From the NCBI GenBank assembly GCA_001244265.2, contig CDLV01000013.1, forward strand, positions 434,001 to 498,000: DNA of 64,000 nucleotides, read 5' to 3'. Position numbers and translations under genes: made by a program. This document shows, piece by piece, positions 1 through 64,000 of this stretch (within the stretch, counting starts at the first letter, position 1; every line of letters starts with the position of its first letter). The stretch comes from Microbotryum violaceum (taxonomy: Eukaryota). A model generated the notes under the pieces. The model saw only the letters and a list, made by a program, of their open reading frames with translations. It had not been told where the DNA came from and ran no database searches.

Positions 1-806
1 CTTTGTCGCAACGACAGTATTTGCTCGATGTACTTGCAAGGTTCGGCATGGCGGATGCTAACAAAAGTGTATTACCAATGCAACCGGGTCTTCAGCTCAA
101 ACCCTGCGACACTCCGGATCCATCGTTACAGACGCAGTACAGGTCGGCGATTGGATCGTTGATGTACGCCGTCGTTGCAACTCGGCCTGATCTTGCATAC
201 CCGGTGTTGTACTTGACAAGATTCACGAACAAGGCGGGCAGCGACCATTGGGCGGCAGTTCTGAAGATCCTACGCTACATCAAGGGAACTCTCGAACTCG
301 GCGTTGTCTACAAGGCGAAACGTGATTCGTTGGTTGGATACGTGGGATACTCGGATTCAGACTGGGGTTCCTGCATCAACACATCCCGATCTACAATGGG
401 GCATGTCTTCAAGCTGGCTGACGGGACAATTTATTGGAGTTCTCGGATCCAGAGCCGAGTGGCGGCGTCATCAACGGAAGCGGAATACATCGGCTTTACT
501 CATGCGTCTCGAGAGTGTCAGTTCTTGAGAAATCTGCTCGCGGAATTGGAAATCACGATTTGTGGGCCGATCGAGCTGAAAGGCGACAATCAAGGCGCGA
601 TAGCTCTCACAAAGAACCCGGTGTTCCACGATCGAACTAAGCACCTACGCCTGACGGAGCATTTCGTTCGAGAACGGGTACGAGAAGGTGACATTGTCGT
701 TAACTATCTTCCAACCGCCGAGATGCTCGCCGACATGTTTACGAAGGCGATGCCGAGACCGGCACTAGAGCAGCACAGGGCGGCCATAGGGATGGGAATC
801 ATGTAG
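1..806 (+). mobile_element. Ty1/copia LTR retrotransposon pol 3' end (RT C-terminus + RNase H); 5' part outside window
   Basis: Open ORF 3-806 with copia motifs YRSAIGSLMY..TRPDL, ILRYIKGT, YSDSDWG, SSTEAEY, DNQGAI, HDRTKH, MLADMFTK; stop TAG at 804-806. Confidence 0.95.
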
Positions 807-811
807 GCCTT

Positions 812-977
812 AGAGCGAGGGGGGGTGTTGAGTTGACACTTGAGGAGTACACTCTGCAGGCTACATGAGCGCGAGCGCGCGCGGGCTTTCTCTTAGCTTC
901 CTTCTGATTCGAGCGTTCTAACGTATTGAACCACCTCGAATCAGACGCCGAGATTCTAGATTTTGCAGCGTGCAACA
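812..977 (+). mobile_element. Polypurine tract (812-825) and putative 3' LTR (826-~977)
   Basis: AGAGCGAGGGGGGG immediately followed by TGTTG at 826. Matching CAACA at 973-977. Internal 11-bp inverted repeat 903-913/935-945. Right boundary uncertain because the 5' LTR is outside the window. Confidence 0.6.
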
Positions 978-2662
978 CCATCCCGGCAATGTTGAGACTC
1001 TGAAGGTACTCGATTGAGAACGGTGATTCGTCTTCGTTTTGGACCAAATCCGCGCTGTAGAACGTTTGCGCGTCACCCGGGAGCACGTCGAGCACCATGA
1101 CGTTGATCTAATCCACCTGCGAATTTTTGGGAGCGAGGAGCGAGAATTGCTCGATCTCGGAAGTATTCGACTTTTTCGCCTATTGACTTATTGTCCAGTT
1201 CGAGCGCGGGGACGAGATAAACGTGTCTGATTAACCCGGATCTGTTCTTCGTGGTCGCCGGCAGGAGAAGCTCACGCGGGAGCGCGATAGAGTCTTCTGT
1301 TTTGTTCACCGAGTCGTCTCCAACTCCTAAGAGCCAATCTGCAAAGCCCTGTGCCTTTGGCCGTTCCGTTTCGGTCATGCGGTCTGCAGCGGCCAGAAGA
1401 CGCATGTTTGACTGCACTCGCACCGTGCCGCTGTTAGTAGGGTCTAAAAGTCAGGCAAGGACTACTTACAGAGAGATGCAGCGCCTCAACTTTCCCCCAG
1501 AAGTCAGCATTCATGATGCAAGCGTCGACTATTTGGGCAGGCCATGACTTGGGAATAAAGGGAAGGCATTGCTTCGGATCCCCTGTGATGTTACAGTTCA
1601 ACCGGTCAGTTAGTCATGCTGCAGTGCGCTTTGCTTTTGAACGATTGGCACACACCTGCCAACACGACGGTCACTCCACCAAACCGAGCCGTTGACGATC
1701 GCATATCTTGCAACATCCTGTCCACCAGCTGGAAACATTTACGGTGCTGCATCGGCGCCTCGTCCCAGACGATCAAGTCGCACATCCGATAAAGCTCGGC
1801 GAGCTGTCCTTGTTTTGGAACATTGCACGTAAGTCGTCGAAGATTTCGATCGGGATCTTAAACCTTGAATGTGCCGTTCTGCATTCTGGAAGTAGCAGTG
1901 CAACAGTACCCGATGATGCAACGGCAAGAGCGTATTTTCCCTCTGACCGAATCCGAGCAAGGACCGTTTTTTCCAAGAACGTTTTGCCTGTCCCTCCGGG
2001 AGCATCAACCAAAAAGACTTTTCCGCGGCTGTTTAAAGCGAGCCAAGAACTGTCTCAACAACAACGCGTTGTTCGGCGTTGCACGACTCGAAGTTATTCC
2101 TAGCAGCTCCGGGGGTGTGGCGCTGCCTGGGGTCGGTGATCTTTCGAACTCCCAGTGTAGAGCCGAACAGATCGGACATTGCAACGTCGTTGATCCAAGA
2201 TCGTGCCGGGGAAAAGGCCCTTCTGGCAACGGTAGCAGCGCAGTTGGGACGGTCTGGCCCGATCGCTCTCTTGCCCGCGGATCGTCGATCGACGACAGTT
2301 GTGGTTGAAGTCGCAGTTACGTCTGCACTTGAACCCGCGTCGCGAGAGGTCTGGAACTGCTTCAAAGCGTAGACAAACGAATCTCAAGCCCGGAGGTGAA
2401 GGACTGCAGTGCGGGCCCGCACTTGCCGTGCGACATTGAGACTGCCTGCTGCCTGTGCACATATGTGGGCAGCCGGGTTGGGGTCAGAACGTCAGGGGGG
2501 GGGGGCAAAACGATCCTTCGTGACTCGACTGTTTGAATCCCCGAACTTAACCCACGAACTTAACCCACGAACTTAACCCACGAACTTAACCCACGAACTT
2601 AACCCACGAACTTAACCCACGAACTTAACCCACGAACTTAACCCACGAACTTACGCGTAGGA
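978..2662 (-). mobile_element. Degenerate Helitron-like element with frameshifted PIF1-family helicase
   Basis: Minus-strand fragments in several frames: RHDLG..CPICSALHWEFER (Helitron N-terminal Cys/His motif), NAEQR, DAPGGTGKT (Walker A), AVASSG..LL...[61 protein letters not shown]. Candidate 5' end A|TC at 2663/2662 is tentative. Confidence 0.85.
2542..2653. repeat. Perfect 13-bp minisatellite (CGAACTTAACCCA)x8.6
   Basis: Eight exact copies plus an 8-bp partial copy, read directly from the sequence. Confidence 0.97.
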
Positions 2663-3263
2663 TGATGCTGCACTCGCTTTCAACAGGGGATGCAATGGAA
2701 TAAATGACTGCACCTGACAAGCGCTGAAACAAAAAGAGCGTCTCCTGTGGACTCATGGACACAACCAAAGCGCAGACAACGTTTGAGAGCAGTTTTCAAG
2801 ATTTGATGTTGCTGGTGTGCGCACAGCCTCCGGGGGGATCGTTGTCCGGCCTTCAAGTTGTCTTCCAAGCTCGATAACCGTCGAGCGGATGCGCGAGTAG
2901 AAGAGGACACTCTTACATGATGTTTGTAGTGTTAGCGACGTGTAGCCAATTTACGGCCCTAGCACGTCCTTAGCTGAGCCCCAGGTAGCAAACGAAGGGA
3001 ATTGCCAAAATCGGAACGCACAGATCCCCTTCCTTTGTTCACCTACTAAGTGCCTCAGCGGATACCTCTCTACTTCATTCGCTACTATTCTCACTCAACC
3101 CCCCCACGATCGATATACCAATTTTCAAGGTCATACAATCACAGCCATCTGCTACTCGTCTTGTCTCAAGACCTCACTGTGAGTGCTCAGCGATCTCCGA
3201 CGCGGGCTTCGATAAGCGCCGGAAGTCAAATTTCCAGCACTGAACTGGTGACCTCTGCAGACA

Positions 3264-4745
3264 ATGTCTGTCGGCCTCTGCGACGAACTCGATTCAATCT
3301 ATCGCCGCTTTGGTTCATCATACGACGAGAACGGAGCTCAAGAAACCTTTAGCCAGCTGCAAAGTCTCTTGACACGCCTGGCCAGAGAAATATCGTCGGG
3401 AACCTTGCCCCCAGACGCAGTGTCGGCCTGCGTAGTAGATAAGGTGCGACAGATCAACATTGTCTCGCATCAGCTCAGCTGTCTTGAATCAGAATCCGTC
3501 GAAATAGAAGCGGCAGCCAAGCTCGAAGTTTCTGAGCTGCTACACGGGCTCATCGGCAAGGTCGGAACTACTCCGTTGAATCAAGACGAGGACTTTTCTG
3601 AAGACTCCACCTCGCAAGAAGAGGACCGTTCGATCTTGCGTTATCGTGCGTTTTTCCCAGAGCACATCTCCTGGCCGTACCCATCGCCTTCGGAAGGTGA
3701 ACAGCTCTTAGCAGCCGTGCCTGCCCATAATCGTGCGCAGCTTTCGAACTGGTTCGTCAACTCACGTCGTCGATCAGAATGGTCGGCGCTCCCTCGAAAT
3801 TTCGGTGTCGGGACGAAGGAAGGAATGGAAGAGCTCATCAGACGAGTTGAATCAGGGCACGGAAGCGAGGAAGAATCAGAGTCCGTCGATAAAGTCCGCA
3901 AGTACTTCGAGGACGACGGCAGCTTGACGATCAGACCGGACTTGAAGGAGATGGTGGAGAAGATAGAGAGGGAGATGAAGAGACAATGTCCCAGCAGGAA
4001 GAGGAAGCTCTCAAATCGGACTGAGGTATGGGTGGACACACCAAAGAGGAAGCGGTCATCGAGTGGCTCCAGGTTGGCGAGCGAGGGGTCGTCGCCGAGC
4101 GAGAGGTCGTCGTCGAGCGAAGGGTCACGGTCGACTCTTGCATCCAGTCCGACCTTCCACTCGTCTTCAACCCTCAATCCTTTCGAAGATCTCAAGATGA
4201 AGTTCTACCAACCCCAGCCGCTTCCACGTGGTCTACAAGCTCACCATTCGTGCGTCGATTCGCCCGCTGCCTCCGAGTATCCAAACGCCGGCGTCCCCGC
4301 GTCACGCCGATGTGTTTCAGATTCTCGGTCTCACACCTCGCCCAACAGGTCAACACCACCTTACCGCTCCGTCTCATCTTCGTTTGCACTTGGAATGGAG
4401 TCGACGCTTGCCGGCTCCTTGATGATGCCGATCGATCCGGATTTTCTCACGACTTGTCCCACGGCCGGCTCGGCTTGGAACGGCGGTGAATCTCTTAAGA
4501 CTTCGGATTATCGATTCGCCTCGACTTCTTCCTCCACGCTGGGAGCGGACCACTCGGATGAAAGGAGTCTTAACACGACGACGACGAGCAATACGTGGTA
4601 CGAGACGCTGCAAGACGATCGATGGACTGACTTGTACCCGTGGCTCGGACGGACTGGAAGCGATTCTCTGAGCGGCCTCGATATGTTTGGTCAGGACGAA
4701 GAGGTGAACTGGCTGATGGGGACTGAGCTGGTGGGGCTGTGTTGA
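3264..4745 (+). CDS. HD1: HD1-class (TALE-like) homeodomain mating-type transcription factor
   Basis: 493-aa ORF with a ~120-aa helical N-terminal region, homeodomain EHISWPYPS...QLSNWFVNSRRRSEW (~3624-3782), basic NLS-like tracts (RKRK, PKRKR) and a Ser-rich/acidic tail. Probable 5'UTR intron GTGAGT(3179)..CAG(3260). Confidence 0.85.
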   Translation: MSVGLCDELDSIYRRFGSSYDENGAQETFSQLQSLLTRLAREISSGTLPPDAVSACVVDKVRQINIVSHQLSCLESESVEIEAAAKLEVSELLHGLIGKVGTTPLNQDEDFSEDSTSQEEDRSILRYRAFFPEHISWPYPSPSEGEQLLAAVPAHNRAQLSNWFVNSRRRSEWSALPRNFGVGTKEGMEELIRRVESGHGSEEESESVDKVRKYFEDDGSLTIRPDLKEMVEKIEREMKRQCPSRKRKLSNRTEVWVDTPKRKRSSSGSRLASEGSSPSERSSSSEGSRSTLASSPTFHSSSTLNPFEDLKMKFYQPQPLPRGLQAHHSCVDSPAASEYPNAGVPASRRCVSDSRSHTSPNRSTPPYRSVSSSFALGMESTLAGSLMMPIDPDFLTTCPTAGSAWNGGESLKTSDYRFASTSSSTLGADHSDERSLNTTTTSNTWYETLQDDRWTDLYPWLGRTGSDSLSGLDMFGQDEEVNWLMGTELVGLC

Positions 4746-5273
4746 CGTTGTGACCGGGACGATACAGAGTGATAATATCGTCTCTTTACTGTGAATTGTC
4801 TGTCACGTACCCGCTTTTGGACCTTTTAAGTGCTTTAGATCGCTGCAAACGTGGGCTCAGGTTCATGATCTAAACCCCAGTTTTTTATCGTGCTTTCCAC
4901 CATCTGGAAGTGGTACAGCTCAGCATATACAGCGATCGGGTTTTCCATTCAGTTGCTCTCTTTTTCAGTGATTTATCGACTGTCATAACGAGTATACCCG
5001 ATGCACTACGCAGTTGCTCGAACCGACGAAAATACAACAGCCGAGAGGTGAGCTTGAGCTCGGACCCTGCCGCCGGTCTCCACGTCGTCTTCTTGTCGTT
5101 CACAGTTCTTCACGGTCCCATCTCTTCAGAGCTTGCTGGTTCAAGCTCACGCGTGATCCAACTGCGACAGTCCACCTTGACGGTCCACAGAAGTCCTACG
5201 CCCCGAACCCATCAGACACGTCGCTGCACACCAGGGTTCCAACCTTGATCACACCGTCGCAGCCGTCATCGTC

Positions 5274-6722
5274 ATGTCGGATTCAGCGGTGGCCGTGCCC
5301 AAGCCGGTAAATCCGCGATTAATATTGCTGTCGCCAAAGCGATATATCGAGCCCTTTGTCCTTGTCGCATCCTCCTGCTCGGCCATAGCAGCTCGGTTAT
5401 GCACACATCCTCGTACGTGCCTCTCCACCGCCGAGCTGCTCGGGAACCCACCGCGGCCTGCGAAGCTCATTCTCCGGTTGTTCCCCCTTTCACGGCTCGG
5501 TTGCAGTGGACACACTTCGCATTCGAATCCAAACCGCACCGGGAAGGACAGTACCACCTCTCGAGGAGCTTATACCCCATCCGAGGGTGAAGACGTTGTA
5601 TGCTGGTCAGTCAAGAGCTTCTCGCAGCTCGTTCGAGGCGATCCTGTCTAACTGTAGTCGACTCGAGTTCTTGACTTGACAGGTCTTCCGGTCGCGATCG
5701 CCTTTTCCGTTCCGGCGCTTTCGGTCTATCTCATGACATATGAAGGTCCGTTGTGACCGTTTCGTAGAGCTCCGGAAAAGGTGATGTGCTGACGGTTTCG
5801 TCGTTCCTGTCGTTTCAGCCTCGAAACGATATCTCGCCGAGCAACTCTTGCCGCCCGGCGTCAAGCCGACGGTCTTGCAACAGATGCCCGTTTTCATGCT
5901 ATCTGGATTGGCCGCCGAATGTGAGACTCATCTCGAGTCGTGAAAGTCGTTGACGACGAGCGAACAACTGAATTAGGCCGAAATACCTCTCCCACCGAAT
6001 GATAGTCGCCTCCGGAGCGATCTGGACACCGATGGATGTGATGAAGGCTCGGTTACAAAAAGGTGGTGAAGGGACAACATCCGCTTCAAAGCTGTTACGC
6101 AAGATCTGGAAGGAGGAAGGGTACCGAGGTGAGCGATCAATGGACTAAGCCGCGGCCGGAATCGACGGGCACGTGACTGACATCGGCGCTTCGTCGTGGT
6201 GGTGGTAACACAGGTGTCTTCCGTGGATATTGGCTGTCGAACGCCATTTTTGTGCCTTATATTTCATTTTATTGGTTCCTCTACGAGTCGTTCAAGCTCC
6301 GCTTCATCCCCAACTACGACCCCTATCACACCAACAAATCCGCACCAAATGCCGAGACGACTTCTTCAAGTGGTGGTCTACCACTGACGGCAAGATACAC
6401 CTTATGCTCAGTCTCGGCGTGCGCCGTGGCCGTCAGTGTAACGAACCCCATCGAGCTGGTGCAGTCGAGGTGGCAGACGAGTCGGGGTTTAGCTAGGGAT
6501 GGGATCGGTGGGATCGTCAAGGAGCTGTGGAGGATGGGCGGGCCGAAAGCTTTTGCTCGGGGTTTGGGGATCAGGATCGCTTATGCGGTGAGTCAGGGCT
6601 GTGGTTGGTGGTATGATTCTCATATATGGGATAACTGAAAGAGATTGTTGGCATTCCAGATCCCGTCCAACGCCATCTCGATGACGACGTACGAGAGCAT
6701 GAAGCGATGGAAGGGGATATGA
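5274..6722 (+). CDS. Mitochondrial carrier family (SLC25) protein, multi-exon
   Basis: Three carrier signatures across exons: THP-x-DTLRIRIQ, WTPMDVMKARLQ, TNPIELVQSRWQ; also IWKEEGYR and IPSNAISMTTYE; stop TGA at 6720-6722. Confidence 0.88.
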
Positions 6723-7005
6723 ATGTGCGAATTTTTATGTGAAGTGTTCTCGCCGAAGCCCAAGTTTCATAGACGAATATTATAGCATAGCATATAACAG
6801 CATCTTGTTGTAACTCTAGACGTGCCCGCCGTCCCTCCCATAGTCCGCGCCCCTATAGCCTCCGCCGATCGAGAACAAGGGGCCGCTGAAGGCTGGAATA
6901 GGAGAACCTCATGTCTCGTATCTTGAGCCAACATTCGACCGCTTCGCGCGGGTCTTAATAGTCCTTCTACGACATGGCACACAACCTAACTCACTTTGAA
7001 AGGTG

Positions 7006-8096
7006 ATGTCATCCATTCACCCTTATGCTCGACTTACAATTTACTACCTCGTGCACACCACGATCGTACTCGTCAGCTTGCTCTCGCTTGCACTGACACT
7101 GACCCGGGCGTTCCTCGAGCTCCTCAATGGCGGTCTCGGGATTCTCCAAGTCACACTACGCTACGCTTCCAAGCATCTCGAAGACCACGAGTGTGCGACA
7201 GAGGCATGGAGGGATATAGGACGAGAGGAATTGAAGGTGCGAAAGACAGGCTGGAAGTGGCCCTCGAACGGTGCCGAGGTCATGGGTGCTTTCAAGGGGG
7301 CCGGGTCGATGGTCAGGGTCGTCGATGATGGGATGGAGCAGGTTATGGCCAGGGAAATCATGAAGAACCGGGAAGTCAAATCGGGTCCACAACGTCAAGC
7401 CCGGGAAGAGATGCTTACTCTGCGGAAAGCGGTGGGTGCCGAACCGCCGGGCAAAGGGGGACTTGGTTCGTACGCCGGTGAGTCCATCACATGTCGAGTG
7501 CTTGCAGCTTCCACTGATCATAGTCACGGGGCTTCAGACAATACCACACCTCGTCTTCATAGCCGCGAAGGCCGTGTACCACCGTACACTCAACCGTATA
7601 TCGCCCCTCAGATCCAACAACCTCTCGAATACGTTATGCCGATTCGTTCCAGAACGGTCGAGGAAACTGTCCATGGTGAGGCTTCGTGCTGGTCTACCTA
7701 CGGTGCTCCACTCAAGAGCATATGATTGACATGCTGCCTCGCACACGTCCTTGGCCACTTGAAAGGATCTCTTCCAGCTTTCGTCCATCGCGAACCCCGA
7801 ACCCTTGCTGAGCCTCGTACACGCCACAGTACGTAGTGCTACGCGTCGCTCCGTTGCTGGAAGCCTTTCATCGAATGGGTTTTTCTCCGAGCCTTTCACA
7901 GACTCGGCGCCTCTTGAGCACCGTAGAGAGGTTGTCAGGGAAGGAGGTTGCATTTGGACGGCGGCGGGGCAGTGGGAGAGAATATGACGGAAGATGATGC
8001 CAGAGAGTACGTCGACTGTATTTATGTGTGGATAAGGGCGACGCATCAGTTTTGATCACTTTGGAAACTGAAGCCGAAAGTCTGCAGAGCTTGTGA
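7006..8096 (+). CDS. Hypothetical protein with N-terminal hydrophobic segment; 3' end uncertain
   Basis: ATG at 7006, hydrophobic N-terminus (IYYLVHTTIVLVSLLSLAL), GTGAG donors near 7478 and 7676; no recognised family. Confidence 0.3.
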
Positions 8097-8472
8097 CTCG
8101 GACTCGGTGATGTTCGGCAAGTGCCCAAGTGCGATTTTGCGCCGAGGCAAGAATATTCGTCAGCAAAGCAAGAGGTGGCCGACGGAACTGTTTATGATAT
8201 GGTCATTTCTTGTCATTTCTTGAACAATTGATGAGGACCGAGGGTACCACTGTGAAAGCGACCAAGTGATATTTATCCGCAAAACCCCGAGTCAAAGTCA
8301 AGAGGATCGACCGGCGTCTCTGAAACCCGGAGTTGGGCTCGGCGCGCGCGGTCAATCTCCGGGCTTGTGTCTCTCGGCTTCTCTCTTCCTTCCTTATTAC
8401 CGATCCGCGCTGACGAGCACTCGTCTTGCTCGGTCATCGTCTTTTCGCCTTGCCCGAAGAGATTTCACCAGG

Positions 8473-9783
8473 ATGAGCACCGGATCAGTAGTCCACTCTT
8501 TGCGTACGGCTTTCCGCTCGCACCAAAGCTGGACTGGCCCCGTGGCTTCGACATCTCGTCTGATCAGCTTGGTCGCTCCGTTGACCGCGTCGGCTGGGGC
8601 TGACTCGGTCGCGCCGGCCAAGGCCGCAAGGACGACCACGACCGCAACCGCCGGTGCTCGCGATTTCGTAGCATGCACATGCAACCCCACACGCTCGGCT
8701 GCGATGCAGACCAGGTCCTACAGCAGTAGGCCTACCCCACGTGCTGGTAAGATACAACCCGCATCTCATCTCTTGATCAGCTAGCCGTGGCTCATTCCCC
8801 CACCTCCCAACTTCGTAGCCTCGTCGCCGTCGTCGGCTGCACCCCGTCGCAAGCGCACCATCATGGACCTCGACAAGCTCAAGCGTCAAGGAATACCTAT
8901 CACCGTGCTCACCGCGCATGACTATTCTTCGGCGCGCTTCATCGAGTCCTCCCATGCGTCAGCCCCCAGTTCTTCGTCGGCCGAGCCCGGCACCGCTTCC
9001 TCGGCAGCCACCTCACCTCGAGGAATCGATGTATGTCTTGTCGGCGACTCCCTCGCCATGGTCGCATGCGGGTACCCATCCACGACCGACCTCTCGCTCG
9101 ACGAAATGCTTTACCACTGCCGCTCCGTCGCGCGGGGTTGCCACTCGTCCTTACTCGTCGCCGATCTCCCCTTTGGCACCTTCCACACCTCGCCCGAGCA
9201 ATGCAGTCAGAGTGCAGTCCGTTTGATCCAAGAAGGGCAGATGGATGCCGTCAAGTTGGAAGGCGGCCAAGAGGTCGCGGATCTGGTCCAGCGCCTCACC
9301 TCGCGAGGAATACCCGTCATGGGTCACGTTGGTTTGACCCCGCAACGACAAGCCTCGTTGTCGGGCTATCGAGTGCAGGGCAAGACCGTCACCTCTGCGT
9401 TGAAGGTCTACCAAGACGCTTTGGCCATTCAAGCCGCGGGCGCCTTTGCCATAGTCATCGAGGCCGTACCCTCCCGTCTCGCAGCCTTCATCTCGCAACG
9501 TCTTCACGTCCCTACGATCGGCATCGGAGGAGGCAAAGACTGCGACGGACAGGTCTTGGTCCAACTCGACATGTTAGGCGTATCCTCCCTCGCCAAGGGG
9601 CCCAGGTTCTTGAAAAAGTACGCCGAATGGGAACCTCAAGCGACGCAAGCGATCCGTCAATACGTGTCCGAGGTCAGGGAGCGCTCCTTCCCCGTCGAGG
9701 AGGAACATGGGTACCCCATGCCCGATGAAGAGTGGCAAGGTTTCTTGGAAGCTGTAGGCGAGACAGGCGAACCCCAAAAGTGA
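8473..9783 (+). CDS. ECM31: Ketopantoate hydroxymethyltransferase (PanB) with mitochondrial presequence-like exon 1
   Basis: LTAHDY, LVGDSLAMV, VADLPFG, AVKLEGG, VMGHVGLTPQ, PTIGIGGG..CDGQVLV..DMLG motifs; Arg/Ser/Thr-rich N-terminal exon. Confidence 0.95.
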
Positions 9784-9926
9784 AAAGATCGAGATCCGTG
9801 AACGTCGACCGACTCGGGAACAAACCGTTTCGACTTTCTAGGGTAGTACAGAGAAGGAAGAAGTAAAAGAAAGGGACACGAGCCCACAGTGGCGTAAACT
9901 ATAAAAGCCAAGCCATTTTAATAATA

Positions 9927-12040
9927 TCACAACTGCGGCACAGCATGTCCGTCCGCTCTCGGATCCGAACCCCCGGCCCAGACCCCATTCGAGAGCTTTT
10001 GAATGATCTGTCAGAGGTAGACAGCGAAGCGAGAGCTAGCATTAGTTCCAACATATACTATTTGTGGTCCCATAATAAAGCGATTCGAAGGACTGACCTG
10101 ACCCCGACCAAACATGGCCCGATCGTGACCCTTGAGCAATCTCACATCATGCCCCATCTTCTTGAGCTTGTCGAATGTTGCCTCGGGAATCCCATATTCC
10201 AGGAAGACTTCGGAATTGATATCCCCCGCATCCTCAGGGTTGACACTCGAGTCCGGTAGACCTGCACCGATGCAGATCCTCGGTGCATCGATCGCTTCTT
10301 GCGGATCGTGGCCGTGGTGGAGCATGTTGAGCAGGACTTGGAGCTGGCCTTGGGGTTGGTTGAATCCCCCCATCACGCCAAATGCCATGAAGAGGTCCAA
10401 GCCCTCGTCTTCTTTGTTTCCTCGGGTTACGAGGGCGGGGATGATGGTGTGGTAAGGTCGTTTCCCGCCCTGTGCAGTCAGTGTCAAGGAATTAGCTGGG
10501 CCGGTCTTCACTTCCTCCGGCCAGGGCAGAGTTTGCGCCTACCTCGGCGCAGTTGGGATGACCCTCGACGAGTGTAAAGCTGCTACCTCTGTTCTGCAGA
10601 GTGAAACCGCACCCCTTGGGGACGGCGGATGTACCAAATCCTGCATAGTTGGACTGGATGTACGACATCGCGTTTCCCTCGGCATCCGCAACGCTAAACT
10701 GCACTGTGTCGCTCGAAGCGAAAGGGGCACCCTTTTTGATGATGGGGTTCGCCTTCTCGGGATCAAACAAGGCCGCACGTTGAGTGAGATAATCCTTGCT
10801 CAGCAACTCCTTGATAGAGACTCGCATCTTTTCCGGATCGGCGACGTAGGCTCGGGCGTCTGCAAAGGCTAGACGAAGGACCTCGATGATGACATGAAGC
10901 CACTCGGGCGAGTTGTGGTCCGCTTTAGACATGTCGACCTTACCCGTGTCTTGCAAGATGTCGACGATACCCAGAGCGATGAGTGCAACAATTCCTTGTC
11001 CGTTGGGAGGGATCTCCCAAAGTCTGACCCCTTCGTGACCACCGTACGACATGGAGATGGGATCGACCTGAGTACTCGTATGAGAACTGAGATCTTCAAG
11101 GGTCATTTCTCCGCCGCCGTCCTTAATGATGTCGACGATGGCTTGGGTGATGCGGCCTTTGTAAAAACCGTCCTTTCCCGCGTTGATGAGCTCACGGAAG
11201 GTTTGAGCAAGAGTGGGGTTCTTGTAGATTTCGCCTGCTCGCGGTGCATGGGTTTTTTTCGTTTCGGGGTCCATGATGAGCATCTCGGCACTGTTCGGAG
11301 AGGCTCGAACCAGGTGCCGGTAAGCGTGATGCCACTGGTGCGCCGAGATCGAAGAGATGGGAACTCTATAGCTCGAAACAGCACAGTCTTAGAGAGTCAG
11401 TACAAGAGCACCTAAGACACGGCCAGAATGAGCAAATACTTGCCCTTCCTCGGCCATTTTGATCGCCGGCTCGAGCGCCTCCTTGATGGTGATCTTCCCC
11501 GAGCCATAGAGCTCGATAGTATCAATCCACGCAGCAGCACAGCCCGGAACAGTGACGCTATGTAGTTTAGACACGTCAGATCAGAATTACCCCACCTAGA
11601 ACTGAGTTCCTCAGAGCATCGACCTCGGTGATATCCGGAGAATAGCTCACTCACGCGTTAAGGTTGCCTAGCGGGATCTCGGCACCCTTGATGCCCTTCT
11701 TCCTCAGTCCTTCCAAGGTCAAAGCCTGGGGTGCTCTCCCACTCCCGTTCAGCCCCTTGACCTGCTTGGCCTTGGCATCGTACCAGAGGCAAAACGCGTC
11801 ACCACCGATTCCACATGACCCCGGTTCGGTGACGTTCAACGCCGCCGAAACAGCCACCGCAGCATCAGCGGCATTACCTCCCTGACGGAGGATCGCAAGA
11901 CCGGCTTCACATGCATAAGGTTGCGATGCCGAGACCATCCCTTTGGCCGAGTAGACGGTAGAACGCCGCGACGAGAAACGCGCAAACTCGCTTTGCCCTG
12001 AGGCGGGGAGCGAAAGGGGTAGGTGCAGATTGCGAGTCAT
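9927..12040 (-). CDS. Gamma-glutamyltranspeptidase family protein, multi-exon
   Basis: [44 protein letters not shown](nucleophile)[47 protein letters not shown]; stop at 9927-9929. Confidence 0.93.
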
Positions 12041-12401
12041 GGTCGTGCTGGAATAGTGTCCTCGTCTGACAGGTTTGAATCCAAGTCGGATGCTGAATGC
12101 TTGGGCAGGTAGGGAGGCGTGTGGGGAGGCTAAGCGCACTAGCAGCCGGGGCAGACGGTACGCTACCCCTACAATGTAGGGATGACTTTCGCAATGTGGG
12201 GCGGGGCGGGGGGCGAACCGGCCCTGTCCCAAGTGCCGTGGTGGCAAACCCAGCAGATGTGGGCAGTGGCTCCTGCCTCGTTATGTTGAACATTCGTGGA
12301 ACCATGCACTGCGGTACCCCAGCCTTCGGCAACCAAAGATTCACTGGTTGGTTTTTCTGGTCAATGCACAGGGCGAGCTGCGCCAAGAGTCCTCTCTTAC
12401 A

Positions 12402-13380
12402 AACACCTGGAACACCTAATTAAGCATCACGCCGCTAGACGCAAATGAGTTTGAGACACCCGCAACTTGGCCCGAGTCCAGAGCCCACGCAAACCCCTCA
12501 CTTTGAGTGAATGTTGTTCCTCAAAGTCCCCTCTCGTCTCTCTGTCTCCCGATTGTCACATCTTCCCCCCAACTCCCTAAGCCACATTCTCACCATGTCG
12601 TTCGCCTTGGCCCACAATCGCCCCCTCGAAATCATGCATCTCTACTTCGACGACAAGCAAGAGGTAATGGCGACTTGCCTGCTCGCGACGAACGAGACCG
12701 TAGAACTAGTATCCGTTGTAAGCATCTCCGACAGGCGAGTCATCCTCCGGGCCTTCGCCCACGAGCTCCTGTGGTCCGTCATCCGCACCGTGTACTTCCT
12801 GGAAGTACTGCCAGTGATCTGGCATCACATTATTCAGACTATACGCACCGTCGTTCGAGGACCAGTCAATATGAACGCACGTCAAGCCCGCGACGACTTC
12901 GCTGATGCCGTCGCAGATACGAGCCATATCTCGGTGCAGTCGGACCGCGCCATGTCACATTTCCTGGCCACGATATCGTCCCCGTTGTCTCGTGCAAGCG
13001 TTATTGCTATTACGCGGGAGATGGGAGGCGTCGCCGCGGGCATCGCAAGGTAGCGATCTAACGGATACTAGTTCTACGGTCCCGTTCGTCGCGAGCAGGC
13101 AAGTCGCCATTACCTCTTGCTTGTCGTCGAAGTAGAGATGCATGATTTCGAGGGGGCGATTGTGGGCCAAGGCGAACGACATGGTGAGATTGTGGCTTAG
13201 GGAGTTGGGGGGAAGATGTGACAATCGGGAGACAGAGAGACGAGAGGGGACTTTGAGGAACAACATTCACTCAAAGTGAGGGGTTTGCGTGGGCTCTGGA
13301 CTCGGGCTAAGTTGCGGGGTGTCTCGGGATCGGAAACTACTCTGCGTCTAGCGGCGCGAGGCTTAGGTGTTCCAGGTGTT
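12402..13380. repeat. Long inverted repeat / foldback element: arms 12402-12717 and 13060-13380, spacer 342 bp
   Basis: The arms are reverse complements. The inner ~255 bp differ at about 3 positions by eye; the outer ~60 bp carry indels. Confidence 0.97.
12595..13053 (+). CDS. Orphan ORF (~152 aa from ATG 12595) spanning the left arm and spacer of the foldback
   Basis: CACCATG start context after a pyrimidine-rich leader; open to TAG at 13051-13053; no recognised family. Confidence 0.45.
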   Translation: MSFALAHNRPLEIMHLYFDDKQEVMATCLLATNETVELVSVVSISDRRVILRAFAHELLWSVIRTVYFLEVLPVIWHHIIQTIRTVVRGPVNMNARQARDDFADAVADTSHISVQSDRAMSHFLATISSPLSRASVIAITREMGGVAAGIAR

Positions 13381-13675
13381 CTACTTCAGACCAGCTCTGT
13401 GCCAGGTGCCAGGTCCAGCAAAAACTCGGTTATGGTTCTACTTTCCACACACTTCCGAAACTGACTGTATACACGCGAAAGTTCTACAACACGGGCAAAG
13501 GTGAAGAAGTCTCTCGTCAAGAAATGCGAAACGAACAAAAGGGGGAACACGAGACGGGTCGGTTCGCGAGAGTGGGGGAAAAGGAGACAGTGTCGGGTCG
13601 AGGGGGACGGGCGGCCGGGGGGGGGGGGGCCGCTCGGAATAAGGGGGAAGAGCGCCAAGGTCGCATACGTAGAAA

Positions 13676-16600
13676 TCAGTCGTCGTTCAAGTACGAGCTC
13701 CAGTCGTCCTCGTCGGCGATCGCAGTCGTGGCCGCGGGAGCAATGGTCGTGCTGGCACTAGCCCACTCATTTTGAGCCGAGAGTGGGCTTTGAGACGGCC
13801 AAGCCCCACCGAGCGTGGATGACATTGCATTTCCGTTGAACGACCCACGTCCAAGCATCGCGTTGGCGCCGGCACCGGCGATGAAAGGCGAAGGTGATCC
13901 TTGCTGTTGTTGTTGTTGCTGCTGCTGCTGTTGCTGTTGCTGAAGTTGTTGTTGTTGGCGCTGCTGCTGCTGTTGCTGCTGTTGCTGCTGCTGCTGTTGC
14001 TGTCGAAGCAGCATCTGCTGTTGCTGTTGCACCATCGCCAGCTGGGCGTTCTTCTGCTGAGCCATGCCGGTCATTCCTTGATTCTGGCCCAAGAGCTGTC
14101 GGTGAAGAACGACCAAATCAACAAAAAGCCTCGGACCAACGATACACGTGCCCGCAAATCAACTTACTTGTGAAGGACTACCGGCAAGGTATTGATTCGG
14201 CGCCTGCGTTTGGAACATGCCAGGCGATCCGTTTTGGGCGAGTCGTTGGCGAGCTTGCAGCTGCATTGTCAATATTTCAAGCTTAGTATCGAAAACACCT
14301 CCGAGGTCAGAAGCACGCAAGCTTGCACTCACCTGAGCAAGTTGCATAGCCTGCTGATGAGTAAAGGTCTGCTGCTGTTGCTGCTGCTGCTGTTGCTGGA
14401 ACTGCATTTGTTGCTGTTTTCCGGCGAGCCTCGAGTCAGCGCACAACCACGGTCGAAAAGGGGTTCATTCACCAGGTACTTACGATGGCAAATTGCTGCT
14501 GTTGCTGCTGGGTCAAGTTCTGCTGCTGTGACTGCTGTTGGGCGGCCGCCTGAGCTTGTTGTTGTTGAGCTGTGACGGCAGCTGCCGCTTCCGCAGTCGC
14601 CTTGGCCTTCTCGGCTATCTCAGCGTCCTCCTTCTTCTTCTTTTCGGCTTCCTCCTTGGCCTTGCGTTCCTTTTCCTCGGCCTCCCTTTGCTTCTTCGTC
14701 TGGCGCTTCGGCTTGGGTTTGGTTGGTGCGGGCGTCGAAGGAGGAGCAGGGGATACCTTGTTCGTCAACGCGGAGGGCGAGTCGACGGCACCACCAGTGA
14801 GTCCCGTGTTGCGAGGCGTGGGCGCTGAGGCGTAAGGGCTTTGAGCAGGGAAGATTGCGGATCCGCTTGCAAGAGCGGAGTACGCCGGTGAAGGTGCAGC
14901 AGAGAAAGCGGCCGGAGAGGCATGCTGCGGCGAAGGTGCGGTCGGAGGTCGCGTTCCAGTAGCGAAAGGCGAACTATGGGACTGAGCTGAAGGAGTCGGT
15001 GTCTGGTGCAGAGGGAGGCTACCGGGTGTAAAGGGCGAAGAAGCCGGGGCAGAACCAGGCGCAGGTCGTTGGGGCGGATAACCGAACTGCGAGGGAGTGC
15101 CCGGTTGCCCGGCGCCTTGACTTGCTGCAGCCTGTTGGTAGGCCATCATCGCCGCATTCTGCTTTTGCTGCAACAGATTCTGCGATTGGGCGTAGACTGC
15201 AGGTGAACCGGAACGCATTTGGAGCTGCTGCTGCTGAGCCAATCTGGGAAGTCGAATCGAAAGAGTCAGTCCCAACTACCGTGAAGTACTTTCAAGTCGG
15301 CAGTGGACCAGAACTCACTGCTCTCGAAAGTATGCACTGCCCGAAGTCTCAGCGCCGGGAGGACCGCCTGCTGGTGGACTCGGAGCGTAAGGCGAGTTGT
15401 TGGTCTGCCTCAACTGCGCATGTTGCAATTGCGGGCTCTGACCGAAGGGTGGCGATCCGGCCCTGCCGAGCGAGTTGTTCTGCTGCTGCTGTGCCGCTTG
15501 CTGCTGTTGTTGTTGCGCCACCTGTTGTTGCAGCTGCTGTAGCGTCAACGCGGACGGGCCATTGTTCCCCATCCCCGGTGCTCCCATCAATCCCTGAGGG
15601 CGAGCTCCGGCCTGCATCTGTTGCTGCTGCTGTTGAGCAAGCCTCGCGTTTTCCATCGAAGTTGCCTGGAGCTGGTACAGTAGAGCTTGCGCGTTGCGTT
15701 GGATCATCTCTTGCACGTGCGGCGGGAGTTGTCGGAAAGACGCGGCCGACATGATAGCCTGAAGGGACGCGTACTGCTCGGCCGGTGGTCGATGATCGTT
15801 TGCGGAGCCTGGCATAACGGGACCGTTTTGGGTCTGCTGCTGCTGCTGCTGCTGTTGTTGTTGTTGCTGCTGCTGCTGCTGTTGTTGTTGCTGCTGCTGC
15901 TGGCCTGGGTGAGGAGACTGGGACGGGCCTGGCGGCGGAGGAGGCAACGGTCGACCAGGCGTTGGCGCGTTCAGATAAGACGAAGGCGGTGGCATAGAGA
16001 ATGTCGAGTTGCCCAGATCCGAGTACGAGCCAGGAGAAGCGACATGGGCGTGTTGGCTGAGCGCCGACATCGGACGAGTAAAACCGGGGCCTGGAGTCGC
16101 TGATCCTTGGCGATTGGGAATCGGCGGAACTCGTCGAGCTTGTGCTGCAGGTGACCCTATGGCTTGCTGCTGCGCCTGTTGCTGCTGAGCCTGTTGCTGC
16201 TGAGCCTGTTGCTGCTGAGCCTGTTGCTGCTGAGCCTGTTGATGTTGCGCCTGCTGTTGCTGGGCCTGCTGCTGGGCCTGCTGAGTCTGTTGCTGCATCT
16301 GCTGCTGCCGCTGCATCGCGTTCACCGCACTTTGCTGAGCCTGCGCCTGAGCTTGAGCCTGTTGAGCCTGAGCCTGCGCTGCTGCCTGAGCGGCCGCTTG
16401 GTACTGTTGGAACTGCTGCTGCTGATTTGCCATATGCTGCTGGCGAAGGTAGCTCTGCTGTTGCGGGGTGAGCTGGGCAAAGTGCTGGGCCTGGACCTGC
16501 GGTGGCATTTGGAGATGTGACGGAATCGAGTTGGGATTCCCGAGAGATGCTGGAGGCGCATTGCCTACGAACGGCGGTTGAGACTGCGAGGGATGGCGTT

Positions 16601-18773
16601 GAAGAGGTGCTTGATTACCCATGGGCGACGCTTGAGCTCCTGCGAAGGCGATTGACGATCCGTTGACTGCTGCAGGTCCACGTGCTTGAACAGCAGGCGA
16701 CATTCCCGTCGTAGGCGGCAAATTCGTTGCAGTACCTGCCGGGCTTGCGGATGGGCCTACCGGCGCGATAGTCGACGTGGACGTGGTATTCGAAACAGTC
16801 GGCAGAGATGCAGGCGCTCGAGCAGGGGACCCAGTCTGAAAGGGAGCAGCACTCGACAGCTCGGGCTTGATCGCAGGGGTAAATGCTGAGCCTGATCGTT
16901 TCGGTGGACTCTCCTCGGCATCCGTATCGATGGCTCGTTTGCCGTTGAGGTTGACGACACCTTGCATCGCGTTTGACGTGAATACCGGGCCGTTGGCAGG
17001 CTGAAGAGCGGCGTTGGGCAAAGTCGGCGCCGGTAGAGGCTGCGAGGCGACCGCCGTGCTTGGAATGAGCGCGTTCTTCTGAGCTTGCTGCTCATATCGG
17101 TCGGCCGCAGCGAAATAGGCCTTGAGCGTCGAATATAGCTGTGCCAGTCGCGGTCCGAGCTTGGGGGTTGGCGGACTTTCAAGAATCGGGCATGGAGGGA
17201 TCGGCAAAGGTCCATCGCGGATCGAAGCTTGCTCGGCCATGGCGGACAGGTAGGCGATATTGGACTGCAGGCGCTGCGTCAAGGCCCCGTGCTCGATCGG
17301 ATCCATGGGCCCGCTCTTTTGCAGCTCGCATGCGATCCTACAGAAGTCAAAGTCGAGTCAGCTCAAGAGTTGCCGTGATGAAGTCTGTTGGGAAGAATTG
17401 CCACATACTTGACCAATTCGACGTTTAGAGCCAGCACGCACGACACCTTATGACCATTGAAGCGACGGCGAACCTCCTTTGGCGCCATAGCTTGCACGTT
17501 GGGGGGCATCACCAGCGGTCCGGGCAGAGGAGGCGATTGCTTCACCGGTTTTCCCGACGAGTCGGACTCTAGGCCGGCGGCCGAGCCAGACCCTGCGATC
17601 ACTTCAGCCGATTTGGGCGGCGCTTCATTTGCTGCCGCAGGAGGCGACCCAGCTTTCGTAGATTTGGCTGGTTCACTGCTTGCAGCTGCGTCGATCTGAA
17701 TGTTACTCAAAGCGTTCGTGCCTGCTGGCTCGATTGCGTCTGCAGTATGGTCGCTAGGCTTCTCCTGATCGGCACTGACGGCTTCCAGGGTCGTCCTCGA
17801 CGTTTTAGGAGCAGTCCGGGTCGCATCGGCCCTGGAGGCTTCCGCGTCGGCCGAAGATACCGGTACCGGGTCGGTAGAAGCGTCAGGGGTCACGGCCGGT
17901 ATCGTCGCTGGCGCGCTCGGTTGCTCGTCTTCTGGGATGATGTCGGCAACAATAGATTCTGTCGTCGCACCTTCATCGTCGTCCATAGTCAGAGGAAATT
18001 TTGTTGCTTCTACGACTTTCGTATTCGGGATTGGATCTTTTGTCACGATGCCCTCGAATGGAGTGGGTACTGAGGAAATCGGAGGAGTCAGCATTTTCAC
18101 GCCGACTTGGTCTGTTCATAATCTCCTAGCAGCTGGAGCTAACATGACTCACTCGGCTCATCTTTGGCCGATTGCCGTGCCACTCCATCGAGCTCAGCGA
18201 CATTTCCTTTATCCTGCTTCGGATCGGTGAGATTATCCGTAGCTTTTGGTATCGTGTCCGTAGTCGTTGCGGTCGTCAGCAGCGAAAATTCTGCCTGCTC
18301 TAGCGCCGCAGGCGGTTTGGGAACCGGTTCCTCGTCCTTTACCGAACGTGCCGTCGATAGTGTAGGTTTGGGGGCAGGCGGTGCGCCTGTACACGCCTCA
18401 TCCACTTGAGGTGAAGCTTTTGGTGACGGGACGGGCCGTTCCGGCTTCGGTTCAGACTCCGTTTGCCTGGGTGCTGCCGGGGGTTCCTCTTCGATCGCGG
18501 GTTCGACCGAGGTAACGTCGGAAGCCCGAGGTACCGGTGCCAACGCCTCCGAAGACTCTGGCTCGTACGGTGATGCGTCTTCTGGCCCAGCAAGTATCTC
18601 GACAATGGGAGCATCCTCTCCTGCCCGGACTTGCTCGGACGCGCCCACGGTCTCGTATTTGGGCTGCGACTCCAAATCATCGGCGAGAGAGGCGGGCTCT
18701 GCTGTAGGGGGTTCGGGCACTGGTTCAGTGAGGGTGGAAAGGGTTGACGGATCGGACGAAGAGACCAGGGCAG

Positions 18774-18804
<31 letters not shown>

Positions 18805-19482
18805 CTTGACTGCGGCTGCTGAGGGTGGTGGGGGTGAGGGTGGATCGATGCTCGCCGCGCTTGGACCGACTGGCTCTTCTTCAAGGATCAAGTCCGTCGC
18901 TCGCGGTAGATCGATCAACGAAGGGTGATTCTGTTCGGGTATTGTTGGGTCGACTTGTTCTATGATGAGACGCGTGTCGAGTTCGGGTTGCGATGGCTCC
19001 GGTGTGAGGGCCTGGTCGTCTTGGGTTTGCTCAGTCTGCTCCTCGTGCTTGATCGTCTCATCGCCGTCCTCGTTTGTCTCGTCGTGACCGTCGTTGCCGT
19101 CTTCGTCGTCCGACTCTTGGATCGGATCAGGTTGATCTGCGGGGGCCAGACTGGCGGCTCTGCTACGCGTGATCCTCGTCGTCCCCGGTGACGGATCCCT
19201 GGAACGGGTCGAGGTCGGAATCGAGTTCGAGTTCGAAGTCGAGGGGCTGCGACTGGCCGTCCTTGAGGCCGTCGTTGCTGCTGGCGGGTGGGCATGGTTC
19301 GACGACGACGGCACCTGTGACAACGATCGCGTATTGCGTCGTGTCGTAGTTGATGAGTCAATCGTCGTGGCAGAGGTCAAGGCCGTGCTCGTGTTTGTTG
19401 TCGTAGCGGTGCTCGCGGTCGTCGTTGCTGGGGTGGCCAGGGCTGCACTCGGTTCCCGCGACGCGCCTCGTGAGTGTGGCAT
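13676..19482 (-). CDS. Large low-complexity, polyglutamine-rich nuclear protein with an SSXT/SS18-like motif, multi-exon
   Basis: Collinear minus ORFs (18139-19482, 17363-18100, 15315-17306, 14469-15275, 14159-14446, 13676-14116) separated by intron-sized gaps. VLALNVEL...QRLQSNIAYLSAMAE resembles the SSXT helix pair. Multiple polyQ tracts. Confidence 0.65.
13901..14030. repeat. CAG/CAA trinucleotide tract (coding polyQ); similar tracts near 14370-14410 and 15835-15903, and a 15-bp QQQAQ repeat near 16170-16265
   Basis: (TGC/TGT)n runs on the plus strand within the Q-rich gene. Confidence 0.9.
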
Positions 19483-20497
19483 TGTTGCTTGCAGCGGGCG
19501 GCCGAGCTGCGACTCCGCTCCTGCTGGTCACGGGCTGCTGCTGGCTGGGATTCGGGATCGCGGGTCGGAAGGGGGTCGTACGAAGCTCAGTCGACGCAAG
19601 CTCGCCTCGCCCGCCGCGTCAGACAGGACGAGTCGGTCCTAGGGTCGAGTTGTACGTTTCTCGCGCCCCGGTGGTCGTTCCAACACCAGCCGAGATGTCA
19701 GGAGAGCGTGAGACAAGGCGTGAGCTCTCGAGGCCGTGAGGCCGCGTGAGGCGACGCGCGCGCTCGACTCGACTCGAGACTTGCGATGGGCGTTGCAGTC
19801 AATTTGTGGCCTCAACGACGGCACCAGCTCGCACGGACCGCTTCCCTGCCCTGTTCCTGCTTAGCTGAGCACGCTAGGAGCTGCCTCAGCCGCACCGAAG
19901 AGGGAACAAGTGTCGTCGACAAAGACCAGTTTCAAACCGAGCTCTGGAAATCGCCCATGGTCGGTCGGCTTTGAAAGTTGAACGGACGTTGGCAGTCCAT
20001 GAACGCGCATACATCCACCTGCAATAAGCTCGAGCTCGGCGAATCATCCGGAGAACCCATCGAGCTCGAGCCCCGGAGTCAATTCATTATCCTATCGCCG
20101 CGCTTCTTCCGGCTCCGATGGCGAAGATCGACAGCCTAGCGACTCGGATGTCCAGCACTAGCTGGTGGTGTCTCTTCGAGGGCGTTCGATCGATCAGGAT
20201 TCGGAGACCACGAATGAATTTGCGAATCATCAACTCTACGCATCCAGTACGGTACCTGGGTGACACAACGCGGCAAGTCCTCGGCGCTCGAATAATATGC
20301 GAGCTGGATTCCTGAGCTGGATTCCAATTGGTTTCTTTTTTGTGCGGCGCGCGATCGTCACGTCCTGCGCTGTCCTGCGCTGTCCTGCGTCATCGACACG
20401 GCCGAGGCGCGATTTCAGCTTCATCCACTTGCCTCTTCTCTCTGCGCGTAACCGATCGCAACTCGTCGGTCATCAACACGGCTCGGACGTGAAGACG

Positions 20498-23019
20498 ATG
20501 CTATCACGTCAGTTATCGAGCATCTCACGACTTGCGCGACCAGGTCGCTCATCGTCGGGTGTGCTGCAGCGCCCTCTGTCGTCGCTGTCGTTGCCCCTTC
20601 ACGCGAGTCGGAGCAATCGCCCGAGACTACCGGTCGCCGTCGTCAGCCGAGCTTCATCTCAATCGCTCCTCAGCTCACCCACACCGCTTCCACGGCCGAC
20701 ATGGTACGGCAAAACGTTCTCGACGATTAGAGCGACAGGCAGCAAGAACCATGACCATGGCCGTGGTCACCAGTGGAAACAAACCGAGTCGTCGTCCGAG
20801 TCGTCGTCGTCATGGCGATGGTCTCTGATCCCGATCCTGCTCGCTGGATCGTCACCACTCTTATTGGAGTCGCACCACTCCCACGACCACGTCTCAACCT
20901 CTAAACCCTCGCTCAAGTCAATCAAGGAGAACATCGACCACCCGGAAGAGTCCGAGTTCCTCGTGGCCGATGGCGATTCGCCGTCAACGTCCAAGCGGCC
21001 ACTGACGCTGTTGGGCAGGATCGGCCGCTTCTTTGTGCTCTACGTCTTTGAGCCCATCAGCACCACCGGCCGCTTCATTCACCTCGCAATTCTGTTCCTC
21101 CCCGTCATCCTCAGTGCGCCCGTGTTGATGCTCGAGGTGCTCGACAGCGGCCGCGACAAGCGGAGAGTATTCAAGAAGAAGGAAGGACCAAGGCTCACAA
21201 CCAGTTGGTGGTATTGGTTCCTCGTGCACCAGATGGAGATGGCCGGTCCCACATTCATCAAGGTACGTTGCTTTGTCTCAATATACAGCTCATCTGAAGA
21301 AACTTTGGTGACACTCCCCAAAATTTTAGCTCGCCCAATGGGCCGGATCCAGGACCGACTTGTTCCCGTCCGAGCTGTGCGAGCTCTTTGGCAAACTCCA
21401 CTCCAACGGAAAACCCCACTCGTTGCGATATACGAAACGCGTCATCGAGCAGGCATTCGGCCGACCCTTTTCCGAGATCTTCCTCGAATTCGGAGAGAAG
21501 CCGATGGGCATTGGCGCGATCGCTCAAGTGTACAAGGCCACCATCAACCCTGATTTGCTCCCCGACGATTACCTCGACCCCAAACACGAGAAAGACCCTT
21601 CAATGACGTCCGTCGTCACGCGCACCATCACCCCTCGACCCGATGACCTGCGACCTCCCAAGATCCCTTCCTCCGCCGTCGCGATCAAGGTTTTGCACCC
21701 TGACGTCGAAAAGATGATTGCGAGGGATCTCAAGATCATGATGTTCTTTGCCCGAGTGCTTAACGTCCTTCCCGGCATGGAGTGGCTGTCGTTCCCGGAG
21801 GAAGTGCAGGTCTTTGGGCAGATGATGATGTCCCAAATCGACCTCCGCATCGAGGCCAACAACCTGCAGACGTTCGAGAACAATTTTCGTCATCGACCGA
21901 CCGTTTCTTTTCCCCGTGCGCTGAAAAAGTACACGAGCAAAAGGGTTCTTTTCGAAGAGTTTGAAGACGCCGTCCCTTTGGAAGCCTTCTTGAACAAGAC
22001 GGGAGGAGCCTTCGATCACCGGCTAGCGAACCTCGGCCTCGACGCTTTCCTCCACATGTTATTGATCGACGACTTTTCGCACGCCGATTTGCACCCGGGA
22101 AATATCATGGTCAAATTCTTCAAGCCGACGACCAAGTCGATGCTGTCCAATTGGTTCCCCTCCCTATTCGGCAAACCCTCACACGACTCGGCCGGCACGG
22201 CTGATGATATTGAGATCGTCCACAACATCCGCGAATTCTCGAAGAAACCCGCGCCCGAATTCCATGCCGAGCTCGCACGGCTGGACGCGGAAGGCTATCA
22301 GCCCGAATTGGTCTTTATCGATGCCGGGCTCGTCACTCGGCTCGACGGGCAGAACCGGCAAAATTTCCTCGACCTCTTTTCCGCCGTGGCGCGCTTTGAC
22401 GGCTACGAGGCCGGTCGGCTGATGGTCGAACGGTGTCGTGCGCCCGAGCTCGTCATCGACGAGGAACAATTCGCTCTACGGATGCAACACCTCGTGCTGA
22501 GCGTCAAGTCGCAGACCTTCTCGTTGGCGAACATCAAGATCGCGGATGTCTTATCCGAGGTGCTGAACAACGTCCGAAGACACCACGTCAAGATGGAGGC
22601 TGACTTCGTCAACACCGTCATTTCGATCTTGTTGTTAGAAGGGATAGGGCGACAGCTGGACCCGGGTATGGATCTGTTCAAGTCTGCTTTACCTATCTTG
22701 AGGCAGTTGGGTACGACGATGAGTACAGAGCAGATGAGACAGGGAGCAGGTGACTTGGGCCTTGGTGGACTGGGTACGATGCTCAAGGTTAGTTCAAGCT
22801 CATTCGACAGATCTGACGACAGCAGCTGATTCGATGGCGCCAAAACCTCACAGGTCTGGGTATGGATCGAGGCGAGGCAGATGGCCGAGTTGGCCGTCAA
22901 GGACGTGGACCAACTGATAAGATATGACTAGTGAGTTTCCTCTAGCACTGTCTTCACACCGTGTTATTGTTCAGCTTGCTGACCACGCTCTCTCCTTAAG
23001 CCTGATGCCGAATGTTTAG
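20498..23019 (+). CDS. ABC1/UbiB atypical protein kinase (ADCK2/Cqd1-like), mitochondrial
   Basis: AGPTFIK|LAQWAGSRTDLFP, GIGAIAQVY, VAIKVLHP, DLRIEANNL, HADLHPGNI, FIDAGLV, LLLEGIGRQLDP; presequence-like N-terminus. Confidence 0.92.
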
Positions 23020-23180
23020 AGCGTGGCATGTATTCGGATGAAATGATAGATGATGAGGGTAACCGTCCGGGTATCCTGTATCTAGTACGTTTGTTTGTAA
23101 TAACAATGATGACTTTTTAGATTGCACCACCCGTTGTCCAAAAAGAGGTGAAGAGCAGTCGTGAACTTTTCCCTCCACGT

Positions 23181-25632
23181 TCAAGCGATGACCTCCTCCT
23201 TCTCCGAGATGACTTCCTCGACCCACTCCTCGACAATCTCGTCGGCGACGTTGGCTTCCTCAACCCTGAGCAAGGCAAACTTTTTGGGCCGTCCCATCTG
23301 GTTCCTCTTGGCCTCCATGATTTCCTTGGCCCTCGAGCGCCAAGCGTTCCACTCCTCCATCAACCTCTGCCTCAACGCGATCAATTCGGACGAGACGTTC
23401 GACGCCTCCAACTGATCCTGTTCCTCGAATTGCCTCGAGTAATCCCTGAGGTTCTTCCTGATCCTCTTTTGGTCCTCCTTGGACAACAACGTCGCCGGTC
23501 GAGGACGCCACAAAAGTTGCTTGAACTTGTCGACCTTGGCACGCGCCAACTCGACACCCTTAAAGTCCCAAATGACGTAACCGGGTTCCATCGAACTCAT
23601 CCAGGTCGAAGCCGACGTCGCAACAAAACGTCCCGATGGATCCCACTCGATATCAGTGACACCGTAATGTTCGACCGTGGTGATCAGACGAATCGCCGCA
23701 CCAATGTCCTTCTCGTCCGTCTTGTCCTCTCGGTCGAGGTCGAGATCCCAAAAGTCGATGTCGAACTTGGAGTTGCTGCCGAGGGTCGCCAGGAGGACGT
23801 GACGTCCCTTGGGGGACCAGTAGATCGAATTGGACTGCTTGTTGTCAAACGTTCGCAGGGGTAAGAAATCTCCCTTGCGTTGATCGAAGCCGTAGAACGA
23901 GACCGAGGTCTTGAGCAGGACACCGGGCAGACCCTGACCGTGGTTGGGATCGTTGGTCGTGATGAGCACGAAGCGATCGCCCTTGGGCTCCCATGCGAAG
24001 GCGGTGACGGCGTCCTTGATCTCGATGACTTGGACCGGGCAGTCCTTGTCGCGCAGGCGGAACAGTTCGAGGTTGCAATACTGCGTCTTTTTCGTTTTGG
24101 TGTGGCGGTCAACCTTGACGCAGAGGAACTCGCCGTTGGATTGCCAGTGGATCTTGCACTGTGAATGAGAAACTCGTTAGCATGCTTGATACACTCGCCT
24201 CGGAACACGGCTCCGATGCAACACTCACGTCGTGGACGTTGAACAAGTTCTTGGACCGGATGGGCTCACGACTCGGAATCTTCATCAAGGTGACACGTGC
24301 GGGCTGGTTCTGCACCTCGGGTGTCCAGAAGGCGATCGTGTTCTCCCTGGCGGGAACAAAGCCCTTCTTGGCTCCGGGTTCGGGCTCGAGTTTAATGCCG
24401 CGTTGTTCGGCATCGACCTCGTCGCGCTCTCGTTCGCTCAGGGGCGCCCACTCGAAGTCGGCGACACCGTCGAACTTGAGCGACTTCTTGCTCAAGAGAC
24501 CCATCGAGGGGACCTCGTAAACCGAGATTTGTACCCCGGGGGTGACGCGGGCGAGGTACTTTTCATCGGGAGACCACTTGAACATGGGCCACACGATCCT
24601 CTTTTGGACCTCGGGCCCAGCGTTGGGCCCGTCCTGGTTGACCATGGGGAACGTGCGCAAGAGGGCGCCGGTCATGATGTCCCAGACGGCGATCTGGTTG
24701 CCTTGGTCCTCCTCTGTGAAGGGCGCGGAGGGCTCGATCGGTCGCGGGGACCAGGTGACGAGGTAGCGCTCAAAGGGGGAAAAGTCGATGAGCTTGACCT
24801 CGGCGTGGGCGAAACGGTTGATGCGGTCAAAGGACTGCCCGGCCCAGAGCGCGACACCGGGACCGTGGATGGTGGCGAAGAAGGTGCCGAGCGGGGACCA
24901 CTGGGTGTACGAGTCGGTCCACTTGGATCTTTGATGCGCGACCTCGTGGTTGCCGTTGCGGTTATTCCACACGATCTGCACGTCGTCGCCGGCGTAGAGG
25001 GTCAACTGGTCCCTGCCGGCGGGGTCGGCGAGCCAGGAGCGGAAGTGCTCTCGCGGTACCCATTCCTCTGCGGGGGGTTCGACGTAGTCGTCCTGAATCT
25101 GCTCGTACTTTTCGACCTGGGAAAAGGGCACGACCTTGAAGGTGTGGCGCTTGTCAAACTTGATGTCGTGCATGGCGCGCTGGAAGGCGAGGGCCTCGGT
25201 CGGGTTGGACAGCGTGATGAACATGAAGCCCTTGGACTGTCCGTCGGTCTCCAAGGGGTGCTCGATCTTGTCCTTGGAGAGGGTGATGCCGGCTTCCTTT
25301 TTTGCGGACTTGACGATCGCACTGAGCAGCTTGTCGGCACGATCGGGTCCGACGACGGGTGCGCCATCGAGGATCACGACCGAATCCAGCGGCGAGACGT
25401 ACTGCGACGCGAATCTGGACGTAGACAGAAGCACAATTTCAAGGTCAGTGCAGGTTCACCCGCCAAAGAAACGGGAGCCCCTGCCACTGGCCACGATGAC
25501 ACGCTTCCGGGGGTTAGATACGCGGTCGTCGAGGCCAGCGACTCGCTGCGAATGCGAATGCGACGAAGAACCAGCTCACGGGACTCACTCGGCTTCGAGG
25601 TCAGAGTAATCGACGTCATCATGTTCGCTCAT
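23181..25632 (-). CDS. PRT1: Translation initiation factor eIF3 subunit b
   Basis: RRM (ILDGAPVV..SKGFMFI..FDKRH), HFRSWLADPAGRDQ, WSPLGT, KLIDFSPFERYLVTWS, eIF2A-type WD repeats, QLLWRPRPATLL..IRKNLRDYS. Confidence 0.96.
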
Positions 25633-26084
25633 GATGCGCGACGGTTGATGAGAAGGAGGAGGGGGATCGAGTGTGAAGGCGAAGAACGAAGGCGGCAATT
25701 ATTGAGTGTGCAATCGCGCGGCGAGGACCAGCTTCGTTTCTCTTTCTCTCTTCCTCTTCCGTCGTCCTTAGTCCTTGGCCTCAGGCTGAGCTGCTGCCTT
25801 TTTTTTTCTCGCGCGGGCCGGCAACGTTCGCGCGTCAAGGCGCGGCGCTCGGCGGGCGACTCGAATGTCGCAATTTGTGATTACTACGCGCTCGAAACGA
25901 ATCGCATTACAAAACGCGCTGATTTGCACTCGGCGGTGAGCGCGTGGCCCCCCACTCACACTCAGGCAGGCACCCCAGCCTTGGACGAGCTCGCTCAACT
26001 CGAACTCGGATCCGCTTCCAGACACGGCCCACCTAACGCGACACTGTGGGCCGCTCCTGGGAGTTCTTAGCCGCTACTTGAGCC

Positions 26085-29000
26085 ATGTCAGTCCCGACTC
26101 TCAACTTGACCTTGTCGTCGTCGTCCGAGGCAGCAGCAACCAGAACGACTCCGACACCGCTCGGCGCGGACACGATCATCCCACCCGCCGCCTCGACCAG
26201 CGCATCCACCACCCCGGGCACCAAAGGAACGCCGGTGCCCATCTCCCCACTGAAACAGGTCAACGCACAACAAGACGCACCCCCGATCCGGCCCAAGCTC
26301 GAGAGCTGCTGGGAGCAACTGACCACGAACCCGACCCTGTTCTCGGAGCGCTCCATACCCCAGCTGCACCGCTACTTCAACGAGCTATTTTGCCTCACAC
26401 CCAACCCCGACACGATAGAGCAAGCCCTCGAGGCTCTCTCTGTGCAGGATCTCCTCGGCGAGTACAAGGTGCGTTGCTCTCCGCGGTAGAGGCCGCAATG
26501 GCGAACGAGACCAGACTGACCCGTCCGATTCTCGCTCGCGGCACAGGACAACATCACCTACCTCTTCACCCATGCGACCCGCACGCTCAGAGAGACTCAG
26601 ACCGACCATATCATCCGCTCCAACATCACAGAGGTACGCGTCACTCTTAGCCTCCTCTTGCTCCTCCTGCTCGTGCCTCCCTCCCCCATCAACCCCCTGT
26701 CCCCTCCCCTCCACGTTATCGCCCCATCCGGTGACGGTCTCGAGTGGCGCTCACCATCGTTTGCCCCACGAGCTACCTCACACAGACCCTTATCCCCTTT
26801 CTACGCAACCTACTGTCGAGGCGCTACCACAACTTTAGCTACGATACCATCAACCTGCTCGCAGGCAGTCTCGCTCATTCCGACACCGTCTTCACCGTAA
26901 GTCGATCTCGACCTCACTCGTGAGCGCCCTTCTAGAGGCTGACCTTTTTCTTTTTGCGCGATGGTTGCCCATAGAATCTCGTCTCGGCGATAGACCATAC
27001 GCTGCAGGACCGCAACCTCGCCACACCCCTGCGTCACCGAACGCTACAACTCGCGCTCGTCCTCGTGGCCTCCATAGACCAGGGCTCGATTAACGCCTAC
27101 TTTCTGCGCCGCGACCTCTTCTCGACCCTCGTGCAGTTCATGACCGAGGATGCCACCTGCCAGTTCTCGTTCGAGAGCGCGCTCCTCTTGGGCCTCTTGG
27201 CCAACTACAGGCAGCACGAGGCGAGGAACCCTTACCGCGTTCGGATAGAGGACATGGTCGAAGAAACCGTCATGGCCGTGAGTCATGGACACGTCTTCGC
27301 GGAATGTTCACACACCAACCGAGACATGATTTCGGCCCTCAGAGAGTCATCGAGGTCGTTCAGGTAGTGTGCCAGCAGGCTCGTGACTCGTATACGCACA
27401 TCGCCGACGACGCCCCGGCCTCATTCGTCGCATCCATCACCTCCCTCATCTTTTCCTTCAAGGTGCCCGACTTCTTCAAGCAGGGCCTTGTCTTCTCCTT
27501 GCCTCCACCACCTCTCTTGAACCGTGCGACATCCAAAGCCTCCCTACGCTCAGAGTCTAGTGCCACGCCTGCGGCAAAGCCCAAAGCCGATGGAAAGGTT
27601 CCAGTCGAGGCTGAGGGCGAATCGAAACCGACGGATGTCGCGACAAAGAACTCCCGGACCACCCCCGCGGCCACACCGGACCTCGTCGTCTCCTCGGCTC
27701 CTTCGACTGCCATCTCCAAGGAGAAGAAGGAAGAGAACCAGTTCAAGGCCATGCCCAATGAAGTGCTCGTCATCCTCCTGCCTTTTTTCGACCTCATCCA
27801 TCTCAACAAGTCGTTTTGCGCTTTCGTACTGGCCGACTCTCCTTCGGGCAAATGTAAGGCTCTCTCTCTGTGTTCTTCCCCTGCTCGCTATTGACGATGC
27901 GATCATTCACAGCTCCGGCACTGCCTTCAACTCTGATCTCGCTGTGTTCATACGTTCTGTGCCACGCCTCGGTCTCATCAAGGGCAAGAAGCTATGCCCG
28001 GCTATGCTTGTTGTTAATAATGGTGCTGGTGGAAGAGGGGGAAGGCAAGCTGTCGAAAGCGACGGATGAGATCTGGATATGTCGCCAAGTAAGTCTCGAC
28101 GATGGTAACAGGGTTCGCTGCCTCGCGCTGACAGTCATCCGATGAACCTTGCAGCGCATCCCCATGCTCCCTCGATCGACGGGAAAACGACCCGCCCTCG
28201 CCGCCATGCTCGACTGTTGCGTCATCTTCCTGCGCCATAACCTGCGCCAAAAACTCGACGTCGAGACTTTCATCGTCTGTCTTCGTCTGATCCAACGGAT
28301 ACTACAACAGCTGAAAACAGAGCGCATCCGTCTCGCCTACGACTGGGTCACCGTTTGGCGCTCAATCCTCTCCCTAGCCGGGTTTGTTGTCTCACAGATT
28401 GAAATTTTGCGCCTCGTCTCGACGCAAACCGACGATCTCATCTCACAAATATTTATACTCCTCTCCTATGCCGCCTATTGGGGAGAAACTCTCTTCCCTA
28501 CGAGTGAGGACGCGGCCCTGTTGTTCTATGAGCTCTTGCACGCCGATGAGACTTTAAAAGCCTTGTCCGACCTCTTGGGCGTCTCGTCGATCCCGCTCCC
28601 ACCTTCCTCGTTCTCGGCCTCGAGTGACGACGCGGGCAGTCGGAGAAGTTCGTCTTCGGTCTTCGCGAACCCGAGGACGTTGGCGGCGATTCAGGCGACA
28701 CCGCTCATGAGGCCGTCACCATTGATGTTGGATCCGACTACGTTCTTTGGAGGGTATGTAACAGGCGATAGCGGGTCCGGCAATGGTTCGGGCTTGAAAC
28801 CGCCCGGGCCTTCAAACAATGCTTCGACAACGGCGAGCGGGACCTCTGGTTCTTCATCGACCGCATCCAGCGCCGAACCGACCGACGCTTCGCAATCCCA
28901 CCTAGCCAAAGGGTTCATCGCAACCGAATGCGTTTCAAACCTCCACCTCGCCCGCGCGCACTTCATCAACTCGCTCGAAGCCTTCAAACAAGGTCCCCTC

Positions 29001-29300
29001 TCACCCCTCGGTAAAGGCGAAGACCCAACCTTGGACCCTGAAACGATCGTCGCAGTGATCGAGGATAATCTGGGTGGGTTGGAGTTGATCGAGAGTAGTG
29101 CAATGGGGGATATGAGGAAAGGGATTGCGAATATGGGTGGGGTCGTAAGAACGATACCGAGTGTTGGCGTGGTGGCAAAGGGGACGGGTACGACCGGGGT
29201 CGGTGCGAATGAGGAGGCGGGGTTGAGTGGCGCAGTGGGTTGGGAGAGGAGCATGATGATCGTCGTTTGTAAGGACGCTTTGTCAATCCTGTGTCCCTGA
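26085..29300 (+). CDS. ARMH3 / C10orf76 (UPF0668)-like armadillo-type protein, multi-exon
   Basis: INAYFLRRDLFS, LLLGLLANY..EARNPY, IWICRQ, FLRHNL, RLAYDW..VWRS, LFYEL motifs. Confidence 0.8.
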
Positions 29301-30165
29301 GTTGATTGGGCTGGGCTTTTTTATAGGGGAAGTCGTATCATTAGCCTTGGGTTTGAGTGCAATCACATACCATACCAGCAACAATCATAGGATGAGGCTG
29401 GAAATACTGGTAATGACTGCGCATGTGTGGCGTCCGTGCGGAACTTAATAGATCACACGGGGTCTAAGTACTTGGTTAACAATTTGAGTGTGGAATCGAC
29501 TAGCAGATAAACTAATTGTGGACTTAAGTAGAAAAGCGGTCGACCAATGATGGGCAGATTTACGAATAGGTTTCGAACGACGCAAACGGAGGACAAGTTT
29601 GAGCAAGACCAGACCAATTACTTAGTCGCGCCAAATCCAATCAGACTCGGGTCGACCGAGTACAGCTTGGATTGCCTCTTTGGTGGGAGCTTGAACTTGG
29701 GGGGTATCGAAGCTTGATCACCAAATGGGCTACGCCTTTGGCACTGGGTCCTCAGCGGGCGATGGAGGCGGAGTGGGACCCTGCCCGGTGAAGATTGAAG
29801 ATCACTCAATAGCAAGGAGTGCATGTAAGCTTCGACGGGAGCAGTATGAACGTCTCTTGCATTTTAATACCGCAGCCCAGGCCCCAGGTACGGCGTCCTT
29901 CTCGCAGTAGAACAGTCGCAGATCGCCTCGATCTAGAGCGAACTGTCTCCTTTTGTTCTCCGTCAGGGATGATCACATTTCGAAGGCGATCTTCGTTGCG
30001 TTGACGTGCATTATATTCCACTAGTTTAATCGTTCGATCGAGTTGAAAAATATACGTACAAATACATAGCATGCTTCATGCTAGCCCGGACAAGGGTCAT
30101 GCCTGCCCGAACAAAAGCAAAAACGGAAGTGTAGTCCGGTATCTTTGTATTGTTGGACTCGATGT

Positions 30166-31304
30166 TCAGGCGACGACTTCGGCTTCTACCAACTCCCTTC
30201 CCGGTGCGTCCCCCCATTTGGCCAAGACTTCCTTCTCATAAAACTCCCACCACCTGAAGCATGCAAAGACAACGAAACAACTCATCAGCAACCTTCTCGA
30301 GTGAGCCCATCTCGATCCCCTCCGGAACTGACCACCGATGAGTCTTTTCGTTCGGATCCTCCTTCTGAACCCTCTTGGCCCACGGCTTGTCCAGGATGTA
30401 ATGAACATTCTTGACATCATCATCCCTCCACATGGTCTGGTGACAGTCCCTTAACGTCTTCAATGCATTATAACGATAACTCAAAGGGACGAATTTGCCT
30501 TTGAAGACGTAAGCGAGCAGATCCTGATCAGGGAACTTGAACGTCTTGATGATGGGATCGATGGAGAGTGTGTCGAGTATCTTGGCAAAATTCATGGGGG
30601 TTGGTGTGAGGACGACGAGACCCGAGTTGAGAAGCTGGTGAGTCGGCTTGGTGAATCGGTCGGCGGGGAGGGGGTCAGTGTGTCGCGCCAAGGTATGGGC
30701 ACAGTTTTCAGGTGTCCTAGAGTGGGTTGATCAAATGGTGTCAGGATATGGATCTGATAAGACAGCCGTCTTTTCAAGAAAACTAACCACTCTGCGGGGT
30801 AGTGAGCCAACCGACGGGGATTGCACGTGCACGCATGCGCCGCAGCGATCTGGTCCGGTTCGAGCGGCATCGTCATCAACTCATCCATGTTGGCCGTGAC
30901 GAGCATGTCGGAATCTAACAGGACAATCCTCTGACCAACAGACCAATCCACCGTTATTAATCGAGCAGGTGATGATATTGATCAAGATCCGCATGTATTC
31001 AACGAACTTCGTATTGGGTCAGCCCAAAAACACCCAGCTTGGTCCACGTATCCGCGAACCGATGATCATGCTCGTTCAACTCTGTCTTGTCCTTGGGTTC
31101 GAGGTATTCGATATTGTGCACCTCGATCGACCGAGCACGCAACACGTCGCGAGCGGGTTGGGGTAAAGACGGCGTCGCAAAAACGACGAGAGGGTACTGG
31201 GAGTCATGGTGTTTCAACGAGGCGTCGAGCACGACGCAGCCTTGAAGGTAGTTGGTCTTGGTCAGCAAAGTTGCCCAGACGCGTTTCACTGGTGCGGGGG
31301 ACAT
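30166..31304 (-). CDS. Glycosyltransferase family 8 protein
   Basis: WATLLT..YLQG, RFADTWTKL, LLDSDML (DxD), LNSGLVV, FPDQDLL, YNALKTLR, NVHYILDKPW. Confidence 0.92.
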
Positions 31305-31741
31305 GGCTGGTTCGTTGCAGTTGGTACGCGGAGAGCGAAGGAGGGAGCCAGAGTCCGAGTCAAACTCAATCGATCAGCAATTGGTCGATCGCTCGATCGC
31401 TGTGGGCCGCCCGGCAGGCACGGACTCCGCGGACCGGAGCGCGCATGCCCGAATCGCTAGGGATACCGGCCGAGTAGACCGCATACACGCAGATCGAGTT
31501 ATCTGCTCAGTGCATTCGCTGCCATGATGTCGCAGCAAAGCGCAAAGCTCTGCGTTTTTACTTGACGTAGACGAAGAAGAGAGAGTCAAAGCTCAATTAA
31601 AAATTGTGGTAGGCGCCAATCAATATCTCTTGGCTCATGAGCGAACCTCAAAAACCTGGGGCGCGGTCAATCTGATGCAGTACAACATGAACAAGCCGTA
31701 CAGTCTCGACAAAATTCGTCCTCTCCATCATCTGAACAAAC

Positions 31742-33803
31742 TCAAGCCCTCCAATTCACGAGCACTTCATCCGTTCGGAACCTATGACAGGAGATGAGAC
31801 GCAAGGTCAACTTTTCGCCTCCCCCGCATCTTGGTAAGCTCTCTCACCTCTGGGTGCAGTCGGATTCCTCAAAGGGCGTTTCGAATCCCATGCGATGACT
31901 CAGTAGACCTGCATGTGCGATCATGATGCCGTTGTCGATGCAGAACCTGGGTACAAAGGATGTAATACATATGTCAGTCGGGACCGACCGATCTGCTCTT
32001 GCTGGAGCTCAGCTCTGCTCTCACCTTTCGTCCGTGGCGAACACGCTGCCTCCTCGCTCAGCAGCCATGATACCCATCATCTCTTGCAAACGCTCATTGC
32101 CTACCAACAGAGTCCCCCCATCAGCACTCTGGAGAACCCCAATTATGCACGTCGTGCCAAACTTACATCCAACTCCACCGACAATGAGCACCTCCTTTCC
32201 CCCGACATGAGCCATCGCCCTTTCGGTGATCTCGACGAGCATGGCAAAGACCGTCTCTTGCAAACTGAAGCACAGATCCGCTGGTGTGATGACATCATCC
32301 TCATCCTCCTGTACTTGCTTCGCTCTGTCCCCCCTCTCTTTCGAGTCAGGAATGACGACCTTCTTCGCTCCACCCTGCTCCGAGGGTGAAAACCCGAGAT
32401 CCTTGATCTCGACCTGATCGCCCAAGAGCCCACTCGCTCGAGCCCTCCTCTCATCCTGCGAGACCATCCTCTTGCCGCCCAACTTGCCATTCATCACTCC
32501 AACACTAGAATCGGTCGAGTCGGACGAGTTGGTCGACTTTTCAGTGCTGCTGCCCTTGGGTATCGTCGTTGGGTCAGTCGGGCTGGGTTGGGTGTAGCCC
32601 CGTTTGGCGTGCGGGTTCGAGGTGGTGAATCGCGGATCTCGGGTGTAGGTCTGGGCCGAGGCGAGGATCCCACCGAGTGAGATGTCCATTCCCTTTGTAG
32701 CATAAGGAAGGGGAAGTAATCTTCGGCCTCTGCAAATCGCGCCAAAAGTTCAGACATCGCACTGATTGTTCAGGTCCGAAATAACGAAATCACCAACTTT
32801 TTCGCTTCCTTTTCAATATTGGCTCCAGGACTTGGGTCATTCGACAGACCAATGATCCTCGCGAACCGATCCAGACAGTTGCCAACGGCGATGTCAAGCG
32901 TCTCGCCGAATATGCGGTACCTCTGCTGCGAGTAGGCAATGACTTGGGTGTTGCCGCCCGAAACGTAGAGTACGATCGGGGAGGGCGAGTGGGTGATTAA
33001 GCGACCTGTCTCGATATCTGCACGAACGCGCATCGAGGTGGGTGAGCGCGATCCTGGGAGGAGCAGACACTCTCAAACCCGGTTCTTTCCCGGCACGTAC
33101 GACCGACGCAATGGTTCACGCCAACCAAAGGTTTGTTGTACATCAGCGCCAGGGTCCGAGCAACGAGCGCAACGGTCTGAAGTGGGGCGCCCATTCCGGG
33201 ACCTGCTCGCGGTCGGATCACAGAATATGCGGCGGCGTGTATCAGTTCCGGATGCCTCTCAACACTGGAACCAAGAGTAATTATATTACCTTTTGTGAAA
33301 CAGATGACGTCGACTTGGTCCAAGGTTCGATTGGCGGATTTCAAAGCATGGTCAATGACCTGCACGATCCATCGCTTGTGGTGGCGCGCGGTGTCGGAAG
33401 GCAAGAAGCCTTCGCCCGGTGGTGTGACGTAGGTGTGACGGATGTTGGACAGGATCGAGACGGAACCCACGTCATTTCCGGGCGCTGCTACGGTAGAGGA
33501 AGACGACGTCGACGGCGGTGAATGGAGAATGAGCCCCGCGCCGAGCTTGTTGGCCGAGCCTTCCAGGCCGAGTGCGAGCCAGGGTTTGGTAGGAGGTGCT
33601 AGAGGTGAAGGAGTAGGCGTCCGAGTCTTGTTGGCCTTCTTGGAGTTGCTGTTGCGAGGAAGCCCGTCCGATGTAGCCGGGGCGGGGGCGTGTGGGTTCG
33701 TGGAGGACGACGACTCGGGTCGATGCGAACGAGGGTCGAGCGGAGGAATCGCGGAAGAGATCGAAGGCAGTGAAGCAGCCAGGGAAGCCAGTTTGGAAGT
33801 CAT
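31742..33803 (-). CDS. KAE1: KEOPS tRNA t6A threonylcarbamoyltransferase
   Basis: [99 protein letters not shown]. Confidence 0.96.
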
Positions 33804-34020
33804 TGTGGTCCTATGCGGGTGTGGATGTTGGGAGGGACCGTGGAAGATGTAGCAGGACAGCCAGGAGCGCAAGGAGAGAAAGACCAGGAAAGACCGAACC
33901 GTCGGTCTCGCAGCGCGCATACACTCAGCCCCACTCGGCGCGCACCTTGTTCCCGTGGAGCCTCGCGCTCGTAGCTCTTACGGCCTCATCGCACTCGATC
34001 TTGATCACGGACTAGGCAAC

Positions 34021-34725
34021 ATGTCTTCGCTACTCGATTTGGCCAATCTTGAGCTGGCGTCTACACCCAACACTCTCCCTCCGTCCGACTGTGCAAGCTC
34101 CGCTCAGCCGTCGTCCTCGCCGTCATCGTCGTCATCACCGCCGTCTGTCATCCCGACCTGGCAGAGCTCATTTGCAATCGAGCAGATCCCCACCGAAATC
34201 TTGGTACAGGTCTTTACCGATAGAGTCATGATCATCGTCACCCAGTTGGGCAGGATAGGTTCCTTGGTTCGTCGCCTTCGCACTCGTCTTTGAAGCTGTT
34301 CTGAAAACCTAGGCTGAGATGGCGACCTCTACTATCCTTCCTCTCCTGGCAACCAGCTCCAAGTCAATCGACCCGTACCAGGTCTGCCTACCCCTCTCCG
34401 ACCCACCACCTCCCACAATCCACAAGACGCATTCCTCTCCTCGTTGCCCCTCCCGCACCCCGCCTCAACCCTGACCACCCTTCTCGGCGTCGCCCCTTCA
34501 ACCCGAGCAACATCACTCTACCAACTCTATGCACAACAGTTGGGCGCTATCGTGTTCGACTCTTTAGGGGAAGCGGCGAAACCGGTCGTGTTGGGTATTG
34601 CGTTGAAAGAGTTTCCTGCGCGGCATGGCGATGACAAAGAGCATGTGGGGGACCGGGAGAGGAAAGTGTTTAGAGAGGTGCTCAAGAGAATTGTAGAACA
34701 AGGCATGATTTGGCGGAATGTGTAG
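34021..34725 (+). CDS. Proteasome assembly chaperone 3 (PAC3/PSMG3)-like
   Basis: PTEILVQVFTDRVMIIVTQLGRIGSL, LTTLLG, LYAQQL, VVLGIALK; one intron. Confidence 0.75.
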
Positions 34726-34886
34726 ACTGTCAAGACCGTGTATGCGAGGGGTGGTCGTTGATTTGTAGTGCTACCCCTTCGTGGGTCCTGCCCACGTCTG
34801 ATCTTGGCTCAAGAGCATGCCTTCAGAGGATCTCATCACCAGCTCTCGAATTTAGTGACTCTAGGTCGTGATTACCTATTCTGAGA

Positions 34887-34898
34887 TTTTTTTTTTAT

Positions 34899-34939
<41 letters not shown>

Positions 34940-34959
34940 AAAAAAGAAAAAAAAAAAAA
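34887..34959. repeat. Abutting poly-T and poly-A tract
   Basis: ~19-nt T-rich run directly followed by a ~54-nt A-rich run; poly-C run at ~35165-35184. Confidence 0.9.
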
Positions 34960-35406
34960 GAGCGGGCAGTTCTGATTATTTTTCGGTCCGATCAGATGTT
35001 ATCAGAAATGGAACAGCTATGAGGTTTGTTTTGGCTAGAGGGTTTATTCAAGGGTGCGAAAAGTGCTGCGGGTCGACTCGGAGGTGTCGAAGAGTCGAGA
35101 CATTGAAGCAAAGGCAGTGTTGTATAGGGATTATCACAAAAAAGCATACTATGTTTCACCAAGGCCCCCCCCCCCCCCCCCCCCGTCCACCGAAGACGCT
35201 TTGTCTCGAGTTGCGAGTTATCTTTCGTCGGCGGTCCTACTATAGCTAGGCGGTACTAATTAGCGGCGGCCCTGTGCGAGTCGTACCACGATCGCGAGCC
35301 TGCTCCGTTCCACGCCATCCTCGCCCGTCCTCGATTCGACTGTGCAGCGCCGCCTCGACGCGCACGGACGCACGGCGACGGGTGCTCATTCCCCATTCGA
35401 GCAGGG

Positions 35407-38400
35407 ATGTCACCTAGCCCAGGGGAAGTGACCTCCACACCTCCACCCTTACCGACCTGGGAGGACGGGCGCTCGTTGTTGGCGCTGAAAGGGGCGAGGC
35501 GATCAAACCCCGCGCGCTCGTGCGACGACGATCAGCACGACGGCGGCCAGAGCCCGGCAACTCTACGGCGCACGACACCTCAACAGTACCCAGCTCTGAG
35601 CAATGGCGAATCATCCGTGGGAAACGGAGCTACTCTGAACTCAACTATCGGAATGGATCGAGCTCTAATTGGAGTGAACGACGAAGCGATCGATCATCAC
35701 GTGCCCTCGCCGCCACCATCTCCGCCCCACCTCGCCGTCGGCGTTCACGGCCACAGCCATGGCGGCGACGACGAAGATGACGATGGTGATCAGCTTCGGA
35801 AAACAAGAACCAGCGACACGGCTAGTATATCATCAGCGCCGGTCATGACTACCATGTCTGCCGAGCCACGCCCGTCGCCGAGCCTTCTCGGCACCGAAAC
35901 CCACCACGATGGTGCTACCTTCACCGGATCAAGACGAGCGCATACGCTGCCATCGCCACCTCCAAAGACCACCGAAGCTTTTGTACACCACCGTCGAGCC
36001 GATACAGTGCCCATCTTGTTGCAAGCTCCTCCGGGCCCTCTACCGTTCCATTCGCTCGGAACACCCCGCTCGACAATCCAGGATCGACCGGGACCTCCTC
36101 GATCGATCGTCACGCTCATGCTCCTATCGCATCAACGTCCTTGACGAATATGGATAACAGGCGAGAGTCCAGGAGAGTATCGCTGTTTGAGCCTGCTTTC
36201 TACTCGACCTCTTCGGCGTGCAGTCCTTCGCTCGACGACTCCGCCGCTGCCCATCCGTCTGCCAATGGTGTCGCGACGACCTCGTTCGGCAGGGCCACCA
36301 TTGGAAGGCTGACCACTGAAGCGGATCTCAGTCGTCCATCGTCAGCGGGGAGCGCCTTTGACAACCCCAGCCCCCGCCACAGGATCGACAAGAAGGGCAA
36401 AAGCCGTATGAAGAGCGACGACCCGCTCCAGTACTCGGGGTGGGGCACGCAGTTCGAAAGTGTCGACGACCCTCTGGATCCTCTGAGTCAAATGTTCGGA
36501 ACCTCCAGGTCGAGGGAGCCGTCCTCGAACATGAGCCTGGCGACATCGAGAACCACGGAGACCGCGACCACCGCAGCGACAACGATGACCTCAGCTAGTT
36601 TAGATCCATCGGTCCAAGCTCTACTGGATGCGGTTGACCTGGGTGCGGCCCGGAAACTGGTTCAAGATCTTGAAGCACAGCTGCCCGTAGGAACGCCGAC
36701 AATGGGACGTTCTTTGCCTCCGGCCTCGAGTGCCGTGACGGCTTCGACGAGTGTCAAATTTGCGACAACGCCAAGTTCTTCGCCTCCTATCGCGCCGCCC
36801 CCACTGGTCATTCACGCTCCAGCGAAAGGCACGACGCGGCGTCTGTCTTTGTCTGCACCAAGAAGATCATCTCTTCACGGGCTCGACTCAATGGGCAAAG
36901 ATAGCCCGCGGCGCAAATCGTTTAGCGTCGGGAAAGGTTTCGGCAGACAACCGTCAACAAGTTTGCCCACCTCGACCTCAGGGATCATCGCACCGAACCT
37001 GGCAATACCACCGGCGACTCCACAGGAATCAAACTTCACGGTCGCCGCTGGAAACAATGTAGAACAGAGAACTATTGACGAGCGGATCGCGATGGGTGCA
37101 AGTGGACGTTTTTTCGAAGGTCAGTTAGTCCCTTTTGTCTGACCAGGCCCACGAGCCGAGCTGACCTTACCATGTCTTTGTTGTGAATGCTTTTCAGATC
37201 AAATATCCAAGGTTCAACTCCAGCTTTCTCCGGCGACCCATCGCAGGGCACAGAACTGCGTCAAGTATTTGTCGCTGCGTTACAGGCCTCTGGGCGCTCA
37301 ACGTCCGCTGGCCGACGACCCGCCGTTTCCAAACCTGCTAGCAGTGTCTAGATGGAGGTTGGCGAAGCAACAGATCGAGAGCTCGCGAAGCGTCGACGGT
37401 TCCGTCGATGGGCGCAGGTACAGGGGCTCGAGCGGTGCGTTCATCGATACCTCGAAGAAGGTCCCTCCCTATGGAAAGAGGCGGAACGAAAAACCTGGTG
37501 TTTGGGAAGTGTACCCCGACGACATCCTCAACTACATCAAGGCCGGAGGGAAGCTCGAGGATCCCGCAAAGGAGGATCCTGAAGAGCGTTCGAATCGAGT
37601 GTCGATATTGATGCCACCAACCTCCCCGCATTCACGAAGCTTGGGTCGGCACTCCATGTTACCATTCCCGAGAACACGATCACTCACTCCGGATCAGGGA
37701 GGATCGCTCACGTCTGTAAATCGACCCTCTCTATCGAGGGTAAGAGAAGATTCGTACGGTTCTGTTCGACATGCCAAAGTGCGTTCGATCGACAGGTTCC
37801 TCGGCTTCGGTACCCCTAGCGACCCTATCATTGCGAGCTCAAGTGGGTTGCTGGCTTCCCCGCCTCGCACCCATCCGGGTCGATCCAGTGGTTCACTCAA
37901 TGACGATTTTACTCCGGGGTATGACGAGGATCATACGATGATGGAAACACTTGCAGCCCCGAATGGAAATCGGAACGCCAACTCGTACCCGTCACCGCAT
38001 CGATCCAGGTTGACGTCCAGCATTACGCGGCGGTTCGAAAAGATGCGCGGACGAGGTCACGCTCCTTCCTCGTCGATGAATGGATTGGATTGGGAGTCTA
38101 GTGATGGTGGCTTTGGCCCCCTCCAACCGCCTCATCGGAAAGGGTACTACTCCGTCGGCCCCTCACTTCCTGGCACGCCCGAAGGATCCGATCATGAACT
38201 CGGGCTTTCAGCGAGCGCTGGCCCGCGAATTAGCCCGAAGCGAAGTCTTCTTCCCTCGGCAAACCTGAACCTGTCGAATTCGACCTGGAAGAAGGGCACG
38301 GCTTCGCTGCGCCGAAATCGAGATCGGGATGGAGAGCGGAGAGGGAAGGAACCTTTTTCCCCACTATTTCAGTCTCAGAGTCGTCTCAGGTCGAATGGGA

Positions 38401-39829
38401 CCGATTCGGAACATCGTTCTTCGGGTGGCGACGACTCAAAGGCAGTTTGGAAGAAGGATAGCCCCTTGTCCCGTTCGAGAATTGCCAGTGACGGACTTCG
38501 GCTCTATTCGCCCACGTCCGGCCTCAACCTCCTGGACGGCGAGGGGAAGAGACGAAGAACATTCGAAAGTTATAGCGAGGACGATACGGAGGCACTCAAG
38601 AATGATTCGAAAGAGGTCCTTGATGTTTCCGAGGAGCGATTCGCACAGCTGATGCAGTAAGTGGACCAATATGCCTGTGTAATCCGCTAGACTAGTATCT
38701 GATGAGTTTTTTTTCTATCATTCCGCTCAGATCGACCAAAGCCGCTTACTCCGATCTGGACCAAATCGAGTCATTCATTTCCACGGTCCCTCTGACCATC
38801 AAGATCAACTTGGACGGTCTGGTGCGCCTTTCGTCGCAGACGCTGAAGAAGACGGGCATTCAAATCACCGCTCAGGCCCCTCGACTGCCGGCTTCTGTCA
38901 TCCAATCAATCGTTCGACTGGATTCAATCGAAGTCGAGCGTGGCCAGAATCTGACCAGCGTCAAAGCTGAAGGGCGACCGTCGACTTGTGAACCTCTGCA
39001 CGGTATCAAGGAAGGCCGTCCTTCTCACGTCAGATTCGCTTCGACTGGGTCGACAGACTCCTCCGAGTCAGACTCGGACTCGGAAACAACTTCGTCTTCG
39101 TCAGATGACACAGGTAACCGTTCCGACGACGAGAGGGAGCTCGATACCGTTTACACCCTGCCGCGCCGTCGAAAGTCGTCTTTGCCGCCTAATCCCTCGA
39201 CTCCATCACTTCCCCCTCGAGCTGCGACGGACATGGTCGCTCCGTTTGACCCTCTTTCTCGCACCGTCCAAGGGCGCACTCGATCCGCGACCCTCGCTGT
39301 TCCTTCCTCCAGACCCCGCGTGCACCCTACTTTCGACCCTCTCATCGATCTGCAAACGCCTGTCGACCCTATCAAGTCGCTCGAACTGGGTCTGCAAAAG
39401 TTTGAGAAGACTTTTAAGATAATGGACGATGCGGCCGAGAAAGCCCTGGAGGAGCAAAGGTTGCTGAACGTCGAGATTGAGGAGTTGGTGCTCGAGTCGC
39501 GCCAAGTGATGAAGGATTATGATTCAGCGGACCACAGATTTGTAGGTGCCCTGCTCTTGATTACAACGGCTGGCTACTGTGAACACATCAGCTGATCGCA
39601 CAGTCCAACCCTCCTCTAGATCCAGCCACTACAAGAGCAAGTGCATCGAGTGCTGCAGTTACTGGACAAACCTTCTTCGTCCTACGATGGTCTTTGGATC
39701 GCGCTGTCGATCGCGGTCGGCGTCTTACTCTGCCTTGCTCGTTTCGTGGCGATGGTGATCAATTTCGTTCGCTCGGTCATCAAATACCCTTTTCTAAAGG
39801 TTCGCCGCGTCGTCTCCCCGGCAACCTAG
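35407..39829 (+). CDS. Large Ser/Pro-rich hypothetical protein with C-terminal coiled-coil and transmembrane-like segment
   Basis: Collinear plus ORFs separated by GT-AG introns; hydrophobic tail LWIALSIAVGVLLCLARFVAMVI. The 5' junction near 36.0 kb is unresolved. Confidence 0.55.
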
Positions 39830-40364
39830 CGCCTCCTCAATTCGTCCTCTCGCTTTTGCCCCCTGCGTAGAGCAGCGTGTACTGCAGAATCTTTACAGTC
39901 TATTCTTTTGTTGTCGTACTATTTTATCCCGTCATCACTTCGGTCCTAAAGACCATCCTGTAAAAGAGTCTGATATCGAGCACGGTCTTTACTTGTAAAT
40001 ATGGTGGGTTTCTCGTCATGTCAAGCGAGTCCGGCCCGCGCAATCGGCTTCGAATCTCGGAATATTCAGCCGCCGACGTCTGGCTTCTGACTCGGAGTGC
40101 CAGGGAATGTGATCGAGAACAGGCACATGAGGTAGGCGACGCTGCCCAACGATCAGATTTTTTCCACTACTCGCCGGACAGAGCTGCGTTTTCGACATTT
40201 GGCCTCCCTGAGCGGGAACTTCAACTGACCTAGACTCGCAGCTACAGCCCCGGACTCTGCGGAAATCGGAGTAGAGCCGAGAAAGGTGCTGCTCACGCTC
40301 GGACCGCTCTTGGTGACCGGCTCCCCACTTTCGCAGCCGACAAGTTGGGTCACGCCGCCGCCGC

Positions 40365-42276
40365 ATGATCCCCGTCGCCTCGGGATCCGGTACGCGACCA
40401 CCAGGACCACCAATCAACCGAAATGGATCATATCCGGATGCTCCACCAGGCATTTCGCTGAGTCAAGCACCTAGCCTTCGTCAGGGACGAGAAGGAGGAC
40501 GACCAGGAGCGCCGGCGGGAACGATCGCTGGTGCCGTGCCTGTACTTGCTCCTGTGCGACCCTCTCGCAAAGGCAAGGAGAAGGCTTCCGATCAGGACAG
40601 CATCAATACACCTCAGCACGAGCAGGATGACATACAGGACAAGCCCGCACCACGAAAGAGCGCCGTTAAAGGTTCGTCGAGTCGCTCGGATTCAGCCTCG
40701 ATCGCCGCGAAGGATAAGCCCAAGTCTGGCAAGAAGAAGGTCAGGATCGACGTGGCCGAGTCATCCGACTCGGAGTACTCTCCATCATCGAATGCGTCGG
40801 CTGACGGGGATGCCGATGACGGCGAGGACGAAGATGCCGATGCCGAAGCTGAGGCCGATGGGGATGGGGAAGGGGACGAGAGTGAAGTCGGATCAAGATC
40901 CCGCAGACAGAGTTCTGGACACCACGGTCAGGCTGAAGATCTCGAAGCGTGGGACTGGGACTGGGCAGATCCGTCGAGTCTACCTATACCCGGCGTCGCA
41001 GGACGGAAGAAGGAGCTCAAGTATCTTGACGAGGCCATCTACAAATCGGCCCTCTTCGATGCCGCCGAGCAAAGGGTCGACCTGGCGAGGATGCTGCTTG
41101 AATGGCAGGCCCTCAAATCGAGGCAGGATCAATTCGAATCGAGTACAATTGCAGCGGATCAAACGCTCCCACATCCGACGCCCCTTGGACCGTCGCTCGA
41201 GCACAATAGGGACGAACCAGGTCAACCGACGACCAGCGACACAGAGGGGCCGAGAGTGCGCCGAGAGAGTTTGCCTCCCGAGTCGATTCCCTCTGAGGTG
41301 CCCATACCATCAGCGGCCTTTCTCGAAAAAATGTCTAGATGGCCTTTACATCCTTCGCGGCTACCTGCTCAAGACGTCACCTTGCCATTGAAGGACGCGT
41401 TCCACGATCTCGTTGCCGTCGCGCTCGCAGACTCGGTTCTGCTGAACTTGATCCGACCCGCGCCCAGTCCACGCCCTCCACGGGCTCGAAGCGCTTATCA
41501 GGCCAATGCGCCGTTCGCCGTCCATGTCGACCCACCAAACAACCTTTCATCCGAACAAAACGGTGAAATCGGTGGTCTGGATCCAAGTTTGAAATATGAC
41601 GACTCCGACTCCACCGGGACCGAAGACGAGGATGAAGAAGAAGTGCTCACATCATCGCTCGACGATACCCTTGACCAGGCAACCTTGCGCAACCCTCATA
41701 TCCCACGCTTACTGCATCTGCTCGAACAAACGACTGAACTGCTCATCGAAGGAATGTTAGGGCGTGTCCCTTTAGGTCCACCGCCTCCAATGGACTTTTA
41801 CCAACGGACCGGCGCGATCGATCCGGTCCAACTGCCACGGGCTATCGGGTGGGAAACTGTGCTCGATGTTGCAAAAGGAGTCGAAGGAATATCATCAAGG
41901 TACATCGGATGCACCTGTAAAATTTTGAATGAATATCAGGCGAGCGAACTAAGCTAACCTCGCTGCTGCTGGCATTAACAGTGTGATCGAGGAGCTCGAA
42001 CAGAGCATGACGACCTTATATGGACCGGCAAGCCAGGATCCACACCCAATCCAAGTGTTGCCGCCTCTGATCGCTCCTCGCAAGGCTCGTCTACCGAAAC
42101 GTCGGGATACGGCTCCACCAGATCCATCAAAAAGCCGAGAGCAGAGTACGAGGCCGACGGACATTGCTTCTCCCGCATCTGACGAGGAGACGACGTATCG
42201 GGGAAAGAGGCAGAGGCGAGATTCGACCGAGTCGATCGAGCACGACCACAAGAGGTCCAGGCAGAGGACCACGTAA
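40365..42276 (+). CDS. Hypothetical acidic/basic nuclear protein, possibly Rrn9-like
   Basis: 530-aa ORF plus a terminal exon. DLARML..ALK and SRWPL loosely recall the fungal Rrn9 domain (weak). Confidence 0.5.
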
Positions 42277-42740
42277 GAGGAAATGGCACAATTGAACTAT
42301 TATGTGCCGGTTGCTGAACTTGTGATTATTCTTCGCTCGTATGTAGCACTCGCTCCCGTTCAGCCTCACAACAGGCGCCGTCAAGCGGTGCTAATTCGGA
42401 CAGGACGGGCTCGCACGACGATGGAGTCAATGAAGCCCGTGAGGCTCAGAAGTTCAGTAATGCGGAGCGCGATGACAACGATGAGAAAGAAGTGGCAAGT
42501 TTGTTGTCCTCGCTCTGGGTGGCTGGCGTCAGGCCGGCGCCTGCTTAATCCCATCAGTGGTACTCCCGCCGGCCGGCGGCGGTACGAACAGGCCTGAAAA
42601 CAGACATGGCCGCCTCAACATGATAAGGGAGATTATATGTTAGTGACTAGTGATTTAGTTAGTGTTTGTTTGAAGGTATAGAAAATTGATGCAATACAAG
42701 ATAAAAACATTTGTACATTCTCTTCAGCAAACGTATAACA

Positions 42741-45700
42741 CTACTCCTCTTCAAATCGATCCATCCTCGACACCAAGGTCGACGTCATCTCGTAATGCCC
42801 ACTGTTCTCATCGTCCGACTCCTGCTGCTCGTTCGTTTTAGCGTTGCTCTTCGCCCGCATCCTCAGTTGAGAGACCAGTTTCGATGGTCGCCCATACTTC
42901 ATCCCTTCCCGCTCCGGTAACATCTTGATGAGCTTAAGATCATCTTCGCTAGGTTCCTCTCCTGTTTCGTAAGCGGCCGCGACCCTCTTCCTCGCGTCCT
43001 CCAAATCGTGTAGACTGATCCCGGACGGCAAGTACAAGGTCGAGAACATGCGCTGAGTCGCTCGCACGGACGCCAACATGCTTCGAACCTCTTGTGGAGT
43101 CAAAGGCGACCCGTCGGGGTCGGAGGTTGACGATCGAGTCACGGAGTATCCGATCTCCCATTTAGAGGGAAGTAGGTGGGGCGGAGTCGTACGGACCGGA
43201 GCCTCATCGGCTGCTGGCTTGGGCGTAGGGGGTGCGGGGGTATCCTCTCGAGGACCAATCATGACGTGTCGAACCGGTTGTCCGTTGACGTAGTTCGTCC
43301 CTCTGTACTCGAGCAAAGTCAGAGGGCCTCCAACATCATCCGTGGTTGATCCACCCGAGGATTGGGGCGTGACGAAAACCCTCAGCACATCTTCTTTGGG
43401 ACTGGCGGCAAAGGTCATTCGAATCGAACGCTCTGGGTACAGACTCGTCGCTTCAAGTAAAATCTGTTCCAAGAAACCCAAAGCGAGGCGGAAGATTTGA
43501 TTGCCCGTCTCGTGATTGCCAAACAGCGCAACGTCCATTTCTTCGATCGGGACGTATTGGAAGCCGTAGAACGTGCGCGTGGAGTGGTAAGCGACGAAGC
43601 AACCGTCCATGTGGCCGATGCGCGCTTGGAACTGGTACTTAAGGAAGGCCGAGCGAATGAGATCGTAGTACTCGCGTTCGAACGAGTTCCACAATCCTCG
43701 CAGCCGATCGACGGTGTAGCCGGCGCCTTCGATGTAATTCAGCCGATCTTGGCGAATGGCGATCGTCCCCCTGGTCTTGAGATCGAAAGACACATTGGGG
43801 AGATGCGGGTCATGCGCATCGAGCTGAGAACGCAGGACCATGTGATCCGTCTAAAGATTCAAAGCAGCAGGTTAAAATCAGCGCGCCCATTACTCCTTCA
43901 CGATAGACCGTTGCTCTGCTGCAATTTACCGCCATGTAGTGATACGCCTGACGTTGATCAACTTCGGAGGCAGCGGGGTTCGGGCTTGACTTGAGGAACC
44001 TCCTGAACTCGGGCTGATCAGTCGTCAGCAGCTTCTCCATCATATGACCCTGCGGACTCGGTTCAAAATGCACTGACTCAGCCCACGTTAGTACGGCTCA
44101 TCGTCACAGTGCAAACTCACATAGTCGGCCAAGACATTCATCCCCGAGGTGACATCGATTGTTTTGTCCGCATCAATCGAATACCGTCCGTCTTCGTAAA
44201 GGAGCTCGACCGAAGCAGGTAACTGCTGTCCCATACTAAAGTCCTTGTTCTGCGGAGAGACAGTAACAACGACACGAGCTCAGACTTGAAGCACCGACTT
44301 GTGTTCAATAAGCAGGAGACTGACCTGCTTCGTCCATATGCTCGACAGCATGTCCAAATTGACTTCCTTTCCTTTACTGATCCAGAAGTAGATCTGGGCA
44401 TGAGGAGAAGGAGGAGTCAGGACCGCACCCTTTTCGTATGACCCTCTGGTTGGGTTCTCTAGAGTCCGACATACCTGACAAAGCATCGCTACGGTCGAGC
44501 TCGTGCTTCCAACGAGTTTCTTGCCCTCCTTTTGGGCGAGGGCCATCAGATCTTTGTCCTGCGAACTCGTCACGTAGCGTGGCAGTTTGGACTGATCGAA
44601 ATCCTCGATAGGTGGGACATCGTTGAGAAGTCCTCGGGGAAAATTCCAAACGCGAGATCGAGGATCTTGGAGAAAGTGAACACCGGGGTTGAAGAGGACG
44701 CGCTGGAGGCCATGAGTAAGCTTTGCGATAGGCGCCGGGGATCGAGGAAGCACGGTCACCGGCGTTGACGCAGCTGTCAAAAAGTTCGAGTAGTCTGAAC
44801 GCGGAGGCAAAGGGGGCAATTCGGGTTCGACTCTGGTTGCGTTCCTGGTCGAAGAAGTCGATGAGCCTGGTGGCGGTAATCGCTCCCGTTGTAACCAATC
44901 GAGCTTTCGCTGGAGCTGGCCTTGGCGCACATGAAGAGTCTTGACCAAGTGGGCCTGTCCATTCGAGAAGCTTCGTAAGCTACTGTGCAGCGAGAACTTG
45001 GGTCCCTGTCATTCAAATGACTCACATTAAGACTTTTCCGCTTTCCATGTAACTCGCCAAAGAAAGGTGAATCGTCCCTGGGCACCTCAGTGAGCCGTGC
45101 TACATGGACCAGATGGTCTATCTCCCCCATACCAGTGTCATCTGGGGCGGCGTCTGTCTCCTTGAGGTTTTTCGAAGGAACCTGCAGGTCCAAGAGGCGG
45201 GTTCAACGTCAGGCAGCCGACACAGAGCGACGAAGAAGAGGCTGCTCACCGTTTTGCATGGGCCCGATAGCTCTCGCTGTACCCTTTCCTGGTACAGTTT
45301 CTGTAGAGTGCTTCGTGCTTCGGTGTCTAGGGCCTCCCAAGGCGTTTCGAGGGAAGCTAGTGTCCGTTCGGCAGCTGTGAGCCGGCCTTGGAGCCGGTTG
45401 AGTTGCCACAATGTTTTCGCAACGACTTTTTCGTGCGGTGGCGGTCGCGACGACAACACGCGACGCGGTTTCAAGCCTGGCGAGGGTGCTGACGAGGGCG
45501 AGGAGATGGAGGTTGAAGTCGATGGGGCTGCCTGACGAGTGGAGGACTGGCGGGGCTCGGCGGCGGTCGCTTCGAGCATCTCGTTATGCGTCGGCGGGGT
45601 CGAAGCACGGGGCTTATTTCTTACCCGACGAAGTGCAGGGCGCTGAGGAGTGAACTGCCGAGCAAAGGATGATATTGTGCCGTTGGGCATACTGGGATCG

Positions 45701-46269
45701 GGTTGCGAGGAGTCTGACTCGCTCGCACTCGCAGTCGTGCCTTGGTTCGCGTCTTGTGCGGTGCTTGCGATCGACTTTGAGAGCAAGCGGTCAATCACTT
45801 CCGCACTGTTGGAGCTGCTGGTGCGGAAGAGTTGCTCCTGTGAGGCTGATTCCGAGGGCGAGCTTCGTAGACGGCGAGCATGCGCCACTCGTTCGGCCAA
45901 GGTCAACGGTGGTGTGGTGGCGGAGGAAGAGGTGGACGGTGTGTTGGTGGTGTTGGTCGATGAGACCTCAGTGGAAGACTGTGATGAAACGGCGGAAGCT
46001 GAGGTGGAGGTGAATGTTCGGTGTGACGATGCTGACGACGGCGATGACTGCAACGGCGACGACTGCAACGGCGACGACTGCAACGGCGACGACGAGCTCA
46101 AGCAGCTGCGAAATGGCGACGGCGATGGCTGCGACGACGACGAGCCAGGCGAGCCAGACGAGCCAGACGAGCCAGATGTCGTTCGACTCGGGGTCGAGGA
46201 CAGGGACGAGCACGTCGTACGTGTCGCTAAAGAAGCAGCGTGGCGTGTGAGCCAGCTTGGGGTCAGCAT
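42741..46269 (-). CDS. PET127: Mitochondrial RNA 5'-exonuclease Pet127
   Basis: LTHGLQRVLFNPGVH.LQDPRS, YVTSSQD, GSTSS, GHMMEKLLT, LRSQLDAHD, FDLKTR, FEREYYDLIRSAFLKY.FQARIG.MDG.FVAYH. Confidence 0.93.
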
Positions 46270-46446
46270 CTCGTTGTTGGGGTCTGCTGAACTGCTCCGT
46301 CTCACGTGAGCCGCTTTGAACTGTGATGGTGCGACGCAGACCCGCGCGCTGTTCTGCGCGCGCGCCCAAGTGCCGACGACGACGCGGGCGGAGATAAATC
46401 GGGGATTAGGCAGGATTAGATTACTCGGATTAGCTGTTATTACTTT

Positions 46447-46518
46447 CAGTCGGCGCAGTCCCGGCGCAGTTCCGGCAGGTTCCGGCAGGTTCCGGCAGGT
46501 TCCGGCGCAGTTCCGGCG
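46447..46518. repeat. Short tandem (TTCCGGCAGG / TTCCGGCGCAG) array in the PET127-HEM13 divergent promoter
   Basis: About 6-7 units of 10-12 bp, read directly. Confidence 0.8.
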
Positions 46519-46636
46519 CGCCGCCGAATGGGAAAGGAGCTGCAACCAGACCTGATCGATCAACGAGGCTCTCTTCCTTGAGCTTCTCCTTCCTGCACCA
46601 CCCTCTACGGAGCCGACTGCCCTCCTCATCTCGACT

Positions 46637-48448
46637 ATGCTCGCCTGCAGGTGTCAAGCCCGGCGTTCACTCGCTCAGGCCGTTCGCACACGATCGCATG
46701 CGCCCCCCACCTCGTCGCCGTCGCACCACCTCACCGGTCGCACCATCAGTACCTCCTCTCCCGCCTCGGCGCTCCCCTCGGGCTTCAGCTCGGCATCATC
46801 TACATCTCACTCCGCGTCCTCTTTAGCCGGAAGACGCAACATTCTTGGTCTCAGTGCTGCCACTGTAGCAGCTCTGTCCGCCGCGGTGGCCGGGTCCTTG
46901 CTTGAGAATGTGGGTACTCTTCGGCCTGTTCTTGGTCGCTCGGCTTCTCGCCGCATGGTCTGATTGGCCCCTTTCGGATCCGAGCTATGCTCTTGCACTG
47001 AAGCTCATTCTCTCTTCATAGTCATCGAAACCACTCGAGTGCAAGCCCGCTGCACTCGATAGGTCCGCACACTCGGACGAGCTGCCTGACGAGCTGCGCA
47101 AGCTCGGCCTATCGTACGACGTAAGTACAGCAGACCAACCGAGCCGGCAGTCTAGAACGCGATGTTGACACTTCTTTTCTTTTCCCATTACGACCTGCGA
47201 CCTCTACAATACTATCGTACCCGTCCAATTAACTGGTCCCTCCCCGACCACCCCCACATGCGCTCACAGGCAAAGCCTCCTATCGACCTCGATGATACTT
47301 CCATCCCGATGCGTGATCGCATGGTTGCCCACATCCAATCCCTCCAAGACAACATCTGTAACGTGCTCGCCTCGCTTGAGAACGACGACCCCTCTTCCTC
47401 CGCTACTGCTGGATCCGAATCGACCGAAAAGAAGAACTTCCGGTCTTCGTACTACCTTCGGGACAACAACAAGGGCTTCGGTGACTCGCGCGTATTACAA
47501 GACGGCAAAACGTTCGAGAAGGCGGGGTGTAACATCTCAGTCATTCATTCGACCTTGTCGGTTGCTGCCGTCAAGCAGATGCGTGCCGAGCGGTTCGATT
47601 GGTGGGACGGTAAAACCGAATTGCCCTACTTTGTCGCTGGTTGCTCGTTGGTCGTTCATCCCGTGAACCCGCACGCCCCGACGATTCACTTCAACTATCG
47701 ATACTTTGAAATCCACGACCCCAACGGTGACCCTAATGCCCCTCCCAAAGCATGGTGGTTCGGTGGCGGAACCGACATCACCCCTTCCTACCTCTACGAA
47801 GAGGACATCCAACATTTCCACGGCTTGCACAAGCAAGCGTGCGATCGACACGACAAATCGTATTACCCCAAGTTCAAGAAGTGGTGCGACACGTACTTTT
47901 ACATCCCCTTCCGCGGTGAGACACGTGGTTTCGGCGGCATCTTTTTCGACGATTTGGCCGACGGAGACGATGCTCAGGCCTGCTTCAACTTTGTGAGGGA
48001 TTGCTCGAAGCAGTTCCTCAGGGCCTACTACCCCATCATGCAGAGGAGGAAGGATCAGCCTTATACCGAGGAAGAGAAGAGGTGGCAGCAGTTGAGGAGG
48101 GGCCGCTATGTCGAGTTCAATATGAACATCGACAGGTCAGTCTTACCTATTTCAAAGCTTGCAGGCGGACGGGTTTGCGATGCTAAGCCGCCCTTCCTGC
48201 CATTGCACACAGGGGCGTTCGGTTCGGATTGGCGATGAAGCAGCCTCGAGTTGAGAGTATTCTCATGAGTCGTAAGTCGAGCCATTCAGACCCTCAGGTG
48301 AAATGTGCAGCTGATGTGCGCGCTGTGGGTGGTCCCTTCAGTTCCCCTGACCGCTCGATGGGAGTACGAAACTGAAATGGGCACACAAGAAGGGTCGCCC
48401 GAGAAGAAGGTGCTGGACATCCTCAAAGAACCCATCGAATGGGTTTAG
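46637..48448 (+). CDS. HEM13: Oxygen-dependent coproporphyrinogen III oxidase
   Basis: SRVLQDGKTFEKAGCNISV, HPVNPHAPTIHFNYRYFE, WWFGGGTD.TP, YYPKFKKWCD.YF, GGIFFDDL, WQQLRRGRYVEFN, RVESILMS, P.EWV*. Confidence 0.96.
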
Positions 48449-48661
48449 AAAGTTTTTGGAAGTACCGGGCAACGTCAACGGGGGTTTTTTTTTTTTTTTC
48501 TTGGGGTACAGACAGTAGCTTCCGAACTTGGGGAAACATTGCTGCATTGCGCGCCACGTCGGAGTGGTAATGGAGCTGCAAGGCTTGGGTATAATGGCAC
48601 CTACCAAGCGCGATGTGGGTTGGCACATCCTTTGGGATATAGATACGGAGGAGTTGTATGG

Positions 48662-49723
48662 TTATGGCTTGGCGTCCCCAGTGTACCCTCTCAGATGGGG
48701 TGCGATCGGATATGGCTCCGGAAGAGGGGTGCTCCCCAAAGAAAGAACGATGAAACGTGTCGTGTTGGCTGTTTCAACGATGGCCGAGATGATGAGGGAG
48801 CGGGATGAGGAACGGGCTCCACGATCTTGGGAGATTGCATGCAAGATGACTCACCACTCCCACCATCCTGAATATCTCTATCGACGACCCTCAGGCCATA
48901 CACCTCAGCGCATTTGATGGAACAAATCGCCAGCGATTCTTCGGGAGGGTCCTGCAGTACTTTTTGTGCCGCCAGCGCTGTCGAATTAACCGGAATGATT
49001 TGAGCTCTCGGATAGTTGGTTTGAAGGTAGGATACGCATTGACCGATTCCCTGAGAGGTGCCGAACCCGAGGAGAATGTGGGGGGGGGGGTCAGAGAAGA
49101 CTTGACCAGGACACGTGACCTCGAGTCCCGGAGGAGGTTCCGCTCACTTGTTCATGACTGTAGACTCGTTTATATCTCTTCCTCTTCTCTTCATCTCCAG
49201 AAAGGTTCCTTGACTTGCTGTCCTCATCATTAGCGAAAGGTCGGCTCAACAGAGCATGCCCCACTTTGAGTCCGATCATTCCTCGCACGCTCAATTCGGT
49301 CGTCCGTAACGCCTGCATCGTCTCATGCACGATCCCAATCGACGAGTTCTCGATGGGTACGACACCGAATGAAGCCGAAGTTGATGCAACCTTTGAAAAG
49401 ACGTCTGGAAAATTGCGAACCAAAGAGGATGAGAACTCGAATCATGACGATACAGGGGCTTTCGCTCGAAACGTACCTATAATCCGCTCTTGCGGTGCTA
49501 GTTTACAATCATTACCGAAAAAGTCTGTCGTAGCCTGTCGGAAGTCGGACACGAGCCCGCATCAGCCCATGTTTGGTGTTCCCCTTCCGTAACTCCGTCC
49601 GGTCAATGACGTTGCTTCGCAAGGGCTAGTAAGGCCGTAGCGTAGACAGGTACGTACTTGGTGGGAATATGTTCCTAATGGGCCGAGGAAAGCTATCCTT
49701 GGTGCAGTTGATGTTAACGTCAT
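48662..49723 (-). CDS. PHA2: Prephenate dehydratase; 3' end uncertain
   Basis: IAFLGPLGTYSHQ (exon 1, ATG 49723), GVVPIENSSIG, VYSHEQ, NTTRFIVL. Confidence 0.85.
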
Positions 49724-50200
49724 ATTGGATAGTCAGACCGGAGAAGGTCAGAGTCAGACCGATGACGAGTGTCGAGACGGGCCATGGGCGCTCGAGCCGG
49801 GGCCGGGCGGTGGCAGGGGTGAGTGGCCTGCAGTGAGTCAGCACGTGCACCTCGTGCGGCACGATTTTCGGTTCGCGCGGCTGGCGGATGGCATACTTTG
49901 GTCTTGCACGCTTCTTCTTACGAGAAAATACGTGTCTGCTCCAGGTCAAACTTCCGATGCGCTCGGGGATAATATTATGCTTGGCCGCTCTCGGAATCAA
50001 TCTCGCGCACATCTTCAACTCTCCCTTCCAACATTGTCTTTGTTCGACTTTCATTCAAGCTTTACACCGAGCCCGTTCGCCCAAAGGATAAGGAGTTATA
50101 GGAATAAAAGCACCGGCCCCACCCGATTCACTTTATTCGAGCCAAACTCCCACGACTCCGATCCCCAAGGCACTGTTTTTTGGTTTCACAGGTCCCGCCA

Positions 50201-51857
50201 TTATGCCCTAGGAGCGACGTTCTTGGGTGGCGCCAAGGACTGTTCACCATTAGGGGTGACGTAGCATGCATGGATACCGCCGTCGACCTTGAAGTCGGTA
50301 CCGGTGATGAAGCTCGAGTCGTCCGAGGCGAGGAACAAGGCCGCCTTGGCTTGTTCGATCGCTTCGCCGAAACGACCCATTGGAATGTGTACCATCCGTC
50401 GTTCCTTCTTTTCAGGTGTATCGAGGAACGACATCAAGAGTTCGGTTTGGAGGGGTCCACTGTTGGAGCCGAACGGAGTCAAACCGTTCCAATACTCAGC
50501 AGCAACCCAGGCACCTGACCTTTCGCAAGGCGAAAACAAGTAGGGTCACTCACGGGCACAAGTTGTTGAGTCGGATGCCTTCACGAGCATGAACCATGGC
50601 GAGCTCGCGCGTCATCGCCAAAACCGCACCCTGTGTCGCGTCATGGTACGATTTCAGACCTCGGTCAATTTCCTCATTGGGCGGCGGAAAATCAGAGTCG
50701 TCCTCAGCCTGGATGGACCAACCTTGGAAGCGGTGTCTGCGCATGACAGGTTGAACACCAACAGGATCCATCAGTTCAAAACAACTCGATGAAGACCCGA
50801 ACAGCTTTCACGAGTCTTACAAGCAATCTGGGGCGTTGCGGCACCCATAAGAGCGACGAACGATGCCGTGTTGATGATGCTTCCCTTGCTGCCGCCGGGG
50901 TTCTTGCGCATCGCCTCGATGGCGTACTTGCAGCCCCACCAAACACCCTTGAGGTTGATGGTCATGGTCAAGTCCCAGATTCGCTCCTCGGTGTTGAGCG
51001 CGTGGTCATCGGCAGGGTGCATAATGCCTGAGATGATAGAACACGTTCGGCGCATCGATTAAATTGACGTTCAGGGTGGGGTATCGGAAGTGTTTCACTT
51101 ACCAGCATTGTTGCTGTCAGACGGAGGGAATGGGAGGGCAGGGGACGCGGGAACAAGCAGCAGATAAAAGGGAGGGATGCACGATAGGGTATTGATGAAA
51201 AAGTCAGCAAGGGTGCCCTGACCGCCACTTCCAAGACACCATGATCTGCCAAGCGCGTGGGGGGAAAGGCGACGGCGCTTGTCATGAACCATTAAGCGCC
51301 GCGCCGCTCCAGGTTGAATCCTACCCCACTTGATTTTACCGCGCCGCTGATTCTCGGCTCGTGTAGTGGCAGGGAGGCAGTCGTGTAGACAGCAGCAATT
51401 CGAGCACTGACAAGATGACGTCCAGTCGACCAAACTTCTCGACGGCCTTGGAGACCATGTCCTTGATCTGCTGTTCCTTGCCGCAGTCGACGACGACCGC
51501 GAGCGCTTCCTTGGAGTCCGAGACTTGGGTTTTGATAAGCTCGACGGCGCGTTCAGCCGCCTGTTGGTTGATGTCGGCGCAGACGACGTGCGCGCCCTCC
51601 TGCGCGAACACGAGCGCCGTCTCGAGTCCGATACCACTGTTGATACATGATGGGTTAGCGGGGGCTCGACAGACCAGAAGGGCTGCAGGGAGGGACAAAG
51701 TGGACTTGCTTGCCGGCTCCTACGCGTGGCCGTTGAGAAACGAAAAGCGTGGGTGGTGGCGACGGAATCAGTTGATGGCTGCTACGAGCTACGAGAAGAG
51801 AGGCAGCTCACCCGTGATGATGCAAACGCGTCCATCGAGGCGAAGAGTGGCGACCAT
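50201..51857 (-). CDS. Classical short-chain dehydrogenase/reductase, many exons including three micro-exons
   Basis: Spliced motifs IITGAGNGIG, LDVIFNNAGIMH, INLKG, GSIINTASFVA, YTASKGAV, IRLNNLCPGP, PMGRFG, FLASDDSSFITG..FKVDGG. Confidence 0.93.
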
Positions 51858-52715
51858 GTTGGCTAGTGATAGATTGGGGGATGGAAGGTAGAGGCGGAGG
51901 TGGGGGCTTGGAACGAACGAGAAGGAAAGGAAACAGACCGCAGCCGGTGTCGCAGCTTAGGGCTTAATCGCGGTTCGACGACACGACCAATCGCAACCGG
52001 AGAAGCGCGGGTTTGTCGGGACGGGCCAGTTTCTATCTGAAATCGATGTAACGTATTCTAAGCGGGATATTACAGCTTGAGTCTTTGGTTTAACAGAACT
52101 TCCTTGAACAAATTTCCTGACTATGAAGGACAAACATCGCAAACTCAACTGCGAGACATCAGACAGCGGCTGTCTCAGTTGCAAGAACCGGTCTGGCATC
52201 CCGGCGTTTATCCGAGGTGATCTATCAAGGAAATGTCGGTGGCAAGTATAGCACTACGGAAACCTTACAGCCTGCCGACCACAACATTCTTCTTTTTCCC
52301 TTTTCTTTGTTTGGCGTAGGCACATGCGGAGCCGATGATTCTACCACTCTTATCTGGCTGCTGGCTGCTGACCGCATGATCCCAATTCCAACAGCACTTT
52401 GCCGACGCTCCATTCTCAGAGTGAGGGGTTCCGGATTTAGCCTGAGACCGCCTGAGCCAAAACCGTGCGCCTCACTTCGCTATTCTGCCGCTTTCTGTCG
52501 ATCGCGAACCGAGTCAGACATGAGCGTCCGACATTGCCGACCACTCTACCCGTCCCCAGCGACAGAGAGCTAGCCTCACCGTCTACAATGTGCATCCTCT
52601 CTAGACGGCTATCTCCGAGATCAATTTATCCGGTCCTGGCGCTTTCCTCTCAGGCTGCTTCGACTCGTTTCGTAGCGTCAAATTGCTTCACGCTGTCCAG
52701 CACCGTCGCTACTAG

Positions 52716-53130
52716 TACCGTCCCTTCATCACTCACCGGGCTTGAAGAAGCGACTTTGGATGCGCGGATATACCCAAGGACTTCGACTACTTACTCCAGT
52801 GAGTACTTCCACTTGTCTATTAGCCTACAACTTCAAATCTAGGTTTCTCGACTAACAATTTTCGGAGTTGCCCCTGCGTACGGTCGATCTGCCCAAGGCA
52901 TAGTACCCGCCGCTGATGCATCTCACGGCGGACCATGACGACCGTGTCGTGCCCTTGCATTCTCTCAAACTCATCAAAGAGCTTCAAAATTCGATCTTCA
53001 ACAACCCTTACCCCTTGCCCTTCGAATCGATACCAAATCAGGCGGGTCAGGCGGACCACTGACAAATGGGAAGCTGTCGATCTCTACGGGTTCGTCTCGC
53101 CGGCGATAGAGGTCAAGTGGAGGAATCAGA
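52716..53130 (+). pseudogene. Prolyl oligopeptidase (S9A) C-terminal pseudogene fragment
   Basis: Manual translation: HRA*RSDFGCADIPKDFDYLL | [38 protein letters not shown] ... RIDTKSG ... TTDK..AVDLYGFV; two in-frame stops and frameshifts. Confidence 0.88.
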
Positions 53131-53347
53131 TCGCGGGTCTCTTTTTGCAAGGTATAACGGCCACAACTGGAATCTGCTGGAAGGTAGGAACAACGGATTA
53201 AAATTCCAAATTGCATTATTTGATCGCGGACGACAAGCTCGTGTCCGTAAGCGCCCTGAGGCGGCTGATCTCGGCCCCTCGGTGTCCGAACGAATCAATT
53301 GGCTCCCTGTTCCGTCCACACCACATGCCCCGCTGGATACCAACACC

Positions 53348-55127
53348 ATGCCCATCAAACTACAAACAGGACTCGGGGAACGCTTAATCTCAAGTGATAT
53401 CGAGGCAAAAGCATTCGCCGAGTTGCCCATCATCGACATGACCAGGTTGACCTCGTCCAAGCTGGAAGATAGACAGGCCTTGGCGCTCGAGGTACGTCTG
53501 CGGGATTCACGACGGGGTGATTGTACATGCGAGAAGTCGCTGACGATAAAGGAGCTTTGTGCAGGTCCAAAAAGTACGCTCCACCTCCTAAAAGCTTCTA
53601 ATTGAGGACTTGATTTCGCCGCCTCGCGTTCGCGGTGCCCATCTTAAAGTGGCCGAGGCCGAAGTCCATAGTGCCGCCGTGCTAAGCCGAGTATCGCCTA
53701 CTCATTCCTTAAACATTACTACAGGCCGCTATCGAATCGGGATTTTTCTACATCTCGAACCACGGCGTTCCACAATCCATTCTCGATGAAGCCTTCGCGT
53801 GAGTCTCCTCGATCACATATCGCACCCTCGCCTGGCGCGCTTGGAGCGGCAAAGGCGCGCGCCTTCGGCTTTCCTATCAGATCGCACAGCACTGACGGCC
53901 ACGGCGCGTCGATCTTCTGATCACAGTCAGGGCAAGCAATTCTTCGCTCAACCGACAGAAAAGAAGATGGAGGTCGATTTGCACAAGGGGACATCGTTCA
54001 AAGGCTATGCACGTGAGTCGCTTCGCCATATATTTTTCTCGGCCAGCGAGCAGTATCTGAGAAGCATTCGGTCTTCGGCATAACCCCTAGCAGCTTTGAT
54101 GGGAGAAGCCGTCGACCCTGCGTCTCGAGGGGACGTACACGAATCGTTTGATATGGGATCCGATTCGCAGACATTTCATCAAGGAACCGAAAAGAAAGAA
54201 GGTGTCATCTCAGGCAACCTGTGGCCCTCAGAGAAAGATCTTCCCGGGTTCAAGCCGGCGCTCGAAGCGACATGGGACCATATCATGGCATTGGGCAAGA
54301 AACTCTTCCCGTTATTTGCATTGGCCCTGAATCTGTCAGTTCAGGCTGCTCGTTCTTCGGCGATTTTGTGCTCTGGTGCTACGATTGCTAATTCCGCAAC
54401 CATCCACAGGGAGGAGAACTATTTCGACGACAAATTGACCAATCCGGGCTCCGTGATGAGGATTTTGCATTACCCGCCGCAGACCGGACCCATCGACATG
54501 ACTGCGATTGGAATCGGTAGCCATAGTGGTGCGTTGGGAATTGGGCGGAAGCAGCCGGAGAAGTGTGCTTAGAAACCCAAGGCGAAGGGCACGGCGCCGT
54601 CGCGATGATGTTTCGAGAGATGCATCACAACGCCTCGAAAATTCTCCTCGCAACTAACACCCCGCTTGTGTCAATTCTTCAGACTACGAGACGTTCACTC
54701 TGCTCGTCCAGCACGGAGATGTATCGGCCTTGCAAGTTCTCAATAGCGCCGGTGACTGGGTCCAAGCGCCTCCTATCCCTGGCACGATTGTGGTCAACAT
54801 CGCCGACCAACTCCAGCGATGGACAAACGGTGTTTTCAAGTCGACCATCCATCGTGCCATCAACCGAACAGGGAAGGACAGGGTAAGTCTTCATCGACTA
54901 GGCCGTTCACTCGCATGGCGGTCTGATCGAACTCCTTATCGCGTACCCAGATGAGCCTGCCCTTTTTCTTTGGAATCGACTACGACGTTTTGATCGAAGT
55001 GTTGCCTTCTTGCATCACGGAGGACCGTCCAGCAAAGTATGAACCCGTCAAGGCCGGGGAGTGGGTCGAACAACGTCTCAAGGAGACCTACATCAAAATC
55101 GACCCAGTCACGGGCATCAAAGCTTAA
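53348..55127 (+). CDS. 2-oxoglutarate/Fe(II) oxygenase (IPNS/DIOX_N family), multi-exon
   Basis: LPIIDM, GFFYISNHGVP, ESFD.G, NLWP, MRILHYPP, IGSHS|DY (HxD), VVNIADQLQRWTNGVFKSTIHR, R.S.PFF. Confidence 0.92.
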
Positions 55128-55390
55128 CCGGGCAGGTGCACGTTCTTGGTCGAGTAAAGTTTTTCGAAGGACGAGGACATGGCGACGGTTTTGGGGTTTG
55201 TAATAGAAACATTCAATCTCCATGAGATGCTATCGGACGAGAAAATAAAGCCTTCATTGAAGTCAAGGGTTCTGGATAATCGCACGAAGAAGCAATGAAC
55301 CTCGCATCACGCCCATATCGTATTGAGCCGAACCATAAGAAAAAGGAAGTACAAGAACAAGCGTATGAATATAAAAATTTGACGCGGAAA

Positions 55391-58300
55391 TCACTTGACG
55401 TCGTTGTCGATTGCGGCTCGCAGAGCCGGACCAATGCTGTCGATGAACTGCACCAACAACGATTTCGAGGAGTTGACGCTCAGCGCAGGCAGTTGAATCG
55501 AAGTCAAGAAAACTTCTTCCTCTACTTCTTCTCGATCGTCATTTGCCTTCGAGCTCTTCGTGAATAGGCCCCTACGTGCCGGTTTGCCCTGCTGCCGCCT
55601 CCTCTTCTCGGCGACGCTCTTCTCGACCTTTTCGACGCGCCTCCAGTCGACGAGCAGGCCATTGATGCCTTCCAGTTCGCCGAACCATCCAAACTCCATG
55701 GGCAAGTCCTCGCGTTTGACGAGCAAATCCATCACCTCCTGGTCCTGCAGCACCAGCTCCTCGTACAAGACGTCTTTGTCCAATGATGCGGCCCATGCCC
55801 CCGCAGCAGACGCCGGATCGGGATGCTCGACCTGCAAGAGATCGACTCGCAAGGAAATGTCCGAGTAGACTTTACGATAGCTCGTCCAGCGAGCCAAGGC
55901 TCGAACCTCACTCAACACGGCTTTGCGGGTCTTCTCGGGCTGACTCGCGAGCAAAGCGTCGTAGTCGACCCCTGCGCGTTGAGGAGCTTCGGGAGCGGCC
56001 TTCAAGTCGCCTCCCTCGCGGCGCGAGGAAGTCGAGTTGCGGCGTCTCTCCGACTTTCGACTTTCGACCGGAGGGACGCCTTCACGGATAAAGGCGAGAC
56101 CCGATTTGCTCCATTCAATTAACGGGTCGAGCAGAGTTCCACCGTTAGAAGCCAGCTCATGCATGATATAGTACAGCTTTTGATCGTGGCGTGCCGCGAG
56201 GGCAATGTAATCGGCCGGTGCTGAAATTGACCAAGCGAACGTCTGATCAGCATCAGATGAGACCACCACATCGATACTGCCGAAATGCACTTACTGTTTT
56301 TCTCCGAGTAGGAGACCTTAATCATGTCGTCCAGGAAAGCTTGCAAGTCACCCAAACGTTCCGAAAGAATCGACGCTTCAGCAACTTTGTAAATCGTCTT
56401 GTAAAAGATCGCCATGGAAGCGTGCAGCGTCTTGGGTGTGTTGCTCTCCATGACGACACCTACGACTTGCTCACGATCCCGTGTGCGACAGACGGCAGCC
56501 AACAGGCCCTTGACATTCTGAAACTTGCCCGCTTTCGATATATCGTCCACTTCTACGTCGGCGCCACCGCGTCGGGTGTATTCAGAGTGCCAATCCTTGA
56601 GCATCTTCACCTGCGTGTCGTTGGCGTGGACGCGCATGATCGTGATGACGATCTCTTCGTCGCGTTTCTCTAGAGAGGGTCAGATACTGGGTCAGCAAGC
56701 TTACTGGTTTACAAACATCCCGAAGCCGGATGAACGCACCTGCTTGCGCTCGAGTTGCTTGGCGTACTTCGTAGGCAGAGTAGACATGCTTTTCGATCGC
56801 TGCGCAGACGATTTCGCTGTCGATGCGAGCGCGGAATTGCGCGGCGAGCTTCTTTTGATGCTTAATACCGCTGTTGCAAATGAGCGCAAAGATGCGCTGG
56901 AAGAGGGATGCTTGTCCAGCCGGCTGGCCCAACAAAATCTGTACGATTGCTCGAATGGCCAGCGTCGGGTTCACGAGCGAAAGACCAAGCTTCAGAGCAG
57001 CGTACGGGATCAGGTCATGGAAGGATTTGAGGAGTGCGAGGATCTCTGGTCCATTTTCGTTCGAGATGAAGAAGTAGTGGAACATGTACGCCACCCAAAT
57101 GCGCGCCCATTCTTCGGCGTCACGGTAGGACTCGGGCAAGGTCTTGAGCTGAGAGGTGCGCTTCACAAGCGCCATCGACTTGTCAATCTCAGCTCCAGAG
57201 ATGAGTGCGCTTCGATAGAGCGCCCAAGTGGTGCGCAGCTTCTTGCCTCGTCGGCCGACCCGGACCCATTGCTCTCGCAATCGCTCCGCCTTGTCCTCGT
57301 CTCTTTCCCCTTCGGCAACCCATTCCTGAAGTTCTTGCAGGCTCGCCTTCTCCGCTGATCCCAGCAAGAATGCTTCGAGCTTGGTGCGGGCGTCCGTTAG
57401 CATCGCACTGTCGCTCAGTTGAGACGGAGGCGACGAGAGCGCAATGATGAGCATGCGCAAGTATTGCTGCAGCTGAGCTCGAGGAGGCGCTACTTTTGGG
57501 CTCGAAACGGGTAGCAGAGGTGTATCGAGCAAGTTTTTGGGATCGACTTCTTCCATGGCCCGTGCCAACTTCACGAACGCGGACCACTTGCGCAGTACCA
57601 AGTACGTCGGACCCCCTTCGACCACAAGCACGCGTGAGATGATGAGGAAAGCCGTTTCGCCACCACTTTCTTCTTCCGAAACGATCGCTGACCATGCGTT
57701 GTAAGCGATGGGCTCTTTGGGCCTGAACGACATCCACAGGCTATCCATGGACCCAGGAACGAGATGATCGATGCGGCGCATGACGGTGATGGACGGTCGC
57801 GCAGGCGCATGCCGCCCTTGCGGGGGCAGGCACGTAGAAGTGTAGGTGCCAAGCACTCGGGTGAACCCCATACCCAAAAGGCGTCGTTTAGTGATCTCGG
57901 CACGCTCGGCTGTGGTCGAGAGGTCCCGTTCCATGAACGAGTCCCAGAACGGTTGGATGCGGTCCGTCCAGTATTCGGGCTTGGCTTCACGCAAAACTGG
58001 CATGTGGTACAAGAAGCGCCAGAAGAGGTACCGCAGCACGGGCGATTCGAGGTTTTGACCTTCTTCCCATTCATAATTCTCAAAGCCGGCTTCCCGCTTG
58101 ACCTCTCCGGCGCCGCCCATACCGACCATGCTGAGCCAGCCGCCGCTTTGTGGAACTAGATGGCGAGGACGGGAGTTAGGACCGTTGGGATGAGGGAGGA
58201 AGGGCTCGCCATAGACCGTCAGGGCACCGATCTTGGACAAAGCCGAGCCTTCTCGCTGGATCTCCAGACTGTGTGTCACCTGTTGTCAGCCGCTTGTATC

Positions 58301-59920
58301 GGGTGGTCGGGCACTCGGTGTTCTAACAAGACTCACTTTATCATCATCCGATTCAGATAGTGTCGATCTTGGGGGGTGAGGTCCATCTCGTTGACCTCAC
58401 GCTGAGGCAAAGGCTTGGCTGATGCGGCGGATGTCGTCGAGCCGAGACCAGGCCCATACGACCTCGCGCTTCCTTTCTGCTTGAGATCATCTTCTTCCTC
58501 GTCATACTCGATGTCGACTCGAGAAAACGAGATCATACTCTGTCGGCGGACAGCATGGGGTCGCGAGGTGTGGGCGGGTGCAGACTGTTCCTTGTTGTCG
58601 ATGCCTCCGCCGGGCGCAATGTACGCGGCGCCGCGAGACCCGAGTCGTGCTCGAGAGCCTCGTCGACCCGCACGGTGATCATCATCTTCGCTGTCAGAGT
58701 CGCCGACGGCGAACTCGTAGTTTGACGATTGCTGCCCTGTTGAGGGACGGCGTTGAGAGGCCGAACTCTTTCGGCGCACGAGCTTGGCCCCTCCCGCACT
58801 CGACGAGCCGCCGTCTCGGGCCACGGGAAGTGATGCCGCGACGATAGATTTTCTGCGCAGCTTCTTTGGACCAGTCGGAGCCTGCGTGAATGAATCGTGA
58901 GGTCCTGGACCGACCACCGCGCCCGGCCCGCCCGCTCGGCTGTCAGCTCCACGGGCCAAAGGATCGCTCAAGTACTCGGCAAAAGCTGAGTCTTGCTGCG
59001 AGCTGACTTTACGACGAGCACCAGGGATTGCTTGGGAGGACCGACGTCGATCCGCATCAAGACGAGGGGACTCCTGGTCTTGAGATTCAGTATCGTCGTC
59101 TGCCTCTTCTCCTTCTCCTTCTTCTCCTTCTCCTTCTCCTGCTCCTTCTCCTGCTCCCTCTTCTTCGTCATCGTCATCGCCATCATCATCGCTGTTGCCG
59201 CCGGCCCCACGAGCATCGCGGGTGGATCGCTGGCTCAATGCGACCGCGGTGGCCGGCGGTTCGGTGGAATCGCTGTCGCTGCGATCCGACTGGGGAGCCG
59301 CAGATTTGGCGCTGGATGCTCTTCTCTGCTCCGACTTGGAGATGGTCGAGGTCTTGCGCGAGTAGTCGATGACAGCCGGCGAGTCGCTTACGACGGAAGG
59401 CTAGTTCATAAACGAGCCGAAGTCAGTCCCGGAAGTCGCCGGCATGTGAGGACGAGAGGTCATGGCTCTGTGGTTCAATACAAAACGTCCTCACAAGACG
59501 ATACATGAACACCTAGACCTTTTTACTCACAATGGTCACTCGCTTCGGCTTGGGCACAGCGAAGCCTGCCGGCTGGTCTTGCGCCGCCCCCGCCCCCACC
59601 TCGCCCGCCCGCGAGTCCTCTTCCTCGTCATCATCCCCGCCTGAATATCCACCCATTTTCGCCTTCAAACTTCTGCGAGAAGCCTTTCTGACCACTGTAG
59701 GTCGGGGAGATCCGTCGTCGTCGCTTTGAGTGCCGCTCTGACCGCTGGCTTCACTGGGGTCGTCATTGCCGTCCTCACTCGACGGTTTGGATCTCGACCT
59801 CGTCTTGGAGCGCTTCAAAGGTGTAGTACCGCGGTCATCGCTATCTTTGTCCTTGTGCGACCCTTTTCCAGACTTGATAGAGCCCGAGTAGTCAATAAAG
59901 CCGTTATTTACGACGACCAT
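55391..59920 (-). CDS. PX-associated (PXB/PXC, Lec1/YPR097W-like) protein with long disordered N-terminus
   Basis: LTPQDRHYL, YGEPF, PVLRYLF, FWDSF.ERDLS...R.EITKR, LPESYR...EWARI, FHDLIPY, SLFQRIF, RDREQ, IFYK..YKV, DLQAFLDDMI. Confidence 0.8.
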
Positions 59921-60822
59921 GGCTCCCCAGGTGTACGGATGCAGCAGCTGAGGTTGGGGAAAAGTGAGCAATCGATCTACCGCCAGTGGCAGCGGGGGAA
60001 GGAGCACTACTTCGCCGAGGGCCGGTCAAGGCAGAATTCCCAGCGCCCGGCCGTCGCCCATCGCCGTCTGATTGCAACTCCCGCGATGGAAAATCGCAAT
60101 TTTATTGTACGTCTTCAAATCCCCTCTACAGAAAAACATCGATTTTGCCGCATTGCGAGGTGGAATCTGCGTGTCCTCCGATCCCCAGGCCGAGGCCAGG
60201 CTAACGAGTGCATATGTATCCAGAGCCAGTAGACGCCCGGCGTTCGGAGTCACCGGTCACGTGACTAGATCTAGCACTCGGTCAACACACCACCATGGAT
60301 AAGGACCTCAAAGCAGGTCAAATGCAGACACGAGAGCGGCATCATTAGCACGTCACACAATACTCACTACAAGGTGCACGTACCGTTAGTCAGAGGGTAG
60401 TCGTGTGACTTGGAGACGAATGCTTGCCGTCGTGCCGAATCTGAACGAAGTTCGTCGCGATGAGCGTTCGAGCGTTGTGATCAGGTCCAACTTCATAGTG
60501 AACTCGGTGAGTCGGAGGCTGCGACAAGGCGCCTCTAAAAAATACGAATCGAGTCATAAACTCGAGGCTCCGGCGGCGAAGCCGAGACAAGTGATCGGGC
60601 GAGCAGAGTGCCTCGGCAGACACGTGATCATGATCGCGCGAGCACGGTGCCTCGGCCATCGCTCTTGGTCGCCGGACAACACCGAGCCGTGAGATCGGTC
60701 GAACTCCGTCATTGCTCGATCTCGCCTCTGCCTCTTTCGCAGCTCGCCTCTGCCTCTTTCGCGGCGCGCCTCTGCACTGGTCTCCCTTCCGTCATCCGTT
60801 CAAGACCCATTGACTCGCTACC

Positions 60823-62390
60823 ATGGCACCCTCCGATGCGCCTCTGTCCTTTGGTGGCCGGGTGACACTCATCGTCCCGACGGCTCTCGTCTGGGCGCTG
60901 ACACCGTTGAGCTGGGTGCTCGTTCCGTATCACCACTTGGTCCTATCGGATTCGCAACGAGTCGCGTGGACGTCGAGGTACTGGTACCTCTTCCTGCTCT
61001 ACCATGCGTACTTGGACGTTCCCTTCTCCGTGTTTCTTTTCTGGCTCACCAAGAAGGCGCAACGACCCAAGGAGCTCGTTCACCCTGGACCAGACGAGAT
61101 GCGACGGATCTTTCTCGAGTGTCTTGAAGTTGGCGCCAAGCTCAAGGAGCGACAAGTCGGCATCCGTAAACCCCGCACCACGAAGACTTCTCTGACAAAG
61201 GAAGAAGTTGATGAGATGGGCGCCGAGGTTATGCGGCTCAAGTTCCGTCAGTGGTTCAGAGGCCGCCCTCCCCTATCCGAAATCTACCGCGCCAACGCGA
61301 TCGAGTGGATTGCTTGGGCAGTGGCCGACGCTAGACCAGAAGACGTCGTATCTGGATCAGAAGCGGATATTTTGATCAACGAAGGCATCGAGTGGATGCA
61401 ACACCGATTGCACCACGACTTCACCCCCGGGCGTAACCCAAAGGTCGAGTCGATCCGGCTGACAATGGATCCGGTCCGAGCGGCGCATCGACCCGTCGGT
61501 TACTACATCGTCTGCAATTCGGTCACTCTGCTCACGTATGCTTGGCTTCTCACCAATGGATGCCGCTACGAGCGATACGGCGAATGCGCGTACATCACGC
61601 GCGGCGCTCGACCGGACAAGCGATCAAAAACTTCGGCCGGTCTTCCCATTCTGTTTGTTCATGGTCTTGGAATCGGACTCGGGCAATGTGAGTTGGTTCG
61701 CACCGTTGGCTAAGCTCTAGATGCTTCTCCAACTCGGTCCTGATCAAAGTCATTTCTTCAGATCTTGATTTCTTGCGCCGGTTCTTGGCACAGCCCCAAC
61801 CGATCATGATTCTTATTCAACCCAACATTTCGACACAAATCTTTCACCGCCACTTCCTTCACCCGCCGAGCAAGGATGAGCACGTCGCCTCTTTCAAAGC
61901 CATCTGCGCCGCCAAAGGCTACACCGGATGCACTATCCTCAGTCACAGCAATGGTACAATGGTCCACGCGTGGCTGCTTCGAGGTGCCAAGGAGCTCTGT
62001 CGCCGCAACGTCCTCGCCGATGCAGTTTCGTTTTGCCTCTGGCAAGGCGACGTGTGCTACTCGTTCCTACATCAACCGTGGCGCGAGACGATGGAGGTCT
62101 TGTTGGGCTACTTTGTCGCCCGCGAACTTGGTACCGCGCACACCATCTGCCGCAACTTTATCTGGTCCGATATGTTGTTGATGGAGCGCGACCTACCGCG
62201 AACCGACCCGGCATCGCTGCAGATTATTCTCGCCGAGCACGATTTCCTCGTTGATGCGGACGCAGTGGTGGCATACTTGCACGAATCCGGCATTAGTGAT
62301 GATTGTATCACGTGCGTCAAGGGTGCACAACACGGCGCCGCTCTTATCGTGCACGAAGAAGGTATGAAGAAGGTGTTGGCATCGCTATGA
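60823..62390 (+). CDS. Membrane-associated alpha/beta-hydrolase-fold protein
   Basis: N-terminal hydrophobic helices, RLTMDPV...HRP, ILFVHGLGIGL, SHSNGT nucleophile-elbow-like motif, C-terminal HG; one intron. Confidence 0.75.
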
Positions 62391-63296
62391 GATATCCCTC
62401 GACCGAATTCGGACTAGATTCTCTCTAGACCTCCTTCGCTAGGACGCGGACTTGGCCACATGTACCAGTACAACCTATAGAAATACTTTACGCCTGTAGT
62501 ATTCATCGCTTTGTCCTTACACTGGTCTGTGAAATAGAGTGCTCGAGCCCACATCCACATATTACCAGTAGTAGCCGCCAAGAGTGCACCATCATAGGCC
62601 GGCACTGACGACAGACACTATGCCGACCTCATGTTCTGTATTAGGTAAGCTGATTGTTCTGAGAGGAATTCAGCACATGGGTCTTCCTTAAGCAAACGCT
62701 CTTCCGGTCCCAAAACGTAACCGTTTAGCGACGAGATCAATGCGACGACGGCCGCCGAGATTCCAAGACCGCCCGCTCGAGGAATAGCAGCGACTCGGAG
62801 ACGATGGGCGGGCATTTATAAGTAGACCATAATCCTTTGGGATATCCGGACAGTCACACCAATACTCAACTAAAAGTCTGCAAGTCGACCTACCCGGTCC
62901 TCAGTGAGAATCGGCAGGCAGTAACCAAACTGACAGATTGGCATGCAGTGGGGCCTTCAAGCCGCGGCGACGTCTTTTTGAGTCAGCAGCCCGCAATCTT
63001 ATCAGATCGCATGCAGCGTGGCCGCGCGACGGGCAAGAGAAGCGTCGTCTTTTGCGCCGTCCTCGCTCTCCTTTCCCGTACACTCCGCCCCGCCCGTCCA
63101 CCCGTTATATATCACCAAGGTCCCTCAAGTTCGCGCTCACCGTCGTTGGAAGGCCAGTATCGACTTGCCTGAGGCTCGTTGCTTCCCGCTCTTTCCCCAT
63201 CGCGATCGCCAGCGTTCGCCCCCGCCCGTCGTCTCTCGCACCCGGTGCCGGTCCCAGGCGTGAACCGAGTGAAGGCCCAAGGATCGAGCGAACGAG

Positions 63297-64000
63297 ATGG
63301 TCCTCGTTGACGGTGTCAAGGTCAGTCGACCAGATTTCAATGGCATTTGCCACTTGTTCGGCGTGCTGACGAGACGTGACTCGCCCTGTACCTTCCCCCC
63401 CGGCTTCGTGTGCTCTGCCACACGCACCAATCCGCTGCGTAGTTCGCTTGCCAGTCGTGCATCAAGGGTCACCGCTCTTCCAAAGTGAGTGCTCCATGTC
63501 AGCTTATGAGCCCTGATCCGGAGGCGAGCTATTGACAGAACATTGGCCTTGCAGTGCACGCATACGTCACGCCCATTGGTGGAGATCAAGAGTCGGTCTC
63601 TTGTTGCTGGCTTGGCACCTGGTCCCCTCGGGCGCTCGGACCTCTCTGTACCGGACCGGGACCACCGAGGACTCGCACAGCTCTGTACTGACAGTTTTGC
63701 TTTGCTTTTTCTCATCGTTCGCCAACACAATAGAGAAAGGAAGACCGACCTCACAATGCTCGCATTGTCGCGACTTGCGCAAGACTCGCTCCGTGCACGG
63801 CAAGTGCGACTGTGTCGGCAAGGAATACGAGGGTGCGCATACGCCACGTGCTAGTTCCGGGTGCGCTCGTACTGACTCTGTTCGCCCACCCCTCGTCTCT
63901 CCTTCGGACAGAGAAACCATTGCAGCAAGTCCTACCCAATGGTTTGTCTGATCTGATGAGGGCACGAGAGGACGAAGCCGGTGCTTCAGCCGAACCAGTG
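63297..64000 (+). CDS. Copper-fist DNA-binding transcription factor (Ace1/Mac1/Haa1 family), 3' truncated by window
   Basis: Spliced MVLVDGVK|FAC..CIKGHRSSK|CTHTSRPLVEIK|KKGRPTSQCSHCRDLRKTRSVHGKCDC. Confidence 0.9.

What the first reader, a model, noticed from the sequence alone, without database searches (positions are those of the whole stretch)
12402..13380. Self-complementary foldback gene: promoter and 5' end of an orphan ORF repeated in inverted orientation right after its own stop codon
Seen: ~320-bp arms (12402-12717, 13060-13380) flank a 342-bp spacer. Each arm holds the same pyrimidine-rich leader, CACCATG and the first ~41 codons (MSFALAHNRPLEIMHLYFDDKQ...ELVSV). The plus ORF runs through the whole spacer and stops 6 bp before the right arm. 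The minus copy runs antisense into the spacer. I see no transposase and no clear target-site duplication. Inference: a plus transcript would fold into a ~250-300 bp hairpin, and the two arms could act as convergent promoters. Candidates are an endogenous hairpin/siRNA locus that silences itself or a gene family, an invertible cassette, or a gene-capturing long-TIR non-autonomous element.
Basis: partly seen in the sequence, partly recalled or inferred. Interest (0 to 1): 0.8.

Follow-up and report, generated by a model that had tools for sequence, protein, structure and literature searches.

The report
Transcribed fold-back of orphan fungal gene
In an anther-smut fungus, the front of a gene found only in this genus was copied backwards right behind the gene, so its RNA can fold into a long hairpin that could silence the gene itself; similar hairpin loci are known in rust fungi, flies and maize, and no small RNAs have been shown here yet.

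Summary
The inverted repeat is real: the inner 259 nt are 99% alike, and contigs of an independent DNA run carry the spacer/right-arm joint. It is not a transposon with cargo. The spacer is the gene's own body plus an inverted distal piece, so the locus is two partial copies of one gene, tail to tail. The gene belongs to a family found only in Microbotryum that once evolved as protein-coding (pN/pS about 0.24). Its three other loci here are broken, and two are head-to-head pairs. A run that splices introns covers flank, arm, spacer and joint, so the locus is probably transcribed; strand unknown. Dicer-like and Argonaute genes are present. The stem has no match elsewhere in the genome, so its only perfect target is itself. 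Best reading: a self-targeting hairpin-RNA locus born by a local replication or repair accident; small RNAs are untested. Fold-backs are common in this genome (7 of 25 control loci; earlier scan notes on other DNA report several), and tail-to-tail small-RNA loci are published for a rust fungus.

The parts
12402..12717 (+). Left arm (piece A): upstream/leader region plus first 41 codons of the gene
   Evidence: found only at this locus by genome DNA search; flank and arm match a M. silenes-dioicae gene model P0001
12402..12458 (+). Outer, more diverged part of the arm; its terminal 18 nt are perfectly inverted at 13363-13380
   Evidence: 5 substitutions in 53 columns plus 13 gap columns against 3 in 259 inside, Fisher P=0.004; terminal 18-mer occurs only at these two ends with up to 2 mismatches
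12595..13053 (+). 152-aa ORF: family-derived to about codon 131, then a tail read from the junction and the antisense of piece D; longest open family member found in this genome
   Evidence: 46% identity to P0002 over residues 1-131; pN/pS 0.063/0.267 against the C1/C2 copy over 85 codons
12718..12989 (+). Spacer piece B: continued body of the + copy, with a 30-nt in-frame deletion relative to the C1/C2 paralogue
   Evidence: 77% identity over 333 columns to L004
12990..13002 (.). Short junction where the two partial copies meet; not assigned by alignment
   Evidence: MAFFT did not place it in register
13003..13058 (-). Spacer piece D: distal part of the same gene, inverted, joined directly to the right arm through a deletion of about 300 nt of gene body
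   Evidence: 96% over 47 nt and 89% over 56 nt to L004 on the opposite strand
13060..13380 (-). Right arm (inverted piece A)
   Evidence: spacer/right-arm joint present in contigs of runs X9 and X16
12955..13182 (-). Minus ORF of 75 aa: 41 family codons, then out of frame through piece D; probably non-functional (inference)

Best explanation
A self-targeting hairpin-RNA locus made by a local inverted duplication. Shown: a member of a Microbotryum-only gene family (order A-B-D) became A-B-D'-A' within 1 kb, with no foreign DNA. Inferred: this arose by template switching during replication or break repair (or a tail-to-tail duplication trimmed by deletions), a process that has left many fold-backs in this genome. 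Probable: RNA crosses the locus; any transcript that enters both arms folds into a ~260-bp near-perfect stem with a 342-nt loop, pairing the 3' part of the message with its own leader and first 41 codons. Inferred, untested: Dicer cuts the stem into siRNAs. Their only perfect target in the genome is the locus itself, so the likely effect is to damp its own message in cis; if both strands are read or RdRP spreads, spacer siRNAs could also reach the C1/C2 paralogue. My odds by step: local duplication 0.85, hairpin-containing RNA 0.7, siRNAs 0.55, kept by selection 0.2.
For: Anatomy against paralogues. Single-locus arms and ends, no TSD. Run X16 (kind '?' on record) skips two introns of the neighbouring gamma-glutamyltranspeptidase gene with no intron cover, so it behaves as RNA, and its contigs cover 11655-12499, 12470-12694, 12665-13059 and the joint into the right arm. 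Two Piwi loci and two RNase III domains in one 1388-aa frame; PMC4469406 (passages) reports Dicer, two Argonautes and RdRP expressed in M. lychnidis-dioicae. PMC4578785 (passages) reports 21-nt reads from tail-to-tail homologous gene pairs in a rust fungus. 7 of 25 control loci hold an inverted repeat, and one of them is a single-copy fold-back of a repeat whose other copies are linear. Spacer 21-mers: 20 of 322 perfect and 51 at one mismatch to the C1/C2 copy, which X16 also holds as a low-depth contig.
Against: No small-RNA or stranded data; contigs show neither strand, start nor a single transcript across both arms, and no silent stretch was laid as a control. Only 1 of the 4 runs laid gives RNA-like cover of the element. 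The stem has no target in trans (0 of 239 21-mers within 2 mismatches of the paralogues). Arm mismatches show no clear strand bias for G-U pairs (1 of 8 on +, 3 of 8 on -). The + ORF stays open for 152 codons, which a silenced relic need not do. The origin mechanism rests on anatomy only.
Confidence: 0.55

Rival explanations
1. Selected suppressor: the family was once harmful or selfish, and the hairpin was kept because it silences the most intact copy (itself) and formerly other copies, like Drosophila Nmy/Tmy or maize Mu killer.
For: Past purifying selection (pN/pS about 0.24 in two comparisons) followed by decay of every copy found here; 3 of 4 family loci are inverted pairs by nhmmer; inner arms far more alike than outer arms (P=0.004); left arm also present at this site in M. 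silenes-dioicae.
Against: No intact trans target in this genome. The C17 and C12 pairs are head to head and too diverged to fold (z -0.7 to -2.1). Under one and the same blastn test 2 of 4 family loci score against 7 of 25 controls, which is no clear excess. Arm likeness can come from gene conversion without selection. No function is known for the protein.
Confidence: 0.17
2. Inert rearrangement scar: transcription covers only parts (message ends before pairing, or noise and read-through from neighbours), no stable hairpin or small RNA is made, and the ORF is either a normally expressed truncated gene or a pseudogene.
For: Fold-backs are common here; contigs cannot prove one molecule spans both arms; the 342-nt spacer makes the DNA palindrome stable (general principle in PMC7999016 passages).
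Against: X16 has a contig running from the spacer at least 53 nt into the right arm, so some RNA enters the pairing region if X16 is pure RNA; RNAi genes are present.
Confidence: 0.2
3. Non-autonomous long-TIR element (Foldback or Pack-MULE type) that captured a gene.
For: 1-kb size, 320-nt inverted ends, perfect terminal 18 nt with an internal direct repeat; family pieces are dispersed on four chromosomal sites.
Against: Arms and terminal motif are single-locus; no TSD; the arms are themselves gene sequence continuous with the spacer; other family loci lack these ends.
Confidence: 0.04
4. Invertible cassette: recombination between the arms flips the spacer and swaps which promoter drives the long ORF.
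For: Two near-identical inverted arms could recombine; homogeneous inner arms suggest exchange between them.
Against: A flip inside the arms regenerates nearly the same ORF behind a nearly identical leader, so little would change (from the sequence); no recombinase family hit among the flanking ORFs scanned (not all window ORFs were scanned).
Confidence: 0.03
5. Assembly artefact.
For: Palindromes can be mis-assembled (general knowledge).
Against: The arms differ by 8 substitutions and indels; run X9 of another study holds the left flank/arm, arm/spacer and spacer/right-arm joints, with the arm contig at about twice the flank depth; 17 of 24 listed runs hold half or more of the words.
Confidence: 0.01

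Closest known systems
Tail-to-tail inverted-repeat small-RNA loci of Puccinia striiformis (pst-sir-9, pst-sir-110; PMC4578785, passages read)
   Same: Related basidiomycete; two homologous gene copies tail to tail; a read-through hairpin proposed to target the genes themselves.
   Different: There 18-22-nt reads were mapped; here none are available. Here the paired part is the leader and 5' coding end, and the copies are complementary partial copies fused into one ORF plus its 3' region.
Drosophila hairpin-RNA (hpRNA) loci, e.g. the young hp58, ballchen and hp-tHMG loci (PMC10317233, passages and section 12)
   Same: Born by partial inverted duplication of a lineage-specific gene, in some cases of its 5' region; long near-perfect stem; dispersed related gene copies.
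   Different: Fly hpRNAs have Dicer-dependent siRNAs and expressed targets in trans; here no trans target matches the stem and nothing is shown on siRNAs.
Mu killer of maize (PMC3440606, abstract)
   Same: Partial inverted duplication holding two copies of the 5' end; hairpin could come from read-through of a flanking gene (both neighbours here lie on the minus strand).
   Different: No transposase or transposon family was found for this gene; no active element to silence was found.
Foldback / Pack-MULE long-TIR non-autonomous transposons (definition recalled, not from a call)
   Same: Long inverted ends around gene sequence.
   Different: No TSD, no second copy of the ends, arms are part of the gene, no foreign cargo.

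Membership tests
Endogenous hairpin-RNA (hpRNA / inverted-repeat siRNA) locus | Long near-perfect inverted repeat able to fold in one strand | tested here: met
   259 nt, 3 mismatches; z -44 and -62
Endogenous hairpin-RNA (hpRNA / inverted-repeat siRNA) locus | One transcript contains both arms | tested here: inconclusive
   Contigs of the spliced run X16 cover arm, spacer and joint, but contigs give no strand or single molecule
Endogenous hairpin-RNA (hpRNA / inverted-repeat siRNA) locus | Dicer-dependent 21-22-nt siRNAs from the arms | not testable with these tools
   No small-RNA run was listed
Endogenous hairpin-RNA (hpRNA / inverted-repeat siRNA) locus | Host has Dicer and Argonaute | tested here: met
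   PMC4469406 passages
Trans-acting suppressor hairpin (Nmy/Tmy, Mu killer type) | Stem complementary to an intact, expressed target elsewhere in the genome | tested here: not met
   Arm search finds only the two arms; 0 of 239 stem 21-mers within 2 mismatches of three paralogous loci; one assembly only
Long-TIR non-autonomous DNA transposon (Foldback, Pack-MULE, MITE) | Target-site duplication | tested here: not met
   Only 3-nt matches with offset ends
Long-TIR non-autonomous DNA transposon (Foldback, Pack-MULE, MITE) | Related termini at other sites | tested here: not met
Long-TIR non-autonomous DNA transposon (Foldback, Pack-MULE, MITE) | Empty-site allele in relatives | not testable with these tools
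   No relatives held for this genome; M. silenes-dioicae model P0001 shows flank and left arm together
Invertible cassette | Both spacer orientations occur | not testable with these tools
   The shared 225-nt arm contig breaks the phase

The most novel reading that the evidence does not exclude
The most intact surviving copy of a once-selected, Microbotryum-only gene family carries its own built-in silencer: its 3' region is antisense to its leader and first 41 codons, the inner stem is kept homogeneous across at least one speciation, and the family was repeatedly caught in inverted pairs. This would be a fungal counterpart of the hairpin suppressors of selfish genes in flies, acting in cis, and one of a genome-wide class of 0.7-1-kb 'front-end fold-backs' that Microbotryum uses to shut down genes and transposons.
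Probability: 0.15. Interest if true: 0.75.

Novelty: new member of a known kind. Interest (0 to 1): 0.42.

Why it matters
If siRNAs are confirmed, this is a clean, single-copy, natural hairpin locus in a basidiomycete whose parent gene, breakpoints and paralogues can all be traced, so the birth of an endogenous RNAi locus could be studied directly. With the other fold-backs of this genome it makes a testable question: are the many fold-backs in Microbotryum neutral scars or a pool of silencers? If no small RNAs are found it is an ordinary rearrangement scar.

Tried and rejected
No RNA holder listed on record; X18 and X19 (RNA by guess) do not cover the element: X18 has two low-depth pieces in the neighbouring gene, X19 (under 90% alike) stops at 12305; no inference drawn. 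In X16 the collapsed arm contig has depth 30.3 against 52.8 for the spacer, whereas DNA run X9 has 44.4 against 24-27; PMC10317233 says RNA-seq is depleted in hairpin arms, but the tool states that contig depth cannot rank parts of a gene, so I keep this as a lead only. X9 shows the right-arm letter at 12587 in its one arm contig; this may be bubble removal, so it is not counted as arm homogenisation. F-box likeness seen by eye: no Pfam support. Protein function: no longer relatives among 609 candidates; 5 hits in the 1.84-billion library, one (P0005) a repetitive chance-like match; Atlas hits weak; AlphaFold model pLDDT 51 and no fold match at E<=0.001; nothing in viral or metagenome contigs; no Rfam match. 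Spliced-retrocopy origin of the minus copy: a donor-like site follows the arm, but the joint is one base off a clean splice (read). An LTR family lies beside the C2 and C17 copies and supplies the tail of P0002, but in inconsistent orientation, so I did not take the gene for an LTR-element ORF. Window tile control gave 0 of 20 but a tile edge at 12800 split this very repeat, so it is weak. No earlier scan note matched by sequence or nearby place.

Full report
Setting. The window lies on contig C11 of a 33-Mb, 20-contig fungal assembly. Relatives of the ORF are named from Microbotryum saponariae and M. silenes-dioicae, and earlier scan notes call the genome an anther-smut Microbotryum. The element sits between two minus-strand genes: a glutamine-rich gene ending near 13676 and a gamma-glutamyltranspeptidase gene starting near 12040.

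Observation. The inner 259 nt carry 3 mismatches; the outer part carries 5 in 53 columns plus 13 gap columns (Fisher P=0.004). Either strand folds into one long stem. It is not an assembly error: 17 of 24 listed runs hold half or more of the sampled words, in six studies of which one holds a possible source sample, and run X9 of another study has contigs across the left flank/arm, arm/spacer and spacer/right-arm joints. I laid 4 of the 24 runs on 11300-13075; the right arm/right flank junction was outside that stretch.

Anatomy. The arm occurs only twice in the genome by DNA search and its terminal 18-mer only at these two ends, with a control count of the same size. The spacer matches a paralogue present in near-identical form on C1 and C2 (counted as one locus): 77% over 333 columns in the same orientation, and 96% over 47 nt in the opposite orientation. 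So the parent gene ran A-B-D, and the locus reads A-B-D'-A'. The + copy keeps A and B (to about 12989); the - copy keeps A and, after a deletion of about 300 nt, D (13058 to about 13003). B ends and D begins about 30 nt apart in the paralogue, and 13 nt between them are unassigned. There is no foreign cargo and no target-site duplication. Near-abutting, non-overlapping pieces fit one chain of template switches better than two unrelated deletions; this is inference.

The gene family. The 1.84-billion library gave 5 hits at E<=0.001: P0001 and P0004 (M. silenes-dioicae), P0002 (M. saponariae, 191 aa, 46% over 131 residues), P0003 (unnamed, 79% over 37) and a repetitive protein I disregard. A profile search added P0007 (M. 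saponariae) and the window's own 180-aa product. P0001 begins in the left flank and continues into the arm, so flank and left arm are together in a sister species; its right arm could not be seen. Uncorrected pS/pN are 0.267/0.063 over 85 codons against C1/C2 and 0.645/0.152 over 29 codons against C17; in 3 of 4 shifted-frame controls pN exceeds pS, and in the fourth the ratio is 0.66. The family therefore once coded for protein. No domain, fold or function was found. The other loci here are broken: C1/C2 is cut at its 5' side by a copia-type LTR and has a frameshift relative to the window ORF; C17 and C12 carry stops and are head-to-head inverted pairs by nhmmer (E 1e-11 and 5e-9; 9e-27 and 7e-8; reversed control no hit). 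That makes 3 of 4 loci inverted pairs, but by a plain blastn test only 2 of 4 score, against 7 of 25 control loci (23 around copia LTRs after dropping one family locus and four duplicates, plus 2 others); 0 of 23 had an inverted second LTR copy. One control fold-back of the same shape (193-nt arms, 315-nt spacer) is a single rearranged copy of a repeat whose other copies are linear. Fold-backs are thus a genome-wide habit, as earlier notes also suggest.

Transcription. Run X16 has no kind on record, but it skips two introns of the neighbouring gene (ends CT..GC and CT..AC on +) with no cover inside them, so I treat it as RNA. Its contigs cover 11655-12499, 12470-12694 and 12665-13059 with 53 letters turning into the right arm, and a low-depth contig that matches the C1/C2 paralogue. 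Contigs give no strand, start or single molecule, no silent stretch was laid, and only this one of four runs shows it. The lower depth of the arm contig in X16 is kept as a lead only.

Silencing potential. Two Piwi loci and a two-RNase III frame are in the genome; PMC4469406 (passages) reports the pathway expressed. Of 239 stem 21-mers none lies within 2 mismatches of the three paralogous loci; of 322 spacer 21-mers 20 are perfect and 51 have one mismatch to C1/C2. The stem can therefore target only its own locus; reach to the paralogue needs two-strand transcription or spreading.

Comparison. It works like the tail-to-tail inverted-repeat small-RNA loci of stripe rust (PMC4578785, passages), young fly hpRNAs (PMC10317233, passages and section 12) and Mu killer (PMC3440606, abstract). 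Membership of the hairpin-RNA class is open until siRNAs are seen; the trans-suppressor and long-TIR transposon tests were not met. PMC9757828 (abstract) covers short fungal milRNA hairpins; PMC8728187 has no occurrence of 'fungi' in its main text; PMC7999016 (passages) gave background on palindromes. Five searches (12-20 papers listed each out of 28 to 8,768) listed no paper on hairpin or small-RNA loci of Microbotryum; the library is incomplete and no supplements were read, which might hold expression values for this gene.

Verdict. Real, probably transcribed, most likely a self-targeting hairpin locus from a local duplication accident (0.55); selected suppressor 0.17; inert scar 0.2. New member of a known kind; interest 0.42.

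Noticed in passing
L040 (G000:C5:359714-362878) 726-1426 and 1660-2052: Two fold-backs side by side; the first has 193-nt arms at 98% around a 315-nt spacer, the same shape as this finding, and other copies of its repeat family are linear.
   Followed up: partly
L029 (G000:C14) 2202-3214; L031 (G000:C1) 394-589 / 1692-1970; L022 1270-1406; L024 2817-2886; L025 1031-1189; L045 542-676: Further inverted repeats or palindromes near copia LTRs.
   Followed up: no
L061 (G000:C17) 5067-5571: Old head-to-head pair of the same gene family with a short hairpin at its centre, arms about 60% alike.
   Followed up: partly
L062 (G000:C12) 4969-5446: Family remnant with an inverted, partly overlapping 5' piece; shape recalls 5'-inverted retrocopies (recalled), no poly(A) seen.
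   Followed up: partly
L016/L018 (C2 and C1, 95000-104999) and L004/L005: C1 and C2 are 99.9% identical here, as expected of the shared end of a mating-type chromosome pair (recalled); L016 holds palindromes at 8436-8625 and 9086-9158.
   Followed up: no
L017 1813-2109, L061 5582-5803, L063 4663-5135, L064 4914-5439: One LTR-like repeat lies next to the C2 and C17 family copies and provides the C-terminal part of the M. saponariae model P0002, in inconsistent orientation.
   Followed up: partly
window 12040-12499: In run X16 one contig joins the spliced glutamyltranspeptidase gene to the left arm, so the hairpin locus may overlap or feed that gene's leader.
   Followed up: no
window 13676-17306 (-): Very glutamine-rich multi-exon gene; the two ORFs scanned have no Pfam hit at E<=0.001.
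   Followed up: no
G000:C2:792192-792738 and 832105-832651: Two equally scoring copies of one repeat in opposite orientation about 40 kb apart, as also for an LTR at 801080 and 823433: a possible large inverted duplication on C2.
   Followed up: no
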